From: Malacoraja senta
Lineage: Eukaryota
DNA: 64,000 bases
Direction: 5' to 3'
NCBI GenBank assembly: GCA_038087875.1
Contig: CM075988.1
Coordinates: forward strand, 10,480,001 to 10,544,000
The notes beneath the pieces are model-generated. The model saw only the letters and a list, made by a program, of their open reading frames with translations, made no database searches and was not told the DNA's origin. A program made the position numbers and the translations under genes. Positions 1 through 64,000 of this stretch are shown piece after piece (positions within the stretch are counted from its first letter, which is position 1; each line of letters begins with the position of its first letter).

Positions 1-8
1 TCAGTATT

Positions 9-320
9 GGACGGCACCATGGCGCAGCGATGGAGTTGCTGCCTTACAGCGCCGGAGACCCGGGTTCGATCCCAACTACTGGTGCTGTCTGTATGGAGTT
101 TGTACGATCACCCCGTGACCTGCGTGGGTTTTCTCCAAGATCTTCGGTTTCCTTCCACACTACAAAGACGTACAAGTTTGTAGGTTAATTGGCTTGGTAT
201 AAATGTACAATTGTCCCTAGTGTGTGTAGGTAAGAGAGTGTTAATTTGTGGGGAGCGCTGGTCGGTGTGGATTCGGTGGGCCGCAGGGCCTGTTTCCGCG
301 CTGTATCTCTGAACTAAACT
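9..320 (+). mobile_element. tRNA-derived V-SINE (HE1-like), full length
   Basis: A box TGGCGCAGCGA, B box GGTTCGATCC, V-domain-like core (GTGACCTGCGTGGGTTTTCTCC...), CR1-like tail GGGCCTGTTTCCGCGCTGTATCTCT plus AACTA repeats; about 15 related copies in the window. Confidence 0.9.
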
Positions 321-1317
321 ATTTTATTGAAGGATTTGCCGAGGCCACTGCATATATCTCTAGACTGAAGCGTGAACTACAAAGTTGGGCCTCAGATTTA
401 ACAAGGCCATTACTGTGGTGACATTACTGCTGGTGACACGGAATTTAGAAAGTAATTGGAGCAAAATCCCCAGTGATTATCTCCAGTGATATAATCCAAA
501 TTTCACTCTGCAATACAATGGAACTTTACAAATTCACCCTATACCATGGTTCCTACATCGACATTAATCATCGAATGCTATTTTTTAGCTGTGTAGGCTT
601 GTATTTCTCTGCTTTCTCCATTCCCATTTACAAACAGCAAATTATTCATGGGAACAGTAAAAGCAGAGACTTAATCATTTCAACAAAATCCCCAAGTCTA
701 TTATTCTATTGACCATTGCAGCTGGAGCAAATACGATTGTATACTGCTGTAAAATGAATCAGAGTGAATAGGCAGCTTGAATAGGCAGTTTATTTATGAT
801 ACATGAATTACACATGCATTTATCTGGGTTAGCCGTAATAGACAAAGGCAGGGAATCGAAGAAGTTTTTAAGATGTTCTACTTGACTGAGGAATCATCCT
901 TTCTGTGAAGTCTTGAAATCTGTATGCAGAGAATGAGACCCAGTTCAGTAGGCAAAAGGGGTCAGACACTCAACTGAGACAGCATGATAATTTCCATAAA
1001 TACCAAGGTTTATTTTTATTTTACTAATATACCCTTCATTTACAAGGAGAAATGAAAGACACCCTTGAAATGACTCAAAGTGACATGATAGTGGGAGAAA
1101 TATTATTGGGCCAGATCTTGCTGGAGGGAACGTTCTCACATTGTAATTTGTTAGTTTGATCTTTTACTTCAAGACTTAAAATGCTTCTGCCGTGACTTGC
1201 AGTAAATTTGAGCCGATAAAGACACTGTGAGTTATCCAGGTTCTCAGTGAATGGTGTGACTAACAATGAAATTAACAATGAGAAGTATGAGTTAGAATAA
1301 AACTAAGGAGGAATTAG

Positions 1318-1495
1318 AGACACAAGGAACTACTGATGGTGGAATTTTGAGCAAGACACAAAGTGCTGGAGTAAATAATTGGGTCCGGCAGCACCTGTAG
1401 AGGGAATGGACAGGTGATATTTTGGGTCCAAACATCATCAGTCCATTCGCTCCACAGATGCTCCATGACCTACTGAGTTACTCCAGTAGTTTGTA
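1318..1495. mobile_element. Penelope-like (PLE) terminal-repeat relic, fold-back arrangement
   Basis: Arm TGCTGGAGTAA...GGCAGCACCTGTAGAGGGAATGGAC and its reverse complement GTCCATTCGCTCCACAGATGCT...TTACTCCAG; same repeat family as 25848-26152. Confidence 0.65.
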
Positions 1496-1623
1496 TTAAG
1501 GTCAAATCAAGAGCAGGAAGATGCATTAGAGTCAAATCAAGAGCAGGAAGAGTCCAAAAGAAGGAAGGAATAAAAAGATCAGAAGACGGTGATTTTCTTT
1601 AAATATCATATACAATATATATA

Positions 1624-1940
1624 GGGCAGTAAAGTGGCACAGCGGTAGAGCTTCAGCCATACAGCACCAGAGACCAGGGTTCGATCCTGACTATGGGTGC
1701 TTGTCTGTTCGCCGTTTGTATGTTCTCCCCGTGACCTGTGTAGTTTTCTCCGAGGTCTTCGGTTTCTTCCCACACTGCTAAGACGTACAGGTTTGGAGGT
1801 TAATCGGCTTGGTATAAATGCACAATTGTCCATAGTGTGTGTAGAGTAGTGTTAATGTGCGGGAATTGCAGGTCGGTGTAGATTCGGTGGGCCAAAGGGC
1901 CTGTTTCTGCACTGTATCTGTAAACTAAACTAAACTAAAC
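1624..1940 (+). mobile_element. HE1-like V-SINE
   Basis: TGGCACAGCGG A box, GGTTCGATCC B box, (TAAAC)n tail. Confidence 0.9.
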
Positions 1941-2148
1941 ATCTTCAAGAGCCATTCTGGAACTGACAGAATGAATCACAGTTTTTCCTGATCTGGCCTA
2001 CACAAATGGATTGTCATTCCACTCAATACTACTTAATTGTTAAAAGAATGTTTACATTGTTAAATATCAGGCAGAAACTTTCTGCAAACACAATGGCAAT
2101 AAAAATAGGCTAATCCAGGATATTTACTAGAAGTAATGGGAAAGCTAA

Positions 2149-2852
2149 TGGGCCTGTCCCACATAGGCGACTTTTTAGATGACTGCAGGAGACTATGCAG
2201 TCGCCACATGGTCGGCACATGTTCACGGGTGGTTGCTGGGTAGGCGCCTTCATGGTCGTGAGTAGTTCTCGCATTCTGGGAACTAGTCGCGGCCTCATTA
2301 TGGTCGCCGTGTTGAAAAATTAGCGGCAACTAGAATGAAACCGCCATGGAGAGTAGCGAGAATTCTCGAGCCGTAGGTGGGTCGGCAGTAGGTCCTAGTG
2401 GGTTGACAGGAGGTCGAAGGTTCTCAGAGGTTCTCGAAGGTTGTAGCTGGTGCTGACCGGTGAATTTCATTGACTCATTGGGGAAAAAAAGGTAAGCAGT
2501 AGTTTTCAGAACCAAGGATAACCGACCGGTAATGTTAAATGTCCGCCGAGCTTCACAGCGTGTATCTCTGGCTTCTTAAAAGTTGTCTCCACTCCTTCTC
2601 TCCCCTGCCCCCCTCTTTTAAAGGACTTACCATACACTGTGCTTCAGCCATCTTTTTACAGCGCCAACCTTCCTGTTCATCGCGGTGTGTGTCTGGATCA
2701 CCTTGGCTTTCCACCGTATAGACAGGGCACGTGAGGGGTGCTGTCTAAAAAATTCACACTAGCTGGTGAAGGGAGTGATGTGTTTGTGTGTGTGTTCCAC
2801 TCTGACAGTCGCCGGCAGTCCGCTGAAAAATCGCATGAGTGGGACAGGCCCA
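2149..2852. mobile_element. Non-autonomous PIF/Harbinger DNA transposon (MITE)
   Basis: Perfect 14-bp TIR TGGGCCTGTCCCAC / GTGGGACAGGCCCA, extending imperfectly to about 46 bp; TAA TSD at 2146-2148 and 2853-2855; no transposase ORF. Confidence 0.85.
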
Positions 2853-4386
2853 TAAGAACATAATTTCGCAAGTGCAATGTTAACGCTATGGAAATACAAT
2901 CTATCAGAATGGCCTCACTTCAAATCCCTGAAATAATATGGATAGTTTACAAATTCATATAACCACCACTTTCCTAATGAGATACATATATATTTACAGG
3001 CTTAAATACTTGTGAAGTTTCATGAACCCATGATCTGTCTTTTGACCTGTAAAAGCTTTGGAGCAAATGGTTAACCTACCAGAGTGCCCATTGTATATCA
3101 ACACATTACTAGGGAATGTTGTGTTTTGTTTTAAAGATTCAATCACAGATTGTGATTGTTGCTGGCTGGCTCTGAATTTATTATCGATCTCTAATTGTCC
3201 TGAACTGACCGGGCTGTAAACCGATATTTAAGGCCCCATGGCAGAAGCGGCCATGTCGCGGGGCTGGAAACTGAGCTAATTCTGCTACCACCATCATCTA
3301 TTGCGACAAGTGATGGCTTCCACAGATCGTCGCTGGAAGCTTGCATCCTTTTCAGGACGGACGATGACAGTGAGGACAACATTTGTAACAAGATGGACAC
3401 GAAAAGAAGACCTTTATTTAAGAGGGCAGTTAAGAATCAAATAGCTAGAAGATGGAATCACTTATAGACCAGACTGTCTCAGACTGTCTCAGTATCTCTC
3501 TCTCTTAAGATACTGGATGGAGGATAACATCATTTTAATTAACAAGATAAAGACACTTAAACTTTGCAAAGGATTATTTGGTACAGTGACTTTCTTGTGG
3601 AGAACCCTATGAAAGCATCGACAAAGGCAAAGGGACTTTGGCAACCCCTGCCTGAAATAAGAAGATAGACGCAAAGTGTTGGAGTAACTCAGCAGGTCAG
3701 GCAGCAACTATGGAGAAAAAGGATGGGTGATGTTTTGGGTCAGGATCCTTCTTTAGACTTTCTGCAGTAGGTATGTCTACTTTGAAAAAGTTGAGGTATG
3801 TCTGCCTGAAACAATGTGGCAACAACAGAAAGAACAGTATTGTGCAGGGATTATTTCACGAGGCAAATATCATTAAAAAAAATCATTTTAATATATTGCT
3901 CTAAGCACTTAGAATGTTCACATTTAGAATAAACACAATGCAATTAAGGTGAAAACTATAATACCAGAAATTAAGATGTTTAAATTAAAAATAACTTACT
4001 TTGAAATGCCCAGTGTGGAGATCATAAGGCACACGCAGGAATTTCAGGCAGGATGTTTTGGTAAACACATTGCTGAGTTCACCATTACAATTTACCAAGA
4101 AGTCATGTAACTTAGCAAAGATATTTTATGGCAGAGCAAGTTTATAAGTAGCTTAAATTTACACTGATTCGTGTAATTTCCTTTGATTGATCAGAGGAAG
4201 TTTTTCAGAAAGTGCAACTTGGAAAGCCACATAAAATCATCGATTGGTTTCCATGTGTGGAAATCCCAGTAGCTATCATTTTCACAACATGAAGATAAGT
4301 TTTGCCATCTTTACCAGTTCAAAAAGTCTGAGATGTAATTTCCTGCTCAGTGCTTTATTATGGAGCTCCTGTGCTGCTCAGCATTA

Positions 4387-5806
4387 CACGTCAACTTCTG
4401 ATACCCGGTTATACAGAAAGTTGCTGTCGCACTTGCCCTGCATGTCCAGACTGATGGGTATGTCTCCAACTAGCAATGAAATAAAAAAACGCGCATGCAG
4501 GAAGTCTCGAGGAAAAGATCAATAGATCAAGTGTGAATTTGAAAGGGAAAGACAAGCTAACATTCCAGGTTGGATCTGTCATCAATACTTCATGGCAAAA
4601 TCTCATCCAAACAGTAAACCACCTTGTCCTTTCAGATCCTGCCTGTGTGTTCCTGCTGTTGCACTTTCTGTTTGATGCCTTCAGTATTCATGTGCTTTGA
4701 TATGTCACGAGCTGAAACTGACTTGGTCACTTATAAAAGATTCATTTCCACAGAATTGCAGGTTTCAGTAGGATAGTTATCAGCCATCGTTATCTTCAAA
4801 ATGATATCGCCAAGCTGCTTCTCCTTCCACAGCTGACAATATAGACTCTCTTAGCAGAATAAACACTCTCATGTTTTCTGATGAGTTGACAGATGGCAAT
4901 AGATGTAAGATTTTGACAGTAACTATTTTGACTGCTTTTGCGGTAAGGTTTTCAGTTTCTGTGCCAGTGTGCCTGGAATTTGTCCTGCTGCAGATTCTGT
5001 GACTTGAATTGCACATACAGTCAATGAGGTCTATTACAGTATGTGTGGACATTTTGTCTTCTGCATTGCAGCTTGGTTTCAGTCTGGTTGTGAGATTGGA
5101 TGGATTTTCAAAATGGTACTCAGCAATTTGTACACAGTACCTTAATCTGGGGAACAAATCAAAGATCTGATAAATTTCATTATTCTCTGAAAAGGTGCAG
5201 ACCGTTGTGTGAGACCAAAATATTTTTGAAGATAGAATGTGTAGAAAGGAAATGCAGATTTTTTTTTAAACTGAAGATAGACACTAAAAGATAGTTGTAA
5301 CATAAGAATTATTCGCTATCTGATGGAAATATATAAGCTTTACATAAAGAAGTGTCTCGACCTGAAACGTCACTTATTCCTTTTCTCCAGAGATGCTGCC
5401 TGACCCACTGAGTTACTCCAGCAATTTGTGTCTATCTTCAGTGTAAACCAGCATCTGCAGTTCCTTCCTACATATATGGTATGTGACTGTCATTGGGATT
5501 GTCTAGGTTTCGAATGACAGCGTAAAACTGATTAAACAAAGCCAGAATTATTTCCTCTTTAACTGCCACTGATGGCATATCTTGATGTTCTGGATTTGTA
5601 GATTTTACAGCAAAATCAATGCTTGGTCTTGTTAAAGAGTAAATGAGACAGCGACCTTTCATAACCACGCGTGGTCAATCATACATTTTAATTGTACAAA
5701 TTGAATTTAGAAGGTTGAGACATACCCATCAGTCTGGACTTGCAGGGCAAGTGCGACAGCAACTTTCTGTACAACCGGGTATCAGAAGAAGCCAGAAGTT
5801 GACGTG
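4387..5806. mobile_element. Non-autonomous TIR element with about 80-bp TIRs, TA-flanked (Tc1/mariner or CMC/EnSpm type, unresolved)
   Basis: 4387-4466 (CACGTCAACTTCTGATACCCGG...GGGTATGTCTC) is the near-perfect reverse complement of 5718-5806 (2 substitutions plus a 10-bp insertion); TA at 4385-4386 and 5807-5808. Confidence 0.7.
5236..5475. mobile_element. PLE terminal-repeat relic nested inside the TIR element
   Basis: GAAGTGTCTCGACCTGAAACGTCAC...GATGCTGCCTGACCCACTGAGTTACTCCAGC...CATCTGCAGTTCCTT, with a partial inverted arm upstream. Confidence 0.7.
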
Positions 5807-5811
5807 TAACC

Positions 5812-6548
5812 ACCAGGGGCGCCGCACGATTGGCAGCCCCGCCAACAGTCTGTCTGCTTTTTCATCGTTTTTTAAATTTAGTGTGTGTTAAAAGTTTGTG
5901 TAAATGTTCTCTGGTTTGTTTTATGTGGGGGGAGGGGTCGGGGGAAACTTTTTTTTCAGATCTTACCTTGCCGGAGATGTGATTACTTTTCAGATCGTGA
6001 CTCCGGTCGCTCTGCAGCCTACCATCGATGGAGCTGGATGCCTCCTCGGACTGACCTTGGGCCCCACCCCTGGGCATGGACTTAACATCAGAGTCAATCT
6101 CTTGTTTGAGTTTGCTCCAACCATGGCCTGCGGACTTTACATCAGGAGCTGGTAATCGCGAGAGAGGCCGAGTCGGGAAGCTCCCCCAAAGCGGCGTTCG
6201 ATTGCCGGTGCGGGGGAGCTGACATCCCCCCATTGCAGGATGATCGGGGCAATGTTCGCCCCAATGTGGAGGGCCAAAACGTCGCCAGCTACGGGAATAA
6301 AGATCGTCCCGTCAACGGAAGGCTCGAGGCCCCCGACCGTGGGAGAACAAAGGGTAAGAGATTGAATTTTTTTCACCTTCCATCACAGTGAGGAATGTGG
6401 AGGAGTCACTGTGGTGGATGTTTGTGTTAGAATGTGTTATGTGTATTCCGTTGCTTTTTATTGTATGACTGACTTGGCAAATTAAATTCCTCGTATGTTG
6501 CAAAACATACTTGGCTAATAAAGTATTATTCTGATTGATTGTGATTGA
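5812..6548 (+). mobile_element. GC-rich non-coding retroposon (SINE-like or internally deleted LINE)
   Basis: Shares head, T-rich tract, G-tract and core CCTTCCATCACAGTGAGGA...TCACTG.G.TGGATGTTTGTGT with the reverse-strand copy at 37794-38651; ends in AATAAA plus a (TGAT)n-like tail. Confidence 0.65.
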
Positions 6549-6915
6549 TATAAAATTCTTATGGGATTGGACAGGCTTGATGCAGGAAACATGTTCCTGG
6601 TGTTGGGGGAGTCCAGAACCAGGGGCTCACAGTTTAAGAATAAGCGGTAGGCCATTTAGCAATGAGGAAAACCTTTTCACCCAGAGAATAGTGAATTTGT
6701 GGAATTCTCTGCCACAGAAGGCAATGGAGGCCAATTCACTGGATATTTTCAAGAGAGAGTTATATATAGCTCTTAGGGATAACTGAATTAATGGATAAGG
6801 GGAGAAAGCAGGAACAGGGTACTGATTATGGATGATCAGCCATGAGCATATTGAATGGCGGTGCTGGCTCGAAGGGCCGAATGGCCTACTCCTACACCTA
6901 TTTTCTATGTTTCTA
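6549..6915 (+). mobile_element. CR1 LINE 3' fragment
   Basis: Encodes FTQRIVNLWNSLPQKAMEA (CR1 ORF2 C-terminus); 3'UTR GAAGGGCCGAATGGCCTACTCCT and (TTCTATGT)n tail. Confidence 0.9.
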
Positions 6916-8339
6916 TACATGTGCTGCAGTCTAAACTCTACCACACCTCGTGAGACTCTACCATAGTGTGTAGCACAACAATACAGGTGTCAAGGGTTTA
7001 TCCATCAGATATCTGGAAAACACATCAGAACATATGAGAGTAATTGTCCAATGGTCCTTTATTGTCACATATGCACTGCTCAGTGAATTTTTTATGCAGA
7101 GCTCATACATGCTCGGGTCACCATATGTTGGTGTCATTTACTATTCGAATATGACTGTACCTTAGTTGGTACACGTGACAATAAAAGACCTTGGAATCTT
7201 TGAACCATTGAACATCCAAAGTCCAAAGATCCATTTACAAAAGTCCATGAGCTTGATGTACTGGAGTGGCTCCCAATCCAAGTAAGCCCCAGGCCGCTGC
7301 AGGGCCTCCATCGCCTTCGATCGGCTTGGCCCATGTACCGATGTCCCTATCCTCGCCCAGCCTCCTCTGTGTCCCGGGGGAATCTCCAGCAGCATTGCAG
7401 GCAATACCTCTTATTTTACTTTAAATTCCTCCTATTTTTACAAAAGCAAAATGAGAACTCTTCAGATTGTAAATATTGTTGAAGATGTTTGGAGTTCAGA
7501 TTTGTTTTAAACTTTTTTCTTTTTGGCTTCTTTATCCTTCACCCTTAGTTCCATCATTCTTTCCCTCTCTTTTGCTTCCTGCACATCATGTGGCTTTGAA
7601 TGGATTATTGTATCTAACATTTCTAACTTTGGACTTTGAGCATCACAAAAGAGATTGCAACTTCACAGGCTGAAGAGTCAAACAGTTATAGGCCCCCCTC
7701 GCACAAGTCTCAGAATTACCTCAGACACAAGGAACAGCAGATGCTAGTTTGCAACAAAAAAAAAGGCACCATTTTTCTTGGTCCAAATAATGCCGCCTGA
7801 CCTGCTGTTACTTCAGTACTTTGTGTCTTTATCAGATGTACTGTGGTGGGCCCACCACAGTGACTATCCCATTACTGAATTAACCTGTGTAAGTATAATA
7901 ATTGGTTGCTTTATTTATTCACTGCTGAAGGCTAAATCCAAGCTGCAATCTGATGTTTTCAATGACTTGTGAGGTGGCTAGACATTAAACAGTGGAATAG
8001 CTGAATATGATTGACAAGATATTTTCATCTGTAGAACTTTTGCAATTCTTCGAGTTATTGGTAAAAAATGCTGTATCCTTTTATTGTTACCAAATGTCAT
8101 GATATGAATAACTTGATATTGACACATTTCTCCTTTAATCAAAGGACAGAGGTTGACAATAAGAGGACACAAACAGAATATAATATGCAGAAGTGTCGGG
8201 TTATTGATATTGCATTAAAATTGAATATTTTTTAAAAGGTGAGAGATGCTAAGATGTTGATGTTTGGAGAGATCTGGGTATCCTTGTGCACAAATCCTTG
8301 AAAGCTAGCATAAAGGTATTGCAATCAATTAGAATGCCA

Positions 8340-8810
8340 AGGCATAGAGATATTGAGCCACATAGCATGGAAAGTGGTCCTTCAGCCCAACTCAACTATG
8401 CTGACCAAGATGCCGCATCTAAGCTTGAACCATTTGGCCATTGTTCCTCACAACCTTTCCTATCCATTACCTGTCCAAGTATCTTTTAAATGTTGTTATT
8501 GTACCTACCTCAACTACCCCCTCTGGCAATTCATTCCACATACCTACCACCTTCTGAATGAAAATGTTGCCCCTCAGGATGCTATTAAATCTATCCCCTC
8601 TCACCTTAAATCTATGTCCTCTGGTTCTTGATCCCACTACCCTATGTAAAAGACTCTGTGCATTCACCCTATCAATTCACCTCAATATTTTTATACATAT
8701 CTAGTCAATCACTCCTCAGCCTTCTGCACTGAAAGGTATAGGGTTCTAGCTTGCCAAATATCTCCTTATAGCTCATGCACTTGAATCCTGGCAACATATT
8801 CGTAAACCTT
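8340..8810 (-). mobile_element. CR1 LINE 3' fragment (degenerate)
   Basis: Minus-strand ORF SRTRGHRFKVRG...QKVVGMWNELPEGVVE. Confidence 0.85.
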
Positions 8811-8853
8811 CGGCCTCTTGCATTGAATTAAATGCAAGTTAATCCAACAGTTC

Positions 8854-9057
8854 TGTAGATGAGATATGCATGTGCCTTTAACATAGTGACCTCATACCTA
8901 CTAACCACTCCCCATATCACAAGTATATCTACAACCTCCCAACCCACAGATCGCTCTCTAGTTCCTGTGACAGACCACGTACAGCTAGTGCAATGTGTAA
9001 TGCTCCAGTATGAATAAAGATAGTAAAGTAACGACGCCTCATTATGAAGTCTTTACA
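8854..9057 (+). repeat. 5' LTR
   Basis: TGTAGATG...CTTTACA with AATAAA near the 3' end; differs from the 3' LTR only at 8941 (A) vs 13483 (C). Confidence 0.97.
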
Positions 9058-9065
9058 TGGTGTCA
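9058..9065 (+). promoter_or_regulatory. Primer-binding site (tRNA-Leu-like, short)
   Basis: TGGTGTCA immediately after the 5' LTR; matches the first 8 nt of the usual tRNA-Leu PBS (TGGTGTCAG...). Confidence 0.75.
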
Positions 9066-9153
9066 AATAACTTACCTTGCGCCTCCTGTTTATCGGTTTA
9101 TCATTTAATTTTGTCCCAGTTTTTTGTTTCCCCCGCCCTCCTGTTTCTTTGTC

Positions 9154-12100
9154 ATGGCCTCTTCTGCCCGTAAGCCCGATGTGCTCGTTTTTGATTTAGA
9201 CATCGCCCTTCGATGGGACATATTCAAACGTGACTTTGAACACTATTTCACGATCGCTCATCCTGACGCCACCCCCGCTCTCAAAGCCTCTCTGCTTCTC
9301 AACTTGGCTGGTCCCGAGGCCCTGACTCGCTCCGACTTCTTCGTCTACGCTGTTGGAGAATCAGCTCGGGACCCGGTATGTCTGTTGGCTAAGTTTGACG
9401 CTATTTGTGACATTCCGACTAATTGCATCTTAGAACGTTTTAAACTGTTCGCGCGGCGTCAGCTCCCTGGGGAATCTGCTGAGAACTATGTCATTGCGCT
9501 GCGGCACCTCGGAAGGCGCTGCCGCCTCCACGCGTGGAACCCCGATGAGATTATCAGGGACCTTCTGGTTTACGGTCTCCGTGATGAGAAGCTCAGGTCC
9601 GAACTTCTGTGCAAGCCGGATCTGACTTTAGCCGATGCTATGCACGCTACTCGCTTAGCTGACGCTGTTTCCTCGGCGGCGTCGCCGGCTGAGCAGGCGA
9701 TCAACTTTGCCAGCACTCCCAGTCATCTCATGAACACACCCCAGTCGCGACCCCCAGGGTCGCTCGCTGCTCGAGGGGGACGCGCCCCGGGGTTCGGTGC
9801 TGCTACAGGGGGAGGTACCCGGCAAAGGTGCCCTAATTGCAACTTCACAACTCATCAATTCAATGTGTGCCCTGCTTTGGGAAAAACTTGTAATGTCTGC
9901 AATAAATTGAACCATTTTGCTGCGGCTTGTCGTTCCCGTGGGAAGCCTGTCGCTGCTCGAAGGGGAAATTTAAACAACCTTCTACAAGCTGACAATGAGC
10001 TCAGCTCCCAGTGCTATTCCGATGAACATTCTGTTTCTACATCTGACTCCTCTCTGGGGGAGACCAACTTGTTTACCGTGTGGGACGCACCTGCTATGAT
10101 AACGGATCCTTCTGTGCAAGTCACTGTGAACAACTCGACCTTCACTGCTAAAATCGACACGGGGGCGGTGACCAACGTAATGTCAACATCCCTTTTCAAC
10201 CAGATAAGAACTAATGAGCAGATATTTTCCCAGAGCTCAACCTTGCATGCCTACGGTGGGGAGATTCTTACTCCTGTGGGCAAGGCCACGCTACACTGTA
10301 AGATACTAGAGACCACTCGGCCCCTCACCTTCTATCTCCTCAATCGAAAATGCATTCCCCTGCTGGGGATCCAGGCATGCCAGGAAATGGGACTGGTGTA
10401 CTTCCACCGGGACATCCACCAGGTGCAGACTCTTATGGACACGCTGGCCGATTATCCCGACCGCTTTGATGATAAGCTAGGCAAACTACCCTGCAGCTAC
10501 AAGATTGTAGTGGATCATAAGATCGTTCCTGTGGTCCATGCTCCTCACCGTGTCTCCTTCGCCATGAGGGACAAAGTGGAGGCGACCCTACACAGTATGG
10601 TACAAATGGGCGTCCTAAAGGCGGTCGTCGAGCCCACCAGCTGGGTCTCTTCCATGGTTGTTGCTGCTAAAAAGGACATGAGCGAGATACGCATCTGCAT
10701 CAACCCCAAAGACCTCAACCTGGCCATTCGACGCCCTCACTACCCTATGAGAACGGTGGAAGACGTCGCTGCACAGGTTGGTCCAGCAACGGTTTTTTCT
10801 GTCCTCGATGCCAAAAGCTCCTTCTGGCAGATACCACTGGACGAGCGGTCGTCCATTTTGACAACTTTCGCCACCCCCTACGGAAGGTTTCGGTTCCTCC
10901 GAATGCCATTCGGGATCAACTCTGCCAGCGAGGTATTTCAGCGGACAATGGAGCAGTTGTTTTTAGGTCTACCTTGCGCCATAATTGTTGACGACATCCT
11001 CGTTTACGGTAAGGACGTTGCCGAACACGATGTCAACCTCCGCCTGGTCCTGGACCGGGCCCGGCAAATCAACTTGAAACTGAACCCCAAGAAGTGCCGA
11101 TTCCGCGTCTCGGAGGTCACCTATGTTGGACATGTATTCACCGCTGAGGGATTAAAGCCAGACCCGCAGAAAATGGCTGCCATCTCAGGGATGCCCCCTC
11201 CTACCAATGTGGCAGGCCTGCAACGCTTCCTCGGCTTGGTAAACTACCTGGGGAAGTTCATCCCCGACCTCAGCGAGCTCAGCGCTCCCCTGAGGGATCT
11301 GATCAAAAAGGACACGTCCTGGCTTTGGTTACCCAACCATCAGAAGGCATTTGACATTCTTAAGTCTAAGCTGATCAGCACCCCCACGCTCAAGTTCTTT
11401 GACCTGCAGCGTCCCATTGTCCTCACCTGCGACGCCTCTCAGTTCGGACTCGGTGCCGCCTGTCTCCAGGTCCATGACGGCCTGCAGCTGCCTGTCTCCT
11501 TCGCGTCCCGCACCATGACCGCCACCGAACAGCACTACTCGCAGATTGAGAAGGAGCTACTGGCCGTGGTGTTTGCCTGCTCCAAATTCCGGGACTACAT
11601 CGTGGGCAACACTTTCACCGTTGAAACTGACCATCAGCCACTTGTCACCATCCTCAACAAATCGATCCATGTGGCCTCATCACGCCTGCAGCGCATGATG
11701 CTGCAGCTCCAGCGCTTCACGTTCACGGTGGTTTATCGTAAGGGCAAGGACATGTTCGTGGCCGACACGTTGTCTCGCGCCCCGCTGACGTCCACCGCTC
11801 GCCACCAATATGAAATGTCTGAGTTATTGGTGCTACGATTGAACATCGTCCCCTCGCAGCAGATGAAGTCCCTGGTTGAACACACTACCAATGACCCTGC
11901 CCTGCAACAGCTGTCTGCCGTCATCCAGCGGGGCTGGCCTGACCGTCGTTCGGCACTGCCGGCTGGTGCCGTGCCCTACTTCCTGATTCGGGACGAGCTC
12001 GTACTGCACGACGGCGTGGTGGTGAAGGGTCACAAAGTGGTCGTGCCCGCGGCGCTGCACGACCACTATTTTCAAGTCGCACACCGCGGTCACCCTGGGG

Positions 12101-13326
12101 CCGAAGCCACCGTGTCTCTCGCCAGGAGCCAGTTCTATTGGCCGGATATGGCCAAATACATCTGGGAGAGGGTCTCCTCGTGTTCCACCTGCAACAGCCT
12201 CGCCCCCCATCAGCAGCGTCAGCCGCTTCTAGAGCAGCCCGCGCCCGAACTGCCCTGGATGGCGCTTGCCGCTGACATTTTCGAGTGGCGGGGCAAACAT
12301 TTCCTGGTTCTCGTTGACTCCTACTCCAGCTGGTTTGTGGTCGACCGGCTGCATTCCATGACCTCTTCGGCCATCATCGACAGGTTGTACCCTCATTTTG
12401 GCACTTTTGGCCCCCCGGCAAGCCTGCAGTCGGACAATGGCAGCCAGTTCACGAGCTCCGAGTTTAAAGCGTTCGCTTCCAGATGGAACTTCCGCCATTT
12501 CACCAGCAGCCCGGAGTACCCGCAAAGCAACGGTTTGGCCGAGCGCGCAGTCCGCAGTGCGAAGCACCTGTTGGAACAGTGTGGTGGCATTAACTCCGAC
12601 TTCCATCTGGCCCTCCTCCACCTTCGGAACATTTCCCGCGACTCTGCCATGGGTTCACCTGCTCAGCGGCTCATGTCTCGCGGTACCAGACTCCCGCTCC
12701 CTGTGGCCCAGCGCTCCCTCATATCCTCCATCCGCCCACCTGCGGCGGTTCAGAAACGCATTGCCTTCAGGCACGACGTCCAGCAGCGTTCCCATGACAG
12801 GTCCTGCCACCCGCTGCCGCGCCTCTTCCCCGGTCAAGTTGTCCGTATGCAGACTGCTCCCGGTCACTCCAAGCTCGCTACTGTCGTCGGCTCTGCGGGG
12901 TCGCCCAGGTCCTATCTCGTCGACCACGCTGGAGCCATTTACCGACGGTCCCGCCAGCACCTTCGGCTCGTCAACGAGCCGCGTCCTCCTGCCGCGGATC
13001 CCTTTGCTCCCCCACTGCCTGTTTCGCGTCAGGGCGTTGCTCTGCCCATCCTTCCTGACATGCAACGTTCTGCTCCTCCTCCGCCCCTTCCGTTCCACCC
13101 CACTCCGACTGGTCCTCGCTCGCCTGCCCGCGCTCTTCCCGGTCCCGACCTCGCATCCCCTCCGGGTTCGGTGCCGCGGTCTCCTCCGTCTCCTCCCGTT
13201 TCTCCCTTTCAGGTTCGTCTTTCCCCGCCGGTGCCTCTTCCTCCTGCAGGAAGGGTGGATGGCGAGACGCGAACCCGGGCGGGACGTCTTGTCAAACCGC
13301 CTGACCGCTATGGCGATTTTGTTTAA
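9154..13326 (+). CDS. Gag-Pol polyprotein (2 CCHC knuckles, aspartic protease, RT, RNase H, integrase)
   Basis: First ATG at 9154 in good context (GTCATGG; frame open from 9124). CPNCNFTTHQFNVC and CNVCNKLNHFAAAC; IDTGA; LDAKSSFWQ...IVDDIL; CDASQFGLGA, EKELLA, TDHQPL; HRGH...CSTC; SDNG-(35 aa)-ERAV; C-terminal RTRAGRLVKPPDRY. Confidence 0.95.
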   Translation: MASSARKPDVLVFDLDIALRWDIFKRDFEHYFTIAHPDATPALKASLLLNLAGPEALTRSDFFVYAVGESARDPVCLLAKFDAICDIPTNCILERFKLFARRQLPGESAENYVIALRHLGRRCRLHAWNPDEIIRDLLVYGLRDEKLRSELLCKPDLTLADAMHATRLADAVSSAASPAEQAINFASTPSHLMNTPQSRPPGSLAARGGRAPGFGAATGGGTRQRCPNCNFTTHQFNVCPALGKTCNVCNKLNHFAAACRSRGKPVAARRGNLNNLLQADNELSSQCYSDEHSVSTSDSSLGETNLFTVWDAPAMITDPSVQVTVNNSTFTAKIDTGAVTNVMSTSLFNQIRTNEQIFSQSSTLHAYGGEILTPVGKATLHCKILETTRPLTFYLLNRKCIPLLGIQACQEMGLVYFHRDIHQVQTLMDTLADYPDRFDDKLGKLPCSYKIVVDHKIVPVVHAPHRVSFAMRDKVEATLHSMVQMGVLKAVVEPTSWVSSMVVAAKKDMSEIRICINPKDLNLAIRRPHYPMRTVEDVAAQVGPATVFSVLDAKSSFWQIPLDERSSILTTFATPYGRFRFLRMPFGINSASEVFQRTMEQLFLGLPCAIIVDDILVYGKDVAEHDVNLRLVLDRARQINLKLNPKKCRFRVSEVTYVGHVFTAEGLKPDPQKMAAISGMPPPTNVAGLQRFLGLVNYLGKFIPDLSELSAPLRDLIKKDTSWLWLPNHQKAFDILKSKLISTPTLKFFDLQRPIVLTCDASQFGLGAACLQVHDGLQLPVSFASRTMTATEQHYSQIEKELLAVVFACSKFRDYIVGNTFTVETDHQPLVTILNKSIHVASSRLQRMMLQLQRFTFTVVYRKGKDMFVADTLSRAPLTSTARHQYEMSELLVLRLNIVPSQQMKSLVEHTTNDPALQQLSAVIQRGWPDRRSALPAGAVPYFLIRDELVLHDGVVVKGHKVVVPAALHDHYFQVAHRGHPGAEATVSLARSQFYWPDMAKYIWERVSSCSTCNSLAPHQQRQPLLEQPAPELPWMALAADIFEWRGKHFLVLVDSYSSWFVVDRLHSMTSSAIIDRLYPHFGTFGPPASLQSDNGSQFTSSEFKAFASRWNFRHFTSSPEYPQSNGLAERAVRSAKHLLEQCGGINSDFHLALLHLRNISRDSAMGSPAQRLMSRGTRLPLPVAQRSLISSIRPPAAVQKRIAFRHDVQQRSHDRSCHPLPRLFPGQVVRMQTAPGHSKLATVVGSAGSPRSYLVDHAGAIYRRSRQHLRLVNEPRPPAADPFAPPLPVSRQGVALPILPDMQRSAPPPPLPFHPTPTGPRSPARALPGPDLASPPGSVPRSPPSPPVSPFQVRLSPPVPLPPAGRVDGETRTRAGRLVKPPDRYGDFV

Positions 13327-13383
13327 CTATCCTAGCGCATGAGCCGTGGTCGCCATGTCACCATTGTATTTGCCTGTCGTTTC

Positions 13384-13395
13384 GAAGAGGAAAGA
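13384..13395 (+). promoter_or_regulatory. Polypurine tract
   Basis: GAAGAGGAAAGA directly before the 3' LTR. Confidence 0.9.
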
Positions 13396-13599
13396 TGTAG
13401 ATGAGATATGCATGTGCCTTTAACATAGTGACCTCATACCTACTAACCACTCCCCATATCACAAGTATATCTACAACCTCCCCACCCACAGATCGCTCTC
13501 TAGTTCCTGTGACAGACCACGTACAGCTAGTGCAATGTGTAATGCTCCAGTATGAATAAAGATAGTAAAGTAACGACGCCTCATTATGAAGTCTTTACA
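13396..13599 (+). repeat. 3' LTR
   Basis: 204-bp direct repeat of 8854-9057. Confidence 0.97.
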
Positions 13600-14040
13600 A
13601 GTTCTTCCTAGCTCCCTGCTGTGCTCCTGCCTATCCTATCTGTGGAACTTGCCTTCATCGACTTCCAGCCTCTCACCTGCCTCATTCTTACCTTGGATCC
13701 TGTAGCTTTTATTGCAAGAAGATTTGACCCAGTGGAAAGCCATCATCAATGAAGGAAGTTTCTGCTGTAGAAGGGAATTCTCCAAACTGATTTTTGGAAT
13801 CAGGAATTTGTCATGTGAGGAAGGATTAATCAGACTGGATATATATTCTTTTGTTTAACAGAATGAGAGGTGATTTAATTGAAACATACTTTGTGTCGGA
13901 GTAATTGCAGGGATAATAATTTTCTTGGCTAGTGACCATTCAGAACAAAAAGGAGAAGAAACCTCTTCTCCCAGAGGGTGAAGAATCTTTGGAATTATCT
14001 GCCCAAGAGAGATGTGAGTTCTCAGTAGCTGAGAATATGC

Positions 14041-14330
14041 AGTTTAGTTTAGTGTAGAGTTACAGCACAGAAACAGGCTCTTCGCCCACCGAGTCCACAC
14101 CGACCAGCGATCCTCGCACACTAACATTACCCTACACACACTAAGGACAATTGACACTTACACCAAGCCAATTAAACTATAAATCTGTACGTCTTTCGAG
14201 CATGGAAACTGGAGAAAACCCACGCAGATCACAGGGAGAACATACAAACTCCATACAGACGGCACCCGTAGTCAGGATTAAACCCGTGTCTCTGGCATGG
14301 TAGGCAGCAACCCTACTTCTGTTCCACCCT
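14041..14330 (-). mobile_element. HE1-like V-SINE inserted in a degenerate CR1 3' end (about 13700-14480)
   Basis: (AGTTT)n tail then reverse-complement SINE body; CR1-like GGTGAAGAATCTTTGGAATTATCTGCCC on the left flank and CR1 3'UTR on the right. Confidence 0.8.
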
Positions 14331-15079
14331 GTGATTGGTAGATTTGTGGCTAACAGAGGAATTAAGGGATGTGGGGATTGTGCAGGAAAGTAGTGCTGCA
14401 GTAAACAATCGTATTCATCTTATTGAATAGTGGGGCAGGCATGAGGGGCTAAGTGGCATGTTCTTCCTTCTATTCCTTATTTCTCCACTTTCTACAAGAA
14501 CAGTCCATTTCCCAAATTTAAGAAAACGTATTCCATCATGAAAAATAATGATGAAATAACTGGATGCTTCCAAATTTTCCACAAGTCATTTTTGCAAATT
14601 CTATCCCATACACCTTCATGCAATCTTAATCTTGATTTGTTTTGTGTGGGGAAGAGCAAAAAAACTTCCTAATACCTATGATTGAAATTTAGTATTCTCC
14701 ACCTATCTCTCAATAACTTATTCCCAGAGATTTGTTTCAACGTGGCATTTTTTATCTCCCATATCACATATCCATGTTTTCAAGTATTTCAGTACCAATT
14801 ATTAGCAGTCTCACATGATCATTCAAATTTATCTATAGACATTGATGAAATTGGCCCAGATTTAATTAAAGAACATTGAAAGAGAGAGATGAAGAATAAG
14901 TTTTTTGAATTGTTTTCATTTGAGCTCAAGATAGACACCAAAAGCTGGAGTAACTCAGCGGGACAGGCAGCATCCCTAAAGAGAAGGAATAGGTGATGTT
15001 TCGGCTCGAGACCCTTCTTATGAGGCCTATGATGGAAAGGATTATACTTCCCTTGGAGCCTATATTCATGGGAGGTAGT

Positions 15080-15460
15080 CTTGGAGGGGAGGATGCTCCT
15101 CAAATTATGGAGCATCCTGGACAATGCAGCTCACCCCTTCATGACACACTGGTCAAGCTGAGGAGTACTTTCAGCAAGAGACTAGTTCCACCAAGACGCA
15201 GGACAGAATGCCACAGGAGATCCTTCTTCCTTGTGGCTATCAAACTGTACAACTCCTCCCCTTTCTGTCATGTGCATGGGGTAGACTGAGACTGAGACTG
15301 ACTCCCCCCCCCCCACCACCTAATCTTTGCACATCACCAATCCTTTCCATTCGTCACTTTATTTCCATGTTTCATGTATTTTGTTTATTTTTTTATTTTA
15401 TGACTGTTGGCAGATCAATTTCCCACCTGGGATAAATAAAGTTCTATCGTATCTTATCAT
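15080..15460 (+). mobile_element. Rex1/Babar LINE 3' fragment
   Basis: LHDTLVKLRSTFSKRLVPPRRRTECHRRSFFLVAIKLYNSS, then 3'UTR with GGGATAAATAAAGTT and a TATC-type tail. Confidence 0.8.
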
Positions 15461-17436
15461 ATAATCTTGATGGGCCTGCAAAATGTTGATGGTCAGAATG
15501 GCCTCCTCTGTGTTGTACTATGTGATAACATGTCAGCTGCGTGATACCTTTTTCCTTATCTGTGTCAAAGTTCGTTGAATTTAATTTTGACTTTAAATTT
15601 GATGAGTTAAATGTTAAAGCCGAGCACGAGCCAAATAAGACATATAAATTTGCCTTTTGATCCATAACATAAACTTTAGCATAAAAATCCAGTTTAGCAA
15701 TAATTTTGAAGGAAATGTCTTTAGAAATCTATTTGGTTTAAGAGCTCATATATGATAGAACTAAATTAGTAGAGACTGTTCCAATGTGTCTGGATATCTA
15801 ATACAAATTTTAATACACCTTGCAGATTGGTGGTATCATCAGGAAATTTGAGGAAAATTGTTATATTATTAAACAAAAAAATTGTGTTTTAACAGTAATT
15901 TATTGCACACTTTATATTTCTGGTAAGCAACAATTTGCAATTGTCTAAGAAGGAACTGCAGATGCTGGAAAATGGAAGGTAGACAAAAATGCTAGAGAAA
16001 CTCAGCGGGTGAGTTTTGGGGTCAAGACCTATTCTTATCATCTCCCTACGGTATCAACATACTCCACACATTGTCAACCGTTCAGTTCTTTGTTAAATAT
16101 TGTGTATCGATTTTTCAGGGTGTGCTTTTACTGCCCTTGGTTGACATCCTGTTGTGAACCTGTCCTAGATGTATATAATCATCTCATTCTACTGCAACAC
16201 AGCCATCTGCTTTTAGTGCTTCGAACCATTTATTTCAGTTAAAGTGACTTCGCAGGGATCAATGTCCCTTTTATGCGCATGCCGTTATTACCAAACCTGC
16301 TGGAATGGGTGGATGAATTAAAGGATATTGCCTCTCTCATCACAGTTAGTTCATGAATGGTTGGACATTTGCCTCCTCTCAAATCTCTGGACCATACGCA
16401 GCCTTGAATGCATTCTGCAAGGTCACGTTAACTTTGCAACAAAGCTGCTGCATTAAATTGCATTGAATTTACAGTGGTAAAACTGATAATTCACCCCTAT
16501 ATGGTCTCTATATATACTTATGTTCAACCCTCTGATCTTCCTTCATTAATTCCATCACTCTCGCCAACTTGCCCAGCATTTACTTTCTGTCTAAACTGAT
16601 TTTAAATGTGAAATGGTATTTTAAGGACCCATGGCATTGCAAGGTACAGAGTTCAGTGAGATCGATAGAGAAACATCTGGTTTGGCTACAAAACATGCAT
16701 GCCGACGTCAAATTTGAATTACTGGTTGGTGCCCCTTGTCTGTAAAGCTCTGCCTTTTATTATCGCATCATAGAATTTAAAGATAAAAATCTCCCCCTCA
16801 TAGTTACCCTACCTTAGACATCAAACTGTGTGGCTGAGAGCTTATTTAATGCAAAGCAAGCTAGTCATTAGTCTGTAGAAACAAGGAACTGCAGATGCTG
16901 GTTTACACAAATGGGCACAAGGTGCTATCGTAACTCAGTGGGTCAGGCAGCATCTCTTGAGAACATGGATAGGTGATGTTTCAAGTTGGAACTCTACTTC
17001 AGACTCCTCTTCATCCTTTCTCCAAACATTCATTCCATCAATTCTGTGTTGAAAATGGGACGAGAAAATTCATCATTTGTTATAACGAAAGACATCATGT
17101 TGATGTAAGTTGAGGGTTATCACCATCATTCTTCCCGCCCCTCCCTACAATCAGTCTGAAGAAGGGTGAGGTTTTGGGTTGAGACCCTTCTTCAGACTCA
17201 CTGCTGGCATCTTCTCTCAGTTAGAAGACTCCTGTGAGCTAATAAAGTAATGGTGGTGTTTACAATCCATTCTAGCCTCATGTAAAGGAAGCTGTTCCAA
17301 GCAGTTCACATTCGGCACAATGGTCGTGTCTATTTAAAACCATCCAGAGCTTCCCTTGCAAACATGACATTTCCCATCTACTTCATAAGAGAGAATACTG
17401 AAATTAATGTGAAAGAAGGAATTTGTTTAAAAGGTG

Positions 17437-20400
17437 TTTTTTTTAAACTCGAAGGAATGCCTACTAATAAATCGTTTTGGAGATTTAATCCTCAAATCCT
17501 AAATGATCCACAAGGGGAAATATATCCAAAACAACAGATGGAACTTTTTTTCAAGACTAATGATATCCCATAGATTTCACCAACCTTACTATGGGAATCT
17601 TTCAAAGCATTTATTAGAGGATCTATAATCTCATACCAAGCTTTTCTAAATAAAAATAATAAGAATGAACAAAGGCAGTTAGAAGAACGAATTAGACAAT
17701 TGGATTTAGAAAACGCTAAAGAGCCAACTATAGATAAACATAATAAAATAACAATATTGAAATTTAAATTAAATACAATATTATCAGCAAATGTTATAAG
17801 ATTATTTTAAATTACAAAACAGGAAATTTTTGAATTTGGGGATAAACCACACAAACTTTTGGCGACAACTGAAAAAACGGGAAAAAGATCATACGATTTT
17901 AAAGATTAAATCAGATAAAGGGGAATTGTTAACACTACCTAAGGATATTAATAAAAGATTCGCTCAATTTTATCAAAATTTATATACATCTAAAGCGTTA
18001 GCAGATAGTACTAAAGTTATAGAGTTCCTGGATAATTGTAATCTCCCAAAACTTAACATGTTCGAACAAGAGGAATTAGGTGCACAAATCTCAACTAAGG
18101 AAATAGAAGAAACAATAAATTCATTAAAGAATGGAAAAACACCAGGACCAGATGGTTTTAGTAATAAATTTTATAAAAGATTCTACGAGATAATTACACC
18201 ACGGTTACATAAAATGTATACATATGCTTTTAAAGAACATACACTTCCAGAAACACGAGCGGAATCAACGATTACACTTATACCTAAAAAAGATAAAGAT
18301 TTAGAAGACCCGGGTTCTTATAGAGCTATTGCGCTGTTAAATACAGATCAAAAAATATTAGCGAAAACATTAGCTAGAAGATTAAGTAAATATGTTAGTA
18401 AATTAATAAATGCGGATCAAACGGGGTTTATACCCAAGAGATACTCATGCAATAATCTGAGACGTCTGTTTAACATAATGCACTCATATAAAACCGAAGA
18501 ACAAGACTTATCAATTATTTCATTGGACGCAGAAAAAGCATTTGATCAAGTGTAATGGGATTACCTTGTTAAAGTATTGCAAAAATTTCAAATGGGAGAG
18601 AATTTTATCGCTTGGGTAAAATTATTATATGACAGGCCTACTGCCAGAATATTAACTAATAATATGTTGTCCCCAAATTTTCAATTATCAAGGGGAAATA
18701 GACAGGGATGTTCATTATCACCTCTGCTATTTGCTCTTGTAATAGAACCGTTAGCGGAAAGTATTAGAATACATCCGCATATCCATGGTTATAATACAAA
18801 ATACTCAAATAATAAAATATCATTATATGCAGATGATGTACTATTATATATTACAAAATCACAAATCAGTATACCAAATATATTAAATCTAATAGAGGAA
18901 TTTGGATCCTTTTCAGGATATAGAATAAATTGGAATAAAGGTGAAATTATGACGATAAAACCTTGACTCAACACACCTGTTAAAATTCCCTTTTAAAATT
19001 GCTTCAGAAAAATTCAAATACTTGGGAATTGAAATTACTAGAAAATATAAATCTTTATTTAATGCAAACTATATGCCCTTACTCAATAAACTAAACATAC
19101 TGATTAAATGTTGGAAAACTCTTCCGATGTCTCTAATAGGCCGAATAAATGCTATACAAATGATTTTTTTACCACAAATTTTATATCTATTCCAATCAAT
19201 ACCGATATACTTACCACATTTTTTTTTGTTTTAACTGGATGCTGATATCACAAATTTTATATGGGACAATAAATCCCATAGAATTCAAAGAAGACATTTG
19301 TGCAAACCTAAAGAATTTGGCGGATTAACACTCCCTAATTTTTTGTATTATTATTGGGCCGCAAATGTCAAAAATATGATTCACCTGTTGGACAATTCGG
19401 CCCAGCAGGTGGATTGGATAGTAATGGAGAGAGAGGATTGTTCCCCTTTTAATATAGGAGCGATTCTTCTCTCACCAACAAAATTGAAGAATACAATATA
19501 TAGTAAAAATCCAATTATTCATAGTACAATTAGAATTTGGAAACAAATAAAATTAACTTTAAAATTAAGAAATCTATCACTTCTTTCACCTATAGTGAAT
19601 AATCCGTCGTTTAAACCATCTATTATAGATAAATCTTTTACACACTGGGATAGATTAGGAATTAAAACGTTTGGAGACATGTATGATAATGGAATTTTTT
19701 TTTAATCATTTCACCAACTACAACTTAAATACAACTTGAGTAGTAATCAATATTTTAAATATTTTCAAATCCGTGACTATTTGAAAAAATATACACAAGA
19801 ATATCAAAATATGTCTCCAGACCTATTAGATGATGCAATGAATATAAAAGCGGAATCAACTAATTTAATATCATACTTGTATAATACCATCCTAAATATA
19901 GAAATACCATCATCTGATAGGATTAGAAGAGACTGGGAACAAAAACTAGCTATAAAAATCTCGAAAGAGAGTTGGGATAAACACTTGTTATATGTGCATA
20001 AATGCTCGATTAATGTAAGACACATTCTAATTCAATTTAAAACTTTGCATAGACTATACTACTCAAAAGCTAAAATAAGTAAATTTTACCCAAATGTCTC
20101 TTCTATCTGTGATAAATGTCTAACCCAAGAAGCAACTATAGCACATTCTTTTGTTTTTTGTACAAAAATTCAAACATTTTGGAATGAAATCTTTGAAATT
20201 TTTACGAAATTATTTTAAATGAAACTGAAACCGAATGCAGAACTGATCATTTTTGGCTCAATCGAAGCCAGTTTGGAGCTGACCGTTTCAAAAGAGCTTC
20301 CTTAATTATGGCTTAATAATGGCAAAAAAACTTATACTGAAATTCTGGAAAAATGCTCCCACGCCAACGATAAAAATGTGGATTTCTAATATGTCGGAAC

Positions 20401-20849
20401 TGTTACACCTAGAAGATATGAGATTCCTCTTAGCAGGTAAACCAGACCATTTCCAAAATATTTGGTCTCCATTTATCGACTTATTACAAATATAGCGTGC
20501 AACAGAATGTTGATAATAAATGGTTTCAGGACCTGGTGAGGGGTGAGTAAAGATATGAAGTAGGTACATCCCTTTTAAATTGTCTTATCTTATTTTCCTT
20601 TTTTTTTCTTTTTCCTTCTTTTGTTTTTTTTTGTTTAACTCTTGCTTGTGGTTTAGGTCCCTATGGGTTTTCCTGGACCACTCTTTCACTCACTCACTCA
20701 CTATCTCTGCTAACTCTTTCTATCCTTTTTCTTATTAAAGTTTAAAATAAGAAGTGGTACAAGAAATGTATAATTTTATGTTTGTTTGAGATCACTGCAC
20801 TGTACAATACTTCTAATAAAAATAAAAAAATAAAAAATATATTTAAAAA
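17437..20849 (+). mobile_element. 5'-truncated L1 LINE with disrupted ORF2 (end of endonuclease, RT, Cys-rich domain)
   Basis: WRFNPQILND, GKTPGPDGF, YRAIALLNTDQKILAK, LDAEKAFD, RQGCSLSPLLF, YADD, CDKC...HSFVFC, broken by stops and frameshifts; AATAAA and A-rich tail; likely TSD AAAAGGTG (17429-17436, 20850-20857) at a TT/AAAA site. Confidence 0.92.
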
Positions 20850-20909
20850 AAAAGGTGGCTTCGAATTGTATTGGGCAGCTCCATGTTAAATAAAGGCAGA
20901 TTGATGTCA

Positions 20910-21425
20910 ACTATGGTAGAAGGCTGTGGAGGCCGTCAATTGATATTTTTAAGGCAGGTGGTGCAGCAGTAGAGTTGCTGCCTAACAACGCTTGCAGCGC
21001 CAGAAACCTTTGTTCAATTCCGACAACGAGTTTGTACTCTCTCCCCGTGACCGTGTGAGTTTTCTCTGGGATCTTCGGTTTCCTCCCATACTCCAAAGAT
21101 GTACAGGCTTGTAGGTTAATTGGCTTGGTATAAGTGTAAATTGTCCCTAGTGTGTGTAGGTTAGTGTTGATGTGTGGGGATTGCTGGTCAGTGCGGTCTC
21201 GGTGGGCCAAAGGGCCTGTTTCCACGCTGTATCTCTAAACATAAAACTAAACTAAACTAAGATAGATAAATTCTTGAATAGTAAAAGTGTTATGGGTTGT
21301 AGGGAGAAGGCAAGATAAAGGGGTTAAGAGGGAAAGATAGATCAGCCATGATTGAATGGCAGAGTAGACTTGATGGGCCAAATGGCCTAATTCTGCTCTT
21401 ATCACTTACGAACTTATGAACTATG
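20910..21425 (+). mobile_element. CR1 3' end interrupted by an HE1-like SINE (20958-21259)
   Basis: CR1 ...GATATTTTTAAGGCAG resumes as AGATAGATAAATTCTTGA after the (ACTAA)n SINE tail. Confidence 0.85.
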
Positions 21426-22369
21426 AATTGTATGACAGCCACTTCACCATTGCTGATGACTCTTAACTGGAACATTGTAGAGTCACTGCACAGGTGCAGT
21501 AACATTGCAAGAGCCTATCGCGAGTTATGCTGGAAATGCTAAGGAGCCTGTTATGCTGACTGTGCACAGGCTGCCCGATCAATCAAAGGAGGTTAAGATG
21601 TGAGCCTCAGCCAAATGGGAAAAAATGCATCTGCCTGAAAGCTGTCAGGAGGGTGAAGCAACCTGTGAATTGTCATCATCAGCAGCAGAGTTTACACGCG
21701 CTTAGACTTAGAGCCTTTTTGTGAAGCTGTTGTTCATCTATCGGGTCATTTTTTTCCTTTGAAATTGAAATACACAAATTCTGAATGTCAGTGGGATAAT
21801 TATAAGTTTTCTGCCAAGGCTGATCAATAAGGTATGCTACCTCTTTAGTAGAAGTGGGAACATTCTATACAATTACACCAACAATTAATTACATACACCT
21901 ATTGTTTCTAAGTGATAATTCATAAATTGAAACAGCACCATTAACATCAGCTTTATAATTGAAACAAATCTTTTCAGGCACACGGTACATCTCAGATTCT
22001 TTCCTTTCCTTTCACTTCACATTTTTTTCTAGCTTTGCATCCCAGTGCTATGTTTCCATGCTGTTATTTATTTTCTATCTCCTAACACAATCTACAACTC
22101 TTAAACATAGAGATCACAAATCACCGACATTGCAATCATATCATCAGATCAGTTTTGTTCCTTCAGTATTCTGGCATTAGTACAGGACAGAAATGAAGCT
22201 CTTACATCTATATGGAGCCGTACACAATCTCAGAATGTCATACAACAGCCACCGCTTTGACACTCAGAGTCACTGTTGTAATGGAAATGACTGAACTGAT
22301 ATGATTAAACTACTCTGCGCCTTCCAGACAAAGCCATGGTTTCAAGCCAATTGAAGCAAAGATTTGACA

Positions 22370-22760
22370 GTGTCATAGAGTAACACAGCACAGAAACAGG
22401 CCATTCAGCCCAAACTTGCCCATGCTAACCAAGATCACCCATATAAGCTAGACCCACCCGCCCGCCCGTGTTTAGTCCATATCCCTCTAATGCTTCCCTA
22501 TCCATGTGCTTGTCCAAAATCCATTTAAATGTTATTATAGTACCTGCCTCAACCATCTGCTCTGGCAGCTTGTTCCCTATACCCACACCACTGAGTGAAA
22601 AAGTTGCCTATTATATCCTTCCCCTCTCACCTTAAACCTCTGTCCTCTGGCTCTTGTTTCCTCTATACTTAGTAAAATACTCCATGTGCTCTCCCTATCT
22701 ATATCCCTCATGAGTTTATACACCACTATAAGATCATCCTTCAGCCTCTGGCAATCCAAC
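22370..22760 (-). mobile_element. CR1 3' fragment
   Basis: RLKDDLIVVYKLMRDIDR...TRARGQRFKVRG on the minus strand. Confidence 0.85.
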
Positions 22761-22914
22761 GAATCCTAGCATAATATTTTGGCATCAAATTGAGTATTGT
22801 TTAATAGGTGAGAGATGCAAAGGTGCTGGTGGTTGGTGCGATCTGGGTTTCCTTTTGCACATATCACTGAAAGCTAACATGCAGGTAAAGTAACTAATTA
22901 GAAAACCAAATGAT

Positions 22915-23585
22915 ATAGAGTCGTAGAGACTGAGCCACATGGTATGGAAACAGGCCCTTCAGCCTAACATGTTCATGCTGGCCCATCTAAGCAACCCATT
23001 TGACCCATGTCCCTTAAAACGTTTCTTATACATGTATCTGTCCAAATGGCTTTTAAATATTGTTATTGTATTTGCCTCAACCATTTCCTCTGGCAAATCA
23101 TTGCATATACCCAAACTGTCACCCCTTGGGTACCTATTAAATGAGGTACCTATTAAATTCTTCCCCTTCACATCAAACCTATGTCCTTGGGTTCTTGAAT
23201 TCACCTACTCTGGATAAAAGACTCTGTGCTTTCACCCTCTCTATTGCCATCATGATTTTATATACCATTATAAGATCAGCCCTCAGTCTCCTCTGCTCCA
23301 AGAAATAAAGTCCTGACCTGCCCATTCTCTTCCTGTAGCTTTGGCCCTCAAGTCCTGACACCATCCTCGTAAATCTTAAATTCACTCCTTCCAGCTATTG
23401 ACATCCTTGTTATAGCAGGGTGACCATAACTGAACACAATGTACATCCAAATGCAGCCCCAGCAATGTCTTGCACAACTGTAACTTAACATCCCCCCTTC
23501 TATACCCAATGCCCTGATTGTTGAAGGCCAAATGGACCACCCTATTGATCTTTGATATTACTTTCAGGGAACTATGCATCTTAAC
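22915..23585 (-). mobile_element. CR1 3' fragment
   Basis: Minus-strand ORFs LQLCKTLLGLHLD..VQLWSP, RRLRADLIMVYKIM, RTQGHRFDVKG. Confidence 0.88.
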
Positions 23586-25029
23586 TCCTTGCTCCCTCCA
23601 TTCTCTTCCCTTTGGCACAGCATGTCCCCAATAACCAACATGCCCCATCTATGTTAGTCCTTTTTGTTCGCGTTGGTCCACTAGAGTCCTAGAGTTTTAA
23701 GAAACACATGCTTTGTACAACCAAAGAGAGAGTGTGTGGACCACATTATGAGATGAACATATCTTTCTCCCCTTCCTCAAGGTGGAAGATTGATTGAGTA
23801 ACCATATTTCTGTTTGACCTGAGAATGAACTTCATGCTTCCCTTGCTCCACAACTGTACACAAATGCATTCTGATGAAAAATGCATGTGTAGAAAGGTAC
23901 TGCAGATCTTGGTACATACCGAAGATAGACACAAAGTGCTGGAGTAACTCAGAGGGTCAGGCAGCATCTCTGGAGCATGTAAAAAAAGAACTGCAGATGC
24001 TGTTATCCGTCTATCTGATAAAAAATGTAAACTGCCATTTCCTTCTTGGAAGCTTCCAACTCCTCTCTGGACTTTCACTAACATCGAATTTTTTGTTTCA
24101 TATTATTATTGTAGTGACAATGATGGATGGATAATGATGGCTCAATCTCTCAGCTTCCTACTTGCTCCAGTAGTATACGAGTTGTTGTACAGATTTTGAG
24201 TCAGTATATCGCAGCCAGGGAATGGATAAATTGAATGCGGTGGACCACTTTGTCTGATATTGCTGAATCCCTTTAAACAATAACTTACAGTAGATCAATT
24301 ATTTGTCTCTGGAGACCATATATTACAAGGTAGTCCCAATGATGAGGATATTGTTAATGTTCTTCCAAACCACTGGAGAGGGTTTTTAAATCTCCCCACT
24401 GCTTTTCTAAGTTAAGGTAATTATGTTAGATCAACGTTGCCTGAATCCAGACTACTCTTGTGTTTGGAAGCTAATGAGTAAAGTCATTTACTTCAACCTA
24501 ATCAGTATATCTTCTTAAAACATAACCTTGTAAAAGATGTGCATCAATGCTGTTCACAGTTTCATCCTTTATGGTTTCCATGGTTTAAAATGAAGTATTT
24601 AGCCACCATCTGCAGTTGGCCTGATGGGGCAAAAAGTGGATACGTGTGTTGTGAGCTGTGGAGGGCAAAGCAGACTGATGAATCACTCCACTTGGTAACC
24701 AGTCTGTCTTCTTTTATTACAAAGTTCTCACTATCTGCTCTACTTGCTCTACTGGAAAAAAAGGTTATTCCTGGTAATCCATCAAACAATGGCATTTCTG
24801 TATTTGCAATGTGCAAGTTAGTTTGTGTAGAGTGGCGGTGAGTAATATCACAAACCAAAATGAGAGCTCAGAAGAAAACACAGCAACATGGCACTGTCCA
24901 CAATCTAAGGATAACTAAACTGAAGTAGCTGTTGTAAACACAGCAACTAATTTGCATCCTCGCTGCTTCACTAAACAAAAAAACATGATATGTGGAGTGG
25001 ATATTTCGACTAACATGAAAGTCTATGAG

Positions 25030-25325
25030 TAGAGGGAACAACATCAGAATAAAGTGACATACCTTTAGAAAGGAGATGAGGGATTTCTTTAGCTGCAGGG
25101 TGGTGAATCTGTGGAATTAATTGCCACAGATGGCTGTGGAGACCGAGTCATTGGGTATTTTTAAAGCAGAGATTGACAGATTCTTGAAAAGGTGTCAAAG
25201 GTTACGGGGAGAAAGCAGGAGAATGGGGTTTAGAGGGAAAGATACATCAGCCATGATTGAATGGTGGAGTAGACTTGATGGGCCAAATGGTCTAATTCTG
25301 CTGCTATCTTATGAACTTATGAACC
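25030..25325 (+). mobile_element. CR1 3' fragment
   Basis: GGGTGGTGAATCTGTGGAATT...PQMAVETESLGIFKAEIDRFL followed by 3'UTR. Confidence 0.85.
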
Positions 25326-25847
25326 TGGCATTGGAAACTGATCCTAACTTGAGTTATGAAGTTACAGAATTATGCAGCACAGTAACAGGCCCTTCAGCCC
25401 AACTCGAACATGCCAATCAAGATGTCCCCTCCAAGCAAGTCCCAATTGTCTGCCCCTGACCTATGTCCCTCGGAACCTTTTGCATCAGGACTAGAACAAG
25501 CTCCAGCCAAGGTTCCCAGTTTAGCTGTCCCTGAATGCTGTCTAAAATCTTTCAACATTTCTGAATTCTTCCAAAATGTAGAAATGTTTCATAAACCATC
25601 TAAAACCATTTAAAAAAAAGGTTATTGGTAGCTGACAGCTATTTTCTGGTAATTGCTCGACTCTGCTCCAATTCTGAATTCCTCAGTAGAGTTGCTGACT
25701 CACAGCGCCAGGGACCCAGGTTTCATCCTAACTACCTGTGCTCTCTGCACGGAGTTTGCATGTTTTGTATTGTAACTTTTCAAGGGTGAAGTTTGGAGCA
25801 TGAATGCTGCATCGGTTTCTCACCACAGAATCAGGCAAGGTAAATCT

Positions 25848-26152
25848 AAGGTAGACACAAAATGCTGGAGTAACTCAGCGGGACAGGCAGCATCTGTGAA
25901 AAGAAGGAATGGGTGAAGTTTTGGGTCGAGACCCTTTTTCAGACTGATGTCAGGGGAATGGATGGGACAGAGCTGGAATGTAGTCAGAGACAGTAAGACC
26001 GTTGGGAGAACTGGGAAGGGGGAGGGGATGGAGAGGGAGGGCTATTTAAAGATAGAGAAGTCAATGTTCATACCGTTGGGTGTAAACTACCCAAGCGAAA
26101 CATGAGGTGCTGTTCCTCCAATTTGTGCTGGACCTCACTCTGACAATGGAGG
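25848..26152 (-). mobile_element. Penelope-like element 3' end (C-terminus of the GIY-YIG-containing ORF plus terminal repeat)
   Basis: Minus strand 26039-26151 reads LHCQSEVQHKLEEQHLMFRLGSLH then, after a 1-nt shift, NGMNIDFSIFK*; continues into the CTGA.AAAGGGTCTCGACCC...GATGCTGCCTGTCCCGCTGAGTTACTCCAGC repeat. Confidence 0.8.
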
Positions 26153-27151
26153 ACAATGGAGGACACATCTAAACCCTATTTATAGGTCTGATGAACCAAG
26201 AGGATTGTCCTAACAGAGCCTTGTGCTTTTAATGTAACATATCAAAGAAACAATATGGCTCATTGGCAAATATTTTCATAGAGCTGAAAAAATTAAATTG
26301 ACTGAAAGATGTAGCATTGGAACAGGCCCTTCGGCCCACAAAGCCCTCGTCGACCATCAATCACCTGTTCAACTGGTTGATCCATATTTATTCCAATGAT
26401 ATATCCAGATCAGCTGAACTTTATCGTAGCTTCTGTCCTTTATGTCTGCAGATGTTCCACAAAGCGCTATATAAATAAAATCTATTATTATTATTATTAT
26501 TATTAATTTTTTTAACCCCTTTATTCTGGATTTTTCAATTACATTGTATTTTATTGCACAAAGTTATTTACAGCTGGATAAAAAGGTTTTGCCTGATTTC
26601 TTCAGTCACAAGTTTTGCTTCGTGCCCTATTCATTCACCATCAACCATTTGTCTAAATCAGCTTTCTTAATCAAGTAAAGACAACAGCATTGGCAACACA
26701 CTTTTTTTTTTATTTTCTAAGGATAACTGTCTGCAATGAGGGGATAGAATCTGTGAAAGACCAGAGACAATTTGACTCCTTTACACGGGAGCAGGTGAGG
26801 TTGTTATGGACAAGGCATTCATCTTATTTACGATCTTTTAGGTAGTTTTATCACAAGTTTCCATGCTGCCTTGTCCACTAAATATGCGGTAATGGGTGAT
26901 TTTACAAACCATTAAACATGAGAACTGCACTTTGTGAACCATCCATAGACAGACCTCCTCAGCCGAATGCTTCCTGTTACACCACAGTGACACTGCTTGC
27001 CTTAGAATAGCTTGTTCCTTGCACATCAGACCTTTCAATGACAGGATGCGATTTTAGCCCTATTACTCCTGGATGACTTCAAACCAAGGTCACAGAGGTG
27101 ACAGAGCATCTGAGCTTGCTCCCGGGACTTCAATTAAGTTGGCATATCAGG

Positions 27152-27420
27152 GCAATACTGAGGGGGAGCGCGTCCATATGAAATGTGAACCTTCTGCCCT
27201 CTTAATTGGATGGAAAGGATCCCATGGCGCTACTCGAAGAAGTGAATTGAAGTAATGGCCTAGTTTTATCCTCTAACAATGTCACCACAACACATTAACT
27301 GCTCGTTTATGCCACAACTCATTGTGGGATTCTATTGGGTGCAAACTGGCCGTCATATTTGCCTCCACTAGAGCTGTGATTATTCTGTTATAGATCTTCA
27401 CCAGCTGTGGGTGATCCTGA
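27152..27420 (+). mobile_element. Ancient DeuSINE (SacSINE1/AmnSINE1-like) relic
   Basis: ATACTGAGGG...AAAGGATCCCATGGCGCTACTCGAAGAAG...TTTATCCTCTAAC...TTGTGGGAT...GTGCAAACTGGC resembles the Deu-domain consensus as I recall it. Confidence 0.65.
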
Positions 27421-27689
27421 TGGCAGGAATGGTCACATATTAAACCAACATTTTTCTGTCTTGGTGCTTTTGACTTAAATGTTCATAATCAGATTTCTTC
27501 ACTTTTCTGTTATTTAAAAGTAAAAATTGTGTGATTGGCTTCCTGCCCTTAACTGCACTCAGGTGTTGGTGAATCTACATGATAAGTGCACCCTACATTT
27601 GACTTAAAGACACCCACGTTTACAGCTTTGGAGATGAATTGGGGAGAGAGGGAGAGGAGGAGGATGAGAGACAGGGAAGGAGAGAGATT

Positions 27690-27940
27690 CACACACACTT
27701 ACACACACACACATTCTCTCACTCTCACTCTCTCTCTCATACACACACGCTCTTACTCTCACATGCACTCTAGCTCGCACACGCACTCTCACTCTCACTG
27801 TCACACACTCACACACTCACTCACTCACACACTCACTCACTCACTCACTCACTCACTCACTCACTCACTCACTCACTCACACACTCACTCACTCACACAC
27901 TCACACACTCACACACACAAACACACTCTTACACAAACAC
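27690..27940. repeat. Compound (CA)n/(CACT)n microsatellite
   Basis: Read directly. Confidence 0.95.
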
Positions 27941-28360
27941 AATATATGTACCTGGAGTACAATATAAGTATCCATATAATGGACACAATATAAATGCAGC
28001 TGAAGACATTACATCATGAAGACCATAGGGTAAACACAAGAGTTCTCTGGAAAGTAGAGTACTTCCATTCCACTTTCAAACTATATTCTCAGCCATAGTT
28101 CCTTACTCTTGACTGCTTTGCCCTAAATGGTGATTTCCTCAGAGATCTTTTGGTTTGTGAATTTCTTGTTGTTTCCTGCCTCTGAAGAGGATATGTCCTG
28201 ACTAGTTGCCTCATAGCGTGGCACGTCAGTTTAAATGCACGGGAACATACAGTAAGAGGCTGCAGAGAGTGGTGGACCCAGCCCATAATCCCACAGGCAC
28301 AGCACAGCCCTCCCCCGTCATTTTGCAGAGTCAATTTATGTGCAATTTAAGTGTGGTTTA

Positions 28361-28689
28361 AAGCCCTGTCCCACTGTACGAGTTCATTCAAGAGTTCTCA
28401 CGAGTATGCCCTGATTCGAACTCAGAGATTTACGGTAATGGCCGCTCGTCGGTACTCGGGGCTCTCGTGGACATTTTTCAACATGTTGAAAAATCTTCAC
28501 GAGTCTTCCCGAGCTTACCTGCCGTTAGCGAGTCTTCCCGAGTACCTGCCGTTAGCGTTACGAGCCGCTACGAGACGTCCCCGAGCTCCGACGTACCCGC
28601 TATGTACATTCTACGTGCTTCCACGAGTTTGATTTTTTTTTAAACTCGGGAGAGCTCTTGGAATGAACTCGTACAGTGGGGCAGGGCTT
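28361..28689. mobile_element. Non-autonomous PIF/Harbinger MITE
   Basis: About 34-bp TIR AAGCCCTGTCCCACTGTACGAGTTCATTC(C)AAGAG; TTA TSD at 28358-28360 and 28690-28692. Confidence 0.88.
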
Positions 28690-29072
28690 TTATGCTTTTA
28701 TGAATTATCTGAGTTAATGGTACTGTGAATTTGACTTGCTGAACTATGGAATAACCTTTGTATGCACCTTCAGAGAAACACTGAATTCACTAGTTTTGTT
28801 GCAAATGCAGTGGCCAAGTATTGTTGGATAGATTTACACTGACTGTAGGAAGGAACTGCAGGTGCTGCTTTAAACCGATGATAGACACAAAAACCTGGAT
28901 GATGTAGAGAGATTTTTAAAAAACCTCTGTGTAGAGGTACACAGCATTGGCACATTGTACAGGACATTTGTTTTTATGAATGTGATTTTTGAATGTGATC
29001 TGCAAGCGCCAGGTTCCCCTGTTCGAGGAGCAGCTACCCTACGATCTCTTCAGCTGATATTTAAACTCACAG

Positions 29073-29213
29073 TGTTTAAGAAGGAACTGCAGATGCTGGA
29101 AAATCGAAAGAAGAAAGTCTGAAGAAGGGTTTCAGCCCGAAATGTTGCCTATTTCATTCGCTCCATAGATGCTGCCGCACCCACTGAGTTTCTCCAGCAC
29201 TTTTGTCTACCTA
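29073..29213. mobile_element. PLE-derived fold-back insertion with TSD
   Basis: Flanked by direct repeat TAAACTCACAG (29062-29072, 29214-29224); contains a hammerhead-like core; a second PLE repeat follows at about 29225-29415. Confidence 0.75.
29116..29150 (+). ncRNA. Putative minimal type I hammerhead ribozyme core (PLE type)
   Basis: CTGAAGA-A-GGGTT(TC)AGCCC-GAAA-TG-T-T: CUGANGA and GAAA boxes, stem II, loopless stem III; stem I is weak. Confidence 0.5.
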
Positions 29214-29449
29214 TAAACTCACAGGTCTGTTTCCTTTATCATCGTTACTTTTTCTTTCATTCATTGTTCTTTATCTCTCTACCGTCTCTATCTCTCGTTT
29301 CCCTTATCCCTAACTAGTCTGAAGAAGGGTCTCAACCCAAAACGCCACCCATTCCTTCTCTCTAGAGATGCTGCCTGTCTCGCTGAGTTACGCCAGGTTT
29401 TTATGCCTATCTTTGATTTACACTGACTATTGGCTTCTTCAAAATGTTC

Positions 29450-29775
29450 ATGTAGATAGTCAGAACCTTATTCCCAGGGTTGAAATGTCAAAACCTAGAG
29501 GGCATAGCTTTAAGGCAAGAGGGGCAAGCTTGAAAGGAGATGTGCATGGCGTTTTTACACACAGAGGCTGGTAGATGCCTGGAATGAGCTGCCAGGGATG
29601 ATGGTGGAGGCAGATGAGATGGTTGCACTTAAGAGGCTTTTGGATAGGCTCATGGACATGGCAGGAATTACCAGATATAGGTCATGTGTAGGCGATGGAA
29701 TGAGTTCACCTTGGTATCATGTTTGACACAGCCATTGTGGGTCAAAGGACCTGTTCCTGTGCTGTACTGTTCTAT
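29450..29775 (+). mobile_element. CR1 3' fragment
   Basis: SQNLIPRVEMSKPRGHSFKARG and 3'UTR GGACCTGTTCCTGTGCTGTACTGTTCTATGTTC. Confidence 0.85.
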
Positions 29776-30317
29776 GTTCATGGAGCATCAGAGCATAGAT
29801 GTCCACAAGGTTCAAATCCTTAGTGTCAATAGGTTTTTGTTTGGACAATTCACTCTGTAAGTGAGTGACATTTACATGGTGACAACTGTTATCAGAACAG
29901 GAGGCCATTTAGTCATCCAGTTTATGCTGCCCCCCACCCCCCCCCCCCTCCCCAGCAATTCCATTAGTCCCACGTCTGCCTCCCTTGCCATGAGTTTTGT
30001 GCTTAGTCTGAGCTCATGCTCTTTAAATACCCTTTTCCTCAGTTGAACAAAAGTTGTGTTGGCACGCTGATGTAGTGGTGAATCTCATCATTGACATCAG
30101 CCTTCAAGAAAAGTTTTTTTTTTAATTTCTTGAACTTTTTTTTGTTCTGTGTGTTATCTATGTGTACTGTGTTTACAGTCCTCTTATGCTGCTGCAAGAA
30201 AGAATTTCAATGTTGCGTTATGGTACATATGTCAATGAAACACTCTTGACTTTAAGTATCCTGAGATATGGGGAAGTGGTCCCTGTTTGCAGGTTGTGTA
30301 TGTGAACATTTTATTGT

Positions 30318-30605
30318 GGTAGAGTTACACAGCATTGGCACAAGGTCAGGACATTTGTCTTTATGAATGTGTTTTTTGGCATGTGAGCTGAAGGCGCTGG
30401 GTTCCCCTGTTCGAGGAGCAGCCGACCTACGATCGCTTCGGCTGATATTTAAACTTATTGGCGTGATGGCAGGAATATTACTGCAGCATGTTTGCTGCAG
30501 GATGTGGGAAGTCAGGGGCACTGCTGGTGACACTGACCACTACACCTGTGGGAACTGTGTCCACATGAAGCTCCTCAAGGACCGCGTTAGAGAACTGGAG
30601 CAGCA
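30318..30605 (+). mobile_element. CR1 5' fragment (upstream sequence plus ORF1 N-terminal zinc finger/coiled coil)
   Basis: MAGILLQHVCCRMWEVRGTAGDTDHYTCGNCVHMKLLKDRVRELEQQ aligns by eye with the ORF1 start at 60979 (CQYCEMWEI...YSCSKC...LELRIDELETQ). Confidence 0.75.
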
Positions 30606-31359
30606 AAACATTCTGCAATTTGTATTAATTAACTAAACTATTAATGAAAAATGTGGACAGTGTATTTTATGTAACCACATTATGGCCAGTAATGCTCAAT
30701 TGATTAATTGATTAATGTTCTTTACTCGTGCTAAACCATACGTACATAGATGATTATTAACACATCCAATACAGTATACATAAACATTTATTTTGGAGAT
30801 TTAATGTGATCCTCAGAATATCTGGTGTTTGTGCCTTCAAAGCCTCGCTAATATTATCATGAGAGTTTTGACTTGTTTTATAACCTCTGTACATATACAT
30901 CGACTGATAGAGGTGATCAGATTGCACTAAAAATGGTTTTAATCTTGCATTATATATTCAAATAGCCAGCATTTTTCAGATCGAAGAGTCTGTTTTCAAT
31001 TTTGAAATGTAAATTACACATACATATTTAATCTTTATTCAAAGTATAAAATCAATAAATTTAGTCCATGACTGACTGCAACCTTCAGAAGACTGTCGGA
31101 AATCTACTAACAATTAAGATGAATGTCACTGCATTGTTTCCATGTCTTTTTGAAAATCTAAATGGGATTTAGGTTGTGTGAGCATTTCATTCGGAGCACC
31201 ACTGCATGTTAACGATTGTGAGGTTCCTCAAGGACATTTTAGGGCAGGGTGAGTTGTGGGCAGGGAGCTGCTTTCAGACCTGCGCCTCCCCACAAGAGCT
31301 CTGACCTGATTCTGACATCCATCATTTAATGAAATCACTGGGGACAGAAGCTAGGAGTG

Positions 31360-31735
31360 TGCACACACACGCCACCTAACACACACACACACAGCCTCAC
31401 TCATGCACGCTCTCGCACACAGCTTCGTACACAGCCTCGCACACAGCTTTGAACACAGCCTTGCACACAGTCATACAAATCCTTACAAACACACATGCAC
31501 ACACTCATACACATACTCATATGCACACTCACGCACACACAGACATGCACACACATACACAGACAGACACGCACATACGTACTCACATTCACTCTCACAC
31601 TCGCACTCATACTCACGCTCACGCAAGTATGCGCACACACTCATACACGCACACACACTTGCACGCGCACATACACACATACACACAGCCACACATGGTT
31701 GCATGCATGCACGTATGCATGCACACGCAAACACA
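31360..31735. repeat. Degenerate CA-rich microsatellite
   Basis: Read directly; includes several ACACAGC(C/T)TCGC-like units. Confidence 0.9.
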
Positions 31736-31909
31736 TGGAACCACTTTGGCTTTACTGCAGAAAGGTTTCTTGGTATGACGATGCGTGCAAGTACAGGCAT
31801 TTGGGGGAGAAAACAGCACTCATGCTCTCTGCTCTCCCATAGCTCTGCGGGGATTGGTATCCTGCATATATTTCCAATTAGATTCCCTTGTAAACATAGT
31901 TGATACACT

Positions 31910-32110
31910 AGTTCTATCCACACTAGGGACACTTTACTGAAGCCAATTAACCTATTAACCTTGGAATATGAGGGGAAACTGGAGCAAACCTATGAGGTCA
32001 CAGGGACAATGTGCAAACTCCACACAGACACCCCCCTCTAGTTAGGATCGAACCCTGGTCTCTGACGCTGCAAGGCAGCAACTCTACCGCGGCGCCAGTG
32101 TGCTGCCTTC
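31910..32110 (-). mobile_element. HE1-like SINE (partial)
   Basis: GGATCGAACCC (B box reverse complement), GCAGCAACTCTACCGC. Confidence 0.8.
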
Positions 32111-32335
32111 CAAGTGTTTTGGGAAAAATAAACCAAGAAAATCTGTTGCATTTTCTAAAACTGTAAAGCGCCATTCTCTATAAAGGTTTAAAATTACAGA
32201 TTTGAAAACATCGTATCATTTTTCATCTAATCCATTATATATTTCTGGGAGTGATTCTCCCTTTTATACCTCCACTTATCATCTTATGTTTCTATATTTG
32301 TCAATCGCCAACTTCCATTATCTACATTTATTATG

Positions 32336-32640
32336 GGGCGACACAGTGGCGCGCTTATAGAGATAGTATCTTACAGACCTAAGTTAGATCCTGACTATGG
32401 TTGATGTCTGTACGGAGGTTTTATGTCCTCCCCATGACCACGTGGGTTTTCTCCAAGTGCTCCAGTTTCCTCCAACGCTCCAAAGATGTACAGGTTTGTA
32501 GGTTAATTGGCTTTGGTAAAATTGTTAATTTTCCCTAGTGTGTAAGATCATGCTAGTGTATGGGGTGATCGCTGGTCGGCACAGACTCAGTGGGCCAAAC
32601 GGCCAGTTTCCGCACTGCATCTCTAAAGTCAAAAGTCCAA
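32336..32640 (+). mobile_element. HE1-like SINE
   Basis: V-domain CGTGGGTTTTCTCC...CTCCAAAGATGTACAGGTTTGTAGGTTAATTGGC and tail. Confidence 0.85.
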
Positions 32641-33394
32641 AGTTATCTCCTTCTTGCCACCCCATTGCAAACTCTGCCTTTCTTTCTCTCCTTGCCCCCC
32701 CCCCCCTGCTTTCTCTGAACTATAAAGCCTGTTCAGCTCAAGCCTTTCACTCATCAAGGAAAGTCACCAACTTGAAGCAGTGAGATGGATCTTTCATTGA
32801 GCAGGGAGCTGCTTGAGTGTTCTTCGCCCGCATGGAACTGGAGGAAATCTTTAATTGAGTCTTTCTGTGAGACAAACACACTCATCGCCACTAGATGATA
32901 ATAAAAACTGAAAGCCATTCTAAAAATTAAAACAGAAGGAACATTTGCATTTGTAAAAATAATCAATATTTTTACATCAAATTAAATAAAATGATCTACT
33001 CCCTATTTTGTGGATCGCTATTTCTTCCCATTGATGGCAATTAGACCTCTACTTGACTCAGACTCATGAGGATGAATTTTTTAGCCCCCTCTAGAGTTAA
33101 GGCATCACACATTAGCTTCAGTGTCCTGACTGTGTCAGAATGTGCCAGTAAAGACTCCTTAATTAAGCACCTTGTATAAATCATATGTGCTTTGCGGATC
33201 TTCACTGAGTTTTAAATTCATTGACAGTCTGGTCTAATTGTACGGACTTTCTACTTCTATGTGGGGAGATAATATTGATTCTCTTTATCTACATTTTTTC
33301 AAGTGTATGCAAAAATAAGTAAATCATTGGGAAGTATTTGACTTCTCCAACTCCGTGTAAAGATCTTAAAATGTAAACCTCTTAAATGGGGTTT

Positions 33395-34117
33395 AGGGTT
33401 TAGAGAAACAGCGTGGAAACAGACACTTTGGCCCACTGAGCCTATGCTGATCATCAATCACTCATGCACTAGTTCTACATAATATCACTTTTGCATTCTA
33501 CACAATAGGGGCAATTTACAAAGGCAAATTAATCAACAAACCTGCACGTGTTTGCAGTGTGGGATAAAACCAGAACACCTGGAGGAAACCTACGTGGTCA
33601 CTGGGAGAATGTCCAGGAAGGCTCTGCAGAGAGTAGTGCGTTCAGCCGAACGCACCACGGGAACTACACTCCCACCCCCCCTGCAGGACCTATACACCAG
33701 GAGGTGCAGATCCAGAGCCTGTAGGATCATGAAGGACCCCTACCACCCCAGCAACGGACTGTTCCAGCTCCTGCTGTCAGGCAAGCGCCTCAACTGTCAT
33801 GCAGCAAAAACAGAGAGGCTTAGATGGAGTTTCTTCCCACAGGCCATCAGGACTGTACACTCTGATCTCACCAGGGTGTAAATACTGTTGCATCTTATTT
33901 TTTAATGTAAATACAGGTTCTGTTCTGTTCTGTTGTTTTGCACAATCCTGCAAGCAATGACACTTTCATTTCATTGTACATCTTGTATGTGTATGTGACA
34001 AATAAAGTTGACTTGACTTGACTTGAACTTCACACAGACTGCACCCAAGGTCAGGATCAAACTGGGTCTCTAGTGCTGTGAGGCAGCAGCTCTACCACTG
34101 CACCACTGTGCCACCCT
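33395..34117 (-). mobile_element. HE1-like SINE split by a Rex1 insertion
   Basis: SINE halves 33395-33612 and 34026-34117 rejoin as GGTCACTGGGAGAATGT|AACTTCACACAGAC. Confidence 0.8.
33613..34025 (+). mobile_element. Rex1/Babar LINE 3' fragment
   Basis: RKALQRVVRSAERTTG...LQDLYTRRC...IMKDPYHPSNGLFQLLLSGKR...SFFPQAIR; AATAAA plus (GACTT)n tail. Confidence 0.88.
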
Positions 34118-37100
34118 ATTGCTCATCATCGTGCAATATCATGGGCATTGCACATCAATGATCAGCCGGTAAAGGTTCATTTTATTATTAATGTGTATTC
34201 AAATGACCTTGGGTATTATAGAATTATTGTTCAGTTTATTGTTATCACATGTACCGAGGTACAGTGAGAAAGTTTTGTTGGTGTGCTAACCAGTCAAAAA
34301 CAGACTATACATGCATGCCATGCACAGTGCACGGATAAGGGATAAAGGGTACAACATTTTGGGCAAGACGGTCCGATTAAAGATGATTCAAAGGTTTCCA
34401 ATGAGGTAAATGGGAGGTCAGGACCGCACTCTTGCTGGTGAGAAGACGGTTCAGTTGCCTGATCATTACTGGGAAGAAGCTATTCCTGAATCTGCAGTTT
34501 CTCTTCACATCACTTCTCTTCACTTTCGATCATAAGGTCATAAGGAATAGGAGTAGAATTAGGTCATTCGGCCAATCAAGTCCACTCCGCCATTCAATCA
34601 TGGCTCTCCCACCTAACCCCATTCTCCTGCCTTCTCCCCATAACATCTGACACCTGTATTAATCAAGAAGGATCACTTTCCTCGGGTCCCATTCTGCCCT
34701 AGAATGTCCAGCTCACAGTACACCCATCCTACCAGTGAATATGGTACCAGTCTGAATTCCTATTATGTGGCTTTGATATTTCCTTGATTTATGTGTACCT
34801 TGCAATCATTAATACCATCATCAAAGATTTCTCCATATTTTCAACATGAATTTGCAGATGTTTCCTGGAGACTGAACATATTTTTCCACTTGAACTTTAG
34901 CTTTCTTGGTTGATCCTTTCCAGTTAATATAATTGATCTCTGCATCAGCTATATCGGAAAGGCAATTAATCAGTGGACATCCAAACTTACTGCATTTGTA
35001 TTTGTTCTGTGCCAGACATTAAATTTGTCTTCTGTCAAAAATGTCCTGCTCTGGGTGTCTCTACCCATGATAGAACAATCCACTGCTGTATCTATGGTCA
35101 TTTAGGACATAGAAAATATGCAGAGCATAGAACAGTACAGCACAGGAACAGGCACCCCAGCCCACAATGTCCATGCCAAACAGAAAGCCAAGTTCAACTA
35201 ATCTCCTCTGACTGCACGCCATCCGTATCCTTGACCAGCCATGATCATATTGAATGGTGGTGCAGGCTCGAAGGGCCGAATGGCCTACTCCTGCACCTAT
35301 TTTCTATGTTTCTATGTTTCCATTTCCTGCATATCCATGTACCTATCCGAAAGCCTCTAATATGGTATTATCATATATGTCTCCACCACAACCCCTGGCA
35401 GTGCGTTACAGGCACTCTCTATTTTGGTGCAAAAAAAACGTACCCAGCACATCTCATTTAAACTTTACCCCTCTCACTTTAAACTTTTGCCCTCTGGTCT
35501 TTGATTTTTTTTCATCCTAGGAACAAGTTTCTGGTCTATCCTATCTCTTCCTCATAATTTGATCATCTTCGATGTGGTCCTGGATGCTCCAGAGAAAACA
35601 ATTCAAGTTTGTCCAACTTTTCGTATTTGTACTTCATCATGCAATCTTGCTGCTTTTGCCATTCCCACAAGTAGTGTGGGTGCGACAGCCATCAGGCTAT
35701 TAAACTCCACAACCTTCATTAAGCTCTGAACTACATAGACTACTATTGTTGTTCTTGCACTATTATTGTTTGTTTTTTATATGTACGTGTGTGTATATGT
35801 ATACATGTATGTTTGTATGTATGTGTATATATATATACAGTATGTGTGTGTATGTGTGAGTATATCTATATATATGCACACTGGACTTTCTCATTTATTA
35901 TATTGTTTACAGTATACTATGTTTCATTATTCTGTTGTGCTGCTGCCAGTAAGAATTTCATTGTTCTATCTAGGACTTGTGACAATAAAACACTCTTGAG
36001 TCTATACAGTGTAGCTTTACGCAATGTGAATGAACATTGCTGGTTCTAGTGCTGGATTTAGATGAAGAGAAGAGAGGGCCTTGGCTATTCCACTAGTGAG
36101 GCCTCTCCTAATCTCCCACCCCCACGTTGAAGTTAACGTTTGCCCTCGCTTTATTACTAACCTGACAGTGGCAGCCACAGAACTACACAGTAGGTTTCCA
36201 GCACCGATTATCAGCTCTACTCCTAGCATTGCTCCTTGCCAACTTCCTAGTTGAAATATCTTTGCACTTTCCTACTTACCCCTGAGTTTTGACTTTTGAA
36301 GCCTGCAAGTATCCAAAGATGTTCCCTGGCTGCACCCGGCATCGCTGCTTACTGGAGCACGTGTGAAAGTTTGCCGGACCCCGGTGCCACCAGATTGACA
36401 CCGATGTGCAGCCGAGCGTGGCCAATGAGATAAGGGGCTGGAAAGCTGCACTTTTATTTATTTATTTATTGCCAGTGCTAGTGTCGAGTTATCGGCTTAA
36501 AACAGTATTATTCTGAAATGGAGGGCAAGGAAAATTACTGAAGGGTTGTTTAGAGACTACAGTGCATTGTGACAGCATATGTAAGAAAGGCCTACGACAG
36601 CCAAAAATATTATGCACCTTGGCCGGAGACCCCCTAGATTTTGAGGCCCTAGGCTTCATCCTGCCATGTTTATAGGTAAATCCGGCACTGGCTGGATCCA
36701 TGTTGAAGGAACATCCAATGAATGCATAGATTGCATTGATAGCAACACTCTGGTCAGTTAGTCTGGGTTTGGATCAAATGTTGTTGATATATGTCCTCAA
36801 ACAAATAACACTTGGCCAGCTTGATGGAAGAGACAGCTGCCATTGCGTTAGAAATAAAAAATTGCCACCAGTTACACTCACATCGTGCTGAGATATCAGG
36901 TATGAAGCTTTCACTTCTACCTGATTATACGCTTCAACAATATTTGTGCCTGATGATGGATGAAATTTTCTGGCATTTTTCGTTGCCATTTCCATTGAGG
37001 TTGCAGGTCTGCAAGCCAGTGAGACTGCATGCTTAGCGATTTGGATGATATCCATTCGTCATTTTAACGAAGCACAAATCTACCCTGCAGTGCACAGTTT

Positions 37101-37793
37101 AAGAATTCACTATAGCTTCAGCATCTAAATACATCCTTTAATGAAACAATACAATCACTTTCTCCTGCCACAAGCCATATTATTGCCTTCCGCTATTTTA
37201 AACAGCTGGGGTTGAAATAATCCACCCATCCCTGTCTTACTTCAGTGACTGAAAGCTATTTGGTTTTCTTCTGGGCTAGAAAGTGTGCAGTCGATCTCAG
37301 GTCCAATGTTGGCAATGGAATAGCTTCATAATCTCATGTAGCAGTACTTGGGACCAGAGGATTTTCAATGTGATTCCTTATGGTGTGAATATTATTGGAA
37401 AAAGGAAATATTCCACTGTTTTCATTGCGAAGAACAGTAAAGCAGAAACAATATATCATGTCTGAATGTGTGGCATCATTCTTTCTTGTTTCCCACCTAA
37501 CCAGTGGTGTGTCTGCATTCAAGCCTTCTCAGCCATATTCTCAATATTCCTATGTATTTCTTTCTCCTGTTACTGGTATTTCTAGGCTCAGGAAACTGCA
37601 GATACTGGGATCTTGATCAAAACACAAATTGCTGTAGGAACTCAGCAGGTCTGGCAGCAACCGTGGAAGGAATGGACAGGCATGTATTCAGGATGGGGAT
37701 CCTTTTGTTAAATATTTCTATCAGGCACACTCCTGTCTTTTTCTGTAATGGTTGCTGCCAAAGCTACATTGCATGAGCCATTTTCTCTTGCCT

Positions 37794-38651
37794 ATACAAT
37801 ACAATACAATACAATACCGTTTATTGTCATTTGATCCTCAAATGAAGTTCAAACGAAATTTGGTTTCTGCAGTCATACAACAAGAAAAGAACCAAGACAC
37901 AACACAATTTACACAAACATCCATCGCAGTGAATCTCCTCCTCACTGTGATGGAAGGCAAAGTCTTATCCCTCCCCTGCACTCCACATTCTCCTCCCGAT
38001 GTCAAAGTCAAAGCCCCCGGCGGGCGATGGTAAATATGTCCCGCGGGTATTAAAGCCGTGCCGGGCGATGCAAGGCCACGCTCCAGGTCTTGATGTTGGA
38101 GCCCCCGGTAGCGCTAGCAAGTCCAGCAGCCATTAAAGCCACGCCGGGCGATGTAAGACCCCGCTCCAGGTCATTTTCAACCCCGCAACTCGGGCGGGAG
38201 AAGTCCCCATTGCGGGAGCTCCGAAAAGCGGTCTCCCACCAGGGACCCGCGAGCTCCCGATGTCACCGTCCACCGGGCTGGCGGCTGGAGCCTCCGAATC
38301 TCCGGGGTCGGGTCGCAGCGGCGCGCCACCACAGCTCTCCACGCTCCGAACTCGGCCAGCTCCACGATGGTGAGTAGTCCGCAGGCTCCGTGACTGGAGC
38401 CCCAGGTCGTTCCGGTTGGAGGCCGCTCCACGGTGCTAGGCCCCAACGACAACGGAGACCCGACTGATAAAGGTCTGGTCTCCCGTGCAGGGAAAAGATT
38501 TTAAAAGTTTCCCCCACACTGCCCCCCCACCCCCCGCCCCCCACACATACCCAGTTAAAAAAAACACAATAAACCAAACTCAAACGAAACAAAAAAATAA
38601 AAAAGACAGACGGACTGCAGAGGCCACTGCGACGTGAGTCGCGCCGCCCAC
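37794..38651 (-). mobile_element. GC-rich non-coding retroposon related to 5812-6548
   Basis: (CAATA)n tail plus TTTATTGTCATTTG on the + strand; shared core and head with 5812-6548; CpG-rich body. Confidence 0.65.
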
Positions 38652-39053
38652 TGCCTGTGGAGTTTTGATATCCTGGGGTCAATGCTGCCAATTTGCAATG
38701 TTCACATGGTACATTGCAAGGTTTCTTCAAACCATCAGTCCTTTTACTCAAAAACAAAAAAACTGTGGAGGCCTGCAGCAGATACTGAGGAAGGGAGTCC
38801 AGTCAACTTAATGAACAATGTAAGCCATCACACTCATGGTGGGTACCCCATGTTTAATCTATATAACTAAAACTCTCACCTTGACCACTTCCTGTCTGCG
38901 CTGTATATTGATTTTAGAAAAAAACGCTACCATATCTCGCTAGGATTTTGGGCCATCTTATTCACAGTCCTCCTCCGCTGAGGCAGCCCGAAGGATTCTT
39001 CCGATCGATGAAAAATAAAAAAGTTATGAGTGTTTAAAAAATATTGAGATCAG

Positions 39054-39124
39054 CTGATTGGTCCTCTCACCTGTCAATCACCACGGTGAAGGTAACACCC
39101 CTTCCGGGGGGCAGGACTATAAAA
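39054..39124 (+). promoter_or_regulatory. Candidate Pol II promoter module inside the Helitron-like element
   Basis: CTGATTGG (reverse CCAAT, 39054-39061), CTGTCAATCA (reverse TGATTGACAG, 39071-39080), CTTCCGG (ETS, 39101-39107), GGGGGGCAGG, TATAAAA (39118-39124). Confidence 0.5.
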
Positions 39125-39130
39125 CGCAGA

Positions 39131-39709
39131 TGCCTGAAATGCTGTGAAATTGAGTTTGGTGGGCTGTATTCTGCCTGAGATGCAGTGAAATTGAGTTTGG
39201 TGGCCTGCACTCTGCCTGAGATGCTTGAAATTAGGTCTGGTGGCCTGCACTCTGCCTGAGATGCTATGAAATTGAGTCTGTGGCCTGCACTCTGCCTGGG
39301 ATGCTATGAAATTGAGTCTGGTGGCCTGCACTCTGCCCGTGATGCTATGAAATTGAGTCTGGTGGCTTGCACTCTGGCTGAGATGCTATGAAATTCAGTC
39401 TGATGGCCTGCACTCTGCCTGAGATGCCTTGAAATAGAGTCTGGTGGCTTGCACTCTGCCAGGGATGCTATGAAATTGAGTCTGGTGACCTGCACTGCGT
39501 GAAATGCTATGAAATTGAGTCTGGTGGCCTGCACTGCTTGAAATGCTATGAAATTGAGTCTGGTGGTCTGCACTCTGCTTGAAATACTATGAAATTGAGT
39601 CTGGTGGCCTGCACTCTGCTTGAAATACTATGAAAGTAAGTCTGGTGGCCTGCACTCTGCTTGAAATGCTATGAAATTGTTTTTGGTGGCCTGCACTCTG
39701 CTTGAAATG
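39131..39709. repeat. Minisatellite, about 14 copies of a 41-bp unit
   Basis: Consensus TGAAATTGAGTCTGGTGGCCTGCACTCTGCCTGAGATGCTA, head to tail, units of 39-41 bp. Confidence 0.95.
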
Positions 39710-39724
39710 GAATTTCAAGAATAG

Positions 39725-39835
39725 CTGTGAGTGAACTGCCATCCTACCAGCCCTGAGTGACTGAGCTGCCAGCCTACCAGTCCTGAGTGGCTGAGCTGCC
39801 AGCCCACCAGACCTGAGTGACTGAACTGCCAGCAC
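39725..39835. repeat. Minisatellite, about 3.5 copies of a 30-bp unit
   Basis: CTGAGTGACTGAGCTGCCAGCCTACCAGNC. Confidence 0.9.
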
Positions 39836-40881
39836 AATAATCCATTCGGCACACAATGTCCATACCAGCCCTCTGGAAACCAGTCCCTTCGGCTCACAAC
39901 ACCCATACTAGCGCTCCAGAAAGCCCCCCCCTCACCCTCCCCCGTTGGCCACCAATATTCAAATTCGTGGAGAGGTGGAATATTGCGTTGGGGGGCCAGC
40001 CCTCCCGTGTGAACATGGGACCCCAACGGGTCCCACTTAGTCGAGTATTCAATAGAAGTAAGGCAGCAAAAAAGGTTACGAGTTTCATTAAGTTGGGAAA
40101 AAAGTCAGTTATGACCCATCAAGTCAAAGCCATGAGTCTGTTTCAATTGCCTGCCAAATAATGGTTAACTACTCATTTGAATTCTTCACAAAGGCAACAA
40201 CAGTGTATTAACAGCTGAGCCTGCAAGAAATATTGTTTACTATGATTATAGTACAGAATAAAACCTCCCATCTGTTGCTGTTGGAGAAGTACTTGCCTAC
40301 CCAGCAGGAGATTCCTATCAGGCTGCTACTCTATCAGTGATTGGTGCCAAACGCCTGCTGTTTTCCACAGGGAAAAGGAACTCAAATACATTGGATGGTT
40401 GGAGATTTAACACCACCCACGGAGATCACATTCACATCAGGATATCGCAAAGTCTTTGATATTGGGTACAGGATCGGGCGCAAGCCCTCTCCTTTGAATG
40501 CAATTACCTCCAAAATATAAAGGTGTTTTTATTACATCTCTTCGCTGTGGATGTCGTGGTTTATTTTGAAAAAGGCTGATTGTCAGAGAGTCATGGCTTC
40601 TTATCACAGTGTGTAGTAAGCCAAGGCTTCTTATTGTGACAGGGCAGGATTCTTTGGTTTAAAGAGAGCTATGACAAAGAACAGCTAAATGCGCAGAAAG
40701 TAATTTTGTTAACCCAATGAGCCATAGGAAAACAAACAGTGAAATGCATGTCAGAAATAGACATCAGTGAAGTGTACATTGGATATGTTATAGGGAATCA
40801 CCAAGTATTCCTAATCCATCAGGTTAATCAAAAATACTTCTGATGGATCTAGATTAAATATGTTTAAAAATGGTAAATGTC

Positions 40882-41431
40882 AACAAACCAAAGAAATTTC
40901 CTTGATTATAGTATGATAATTGGGAAAAAATTAATATTCACATTTTGGTAAAACCCAGCAACCCCCACAATCAAAATGTGGATTATGGAGATGTCGGAGA
41001 CCTTACATTTGGAAAAAAATAGATTTGTCTTAATTGACAAACCAGAATTATTTACTAGAATATGGTCTCCATTTATAGATTATTTGAAGGGGTAGATTGG
41101 GCCGGCGCGGAAGCCTGACTGACACTTGACTCCAGGACTAGATGAATAGTTATGTTCTCTGACCTACGAACTTATCTCCTAAGTTGTTTTATTGACAGTT
41201 TATTCTATTTTTCTAATTTTCTTTTTTTCTCTTTACTTTTTCTATCTATAAATAAAAAATAAACAATTAGAGGCAATGTTAATATGTAACCAATAAATGA
41301 GGATCCCAACTACTTTGGTAGCAGGGTCCCTGGAATCCTGGATACTGATAATATGTAATCGTTAAACAAAGTTTGTATTGGTTTGGATTATGATATGCAT
41401 ATGCTTCTAATAAAAAATGAATATTTTTTTT
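40882..41431 (+). mobile_element. Short 5'-truncated L1 (ORF2 C-terminus plus 3'UTR) with 15-bp TSD
   Basis: Similar to about 20290-20490 (...AAAATGTGGATT...ATGTCGGA...TGGTCTCCATTTAT); TSD AAAATGGTAAATGTC at 40867-40881 and 41432-41446; TTT/AAAA target. Confidence 0.88.
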
Positions 41432-42011
41432 AAAATGGTAAATGTCCAATTACAAAACTCCACTAAACATATTGGGGCCTTTATTGGACTTGGAAACTTT
41501 CATTTTTTAGAGTGAAGGAAGCCTTTTATTCTCCAAATAATCTGGCGATCTTATACTTTCAACCACAACCAAAGTGTATGCCAAATGGTAAACTCTCCCT
41601 CCCTGTGTTGGCTGAGATGACTGTAGCCTCTGCACGCAATCTCAACATCACTAAACTACCAAAGAAGCCAAGCGATCAATCCTCTTCGCATAAGTTCAAG
41701 AGCAACCAGTGCCTGAGATGTCTGTGCCTGACTAAAGAGCCAGTGATGTACATCTGTCACCATCTGCTGCCACTAACCCAGAGTTTGGCAAGAACCAGAT
41801 TATTTCTGGCCGTCAATGTGACTAGGACTCTGAAATTGTATTCACCTGGATGCTTTTCGGCTGCTGCTCTAGGGATAGGTGTGACTACATAAGCAGGGGG
41901 TGCAGCGAGAGGGTCACACTGAGGCTCTCTGTCCAAAAGAAACAGCTTCACCTCATTCTCTCTTTCCGGATTCAAACACACAGAACCAGCACAGGAGTTT
42001 ACAAGAATTCT

Positions 42012-42313
42012 GGGCGGCACGGTGGCATAGCGGTGGAGCTAATGCCTTACAGCGCCAGAGATCCTGACTATGGGCACTGTCTGAGCGGAGTTTGTCCATT
42101 CTCCCCATGACCTGCATGGGTTTTCTCCGAGATCTTTGGTTTCCTCCCACACTCCAAAGGTGTACAGGTTTGTAGGTTAATTGGACTGGTATAAATGTAA
42201 AATTTCGCCTAGAGAGTGTAGGGTAGTGTTATTGTGAGGGGATCGCTGGTGGGTGCAGACTCGGTGGGCGGAGGGCCTGTTTCCGTGCTATATCTCTAAA
42301 CTAAATTAAACTA
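42012..42313 (+). mobile_element. HE1-like SINE
   Basis: GGGCGGCACGGTGGCATAGCGG head, V-domain, (CTAAA)n tail. Confidence 0.9.
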
Positions 42314-42882
42314 CATCTTGTTTCCTGCCTTTGACTTTGCAAGCACACACTTCACATCAATTTGCCAGTTTTATGAATCAGACGGCGTTCCAATCCACCA
42401 ACATGTAGCTGGTGAGTGATTGCAAACACCGGTTCATGATAGCCATGCAGAGGTCCTCTGGGACAATTGTACTTCAATCATGACATCCCAAGGAGTGATT
42501 ACTAGACAGCAAGGATAATGAACGTGATACGGTTCGTGACTTCAGTGCACAGCAGACAGACAACGAGAGAGATGGCACCATGGGGAACATTACAGAGCAA
42601 ACTGTAGGCATCCTCAACTGATCTCTCTAATGCCTGATCTGCTCTGGGATACCCTGCTGTATTCAGTGAAGGAACAATTAAGATTTGTAGCGAAATATTG
42701 CATTCTGCATGATCTTGTCTTCACGGGAAGCCAGCATTTGTCATCACGTATTATATCACAGGAACAAAGGAATAAGGAGGTGATGTGGGAAGACGGCAGT
42801 AGAGAAGGAGGATAATGAAAGTAAGCCGGACTAAATAATGATATAAAAACAAATAATTAATGGGCAATTAATAATCTCAGGT

Positions 42883-43252
42883 TGTAGAAACAATGATCTG
42901 CAGATGTTGGTTTATACCTAAGGTAGACACAAAATGCTGGAGTAACTCAACGGGTCAGGCAGCATCTCTAGAGAAAAAGGAGCTGTGCCTCAGAGCCACA
43001 GGCCTGAGTTCAGACCTGACTCCTGGTGCTGTCTGTGCGGAGTTGTACGTTCCCTCTGTGACTGCGTGGGTTTCCTCCGGGTGCTCCAGTTTCCTCTCAC
43101 ATTCCAAAGATGAGCAGGTTTGTAGGTTAATTGACTTCTGTAAATTGCCCCTAGTGGGTAGGATGAGGAAGAGGGATAACATGGGTGATCGATGGCCAGC
43201 ATGGACGGTGGGCCCGAGGACTTGTTTCCACGCTGTACCTCTAAACTCTAAA
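42883..43252 (+). mobile_element. PLE repeat arm (42883-42980) fused to a 5'-truncated HE1-like SINE
   Basis: TGCTGGAGTAACTCAACGGGTCAGGCAGCATCT followed by SINE V-domain and tail. Confidence 0.75.
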
Positions 43253-44007
43253 CTTCTCTATTCCAGCAAGTTAATGTTACCTTTCTCCCAACTCAAGTCC
43301 CAAGGTGGGTTCCTAGATTCCAGATCCCAGTTCGAGTCTCTGCTCTCATTATATCTGATGTTATTAGCATTGGTTTATTACTGTCACTTATACTGAGATG
43401 CTGTGCTATTATTGGAGGTGGCGGCTGCAATTGTGATATTGAATGATCACATGGCCTCAGGTTCTGTCTGTTCCTCTGTTGCTTGGGAAATGCTTAGTTC
43501 TTGTGGAATTGAAATGAAAGAAGAATAAAGATGGAATTCTGATCAGTGACGTGCAGAAACTGGTCAGCTCATGATTACACCTTTGGTAGCTTCACAGTCA
43601 GAAGGGATTGAGGGAAAATAAATGTAAGGAATTATTTTTAATAGGTGCAGGAGTAGGCTATTTAGCCCTTCGAGACAGCACCCTCATTCAATGTGATCAT
43701 GGCTGATCATCCACAATCAACACCTCATTCCTGCCTTCTCCCCATATCCCTTGAATCCGCCAGCCCTAAGAGCTCTATCTAACTCTTTTGAATGCATCCA
43801 GTGATAGATCCTTTAAGCATACATTTAACACTGATCATTATCTCTTAAAATTGCTTTCCAGATATTTGTCCATTGTGGCAACTCTTTCTTGAAGACCCAC
43901 AGTGCAGTAGACAAGCTTCATACTGCCTTCTGTCTCCTGGTTAAGCCGTTGCTGATTCACGTAAATTTCCAAATGGTCTTAGCATGACCGAAAAACAGAT
44001 GCTCCTC

Positions 44008-44670
44008 AGAAAGCGAATGGCATGTTGGCCTTTATAACAAGAGGAATCGAATATAGGAGCAAAGAGATCCTTCTGCAGTTGTACAGAGTCCTAGTGAGAC
44101 CACACCTGGAGTATTGTGTGGAGTTTTGGTCCCCTAATTTGAGGAAGGACATTCTTGCTATTGAGGGAGTGCAGCATAGGTTTACAAGGTTAATTCACGG
44201 GATGGCGGGACTGTCATATGCTGAGAGAATGGAGCAGCTTGGCTTGTACACTCTTGGGTTTAGAAGGATGAGAGAGGATCTCAATGAAACATATAAGAAT
44301 GTTAAGGGTTTGGACACGCTAGAGGCAGGAAACATGTTCCTGATGTTGGGGGAGTCCAGAACCAGGGCCCACAGTTTAAGAATAAGGAGTAAGCCATTTA
44401 GAACGGAGATAAGGAAACACTTTTTCTCACAGAGAGTGGTGAGTCTGTGGAATTCTCTGCCTCAGAGGGCGGTGGAGGCAGGTTCTCTGGATGCTTTCAA
44501 GAGAGAGCTAGATAGGGCTCTTAAAAATAGCGGAGTCAGGGGATATGGGGAGAAGGCAGGAATGGGGTACTGATTGTGGATGATCAGCCATGATCACATT
44601 GAATGGCAGCGCTGGCTCGAAGGGCTGAATGGCCTACACCTGCACCTATTGTCTATTGTCTATTGTCTAT
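44008..44670 (+). mobile_element. CR1 3' fragment with open ORF2 C-terminus (44022-44573)
   Basis: LQLYRVLVRPHLEYCVEFWSP...FFSQRVVSLWNSLPQ; (CTATTGT)n tail. Confidence 0.93.
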
Positions 44671-44702
44671 TTTAAGCGGAGCAGCCTACCTTTAGGCATT
44701 GA

Positions 44703-45100
44703 TGATAGACACAAAATGCTGGAGTAACCCAATGGATCAGGCAGAATCTCTGGAGAAAAGAAATAGGTGATGTTTGGGTTGAAACCCTTCTTCAGACTTA
44801 GAGTCAGGGGGGTGGGAAACTAGATGTATGAAAAGCTTCAGAACAAATCATAGCTGGCACCAATGACCAATGAAAGGTGGAGCCCACAATGGTCCACTGT
44901 TGGCTGTGGAAGAAGTGATAACAAAGGGATGTATGGATGCAAACAGTGGAACTGGCAGGACGACTACGGTGGGGGAAGTGCGGGATGAGAGAGGGGAATG
45001 CAGGAGTTACTTGAAATGAGAGAAATCAACATCATACTGCTGGCTTGTAAGCTGCCCAAACAAAATATGAGGCACTGTACCTCCAATTGGCTTTGAGCAT
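44703..45100 (-). mobile_element. PLE 3' fragment
   Basis: Minus-strand AQSQLEVQCLIFCLGSLQASSM (decayed form of the 26039-26151 peptide) followed by AGTCTGAAGAAGGGTTTCAACCCAAACATCAC. Confidence 0.7.
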
Positions 45101-45309
45101 TGTCAGGCACTGGCTGTTGATGAGTGCTATTGCGGAGCAGTGGGAGGAACATTGGCTGCAGACCAAAATGTTACAACTCAGAAGGCTTCGCCAAGAGGCA
45201 GGCTACACTGTAATGAATGTACACGGACTAATGGTGGCCCTCCCAAAATCACAACAATTCACATACTCTGAAGTAGTTTTCTTTAGTCACTCTACCAACA
45301 GGCATATTT

Positions 45310-45595
45310 GATTTAGTTTTGGTTTAGGGAGATTGCGCGGAAACACACAATTCGGCCAACCGTTGCCATACACTAGCACAATCCAACACAGAAGGGACAA
45401 TTTACTATCTTTACCGAAGCCAATTAACCAACAAATCTGTCCGTCTTTGGAGTGTGGGAGGAAACCAGATCACCCAGGGAAAACCCACGTGGTCACGGGG
45501 AGAATGTACAAACTTCCTACAGACATTACCCATAGTCAGGATCAAACCCAGGTCTCTGGCGCTGTAAGGTCGTAACACTACCCCCACGCTATCGT
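45310..45595 (-). mobile_element. HE1-like SINE
   Basis: Reverse-complement SINE body and tail. Confidence 0.85.
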
Positions 45596-46555
45596 GTCTG
45601 TGTTGCTAAGCTGCTGTATGTTCCCCATGAATACTCTTACTCATATAATGAGTAGAAGTGCAAACAATTCTAAGATAAATCATTCTCTTTCTAAGGTCCA
45701 CGCTCTTAAAATTTATGTCTAGATGAGTTTTAAAATCCATAATTTATAATGATGTCTATCATCCTTATCTTCAGTTTGAATTGCATGATTAGTGTTGCTC
45801 TGCAAAAGTTTACACTGGATTTTTTTTGTCCTAAATTGACAGTGTCATTCGTTTGAATGCTAAACATATGGGAACAAAATATAAGATGCCTTTGAATTGA
45901 TCCAGCTAAAATTGATCAAGGAACGCGTGTTAATCTGGCAAGTTGTTCTATGTTGTGAAGGGTTTTCTGTATCGGTGAGTACAATTTTGGAGCAAGGAGG
46001 GAGAACCCTCTTCATCTTAAATGTGCTGAGTCAGCTTGGTAGGCTTAGAGTTTGCAATTCAGTTTGAAACATAAGCTCCAGAGTTTTCCAGGAATTTCTG
46101 CTCCATCTATATAATCAGAGACACTCATGGCTACATTTATTGGTAGCTCTTATGGCAAGTTGAGTGTACAGTCAATACAAGTGAAGGAAGTATTAATTGT
46201 TCCTGATGTTATGAGTCAAAGTTATTGTATGCAAGTTTCAGGTAAAAGAGCAATATAGCATAACTACCAAATAAATTATTACCCTGGCAAGCAGACAATA
46301 GCTATAGGCTTAGAAGCAACAATATTCTCCATTCTCAAGCTTGGGACTATGAATATACAACTTATTCAGATGTAAAATGATCTGTTGGTCTAGTAATTAT
46401 GGTAAAGTTCATTTTAAATTAAGAGATGTGGTATACTAGTTAACAATAGTATTTAAGTCACGTTAAAACCCCCAAACTGCTTTAAAACTGCTTTAACTTC
46501 TTCTAAAGAAGGGTCATCTACGTATTCCCTCCACAGATGCTGCCTGACCCTTTGA

Positions 46556-46866
46556 GTTAGTTTTAGTTTTAGTTTAGAGATGCAATGCGTAAACAGGCCC
46601 TTTGGTCCACCAAGTCCGCATCGGCCAGCGATCCCCGCACATTAACACTATCCTACACACCAGGGAAAATTTACAATTTTACCAAGCCAATTAACCCACA
46701 AACCTGTACGTTTTATGGAGTGTGGGAGGAAACCTGAGCTCCTGGGGAAAACCCATGCAGGTCGTGGGGAGAATGTATAAACTCCGTACAAACACCATCT
46801 GTGGTCAGGATCGAACCCGGATCTCTGGCGCTGTAAGACAGAACTCTACCGCTGTGCCGCCCTGCC
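46556..46866 (-). mobile_element. HE1-like SINE nested in a PLE repeat
   Basis: Full reverse-complement SINE; left flank GATGCTGCCTGACCC, right flank TAGCATCTGGAGTTCCTTGTGTC. Confidence 0.88.
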
Positions 46867-47774
46867 ATATCGTGTCACCGAGCTAGTGTATCACATCATG
46901 GTTTGTTCAAGATTCTAGCATCTGGAGTTCCTTGTGTCTCTGCTTTAAAATCTGCTGCCTTCCTCTCATCCCAGTATAAAAATAAGTTTATTATCAGTGT
47001 GTTTCATTTTAATTAATTGAACGCATTTTTATTGGCAAGCATGGAATTGAGATTAACCACACTTTGCGAGATAGAGATGAAACAAAGATGTATGGCACAA
47101 TCTGGCTGGTTAGCGTCAACATTGTTCAAACCAAATGGTTCCAAACAGAATAACAGATACAGAATTAAATGGGGGATTGTGATGGAGAGTATATTCTTCC
47201 AAAAGTCGACAAAGGGAAATGTAGCATCTTTGTGCAAGTAATTAGCAATATCATGTAACCATCAACTCAATTAAAGATTCTGCGCTTAACTTGGAGTAAA
47301 ATACTCAGTGTAATATGATAACATATCTCAGTGTCGAGATTATGTTTACAAACCTGTGATTATTTTTACACTCAAATGTTTATGATGCCAGTAAGACTTC
47401 TATTCTTCTGTATGCATTACAATGCAAACAGTGTGGTATAATTTTTTAAAATGGAATGTGTACTGCTGGATGCAACACAGCTTTAGGCACCCATTAATCT
47501 CGATTTCTTCATTTGATCAAAGCCACTTGTCTTATTTTGTTGTGGTTTATGTTGCATAGTAATGTAAGATATCAATCACTTCAGTAAGTATGTGTTGAGA
47601 TGATTGACTAATCTAAGAGTGTGCAGATGTTGGTAAATGGTGCAGTGGCCACAAGCATACTACTGCTAGTTTTCATTCCAGCTTTAATTTTACTCTCCCT
47701 TTAAAGGCACTCTCACACACTGACTACAGAATATCTCTAAAAAAAGATACAACATGCTGGAGTAACTAATTGTC

Positions 47775-48053
47775 ACAATGGCACAGCGGTAAAGTTGAAA
47801 CCCGGGTTCGATCCTGGCTACAGGTACTGTCTGTATGGAGTTTGTACGTTCTCCCCGTGATCGCATGGGTTTTCTCCGAAACCTTTGGTTTCCCCCCACA
47901 GCCCACAAATGTACGTTTGTAGGCTAATTGGCTTGTATATATATGTAAATTGTCCCTAGTATGTGTAGGATAGTGCTAGTGTGCGGGGATCGCTGGTCGG
48001 TGCGGACTTGGTGGGCCGAAGGGCATTCTGCGCTGTATCTCTAAACTAAACTA
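47775..48053 (+). mobile_element. HE1-like SINE nested in a PLE repeat
   Basis: B box GGTTCGATCC, V-domain, tail; PLE arms on both sides. Confidence 0.88.
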
Positions 48054-48948
48054 ATTGGGTCTGGACGTTGCCTGACTTGGTGAATTACTCCAGCACCTCT
48101 TTTTTTGGTCTTTTCTTTGGTAAACCGACATCTGCAGTTCCTCGTGTCTTCAGGAATATCTCCTTCTGGCCAAATAGAAGAGCACAGCAGTGAACTCAAC
48201 TCAAGTTGTGCAATATTCTATGGTTCAAGTAATCAAGATATCTGTTCACAAATTCCTTTTCGTCTCCTTTCTAAAAGTATGTCCTTTTATTCTGAGTCCA
48301 TGGCCTCTGCTCCTACACTCTCCCACTAGTGGGAACATCTATTGTTATTGCAGAGCTAGATTAACTACAGATCTACCAACATGATTATTTCTGGGTCGTA
48401 AAGGTATTATATCTGGGAGAATCCCTTCACTTTATAAGGTTGACTAGCAGATTCAATTTTGATTAACGTTCCTGAGATTATGTTTAACTGATTCGGGAGA
48501 ACAGACATGGTAGTGTTAATTTAACACATGGGAAATTCCAAAATGAGGGAGAACAAATGTAAAGTGAGAAAGAATGTAGAAACAAGGAATAGCAGACGCT
48601 GGTTTACAAAACAAAGGAGACAATGCGCTGGAGTAGCTCAGCGGGTCAGGCACCATCTCTGGGGACAATAGATAGATGACATTTTGAGTTGGGACCCATC
48701 TTCAAATTGGCACAGTTCATAAAGTGAGAAATGGGTTATTCTATGGAAATGAATCCTGGAATTCTCTCTTAAAAAAGATCATGAATGTTGATTGATTGTC
48801 ATTTGCTTAACTGAGATAAATAGATCATTTGTCAGGTAAGGAATGCATTATGGTGATCTGTCTAAATAAACAAAAGGTCACGTTCAAAAGCCAGAATGTT
48901 CCAATATTTTTGTAAACTGATCGAGTAATATGAAACACTGAACTATGA

Positions 48949-49270
48949 TGGGCGGCACGATGGCGTCATGGTAGAGCAACTGCTTTACAGTACCAGAGAC
49001 CCGGGTTCGATCCTGACTACGGGTGCTTGTCTGCACAGAGTTTGTATGTTGGCCCTGTGACCTGTGTAGGTTTTCTCTGAGATCTTCAGTTTCCTCCCAC
49101 ACTCCAAAGACAAACACGTTTGTAGGTTAATTGGCTTGGTTATCAATGTAAAATTGTCGCTAGTGTGTGTGGGTAGTGTTAGTGTGCGGGGATTGCTAGT
49201 TGGTGCGGACTCGGTGGGCCAAAGGACCTGTTTCTGCACTGTATCTCTAAGCTAAACTAAAAACTAAACT
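48949..49270 (+). mobile_element. HE1-like SINE, full length
   Basis: GGGCGGCACGATGGCG head, GGTTCGATCC, (CTAAA)n tail. Confidence 0.9.
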
Positions 49271-49879
49271 AGTAAAGTAATTAAGTTATAATTTCTAATA
49301 AAATAGGGCACTGTGGGAGTACTTATAAATATCTTGAGTATTTATGGTTCAAATGTCTGAAAATGGGTCCCATCCCAGAACGTTGCCTATCAATGTCCTC
49401 ATAGATGCTGCCTATCCTGCTGATTTGCTCCAACACTGTGTTATTATATGTATTATATGTAAACACGCATCTGCAGTCCCTTGTATCTTCATCAGATGGA
49501 ATAGATCCTAAGAAGAAACAAAATGTAAACAAGGGATAAATGGGAAGACACTGCATAGTTCATGTGGAGAGAAATATTAAGATAGATTTAAACACCATGT
49601 TTTGTATCACTCAGGGATTTGTGGCTGCTTTATTTCATTCTGCTTGAAGACGAGTAGATGAATAATGGAAATAACAAAATTACCATTCTTGATGAGACAT
49701 TATGGATAAAGGATTTGTCCGGTGGGAGGGAGGTCAAACATGTAAAATTATTCAAGTGTTTGACAACTTTAGATGTGGAATTGATGTTTCTCATGGCTGG
49801 GGTCTTTAGAACTGAGGGTTATATCTCAACATCGGTGCTTGGCCATTTAGGAAAGAGTTGAGAGTGAAAAATCAAATTT

Positions 49880-50270
49880 GTCTAGAGTATTGTAAATCTT
49901 TGGAGACCTGATAGAAGTATATAAAATTATGATATGGTATATCATCAACAGGGGAGACAGTCAGAACCTTTTTCCCAGGGTTAAAATGTCAAAAAACAGA
50001 GGATATGGTTTTAAGTAGAGAGGGGCAAAGTGTAAAGGAGATTTACATGGCACGTTATTTTTACACAGGAAGTGGTGGGTGACAGGAACACACTGCCAGG
50101 ATTGGTCGTAGATCAGACATGATAGTGGCATACATGGTTTTTGGATAGTCATATGAATATGGAGGGATATGGATCACGTGCAGGCAGAGGAGATTAGTTT
50201 AACTTGGCTTCATTTTCAGCATCAACATTGTGGGCTGATGGACCTGTTCCTATATTGTTCTAGGTTCTCT
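49880..50270 (+). mobile_element. CR1 3' fragments (degenerate)
   Basis: GACCTGATAGAAGTATATAAAATTATG...CAGAACCTTTTTCCCAGGG...GGACCTGTTCC. Confidence 0.8.
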
Positions 50271-51489
50271 ATCCAAGATTGCTTCAGATACTCAATGGCA
50301 GAGGATGCTTAAGACAGTGAGTTGTAATTATTATGGGATGTACAATTAGAACAGGAAAGCAAATGGTGCAGCAGATGTAAGGGGCTGAATAGCATACAAG
50401 TACCTCTGCTCCCTAGTCTACCAGGCCTCCACTAATCGTGGTTTAGAGAATCGAGAGACCAGAGAATAGCTCTACCTTATGCTCAGTGATCTAAAGCACT
50501 AAGGGAAAGGAAAACACCGTTAGGTCAAATAAAAATACAACCAAGACAATATTTAACTACCAGCCCCATACTGCTATGAGGGTATATTAATGATTTCAAA
50601 TCATGAGTTATTTTTGCATTACCTGGTTATTCATTGTGTTATGAAGATTCATTGTGTTTTGTGTTTTGAAGATCTGTTATTATTGCTGTGAACATGGGCC
50701 ATGAAACAAAACCCAAACTAAGTAGAGTTCACATCTGAAGCCATTTACTCAATCAGCAGACTGATGCCTGAACAGGATCTGCATTTATTCTTTCATGTAT
50801 TTTGCCAAAATTAGGAGCAGCTATTTTTTTAATCAATGTACAATTTGAGTTCCAGCATACAAAACAAACAGAAAGGTCAAATCATCGCTTAAAACAAGCA
50901 GGGTAATGAATTTAGAGTTAAAATTGGTGGGGGGAAAAAACTTATGCTTGTCGCTAATTGTTTGCTCTGGTAATTTACTGCAATGAAATTAACCATGATC
51001 GTTCATGTCATTTAAATTATCAGTTGACAACACATTCCAAACTGAACCATAAAATCAAATCAGCTAGCAATCTAGCCCAAGATAGAGCTAGATTAAATAG
51101 CTAGAGCTAGATAGAGCTAACCCCCTGATTACACTGCTCTGTGGAGCTGAGAGAAAACAAGTCATGAAGAGATAGATCATTATGAATTTTAATTGAAGTG
51201 GCATTTCAGTGAATGTTTCATCGAAAGCTCTGCTACATAGAAGAGCGTTTAGCTTTACTGTCAATCTCAAAATGTCGCCCTGCACTGCCTGCACTCGGTC
51301 TCCTGAGAATTTCATGGTGGGACATGTTTTAAAGAAATTTTGGTTTTTGCAATGATGTGTACTCCCATGTTAGCATTTAATTATTGTCTGAAGGAGAGAG
51401 AATGTCATCTGCAGGTCAGGTTAGCACATACACGTGGACATAATGGATATCAAGGAATAACCATGATTTATTAACAAAAGCAGAATATT

Positions 51490-51580
51490 TAACACACACA
51501 TACACACACACACACACATATATATATACGTATGTGTGTATATATGTATAGTGTATGTAAGAGCTTTAAGGAATGATATA

Positions 51581-51624
<44 letters not shown>

Positions 51625-51677
51625 GTGTGTGTGTTAAATATTCAGCTTTTTGGTTTTATTGTGTGTGTATGTATATG

Positions 51678-51767
<90 letters not shown>

Positions 51768-51897
51768 CATATATGTGTGTATATATGTATATATACATAT
51801 ATGTGTGTGTATGTATATATATATATATGTGTGTGTGTATGTGTGTATGTATATATATATATATGTGTGCGTGTGCTTGTGTGTGTGTGTGTATATG

Positions 51898-51928
<31 letters not shown>

Positions 51929-52010
51929 ATATGTATATATATATGTATGTGTGTGTGTGTGCGTGTGTGTGTGTGTGTGTATATGTATATATATATGTGT
52001 GTGTGTGTAT
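51490..52010. repeat. Compound (CA)n/(TG)n/(TA)n microsatellite
   Basis: Read directly; alternating purine-pyrimidine. Confidence 0.95.
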
Positions 52011-53769
52011 TCCCTGGTGTTTCAAAGTTGCCATTCCTCTGAAATGGGCTCAGATTTTCACTCTCCATTACTACAGCATGATCTACTGGGAATGTCCAAT
52101 AAAAGAACAAAGAGCTGGAGTAACTCAGCGGGCCAGGCAGCATCTGTGGGGGGAATGGATACATGACAGGGCGGCATGGCGGTGCAGCGGTAGAGTTGCT
52201 GCCTTATAGTGCTTGCAGCGCCGGAGACCCAGGTTCAATCCCGCTAAATGGTAGTTAATAGTGAAGCAACATACAATGATAAGGTTTCTGAAACCTCAAG
52301 CATTGAAAACAGAGGTTGTAAACTGCGTCAGAATTCCATGGCACGGCACAAACACAGTGGACGTCTTGTTTGTAATTGTGTACGGTCTTTTTGCTGATGG
52401 GAAAGCACGCAATATAAAAGCTTTTTACTGTACCTTGGTACACATGACAATAAGAAACTAAACTAAGCAAACACTTTAGTAGATGATTCATTGTCCAACC
52501 TTGCACTATGCATTCCTAATTTGCTATGAAGGAAATTAAATTTTGCCAGCAACAAAGAAAACATACAATACCTACACTGCTATGCTGTAGGGATGGGCCT
52601 GACACCAGGAAACATCGACCAAACAAATGCAGGCTTAGCATTGAAAACATACGTTATACAGGAATATAAATAGGTAAAGGGCTTTGATGAACTATATATT
52701 CTCAATTACTGGGCCAATCCAGTTATGTTGGTTTCAGAAACAGATAAAACAGTCAAGCCCTACAGCAATGATAAGTCATAATCAAGCAGTAGATGATGAG
52801 GACTTTTCACTGCGGCTGAATACTGAGCGCGCTGCAGATCAAATCTCTACAACATCAGATTTATCTCATGCACACTTAGAACTACATTCCATTTGGGGTA
52901 GTCAACAATCTTTAAACATTAATTTGCACAATGGACAGTGTAGAAATGTATTGAATTTACCAATGATTTTTTTATCCTGCAAGTTGCACATAGCAACAAT
53001 GTTAGTTGGGGCAGCACGAAGATAGACACAAAAAGCTGGAGTAATTCAGCGGGACAAGCAGCATCTCTGGAGAGAAGGAATGGGTGAAGGAGTTAGGTCA
53101 ACAATCACTTCCTGGCCAAACTGCATTGATTGAGAAATTGGTCTAGACATTTCTGTGCACGATAGACCTTAGTCCAGGTGACGTTCTCCCAGCATCAGAT
53201 GTTCTCCTAGTGATGGTGATGCGTTGCACACCGTGCTCTTCCTCCACTGTTAGCATAAGTGAAGATTGTGGAGGCAACCAGTTACACATGTTGAACACGC
53301 ATGAAACAAACAAGGACTCATCTTTGTCAAGGGATTGGCAAAGAATAGCCTGTAAATGTGCTGGTCATTGATTAAAACATGTCTTGAAATCCTAAACCAC
53401 CCAGTTTTTAGTTTGCTCACTGACAACATACACACAGCCTGGGCTATTTCTTTATCATCCCTGTTCACTTTGCATATAGATAGATTCAATGGTTATCAAA
53501 TAAACTAAATGATCTAATAACAGGTTTAAACACTCGACACTTACCTAAATACGAAGAGCTTCAAGAAAACAAATATAATGAAACCACTGTCCATTTTGGT
53601 TGCAACCGGCAATATAAAGCTCACTCTGACATCTGATTTGAATGTGCAGGGACACTCAAGGTGATTGGCATTGCAACTTATCCGGACATTTTCTTTCCCT
53701 GCAGGCTCCAGTCAATCGTGCGTTTATGGTGCAACATGAAGCAATTGAAATGGATGATGCTCATAGTTA

Positions 53770-54085
53770 CAGATTCATAGAGTGATACAGTGTGGAAACA
53801 AGCCCTTCAGCCCAACGCCTACACCGGCCAACATGTCCCAGCAACACTAGTCCCACCTGCCCGTGTTTGGTCCATATCCGTTCAAAACGGCCTATCCATG
53901 TACCTGTCTAACTGATTCTTAAATGTTGGGATAGTCCCTGCCTCAACTACCTCCACTGGCAGCTTGTTCCACACACCCACCACCCTTTGTGTGAAAAAGT
54001 TACCACTCAGATTCCTATTAAATCTTTTCCCCTTCACCTTAAACATATGTCCTCTGGTCCTTGATTCTGGTCCTACTTTGGGCAA
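53770..54085 (-). mobile_element. CR1 3' fragment
   Basis: ESRTRGHMFKVKG...FFTQRVVGVWNKLPVEVVEA. Confidence 0.9.
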
Positions 54086-55499
54086 GAAATGCTGTGCATG
54101 CTCTTTTGTGTTCACCTCCATCTCTTCATCAATGTTGCTACTAGATAGCATCTCTCAGGCCTAAGCAAAGGCACACATAATGGCTTTGTTTACATCCTTT
54201 TTATCAACAAATCAACCTATCTCTAAATCTCTGTTAAATATCTGTGACAGTTGTGAAGTAATGAATGAGCCTTCAATTCCACCATATAATTGCTGATGAA
54301 CTCACCAAATGTTCAGTTCACACCAACTCTTAAGATGTAAGGTTGAAGTTCTCTTTCAAATTTTGCATTACATCTGCATTCACTTTCTTTTAGGGATTAT
54401 ATACTTCTGATCCAATTGCTTTGATTAATATTTTAGTATTTTCTTGTGATTCTAAAATGTTGTTCGTTCGGAAATAAATCTCATGTCCTCAATGTATGGA
54501 CTCTCTCCTTACTGAAAGGTACAAACATTCCAAAATAAGAAAATAAAATAAAACTATCTTCCTCTTCTTCAGATATCATTGAAACACACAAATGTGCAGA
54601 AGGCTGATGTCACCTACAGGTGTGCAAAACTTTCTTTATCAAAACTCATAATGTTGGAGGAATTCAACAGGTCAGCCAACATCTGCGGAGGAAATGGATA
54701 GACGATGTTTCAGGTGGGGACCCTTCTTCAGATTGATCAAAACGTTCTTGTTGGTTTGGTAATTATGTTCAGAGGCCATTCTACCTTCGAAACAGCTATG
54801 CTGGTAGAATTGTGAGGCTATTAAGGCAACTTTTGGGCTCCATGTTCATGCATTGTGGTGTTTTCCCTTGAAAAAATGTTTTGTCTGATATTACTTTCCT
54901 TCTCATTGTAATTCCTTCACAACCCGCTTGCAATATTTTTGTCGTCCTTCTGACAGAATGACAACTATCGCTACTAGATTTACAATATTGAGGTTTCAGT
55001 ATTACCAGTTCTTCACTGAAAGTGGTGCCTCTTTCTGCTTCATGTGCGGGTGGCTTATTGAAAAACACTTTTACACATGTGATTTATCCCCATTGAATCA
55101 ATGGGAAGATCGGTTCAATGGTGAGCATATATATTTTTGGATGATGGTAGAATTGAGGGAAAATGAAGCTGATTTTTGGAACTTGCATTCATTTTTTCAT
55201 GATAATGATGTGAAACCCATAGATGTACACAGCGCAGAGGGGCATCCATAATGTTCATAAATTGTGTGGAGACAATCTCTTTGTCAGCGCCAAATTGTGG
55301 TGACACTTGTGTACTGCCTAGGTGAGGTCTGCCACATAATTTTATCAGGTTGTATGCAAAACCAAGCATTTTACTGTACCTAGGTACAAGTGACAATAAA
55401 GTATCAATGAATTGAATCATTGAATCAAAGACTAATCCTTTCTATAATCCTTGGATCTCACTTACCTTCAAATATTAAGACAATATTTCTTGAAAAATA

Positions 55500-55755
55500 T
55501 GTCGGGAGGAACTGCAGATGCTGGTTTAGACCAAAGACAGACACAAAAAGCTGGAGTTACTCAGCAGATCAGATAGCATCTCTGGCGAAAAGGAATAACT
55601 GATGTTTCGGGTCAAAATCTTTCTAATATATCTATTGTTCCCCTTTCCCCTGACACTTGTCAGAAAAAGGGTCTCAACCTGAAACATCACTTATTCCTTT
55701 TCTCCAGTGCTGCAGCCTGACCTGCTAAGTTACTCCAGCTTTTTGTGTCTATCCT
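55500..55755. mobile_element. PLE fold-back repeat
   Basis: Inverted arms GACACAAAAAGCTGGAG / CTCCAGCTTTTTGTGTC; CTTGAAAA on both flanks. Confidence 0.75.
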
Positions 55756-56077
55756 TGAAAAGGTTCATTCTCTCTCCCCTTCCCTGTGGCAAGTATTGAA
55801 CTCCTGAAGACATTTCTCTTTGCTATCCTTGTAATTTTCTTAATGAACATCTCAGATCAATAGAACACAACATGAATACAAATTCTTTCCCAGAAATAAG
55901 ATCAACATGTGGCAAACCACAAAGGTAAACCATTGAGATTGCCAAGTTAAATAAAATTATGTAGATCTTAATTCTTTGGAGTAATTTTACCACATTTAGA
56001 ATGTAACCAAAGCCCATTGACAGCCATACCTAAATTAACATTATCTGTTTTTTCCACTTAAGTCTTGTATACTAAAT

Positions 56078-56312
56078 GTGTAGAAAGGAACTACAGATGC
56101 TGGTTTGAACCAAAGATCGACACAAAAAGCTGGTGTAACTCAGCAGGACAGGCAGCATCTTTGGAGAAAAAGAATAAGCAAAGTTTTGGGTTGAGACCCT
56201 TCTTCAGACCTGAATGAATGAATAATGGTATCTAACTGAAACATCACCTATTTCTTTTCTCCAGAGATGCTGCCTGACCCATTGAGTTACCACAGGCTTT
56301 TGTGTCTATCTT
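56078..56312. mobile_element. PLE fold-back repeat
   Basis: Inverted arms containing GAGACCCTTCTTCAGAC; TCTTGTATAC on both flanks. Confidence 0.75.
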
Positions 56313-57199
56313 AAATCTTGTATACAGTGTGGTGAGAAATATCAGTGTTTGGATGCAGAGCACATTCCATACATAACATCAAACATCTTAAACAGGAAAA
56401 TTAAGGGTTTGAGGAAGAGCTGGGCGTAACCCTTGTTCGGATTCCTATGCATTCATTCTAAAAAATACCCAGAAAGATACATTTTATACATTTTATACGT
56501 GTGTATTGTTTTCAAATTCAAATTGCGCAGAATATGCTTGTGTTTGCAGCAGTGAAAAATTAACACAATCCACCTTCAATGGCAAGGTAATCCTTTAATG
56601 CTCTTTAAACAAGTAATGAGCCATTTAGCCTGTATAAATATTGAGAAGTCCATTAACACAGACCTAGAGTCCACAGTGGTAATAGAAAGAGCCTTAAGTC
56701 CAGCTAAATGAATTCATGTGGTACCAACAGGGCTTGCTAAATCCTGTGGAGCTTTGTAACTGAAGTTGAAAGAGTCTTCCTGATGTAACAAGCTTCTATT
56801 TTCTGCTGCAGCTTTCTCTGGTCCTCTATTCTGATTTCTACCACTGAACTATTATGCATCACCACTTTACTTACCAATGCAAGGTATCTTGCTGTTGGAC
56901 TCTATTCTCCCTTGTCTGAACTTACTACTACAAACTATCATCCTGGACATAATCTAATGCTTCTGCTTTTGATTCTGATCTCCCTGGCCACCAACCTTTC
57001 CAACAATAAATATTTTTGTAAAGACAAAGGAAAAAAATAATCATCATTTAGTTCTTTGACCCTTTTATGAGAGGGGCAGTTGGATGATTGCCATTGATTG
57101 GTCTTCAGCCCACCTCTAGGTGTAGAAAGTGGCACACTGATGCATTGCATATCCAGTTGATACTCCTTAACCCTGATATTAATGTGATTGTGCCCAGTT

Positions 57200-57945
57200 A
57201 CCATTATCTGAATGGTGTCAGATTAGGAGAAGGGGAGGTGCAATGAGACCTGGATAACCTTGTACATCAGTCACTGAAAGTAAGAATGCAGGTACAGCAG
57301 GCAGTGAAGAAAGCTAATGGCGTGTTGGCCTTTATTCCGAGAGGATTTGAGTTTAGGAGCAGGGAGGTCCTATTGCAGTTGTACATGGCCCTGGTGAGAC
57401 CACACTTGGAGTTTTGGACTTCTAATTTGAGGAAGGCATTTTTGCTATTGAGGGAGTGCAGCGTAGGTTCACCAGGTTAGTTCCCGGGATGGTGGGACTG
57501 ATATTTGATGAAAGAATGGGATGACTGGGCTTGTATTCACTGGAATTTAAAAGGATGAAAGGGGATCTTATAGAAACGTTTAAAATTATTAAGGCATTGG
57601 ACAGGCTAGATGCAGGAAAAATGTTCCTGATGTTGGGGGAGTCCAGAACCAGATGTCACAGTTTTAGAATAAGGGGTAGGCCATTTAGGACTGAGATGAG
57701 GAAAAACGTTTTCACCCAGATAGTTATGAATCTGTGGAATTCTCGGCCACAAAAGGCAGTGGAGGCCAATTCACTGGATGTCTTCATGACAGTGTTCGAT
57801 TTACCTCTTAGGGTTAACAGAATCAAGGGATATGGGGAAAAATCAGGTATGGGGTACTGATTTTGGGTGCTCAGCCATGATCATATTGAATGATGGTGCT
57901 GGCTCGAAGGGCCAAATGGCCTACTCCTGCACCTATTTTCTATTT
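57200..57945 (+). mobile_element. CR1 3' fragment
   Basis: QVQQAVKKANGVLAFI...LVRPHLE...RMKGDLIETFKI...NLWNS. Confidence 0.92.
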
Positions 57946-58669
57946 ACTCCTGTCTTTCTGACCTGAATCTTTCTTGAGCCAATAACTTGTCCATTCTCCA
58001 GCATGAAAGTGTCCTGTAACAATACAAATTATCTTTCTGCAAAATAGCTTCCAAAGTCGGTAGTTCCAGCCCTAGGATTCAAAGAATAGACATTCCTTCA
58101 CGAAATCTGGGTCGCAATATCAGCCATTCTGATAGAGCTGCATTTTTCTCTAATTTAAGTTTTTAGGGTCATTTATGCAACAAAAGTGGTAGTTGGGAAA
58201 TGCAAGATTCTGGAAGACACCCTGACTTCTTATTAACAAGCCCGAACTGCAGTGATTACTGCTTTCAGCTATAATTAATCAAGGGCACCAGTTACATTCT
58301 GAGTGATTAATTGCAAAGCTGTGGCTTGGAGTTTCCACATCTACATTCAGCCATTGGTATTCAGATTGCTTTAATTATACTGTACATTGTAACTTCTTCC
58401 CTTCCCCCATCACGCTCCTGAATAAAAATGAGGAATTTAGCAGTCTTGCGATTAAAGGTCACCCTTAAATAAAAGAAGATCATAGGCAGATTTTGCTTTC
58501 TCTCCATGCCAATGACATTGATGAATTGGAAAGTTCTCCCTATGTTTCCTTACGTTCACAGCTCTGCTCTTGCAAGGACTTCAATGACATGAAAGTTTCC
58601 AAGAAGAAAAAAGGCAAGGGACAAGGGTTAGTGGAAATTTACTTTGGGGGTCAAATAATAGTCAACTGA

Positions 58670-59000
58670 ATAGAGGGATTGATCAGGTAAATGCAAATGA
58701 GGAATGGATCACCCAAATACACAGAGCTTCTTGCCCAGAGTAGGGGAATCGAGAACCAATGGACATTAGTTTAAGGTGAGTCAGGAAAGATTTACCTATG
58801 GGGTAACTTTATTACACTATGGGTGGTGAGATAGTTGGGGCAAGTATTATTATTTAAGAAACATTTCGACAGATACATGGAAAGAACAGGTTTTGAGGAA
58901 TATGGACCAAATGCAGGCAGCTGTAGATGGGACATGTTGGTCAGTGTAAGCAAGTTGGGCTGAAGGGCCTGTTTCCATGGTGTATGACTCTATGACTCTG
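58670..59000 (+). mobile_element. CR1 3' fragment (degenerate)
   Basis: CCCAGAGTAGGGGAATCGAGAAC...GAAGGGCCTGTTTCCATG plus (TATGACTC)n. Confidence 0.8.
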
Positions 59001-59059
59001 AAGCGAAGTTGAATAGCAATGTTATTTCCTTCTGAAAATGACCCAGACTTCACAATGTT

Positions 59060-59221
59060 TAAGAAAGAACTGCAGATGCTGGAAAAATCGAAGGTAGAGA
59101 AAAATGCTGGAGAAACTCAGCGGGTGAGGCAGCATCTATGCAGTGAAGCAATAGGCGACATTTCTTCGCTTCATAGATGCTGCCTCACCCGCTGAGTTTC
59201 TCCAGCATTTTGTCTACCTCT
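59060..59221. mobile_element. PLE fold-back repeat with TSD
   Basis: Arms ATGCTGGAGAAACTCAGCGGGTGAGGCAGCATCTATG and its exact reverse complement; flanking GAC(T/C)TCACAATGTT at 59046-59059 and 59222-59235. Confidence 0.8.
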
Positions 59222-60131
59222 GACCTCACAATGTTATCTGTTTTGGCTCCAGCTTCAGAGGTTTCCACTGGAGATGCCGATTGCCCTGAGGCTGGAGCAG
59301 TTCTATCCCAATCACGTCCATTTCCAGTTTAACCTGAGCCTCTGATACGAAAGAGCCCTCCCATCTGTATGAAAATAAAACAAGAAAACCAAGAATATGA
59401 GTAAATAAAATATAGCAAAATACAGAGCATGAAAAAAGAACATCAAACTGCTTTTAAACATCAATTACCACCAATTTATATGGGCACCCATTTCATAATA
59501 CATTAAAGAGCACTCATGATATATTTATCTCTTTGTCTTGCCTGATGGGTGTAATGTTCAATGAAGACACAAGGAACTATAAATGCTAGAATCTGGCATA
59601 GAACACAAAGTGCTGTTGTAATTTGGCGGATCAGGTCGCATCTTTGGAGAACATGGATCGGCAACCTTTTGAGTTGGGACCCTTCTTCAGACTGATTGTA
59701 GTGGGGGATGGGTGGGGGGAAAGGGGCGGGACTAAGTTGCCAAAGTGATGGGGGTGGGAGAAAGCCTGGCAAATGATATGTGGATATCGGTGAGGGAGGT
59801 TTTGATGGAACAAAGGTTAGAAGACAGATGGAAACATACGGTACATTAGGGTCATATAATGGTCAACTGAAAAAGTGGAAGCAAAGATGATTAGCAATAT
59901 CCTGAACTGGGTGACACAACTGAAAATGCACCAGCATTGAATTCTGCAGTAAGGAATGGGACAGAGCGACATTATTAAGGCAAGTTCGATATAATTTAGC
60001 TAACTTAATAGCTCTGCAAGTTGGAAGAATAGATCAACTCAATGAATTTTGACAGAGAAAATTGACATAAATCCAGCATACTAATGCGAAGAAAGAAACA
60101 CACGCACACGCGCATGCATGCACACACACAC

Positions 60132-60365
60132 GACTATGGATGTTGTCTGTATGGAGTTTGTACGTTCTCCCTGTGACTGCGTTGGTTTTCCCCGGGTGCT
60201 CCAGTTTTCTCCCACGCTCCAAAGACGTACAAATTTGTAGGTTAATTGGCTTAGGTAAGTTATAAATTGTTGCTGGTTTGTAGTGTGTGCTACTGTAACG
60301 GGGATCGCTGGTTGGCGTGGAGTCGGTGATCCAAAGGGCCTATTTCCACTTTGTTTTTCTAAACT
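60132..60365 (+). mobile_element. HE1-like SINE, 5'-truncated
   Basis: V-domain and tail. Confidence 0.85.
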
Positions 60366-60367
60366 GA

Positions 60368-60568
<201 letters not shown>

Positions 60569-60591
60569 ATTTTTTTTGTTTTTTTTTCAAC

Positions 60592-60797
60592 TGCCTCAAG
60601 AAACAGTGCTGGGCCAGTTGTTGTTTGTGATTTATGTTAATGCTTTGGAAGGGAATATACAAGGAGTGATTAGTGTGTTTGCAGGTGGCACTAAAGTGGA
60701 CTATTTCTTAGATAGTGAAGATAATTATCAAAAATTACAGCAGGATCTTGATTAATCAGGAAGTGTGTTAAGGAGATGTTTAATGCAGTTTAATGCA
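60592..60797 (+). pseudogene. Old CR1 RT fragment cut off by the younger CR1
   Basis: PQETVLGQLLFVIYVNAL...VFAGGTKV...LQQDLD (decayed PQGSVLGP...FADDTK). Confidence 0.8.
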
Positions 60798-60978
60798 TTC
60801 AGAACTGCTGTAGATTTGGGAGCAACAGCAGCAGGAGATTAGCAAGAGATACGACTGATTGGCTCTAGCCCGAGTGGGAGGAGAGAAGTGAGTCAGAGGG
60901 GGGAAAAACAGTTGAAAAGTAGAAGCCAAGCACAGGCAGACTTTATTCTTAATAGGACCAGTTAATTACTTATATAAG

Positions 60979-61932
60979 ATGGGTGGCCAGGAGATGTGCC
61001 AATACTGTGAGATGTGGGAAATTGTCGACACCATTGATGTAGATGATCCCTACAGCTGCAGTAAGTGTTTGAAGCTAGCGGAACTCGAGCTCCGCATTGA
61101 TGAGCTGGAGACCCAACTTCATACGCTGCGGTGCATCAGGGAGGGGGAGTATTACCTGGATGTTTTGTGCCAGGGGATGGTCACACTGACCAGTTTAACT
61201 AATTCAGTAGTTAGTGAGCAGGGAAAGGAAGGTGTGGCCATAAGCGAGGCAGGTAGGGGGAACCAGGAGGAGATGCGGCAGGAGCCACAGCCCTTGTCCC
61301 TGACGAGCATGACCGAGGCTCTTACTCAATGTGAGGATGGGATCAGGGGCTGTGGGAGGGATGAGCAACCTGGCTGCAGCACCGTGGATCAGGGGGCCAT
61401 TCAAGAGGGGGGAGTTAGAAGAAATGCCGTGGTGATAGGGGATAGTATTATTCGGGGGGTAGATAAGGTTCTCTGCGGCCAGCAGAACATGTCCCGAAGG
61501 CTGTGTTGCCTACCCGGTGCTAGGGTTAAGGATATCTCTGCGATGCTGGAGAGAAATTTGCAGAGTGAGGGGGAGGATCCAGTGGTCGTGGTCCATGTGG
61601 GGACCAATGACATAGGAAGGACGAGGAAGGAGGATCTGCTGAACGAGTTTGAGCAGTTAGGGAATAAATTAAAAAGCAGAACCTCGAGGGTACTGATCTC
61701 CGGATTGCTACCTGAGCCACGGGCCAAATCGGCGAGGGTACGAAAAATTAAAAAGCTGAATGCGTGGCTCAAAGACTGGTGTGGGAAAAATGGGTTTGGT
61801 TTCTTGGGCCACTGGCACCAGTACTGGGACAGGGGGGATCTGTTCTGTAAGGACGGACTTCACCTGAACGGTGCTGGGACTGGGGTCCTGGCAAATCATA
61901 TAACTAGGGCAGTAGAGAGGTCTTTAAACTAA
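60979..61932 (+). CDS. CR1 ORF1p: CxxC...CxxC zinc finger, coiled coil, SGNH/GDSL esterase
   Basis: CQYC...CSKC, LAELELRIDELETQL, VIGDSII, LPGA, HVGTND, DGLHLN. Confidence 0.92.
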   Translation: MGGQEMCQYCEMWEIVDTIDVDDPYSCSKCLKLAELELRIDELETQLHTLRCIREGEYYLDVLCQGMVTLTSLTNSVVSEQGKEGVAISEAGRGNQEEMRQEPQPLSLTSMTEALTQCEDGIRGCGRDEQPGCSTVDQGAIQEGGVRRNAVVIGDSIIRGVDKVLCGQQNMSRRLCCLPGARVKDISAMLERNLQSEGEDPVVVVHVGTNDIGRTRKEDLLNEFEQLGNKLKSRTSRVLISGLLPEPRAKSARVRKIKKLNAWLKDWCGKNGFGFLGHWHQYWDRGDLFCKDGLHLNGAGTGVLANHITRAVERSLN

Positions 61933-62021
61933 GTAGCGGGGGGGAGGTATCAAGGGGGGTAATAACGGCAGGGGTAGAGGAAATAGAGCAGGGTATCAGT
62001 GGGGAAACGGAAAATCAAAAT

Positions 62022-64000
62022 GTGACAGGAGGATCCAGAATGTGTGAAGATAAAGCTCTAGATGTAAAAGGGGCAAAAACAGAAAGGAAGGGTAGTAAAA
62101 ATCATCTGAAAGTGCTGTATCTAAATGCACGGAGTATTCGAAATAAGATAAATGAATTAACGGTGCAATTAAGTACATATAGTTATGATATCGTGGCCAT
62201 TACAGAGACATGGCTGCAAGGGGATCAGGATTGGGAGTTAAATATAGAGGGGTACTCGACAATTAGAAAAGATAGACAGGAAAGAAAGGGAGGAGGGGTG
62301 GCCCTTTTAATAAGGGAGGGAATAACGGCAATAGAGAGGAAGGATATTGCGTTGAAGGATCAGGATAGTGAAACAGCTTGGGTACAGATAGAGAATAACA
62401 AGGGGAAAAAAACACTAGTGGGTGTAATTTATAGACCTCCAAATAGCTGTGACGCTGTTAGTCAGAACATAAATCTGCAAATAGTTGACGCATGTAAAAA
62501 GGGAACTGCTGTAATCATGGGGGACTTCAATTTTCATATTAATTGGGCAAACCAAACTGGGCAGGGTAGACTAGAGGAAGAGTTTATAGAATGTATTAGA
62601 GACGGGTTCCTAGAACAGTATGTCACAGAACCGACAAGGAGGGAGGCAATCTTGGATCTGGTCCTGTGTAATGAAGCAGGATTAATTAAAAATGTCATAG
62701 TTAGGGACTCGTTGGGAACAAGTGACCACAATATGGTCGAATTCCATATTCAAATAGAAGGAGAGCAGGTTGAAACTCAGGCTAGGGTACTTAGTCTAAA
62801 TAAAGGGGATTATGAAGGTATGAGGACTGAGCTGATCAAAGTTGACTGGGATAGCAGACTCAAGAATAAGACGGTACATGAGCAGTGGTGTACGTTTAAG
62901 GATCTACTGTATAACCTTCAAGAAAAATTTATTCCTATGAAGAAAAAAAGTGGTAAGGGAAAGAACAGTCAGCCATGGCTCAGTAAAACTATAAAGGATA
63001 GTATTCGGCTGAAGGCAAGGGCATATAAGGTAGCTAGAGATAGTGGGAGGGTAGAGGATTGGGAAGCATTTAAAGGTCAGCAAAAAATAACTAAGAGATT
63101 AATTAAGACGGGGAAAATAGACTATGAAAGGAATTTAGCGAACAACATAAAAACTAATAGAAAGAGTTTTTATAGCTATATAAAAAGAAAAAGGGTGGCT
63201 AAGGTGAACGTTGGTCCATTGGAGGGTGAGACTGGAGAGTTGTTGGTGGGGAACATGGAAATGGCAAAGGCATTAAACGAGTATTTTGTATAGTCTTCAC
63301 CATAGAAGACACAAAAAATATTCCAACGCTGGATAAACAGGGGGCGGTAGGAATGGAGGAGCTAAATACTATTAAGATCACCAAGGAGGTGGTATTAGGG
63401 AAATTAATGAGACTGAAGGAGGATAAATCCCCTGGGCCTGATGGATTACATCCAAGGGTCTTGAGGGAGATAGCGGTGGGGATTGTGGATGCATTGGTGA
63501 TAATTTTCCAAAACTCCCTGGAGGCAGGAACGGTCCCAGTGGATTGGAAAATGGCCAATGTAACACCTATATTTAAAAAAGGAAGTAAACAGAAGGCGGG
63601 TAACTATAGACCGGTTAGTCTAACATCGGTGGTGGGTAAAATGTTAGAGACAATTATTAAAGAAACACTAACGGGGCACTTGGATAAACATGACTTCATC
63701 GGACAGAACCAGCATGGTTTTGTGAAGGGGAAGTCCTGTTTAACGAATCTGCTCGAATTCTTTGAGGAAGTAACAACCCGGGTGGATAAAGGGGAACCAG
63801 TGGATGTGGTATACTTGGACTTCCAAAAGGCTTTTGACAAGGTGCCACATAAGAGACTATTGCTAAAAATAAAAAATTATGGGATTGGGGGTAATATATT
63901 AGCATGGGTAGAAGATAGGCTAACAAATAGGAAGCAGAGAGTGGGGATAAATGGTTCATACTCGGGATGGCAACCGGTAACTAGTGGGGTTCCGCAAGGG
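62022..64000 (+). pseudogene. CR1 ORF2p (APE endonuclease plus RT) with a single 1-nt frameshift near 63291
   Basis: YLNARS, ITETWL, YRPP, GDFN, LDLV, SDHN up to TAG at 63291-63293; shifted frame 63293-64000 is open: KSPGPDG, NYRPVSLTS, QHGF, YLDFQKAFDKVPH, SGVPQG. Confidence 0.9.

Follow-up and report, generated by a model that had tools for sequence, protein, structure and literature searches.

A probable non-autonomous canonical Helitron with a promoter-type module and internal minisatellites in a repeat-rich window of Malacoraja senta

Results

Repeats and open reading frames in the window

The window, a stretch of 64,000 nucleotides from contig CM075988.1 of Malacoraja senta, consists of repeat-rich vertebrate-type DNA that contains a Ty3-type pol open reading frame (ORF), LINE fragments, many short dispersed repeats and, at positions 38858-40045, the element described here. 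The Ty3/gypsy-type retrotransposon lies at 8854-13599 and has a 1,405-aa ORF (9109-13326) with reverse transcriptase, RNase H and integrase domains; its 204-bp direct repeats (8854-9057 and 13396-13599) are 99.5% alike and it is apparently young. A LINE at 60916-63293, presumably CR1-like, carries an ORF1 of the GDSL-esterase type, 338 aa when measured between stops, and after it an ORF for an endonuclease, and a second LINE reverse-transcriptase region at 17800-20218 is split by stops into several ORFs. A dispersed repeat of about 300 bp, which we take to be SINE-like, is present in at least 10 copies that are 72-84% alike (20-321, 1635-1940, 14045-14311, 21028-21255, 32375-32633, 42011-42310, 46558-46866, 47797-48056, 48949-49261 and 60132-60365), and a 52-bp direct repeat (38038-38172, 83% alike) is found about 700 bp upstream of the element. 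When 136 of the 145 ORFs were compared with Pfam, the 9 simple-repeat ORFs being excluded, none had a match, so that no host gene or exon was recognized at 30-50 kb, and there were no Rfam matches in the 64-kb window.

Element ends and internal arrays

The element at 38858-40045 is 1,188 bp long, non-autonomous and probably of the Helitron1 type. It starts with TC at 38858-59, directly after an A at 38857 which would be the host A of an A|T target site, and its left terminal region (38858-39049, + strand) is AT-rich and common to sister lineages that, in contig alignments, either diverge over the initial ~22 bp or are internally deleted. At the other end, a GC-rich terminal hairpin (40016-40035, + strand) is formed by an 8-bp stem (40016-23/40028-35) and a 4-nt loop, and 10 nt separate the stem from the probable 3' end CGAG at 40042-45, which is followed by host T at 40046. 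In this one copy, the 3' tetranucleotide CGAG has one mismatch to CTAG/CTRR. An alternative end at CTTAG (40040) was weighed and disfavored, the end at 40045 being preferred because its hairpin spacing fits, and in this copy the target-site duplication has a length of 0 for both candidate ends. All the Helitron-type ends reported in the preliminary description of this DNA, namely A|TC, an 8-bp hairpin, CGAG|T and the lack of a target-site duplication, were thus recovered at their places.

Helentrons (Helitron2, DINE-1 type) are defined by sub-terminal inverted repeats and a TT target. The present element lies at an A|T target and has no sub-terminal inverted repeats, the best inverted match between its 5' and 3' parts covering 10 bases, of which 9 agree, and including a gap (score 13). 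The flanks contain, at almost symmetrical places, the two arms of a perfect 12-bp inverted repeat (38804-15/40084-95); it was treated as chance, because a score at least as high was reached by 41 of 1,491 flank pairs drawn at random. Pfam matches were obtained for 0 of the 9 ORFs overlapping 38858-40045, so that there is no RepHel ORF among them, and no second copy of the element occurs elsewhere in the 64-kb window.

Much of the interior is tandemly repeated. A 41-bp minisatellite of 14.3 units (39131-39709, + strand, 88% matches) is followed by a 30-bp minisatellite of 3.6 units (39727-39833, + strand), in agreement with the 14 x 41-bp array and subsequent 30-bp array noticed before, and by a third duplication at 39841-39922 (+ strand), absent from the preliminary description, in which two copies of about 43 bp are alike at 29 of 39 aligned bases. 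Neighboring 41-bp units differ by a mean of 4.8, and units at a distance of 5 or more by about 7; as adjacent units are most alike, the array appears to have grown by local duplication or slippage. No clear homology links the 41-bp unit with the 30-bp unit or with the ends of the element.

A promoter-type module near the left end

A cluster of motifs that spans 71 bp from 39054 is located about 200 bp into the element. Its first part is a DECA-CCAAT composite on the - strand (39055-39080), in which TGATTGACAG (DECA) is followed by CCAAT in the context GGACCAATCAG; on the + strand it reads as a reverse CCAAT box, ATTGG, at 39057-61 and as CTGTCAATCA, the reverse of TGATTGACAG, at 39071-80, which occurs only once in 64 kb. 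The spacer in GAnnGAC-11 bp-CCAAT was measured as 11 with both motifs on the same strand, and thereby matches the TALE/NF-Y/Sp2 geometry. Next to the composite, an Sp/KLF-like box, an ETS core and a G-run or GC-like box follow at 39094-39115 (+ strand), with the ETS core CTTCCGG at 39101-07 and GGGGGGCAGG at 39106-15; the factor names Sp/KLF and ETS are our assumption for these boxes. The GC-like box, at 39108-39116, departs from a perfect Sp1-type box by a single G>A change, at CpG position 39113. A TATA box, TATAAAA, at 39118-39124 (+ strand) points into the element. The cluster was present as previously noticed, and the promoter-type pairing of DECA and NF-Y motifs turned out to be more exactly canonical than proposed; both motifs but not their spacing had been named.

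Pyrimidine-purine steps at +26 and +28 of the TATA box (39144 and 39146) are candidate transcription starts, and CCAAT lies 85-89 bp ahead of the candidate start at 39146. It had been suggested that a start 25-30 nt past the TATA box would fall in the first 41-bp unit, and positions 39143-39150 are indeed inside it. Between the TATA box and the end of the element there is no AATAAA, the first one being located at 40257, and following the module neither a match to the splice donor pattern nor an exon-like ORF was found.

An order-2 Markov model predicts 2.7e-4 occurrences per 64 kb of a perfect decamer that has CCAAT at the canonical spacing. Once the decamer is taken as present, finding CCAAT at exactly this spacing and on this strand has P 0.0013, and finding a TATA box or the ETS 7-mer within 70 bp has P 0.05 and 0.007, respectively. 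The looser pattern GAnnGAC-N11-CCAAT matches once in the window versus 0.14 expected and, because 13 of 100 shuffles also reach one match, is on its own not significant window-wide.

Copies in other genomes

Sampled words were present at 23-46% in 20 of the 23 runs listed (7 organism labels, 9 studies), and no RNA run was among those listed as carrying them. Contigs from the three large runs X1, X2 and X10 and from run X22, which is flagged as probably DNA, were aligned to positions 38760-39172, and 6,434, 6,398, 7,205 and 330 contigs, respectively, were aligned. In X1, X2 and X10 the summed depth is between 0 and 31 on the flank and reaches 1e5-1e6 at 38858. Depth does not equal copy number here; division by the flank depth gives about 350 to 25,000, too wide a range for a count. 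Before 38857, where contig matches begin, 129, 241, 242 and 17 contigs in X1, X2, X10 and X22 have unrelated AT-rich flanks with an agreement of 0.36-0.42. From the jump in depth and the unrelated flanks it follows that the A|TC boundary is real and that there are at least 100 insertion sites per genome. The element therefore belongs to a dispersed, multi-copy mobile family with its 5' boundary at 38857/38858, as anticipated in the preliminary description: more than 100 unrelated flanks per run share the 5' end in X1, X2 and X10.

The left end and the module are joined on single contigs, such as record 25 of X22 (38857-39095) and record 11 of X10 (38859-39095). In X1 the left flank at 38760-38843 is without cover. 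X2 and X10 each have a single flank contig that stops about 30 nt into the element; judging from these two contigs, the same insertion is probably present in organisms B and G. Loci obtained elsewhere in a pattern scan (metagenome 0 + 21, viral 2, genome 15; 38 in total) are chance matches and were dropped because their similarity is confined to the seed, with 23 bp at best, and because a match to the window at E 1e-5 was obtained for none of them.

Several variants of the element were seen among the contigs, including internal deletions. In each of X1, X2 and X10, 41-70 contigs join at 38880 with different first ~22 bases and probably represent sister families with another left tip. A sister lineage with the decamer and without the CCAAT box is represented by 26 contigs of X2 and 5 of X22 that diverge behind 39050, where they continue with a GC-rich stretch; it provides a natural control for the composite element. 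Further to the right, positions 39126-39128 are thinly covered, with summed depths of 234, 23 and 207 versus 33,552, 4,715 and 14,575 at 39105, and 62 contigs of X2 depart from the alignment behind 39111, where their sequence goes on differently from that of the copy at 38858-40045. This hints that the direct junction of the TATA box with the array belongs to a small sub-lineage, perhaps an internal deletion, although G-run length and short contigs also lower the cover. That the junction occurs in few contigs is a weak hint against the earlier description of a promoter aimed at the array.

Variation within the family

Variant rows comprised 40 that were listed and 23 further ones, the latter corresponding to at most 6 of 35 places in X1. 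Among the variant rows listed, the copy in the window differs from the X1 majority at no fewer than 14 of 267 positions (at least 5.2%). At 39097 the family varies by A>G (71% in X1, so that G is the majority) and at 39105 by C>T (7-16%). None of the 29 listed X1 variant rows falls inside the DECA-CCAAT composite, none of the 14 listed majority differences falls in the 33 motif bases (P 0.15), and none of the 26 listed variable positions falls in the 19 CCAAT and DECA bases (P 0.13, or 0.25 without CpG sites). The motif bases thus lean towards constraint without reaching significance, and the same pattern is also expected from descent from one master. Conservation of the motifs above that of their neighbors, which had been named beforehand as a property to look for, was accordingly not significant (P 0.13-0.25).

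Of the minor-variant sites listed, 7 of 12 coincide with CpG bases, of which there are 18 (P ~1e-6), and one of the 7 belongs to the ETS core; the copy itself carries G>A at two CpGs of the module (39069 and 39097). Variation concentrated in this way at CpGs is a signature of germline methylation and neutral decay. The CpG decay is a record of past germline methylation and not of present silence in every tissue. The copy at 38858-40045 looks like a methylation-decayed passenger that is presumably silent.

Discussion

From its ends, its interior and the aligned contigs, the element at 38858-40045 is best explained, with a probability of about 0.7, as a non-autonomous canonical Helitron which belongs to a high-copy family in several related vertebrate species and of which the copy in the window is an old, decayed passenger. 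Its module is, as judged by the motifs, of RNA-polymerase-II promoter type, points inwards and is borne by the family, not peculiar to the locus at 38858-40045; its PBX/PREP and NF-Y sites are predicted from motif geometry.

Both outstanding features of the element have precedents. In bats, Helitrons have multiplied promoters from 15 genes, yielding 4,690 copies, and transcripts are driven by HelibatN3, according to the available text of PMC4224331 and PMC4778049. The present element resembles Myotis elements of the HelibatN3 type, as described there, in its TC start, its probable CTAG-type end, a hairpin at a similar distance of about 11 nt from the end, its lack of coding capacity, the promoter module at the left end and the high copy number; for HelibatN3 the donor gene has been identified and promoter activity has been shown, whereas here the promoter is followed by minisatellites and the module is known from sequence alone. 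Minisatellite-filled Helitrons are on record, in the available parts of PMC12001565 and PMC9659126, from Xenopus, zebrafish, Drosophila, bivalves and bats. Among them, Heli2Xen/Helitron-N2_XT, Helitron-N1_DR and Drosophila DINE-1 are similar in being composed largely of internal tandem arrays, and the Heli2Xen repeats likewise hold reverse CCAAT and GC-box motifs (supplement 3 of PMC12001565, as far as available), but these elements are described as Helitron2/Helentron-type, whereas the one at 38858-40045 has probably canonical ends and other unit sequences. The term DECA does not occur in the available portion of the Heli2Xen array table in the supplement of PMC12001565. As promoter-bearing and minisatellite-filled Helitrons have both been recorded already, their combination is of a known kind, and the suggestion of the preliminary description that the element might be an undescribed system is not supported. 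The literature listings contained nothing specific on Helitrons in cartilaginous fish, and the family may already be catalogued in Repbase or Dfam.

By analogy with established Helitrons, a RepHel transposase acting in trans would nick the TC end and copy one strand, copying would stop at the hairpin and CTAG-type end, and the product would be inserted between A and T without duplication. For Helraiser, the accessible text of PMC4778049 describes RepHel acting in trans, an essential left end and the hairpin as terminator, and places the palindrome 11 nt before the end, as compared with 10 nt for the hairpin here. The arrays would be minisatellites that grew inside the element by local slippage, and if the copy gave rise to any RNA, this would amount to incidental read-through of the arrays inside it. 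The exact geometry of the module would be accounted for by selection on master elements, with no function required of scattered copies.

Where the module came from is a separate question. We give a slightly better than even chance to the reading that it was the parent element's own promoter, retained after the coding region had been lost; this origin is favored over capture because the module is oriented in the direction in which a RepHel gene runs. In the autonomous Heli1Xen1, ChIP peaks lie at what the available text of PMC12001565 calls the 5' 'presumed promoter', and no autonomous parent of the present family was found. The main competitor, a possible though distinctly less probable one, is that the promoter of a host gene was captured, as in the case of HelibatN3 and NUBPL, and amplified by the Helitron, everything else being as above. 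A layout of DECA-CCAAT, ETS, GC and TATA is typical of host promoters, promoter-carrying bat Helitrons reach the highest copy numbers, and the sister lineage differs just before and just after the decamer, which makes the region of the module appear modular. Capture is disfavored by the orientation, which fits a transposase promoter, by the absence of a splice donor match or exon-like ORF downstream, and by the reverse CCAAT and GC-box motifs of the frog Heli2Xen repeats, as these indicate that such motifs recur within Helitrons. A further objection concerns the unity of the element: the left part of a Helitron might have been joined to the 3' end and arrays of another element, in keeping with the mismatch of the 3' end to CTAG, the thin cover of the junction between TATA and array, and the existence of internal-deletion variants and sister left ends. 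Such a composite is nevertheless unlikely, as A and T flank the proposed ends, the hairpin spacing fits, and neither a target-site duplication nor another junction mark is present inside.

Two further readings concern the meaning of the motifs. One, which builds on the earlier proposal, is that the element is a mobile cassette for expression, its promoter being directed at the 41-bp array so as to produce a repetitive non-coding RNA, or that a copy has been co-opted as a host promoter or enhancer. The exact geometry of the composite, the intact cores in a copy that is at least 5% diverged, the position of CCAAT 85-89 bp ahead of the candidate start and an insertion that appears to be common to three species speak for this reading. 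It is made improbable by the CpG decay in the family and in the copy, including inside the module, by a conservation of the cores that does not reach significance, by the lack of AATAAA between the TATA box and the element end and of any Rfam match, and by the 0 of 136 nearby ORFs with Pfam matches; the thin cover at 39126-39128 and the 62 X2 contigs leaving behind 39111 point weakly in the same direction, as G-run length may contribute to them. A working cassette for non-coding RNA is hence not what the data suggest. The idea that the motif cluster is due to chance draws on the way it was noticed, in a scan of 64 kb for anything notable, and on the ease with which a CCAAT is found within 30 bp of the decamer (P 0.14). 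We consider it very improbable in view of the values given above for the exact spacing and strand (0.0013), the TATA box (0.05) and the ETS core (0.007).

The present result is at the level of annotation: one more non-autonomous Helitron, combining minisatellites with a promoter module, joins those on record. Of the findings, only the canonical DECA-CCAAT element inside a high-copy transposon merits further pursuit. The arrangement GAnnGAC-11 bp-CCAAT is the cooperative geometry of TALE, NF-Y and Sp2 in mouse and zebrafish (bioRxiv 10.64898/2026.02.16.706105, available text), the DECA-CCAAT spacing being counted elsewhere, in the passages at hand, as 10 or 11 bp with the anchor unnamed. The composite in the window agrees with published ones in its perfect decamer, common strand and spacing (PMC6023610, PMC7793273 and 10.1101/720102, in the portions available), but those belong to mammalian and zebrafish host promoters and enhancers, whereas here the predicted sites are in a dispersed transposon family. 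The human LTR MER57 is comparable in that CCAAT and TALE sites borne by a transposon were spread through the genome; it differs in being an LTR element with the TALE site 3' of CCAAT and about 50 bp off, which is not the cooperative geometry, and LTR sites bound by NF-Y and TALE are described as mostly unmarked or enhancer-like and rarely as promoters (PMC12065363, available text). In the literature searched, which covered few subscription papers, no transposon or Helitron with the cooperative DECA-CCAAT geometry was found, and the available text of two zebrafish DECA papers contains no match to 'transpos' or 'repeat'.

We regard it as rather doubtful, though worth stating, that this Helitron family seeded TALE/NF-Y/Sp2 elements by the hundreds to thousands, each with the correct spacing and a TATA box, that it relies on maternal factors, in the early embryo or germline, for the opening of its left end, and that some of the copies have come to act as enhancers at the stage of genome activation or as promoters from which minisatellite RNA is made. 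Bound and active copies, if they exist, would matter because zygotic genome activation in zebrafish is, according to the zebrafish work, driven in part by DECA-CCAAT sites. With many copies, a known ancestral sequence and sister lineages that either keep or lack the CCAAT half, the family would then offer a natural experiment on how cooperative sites arise, decay and become co-opted.
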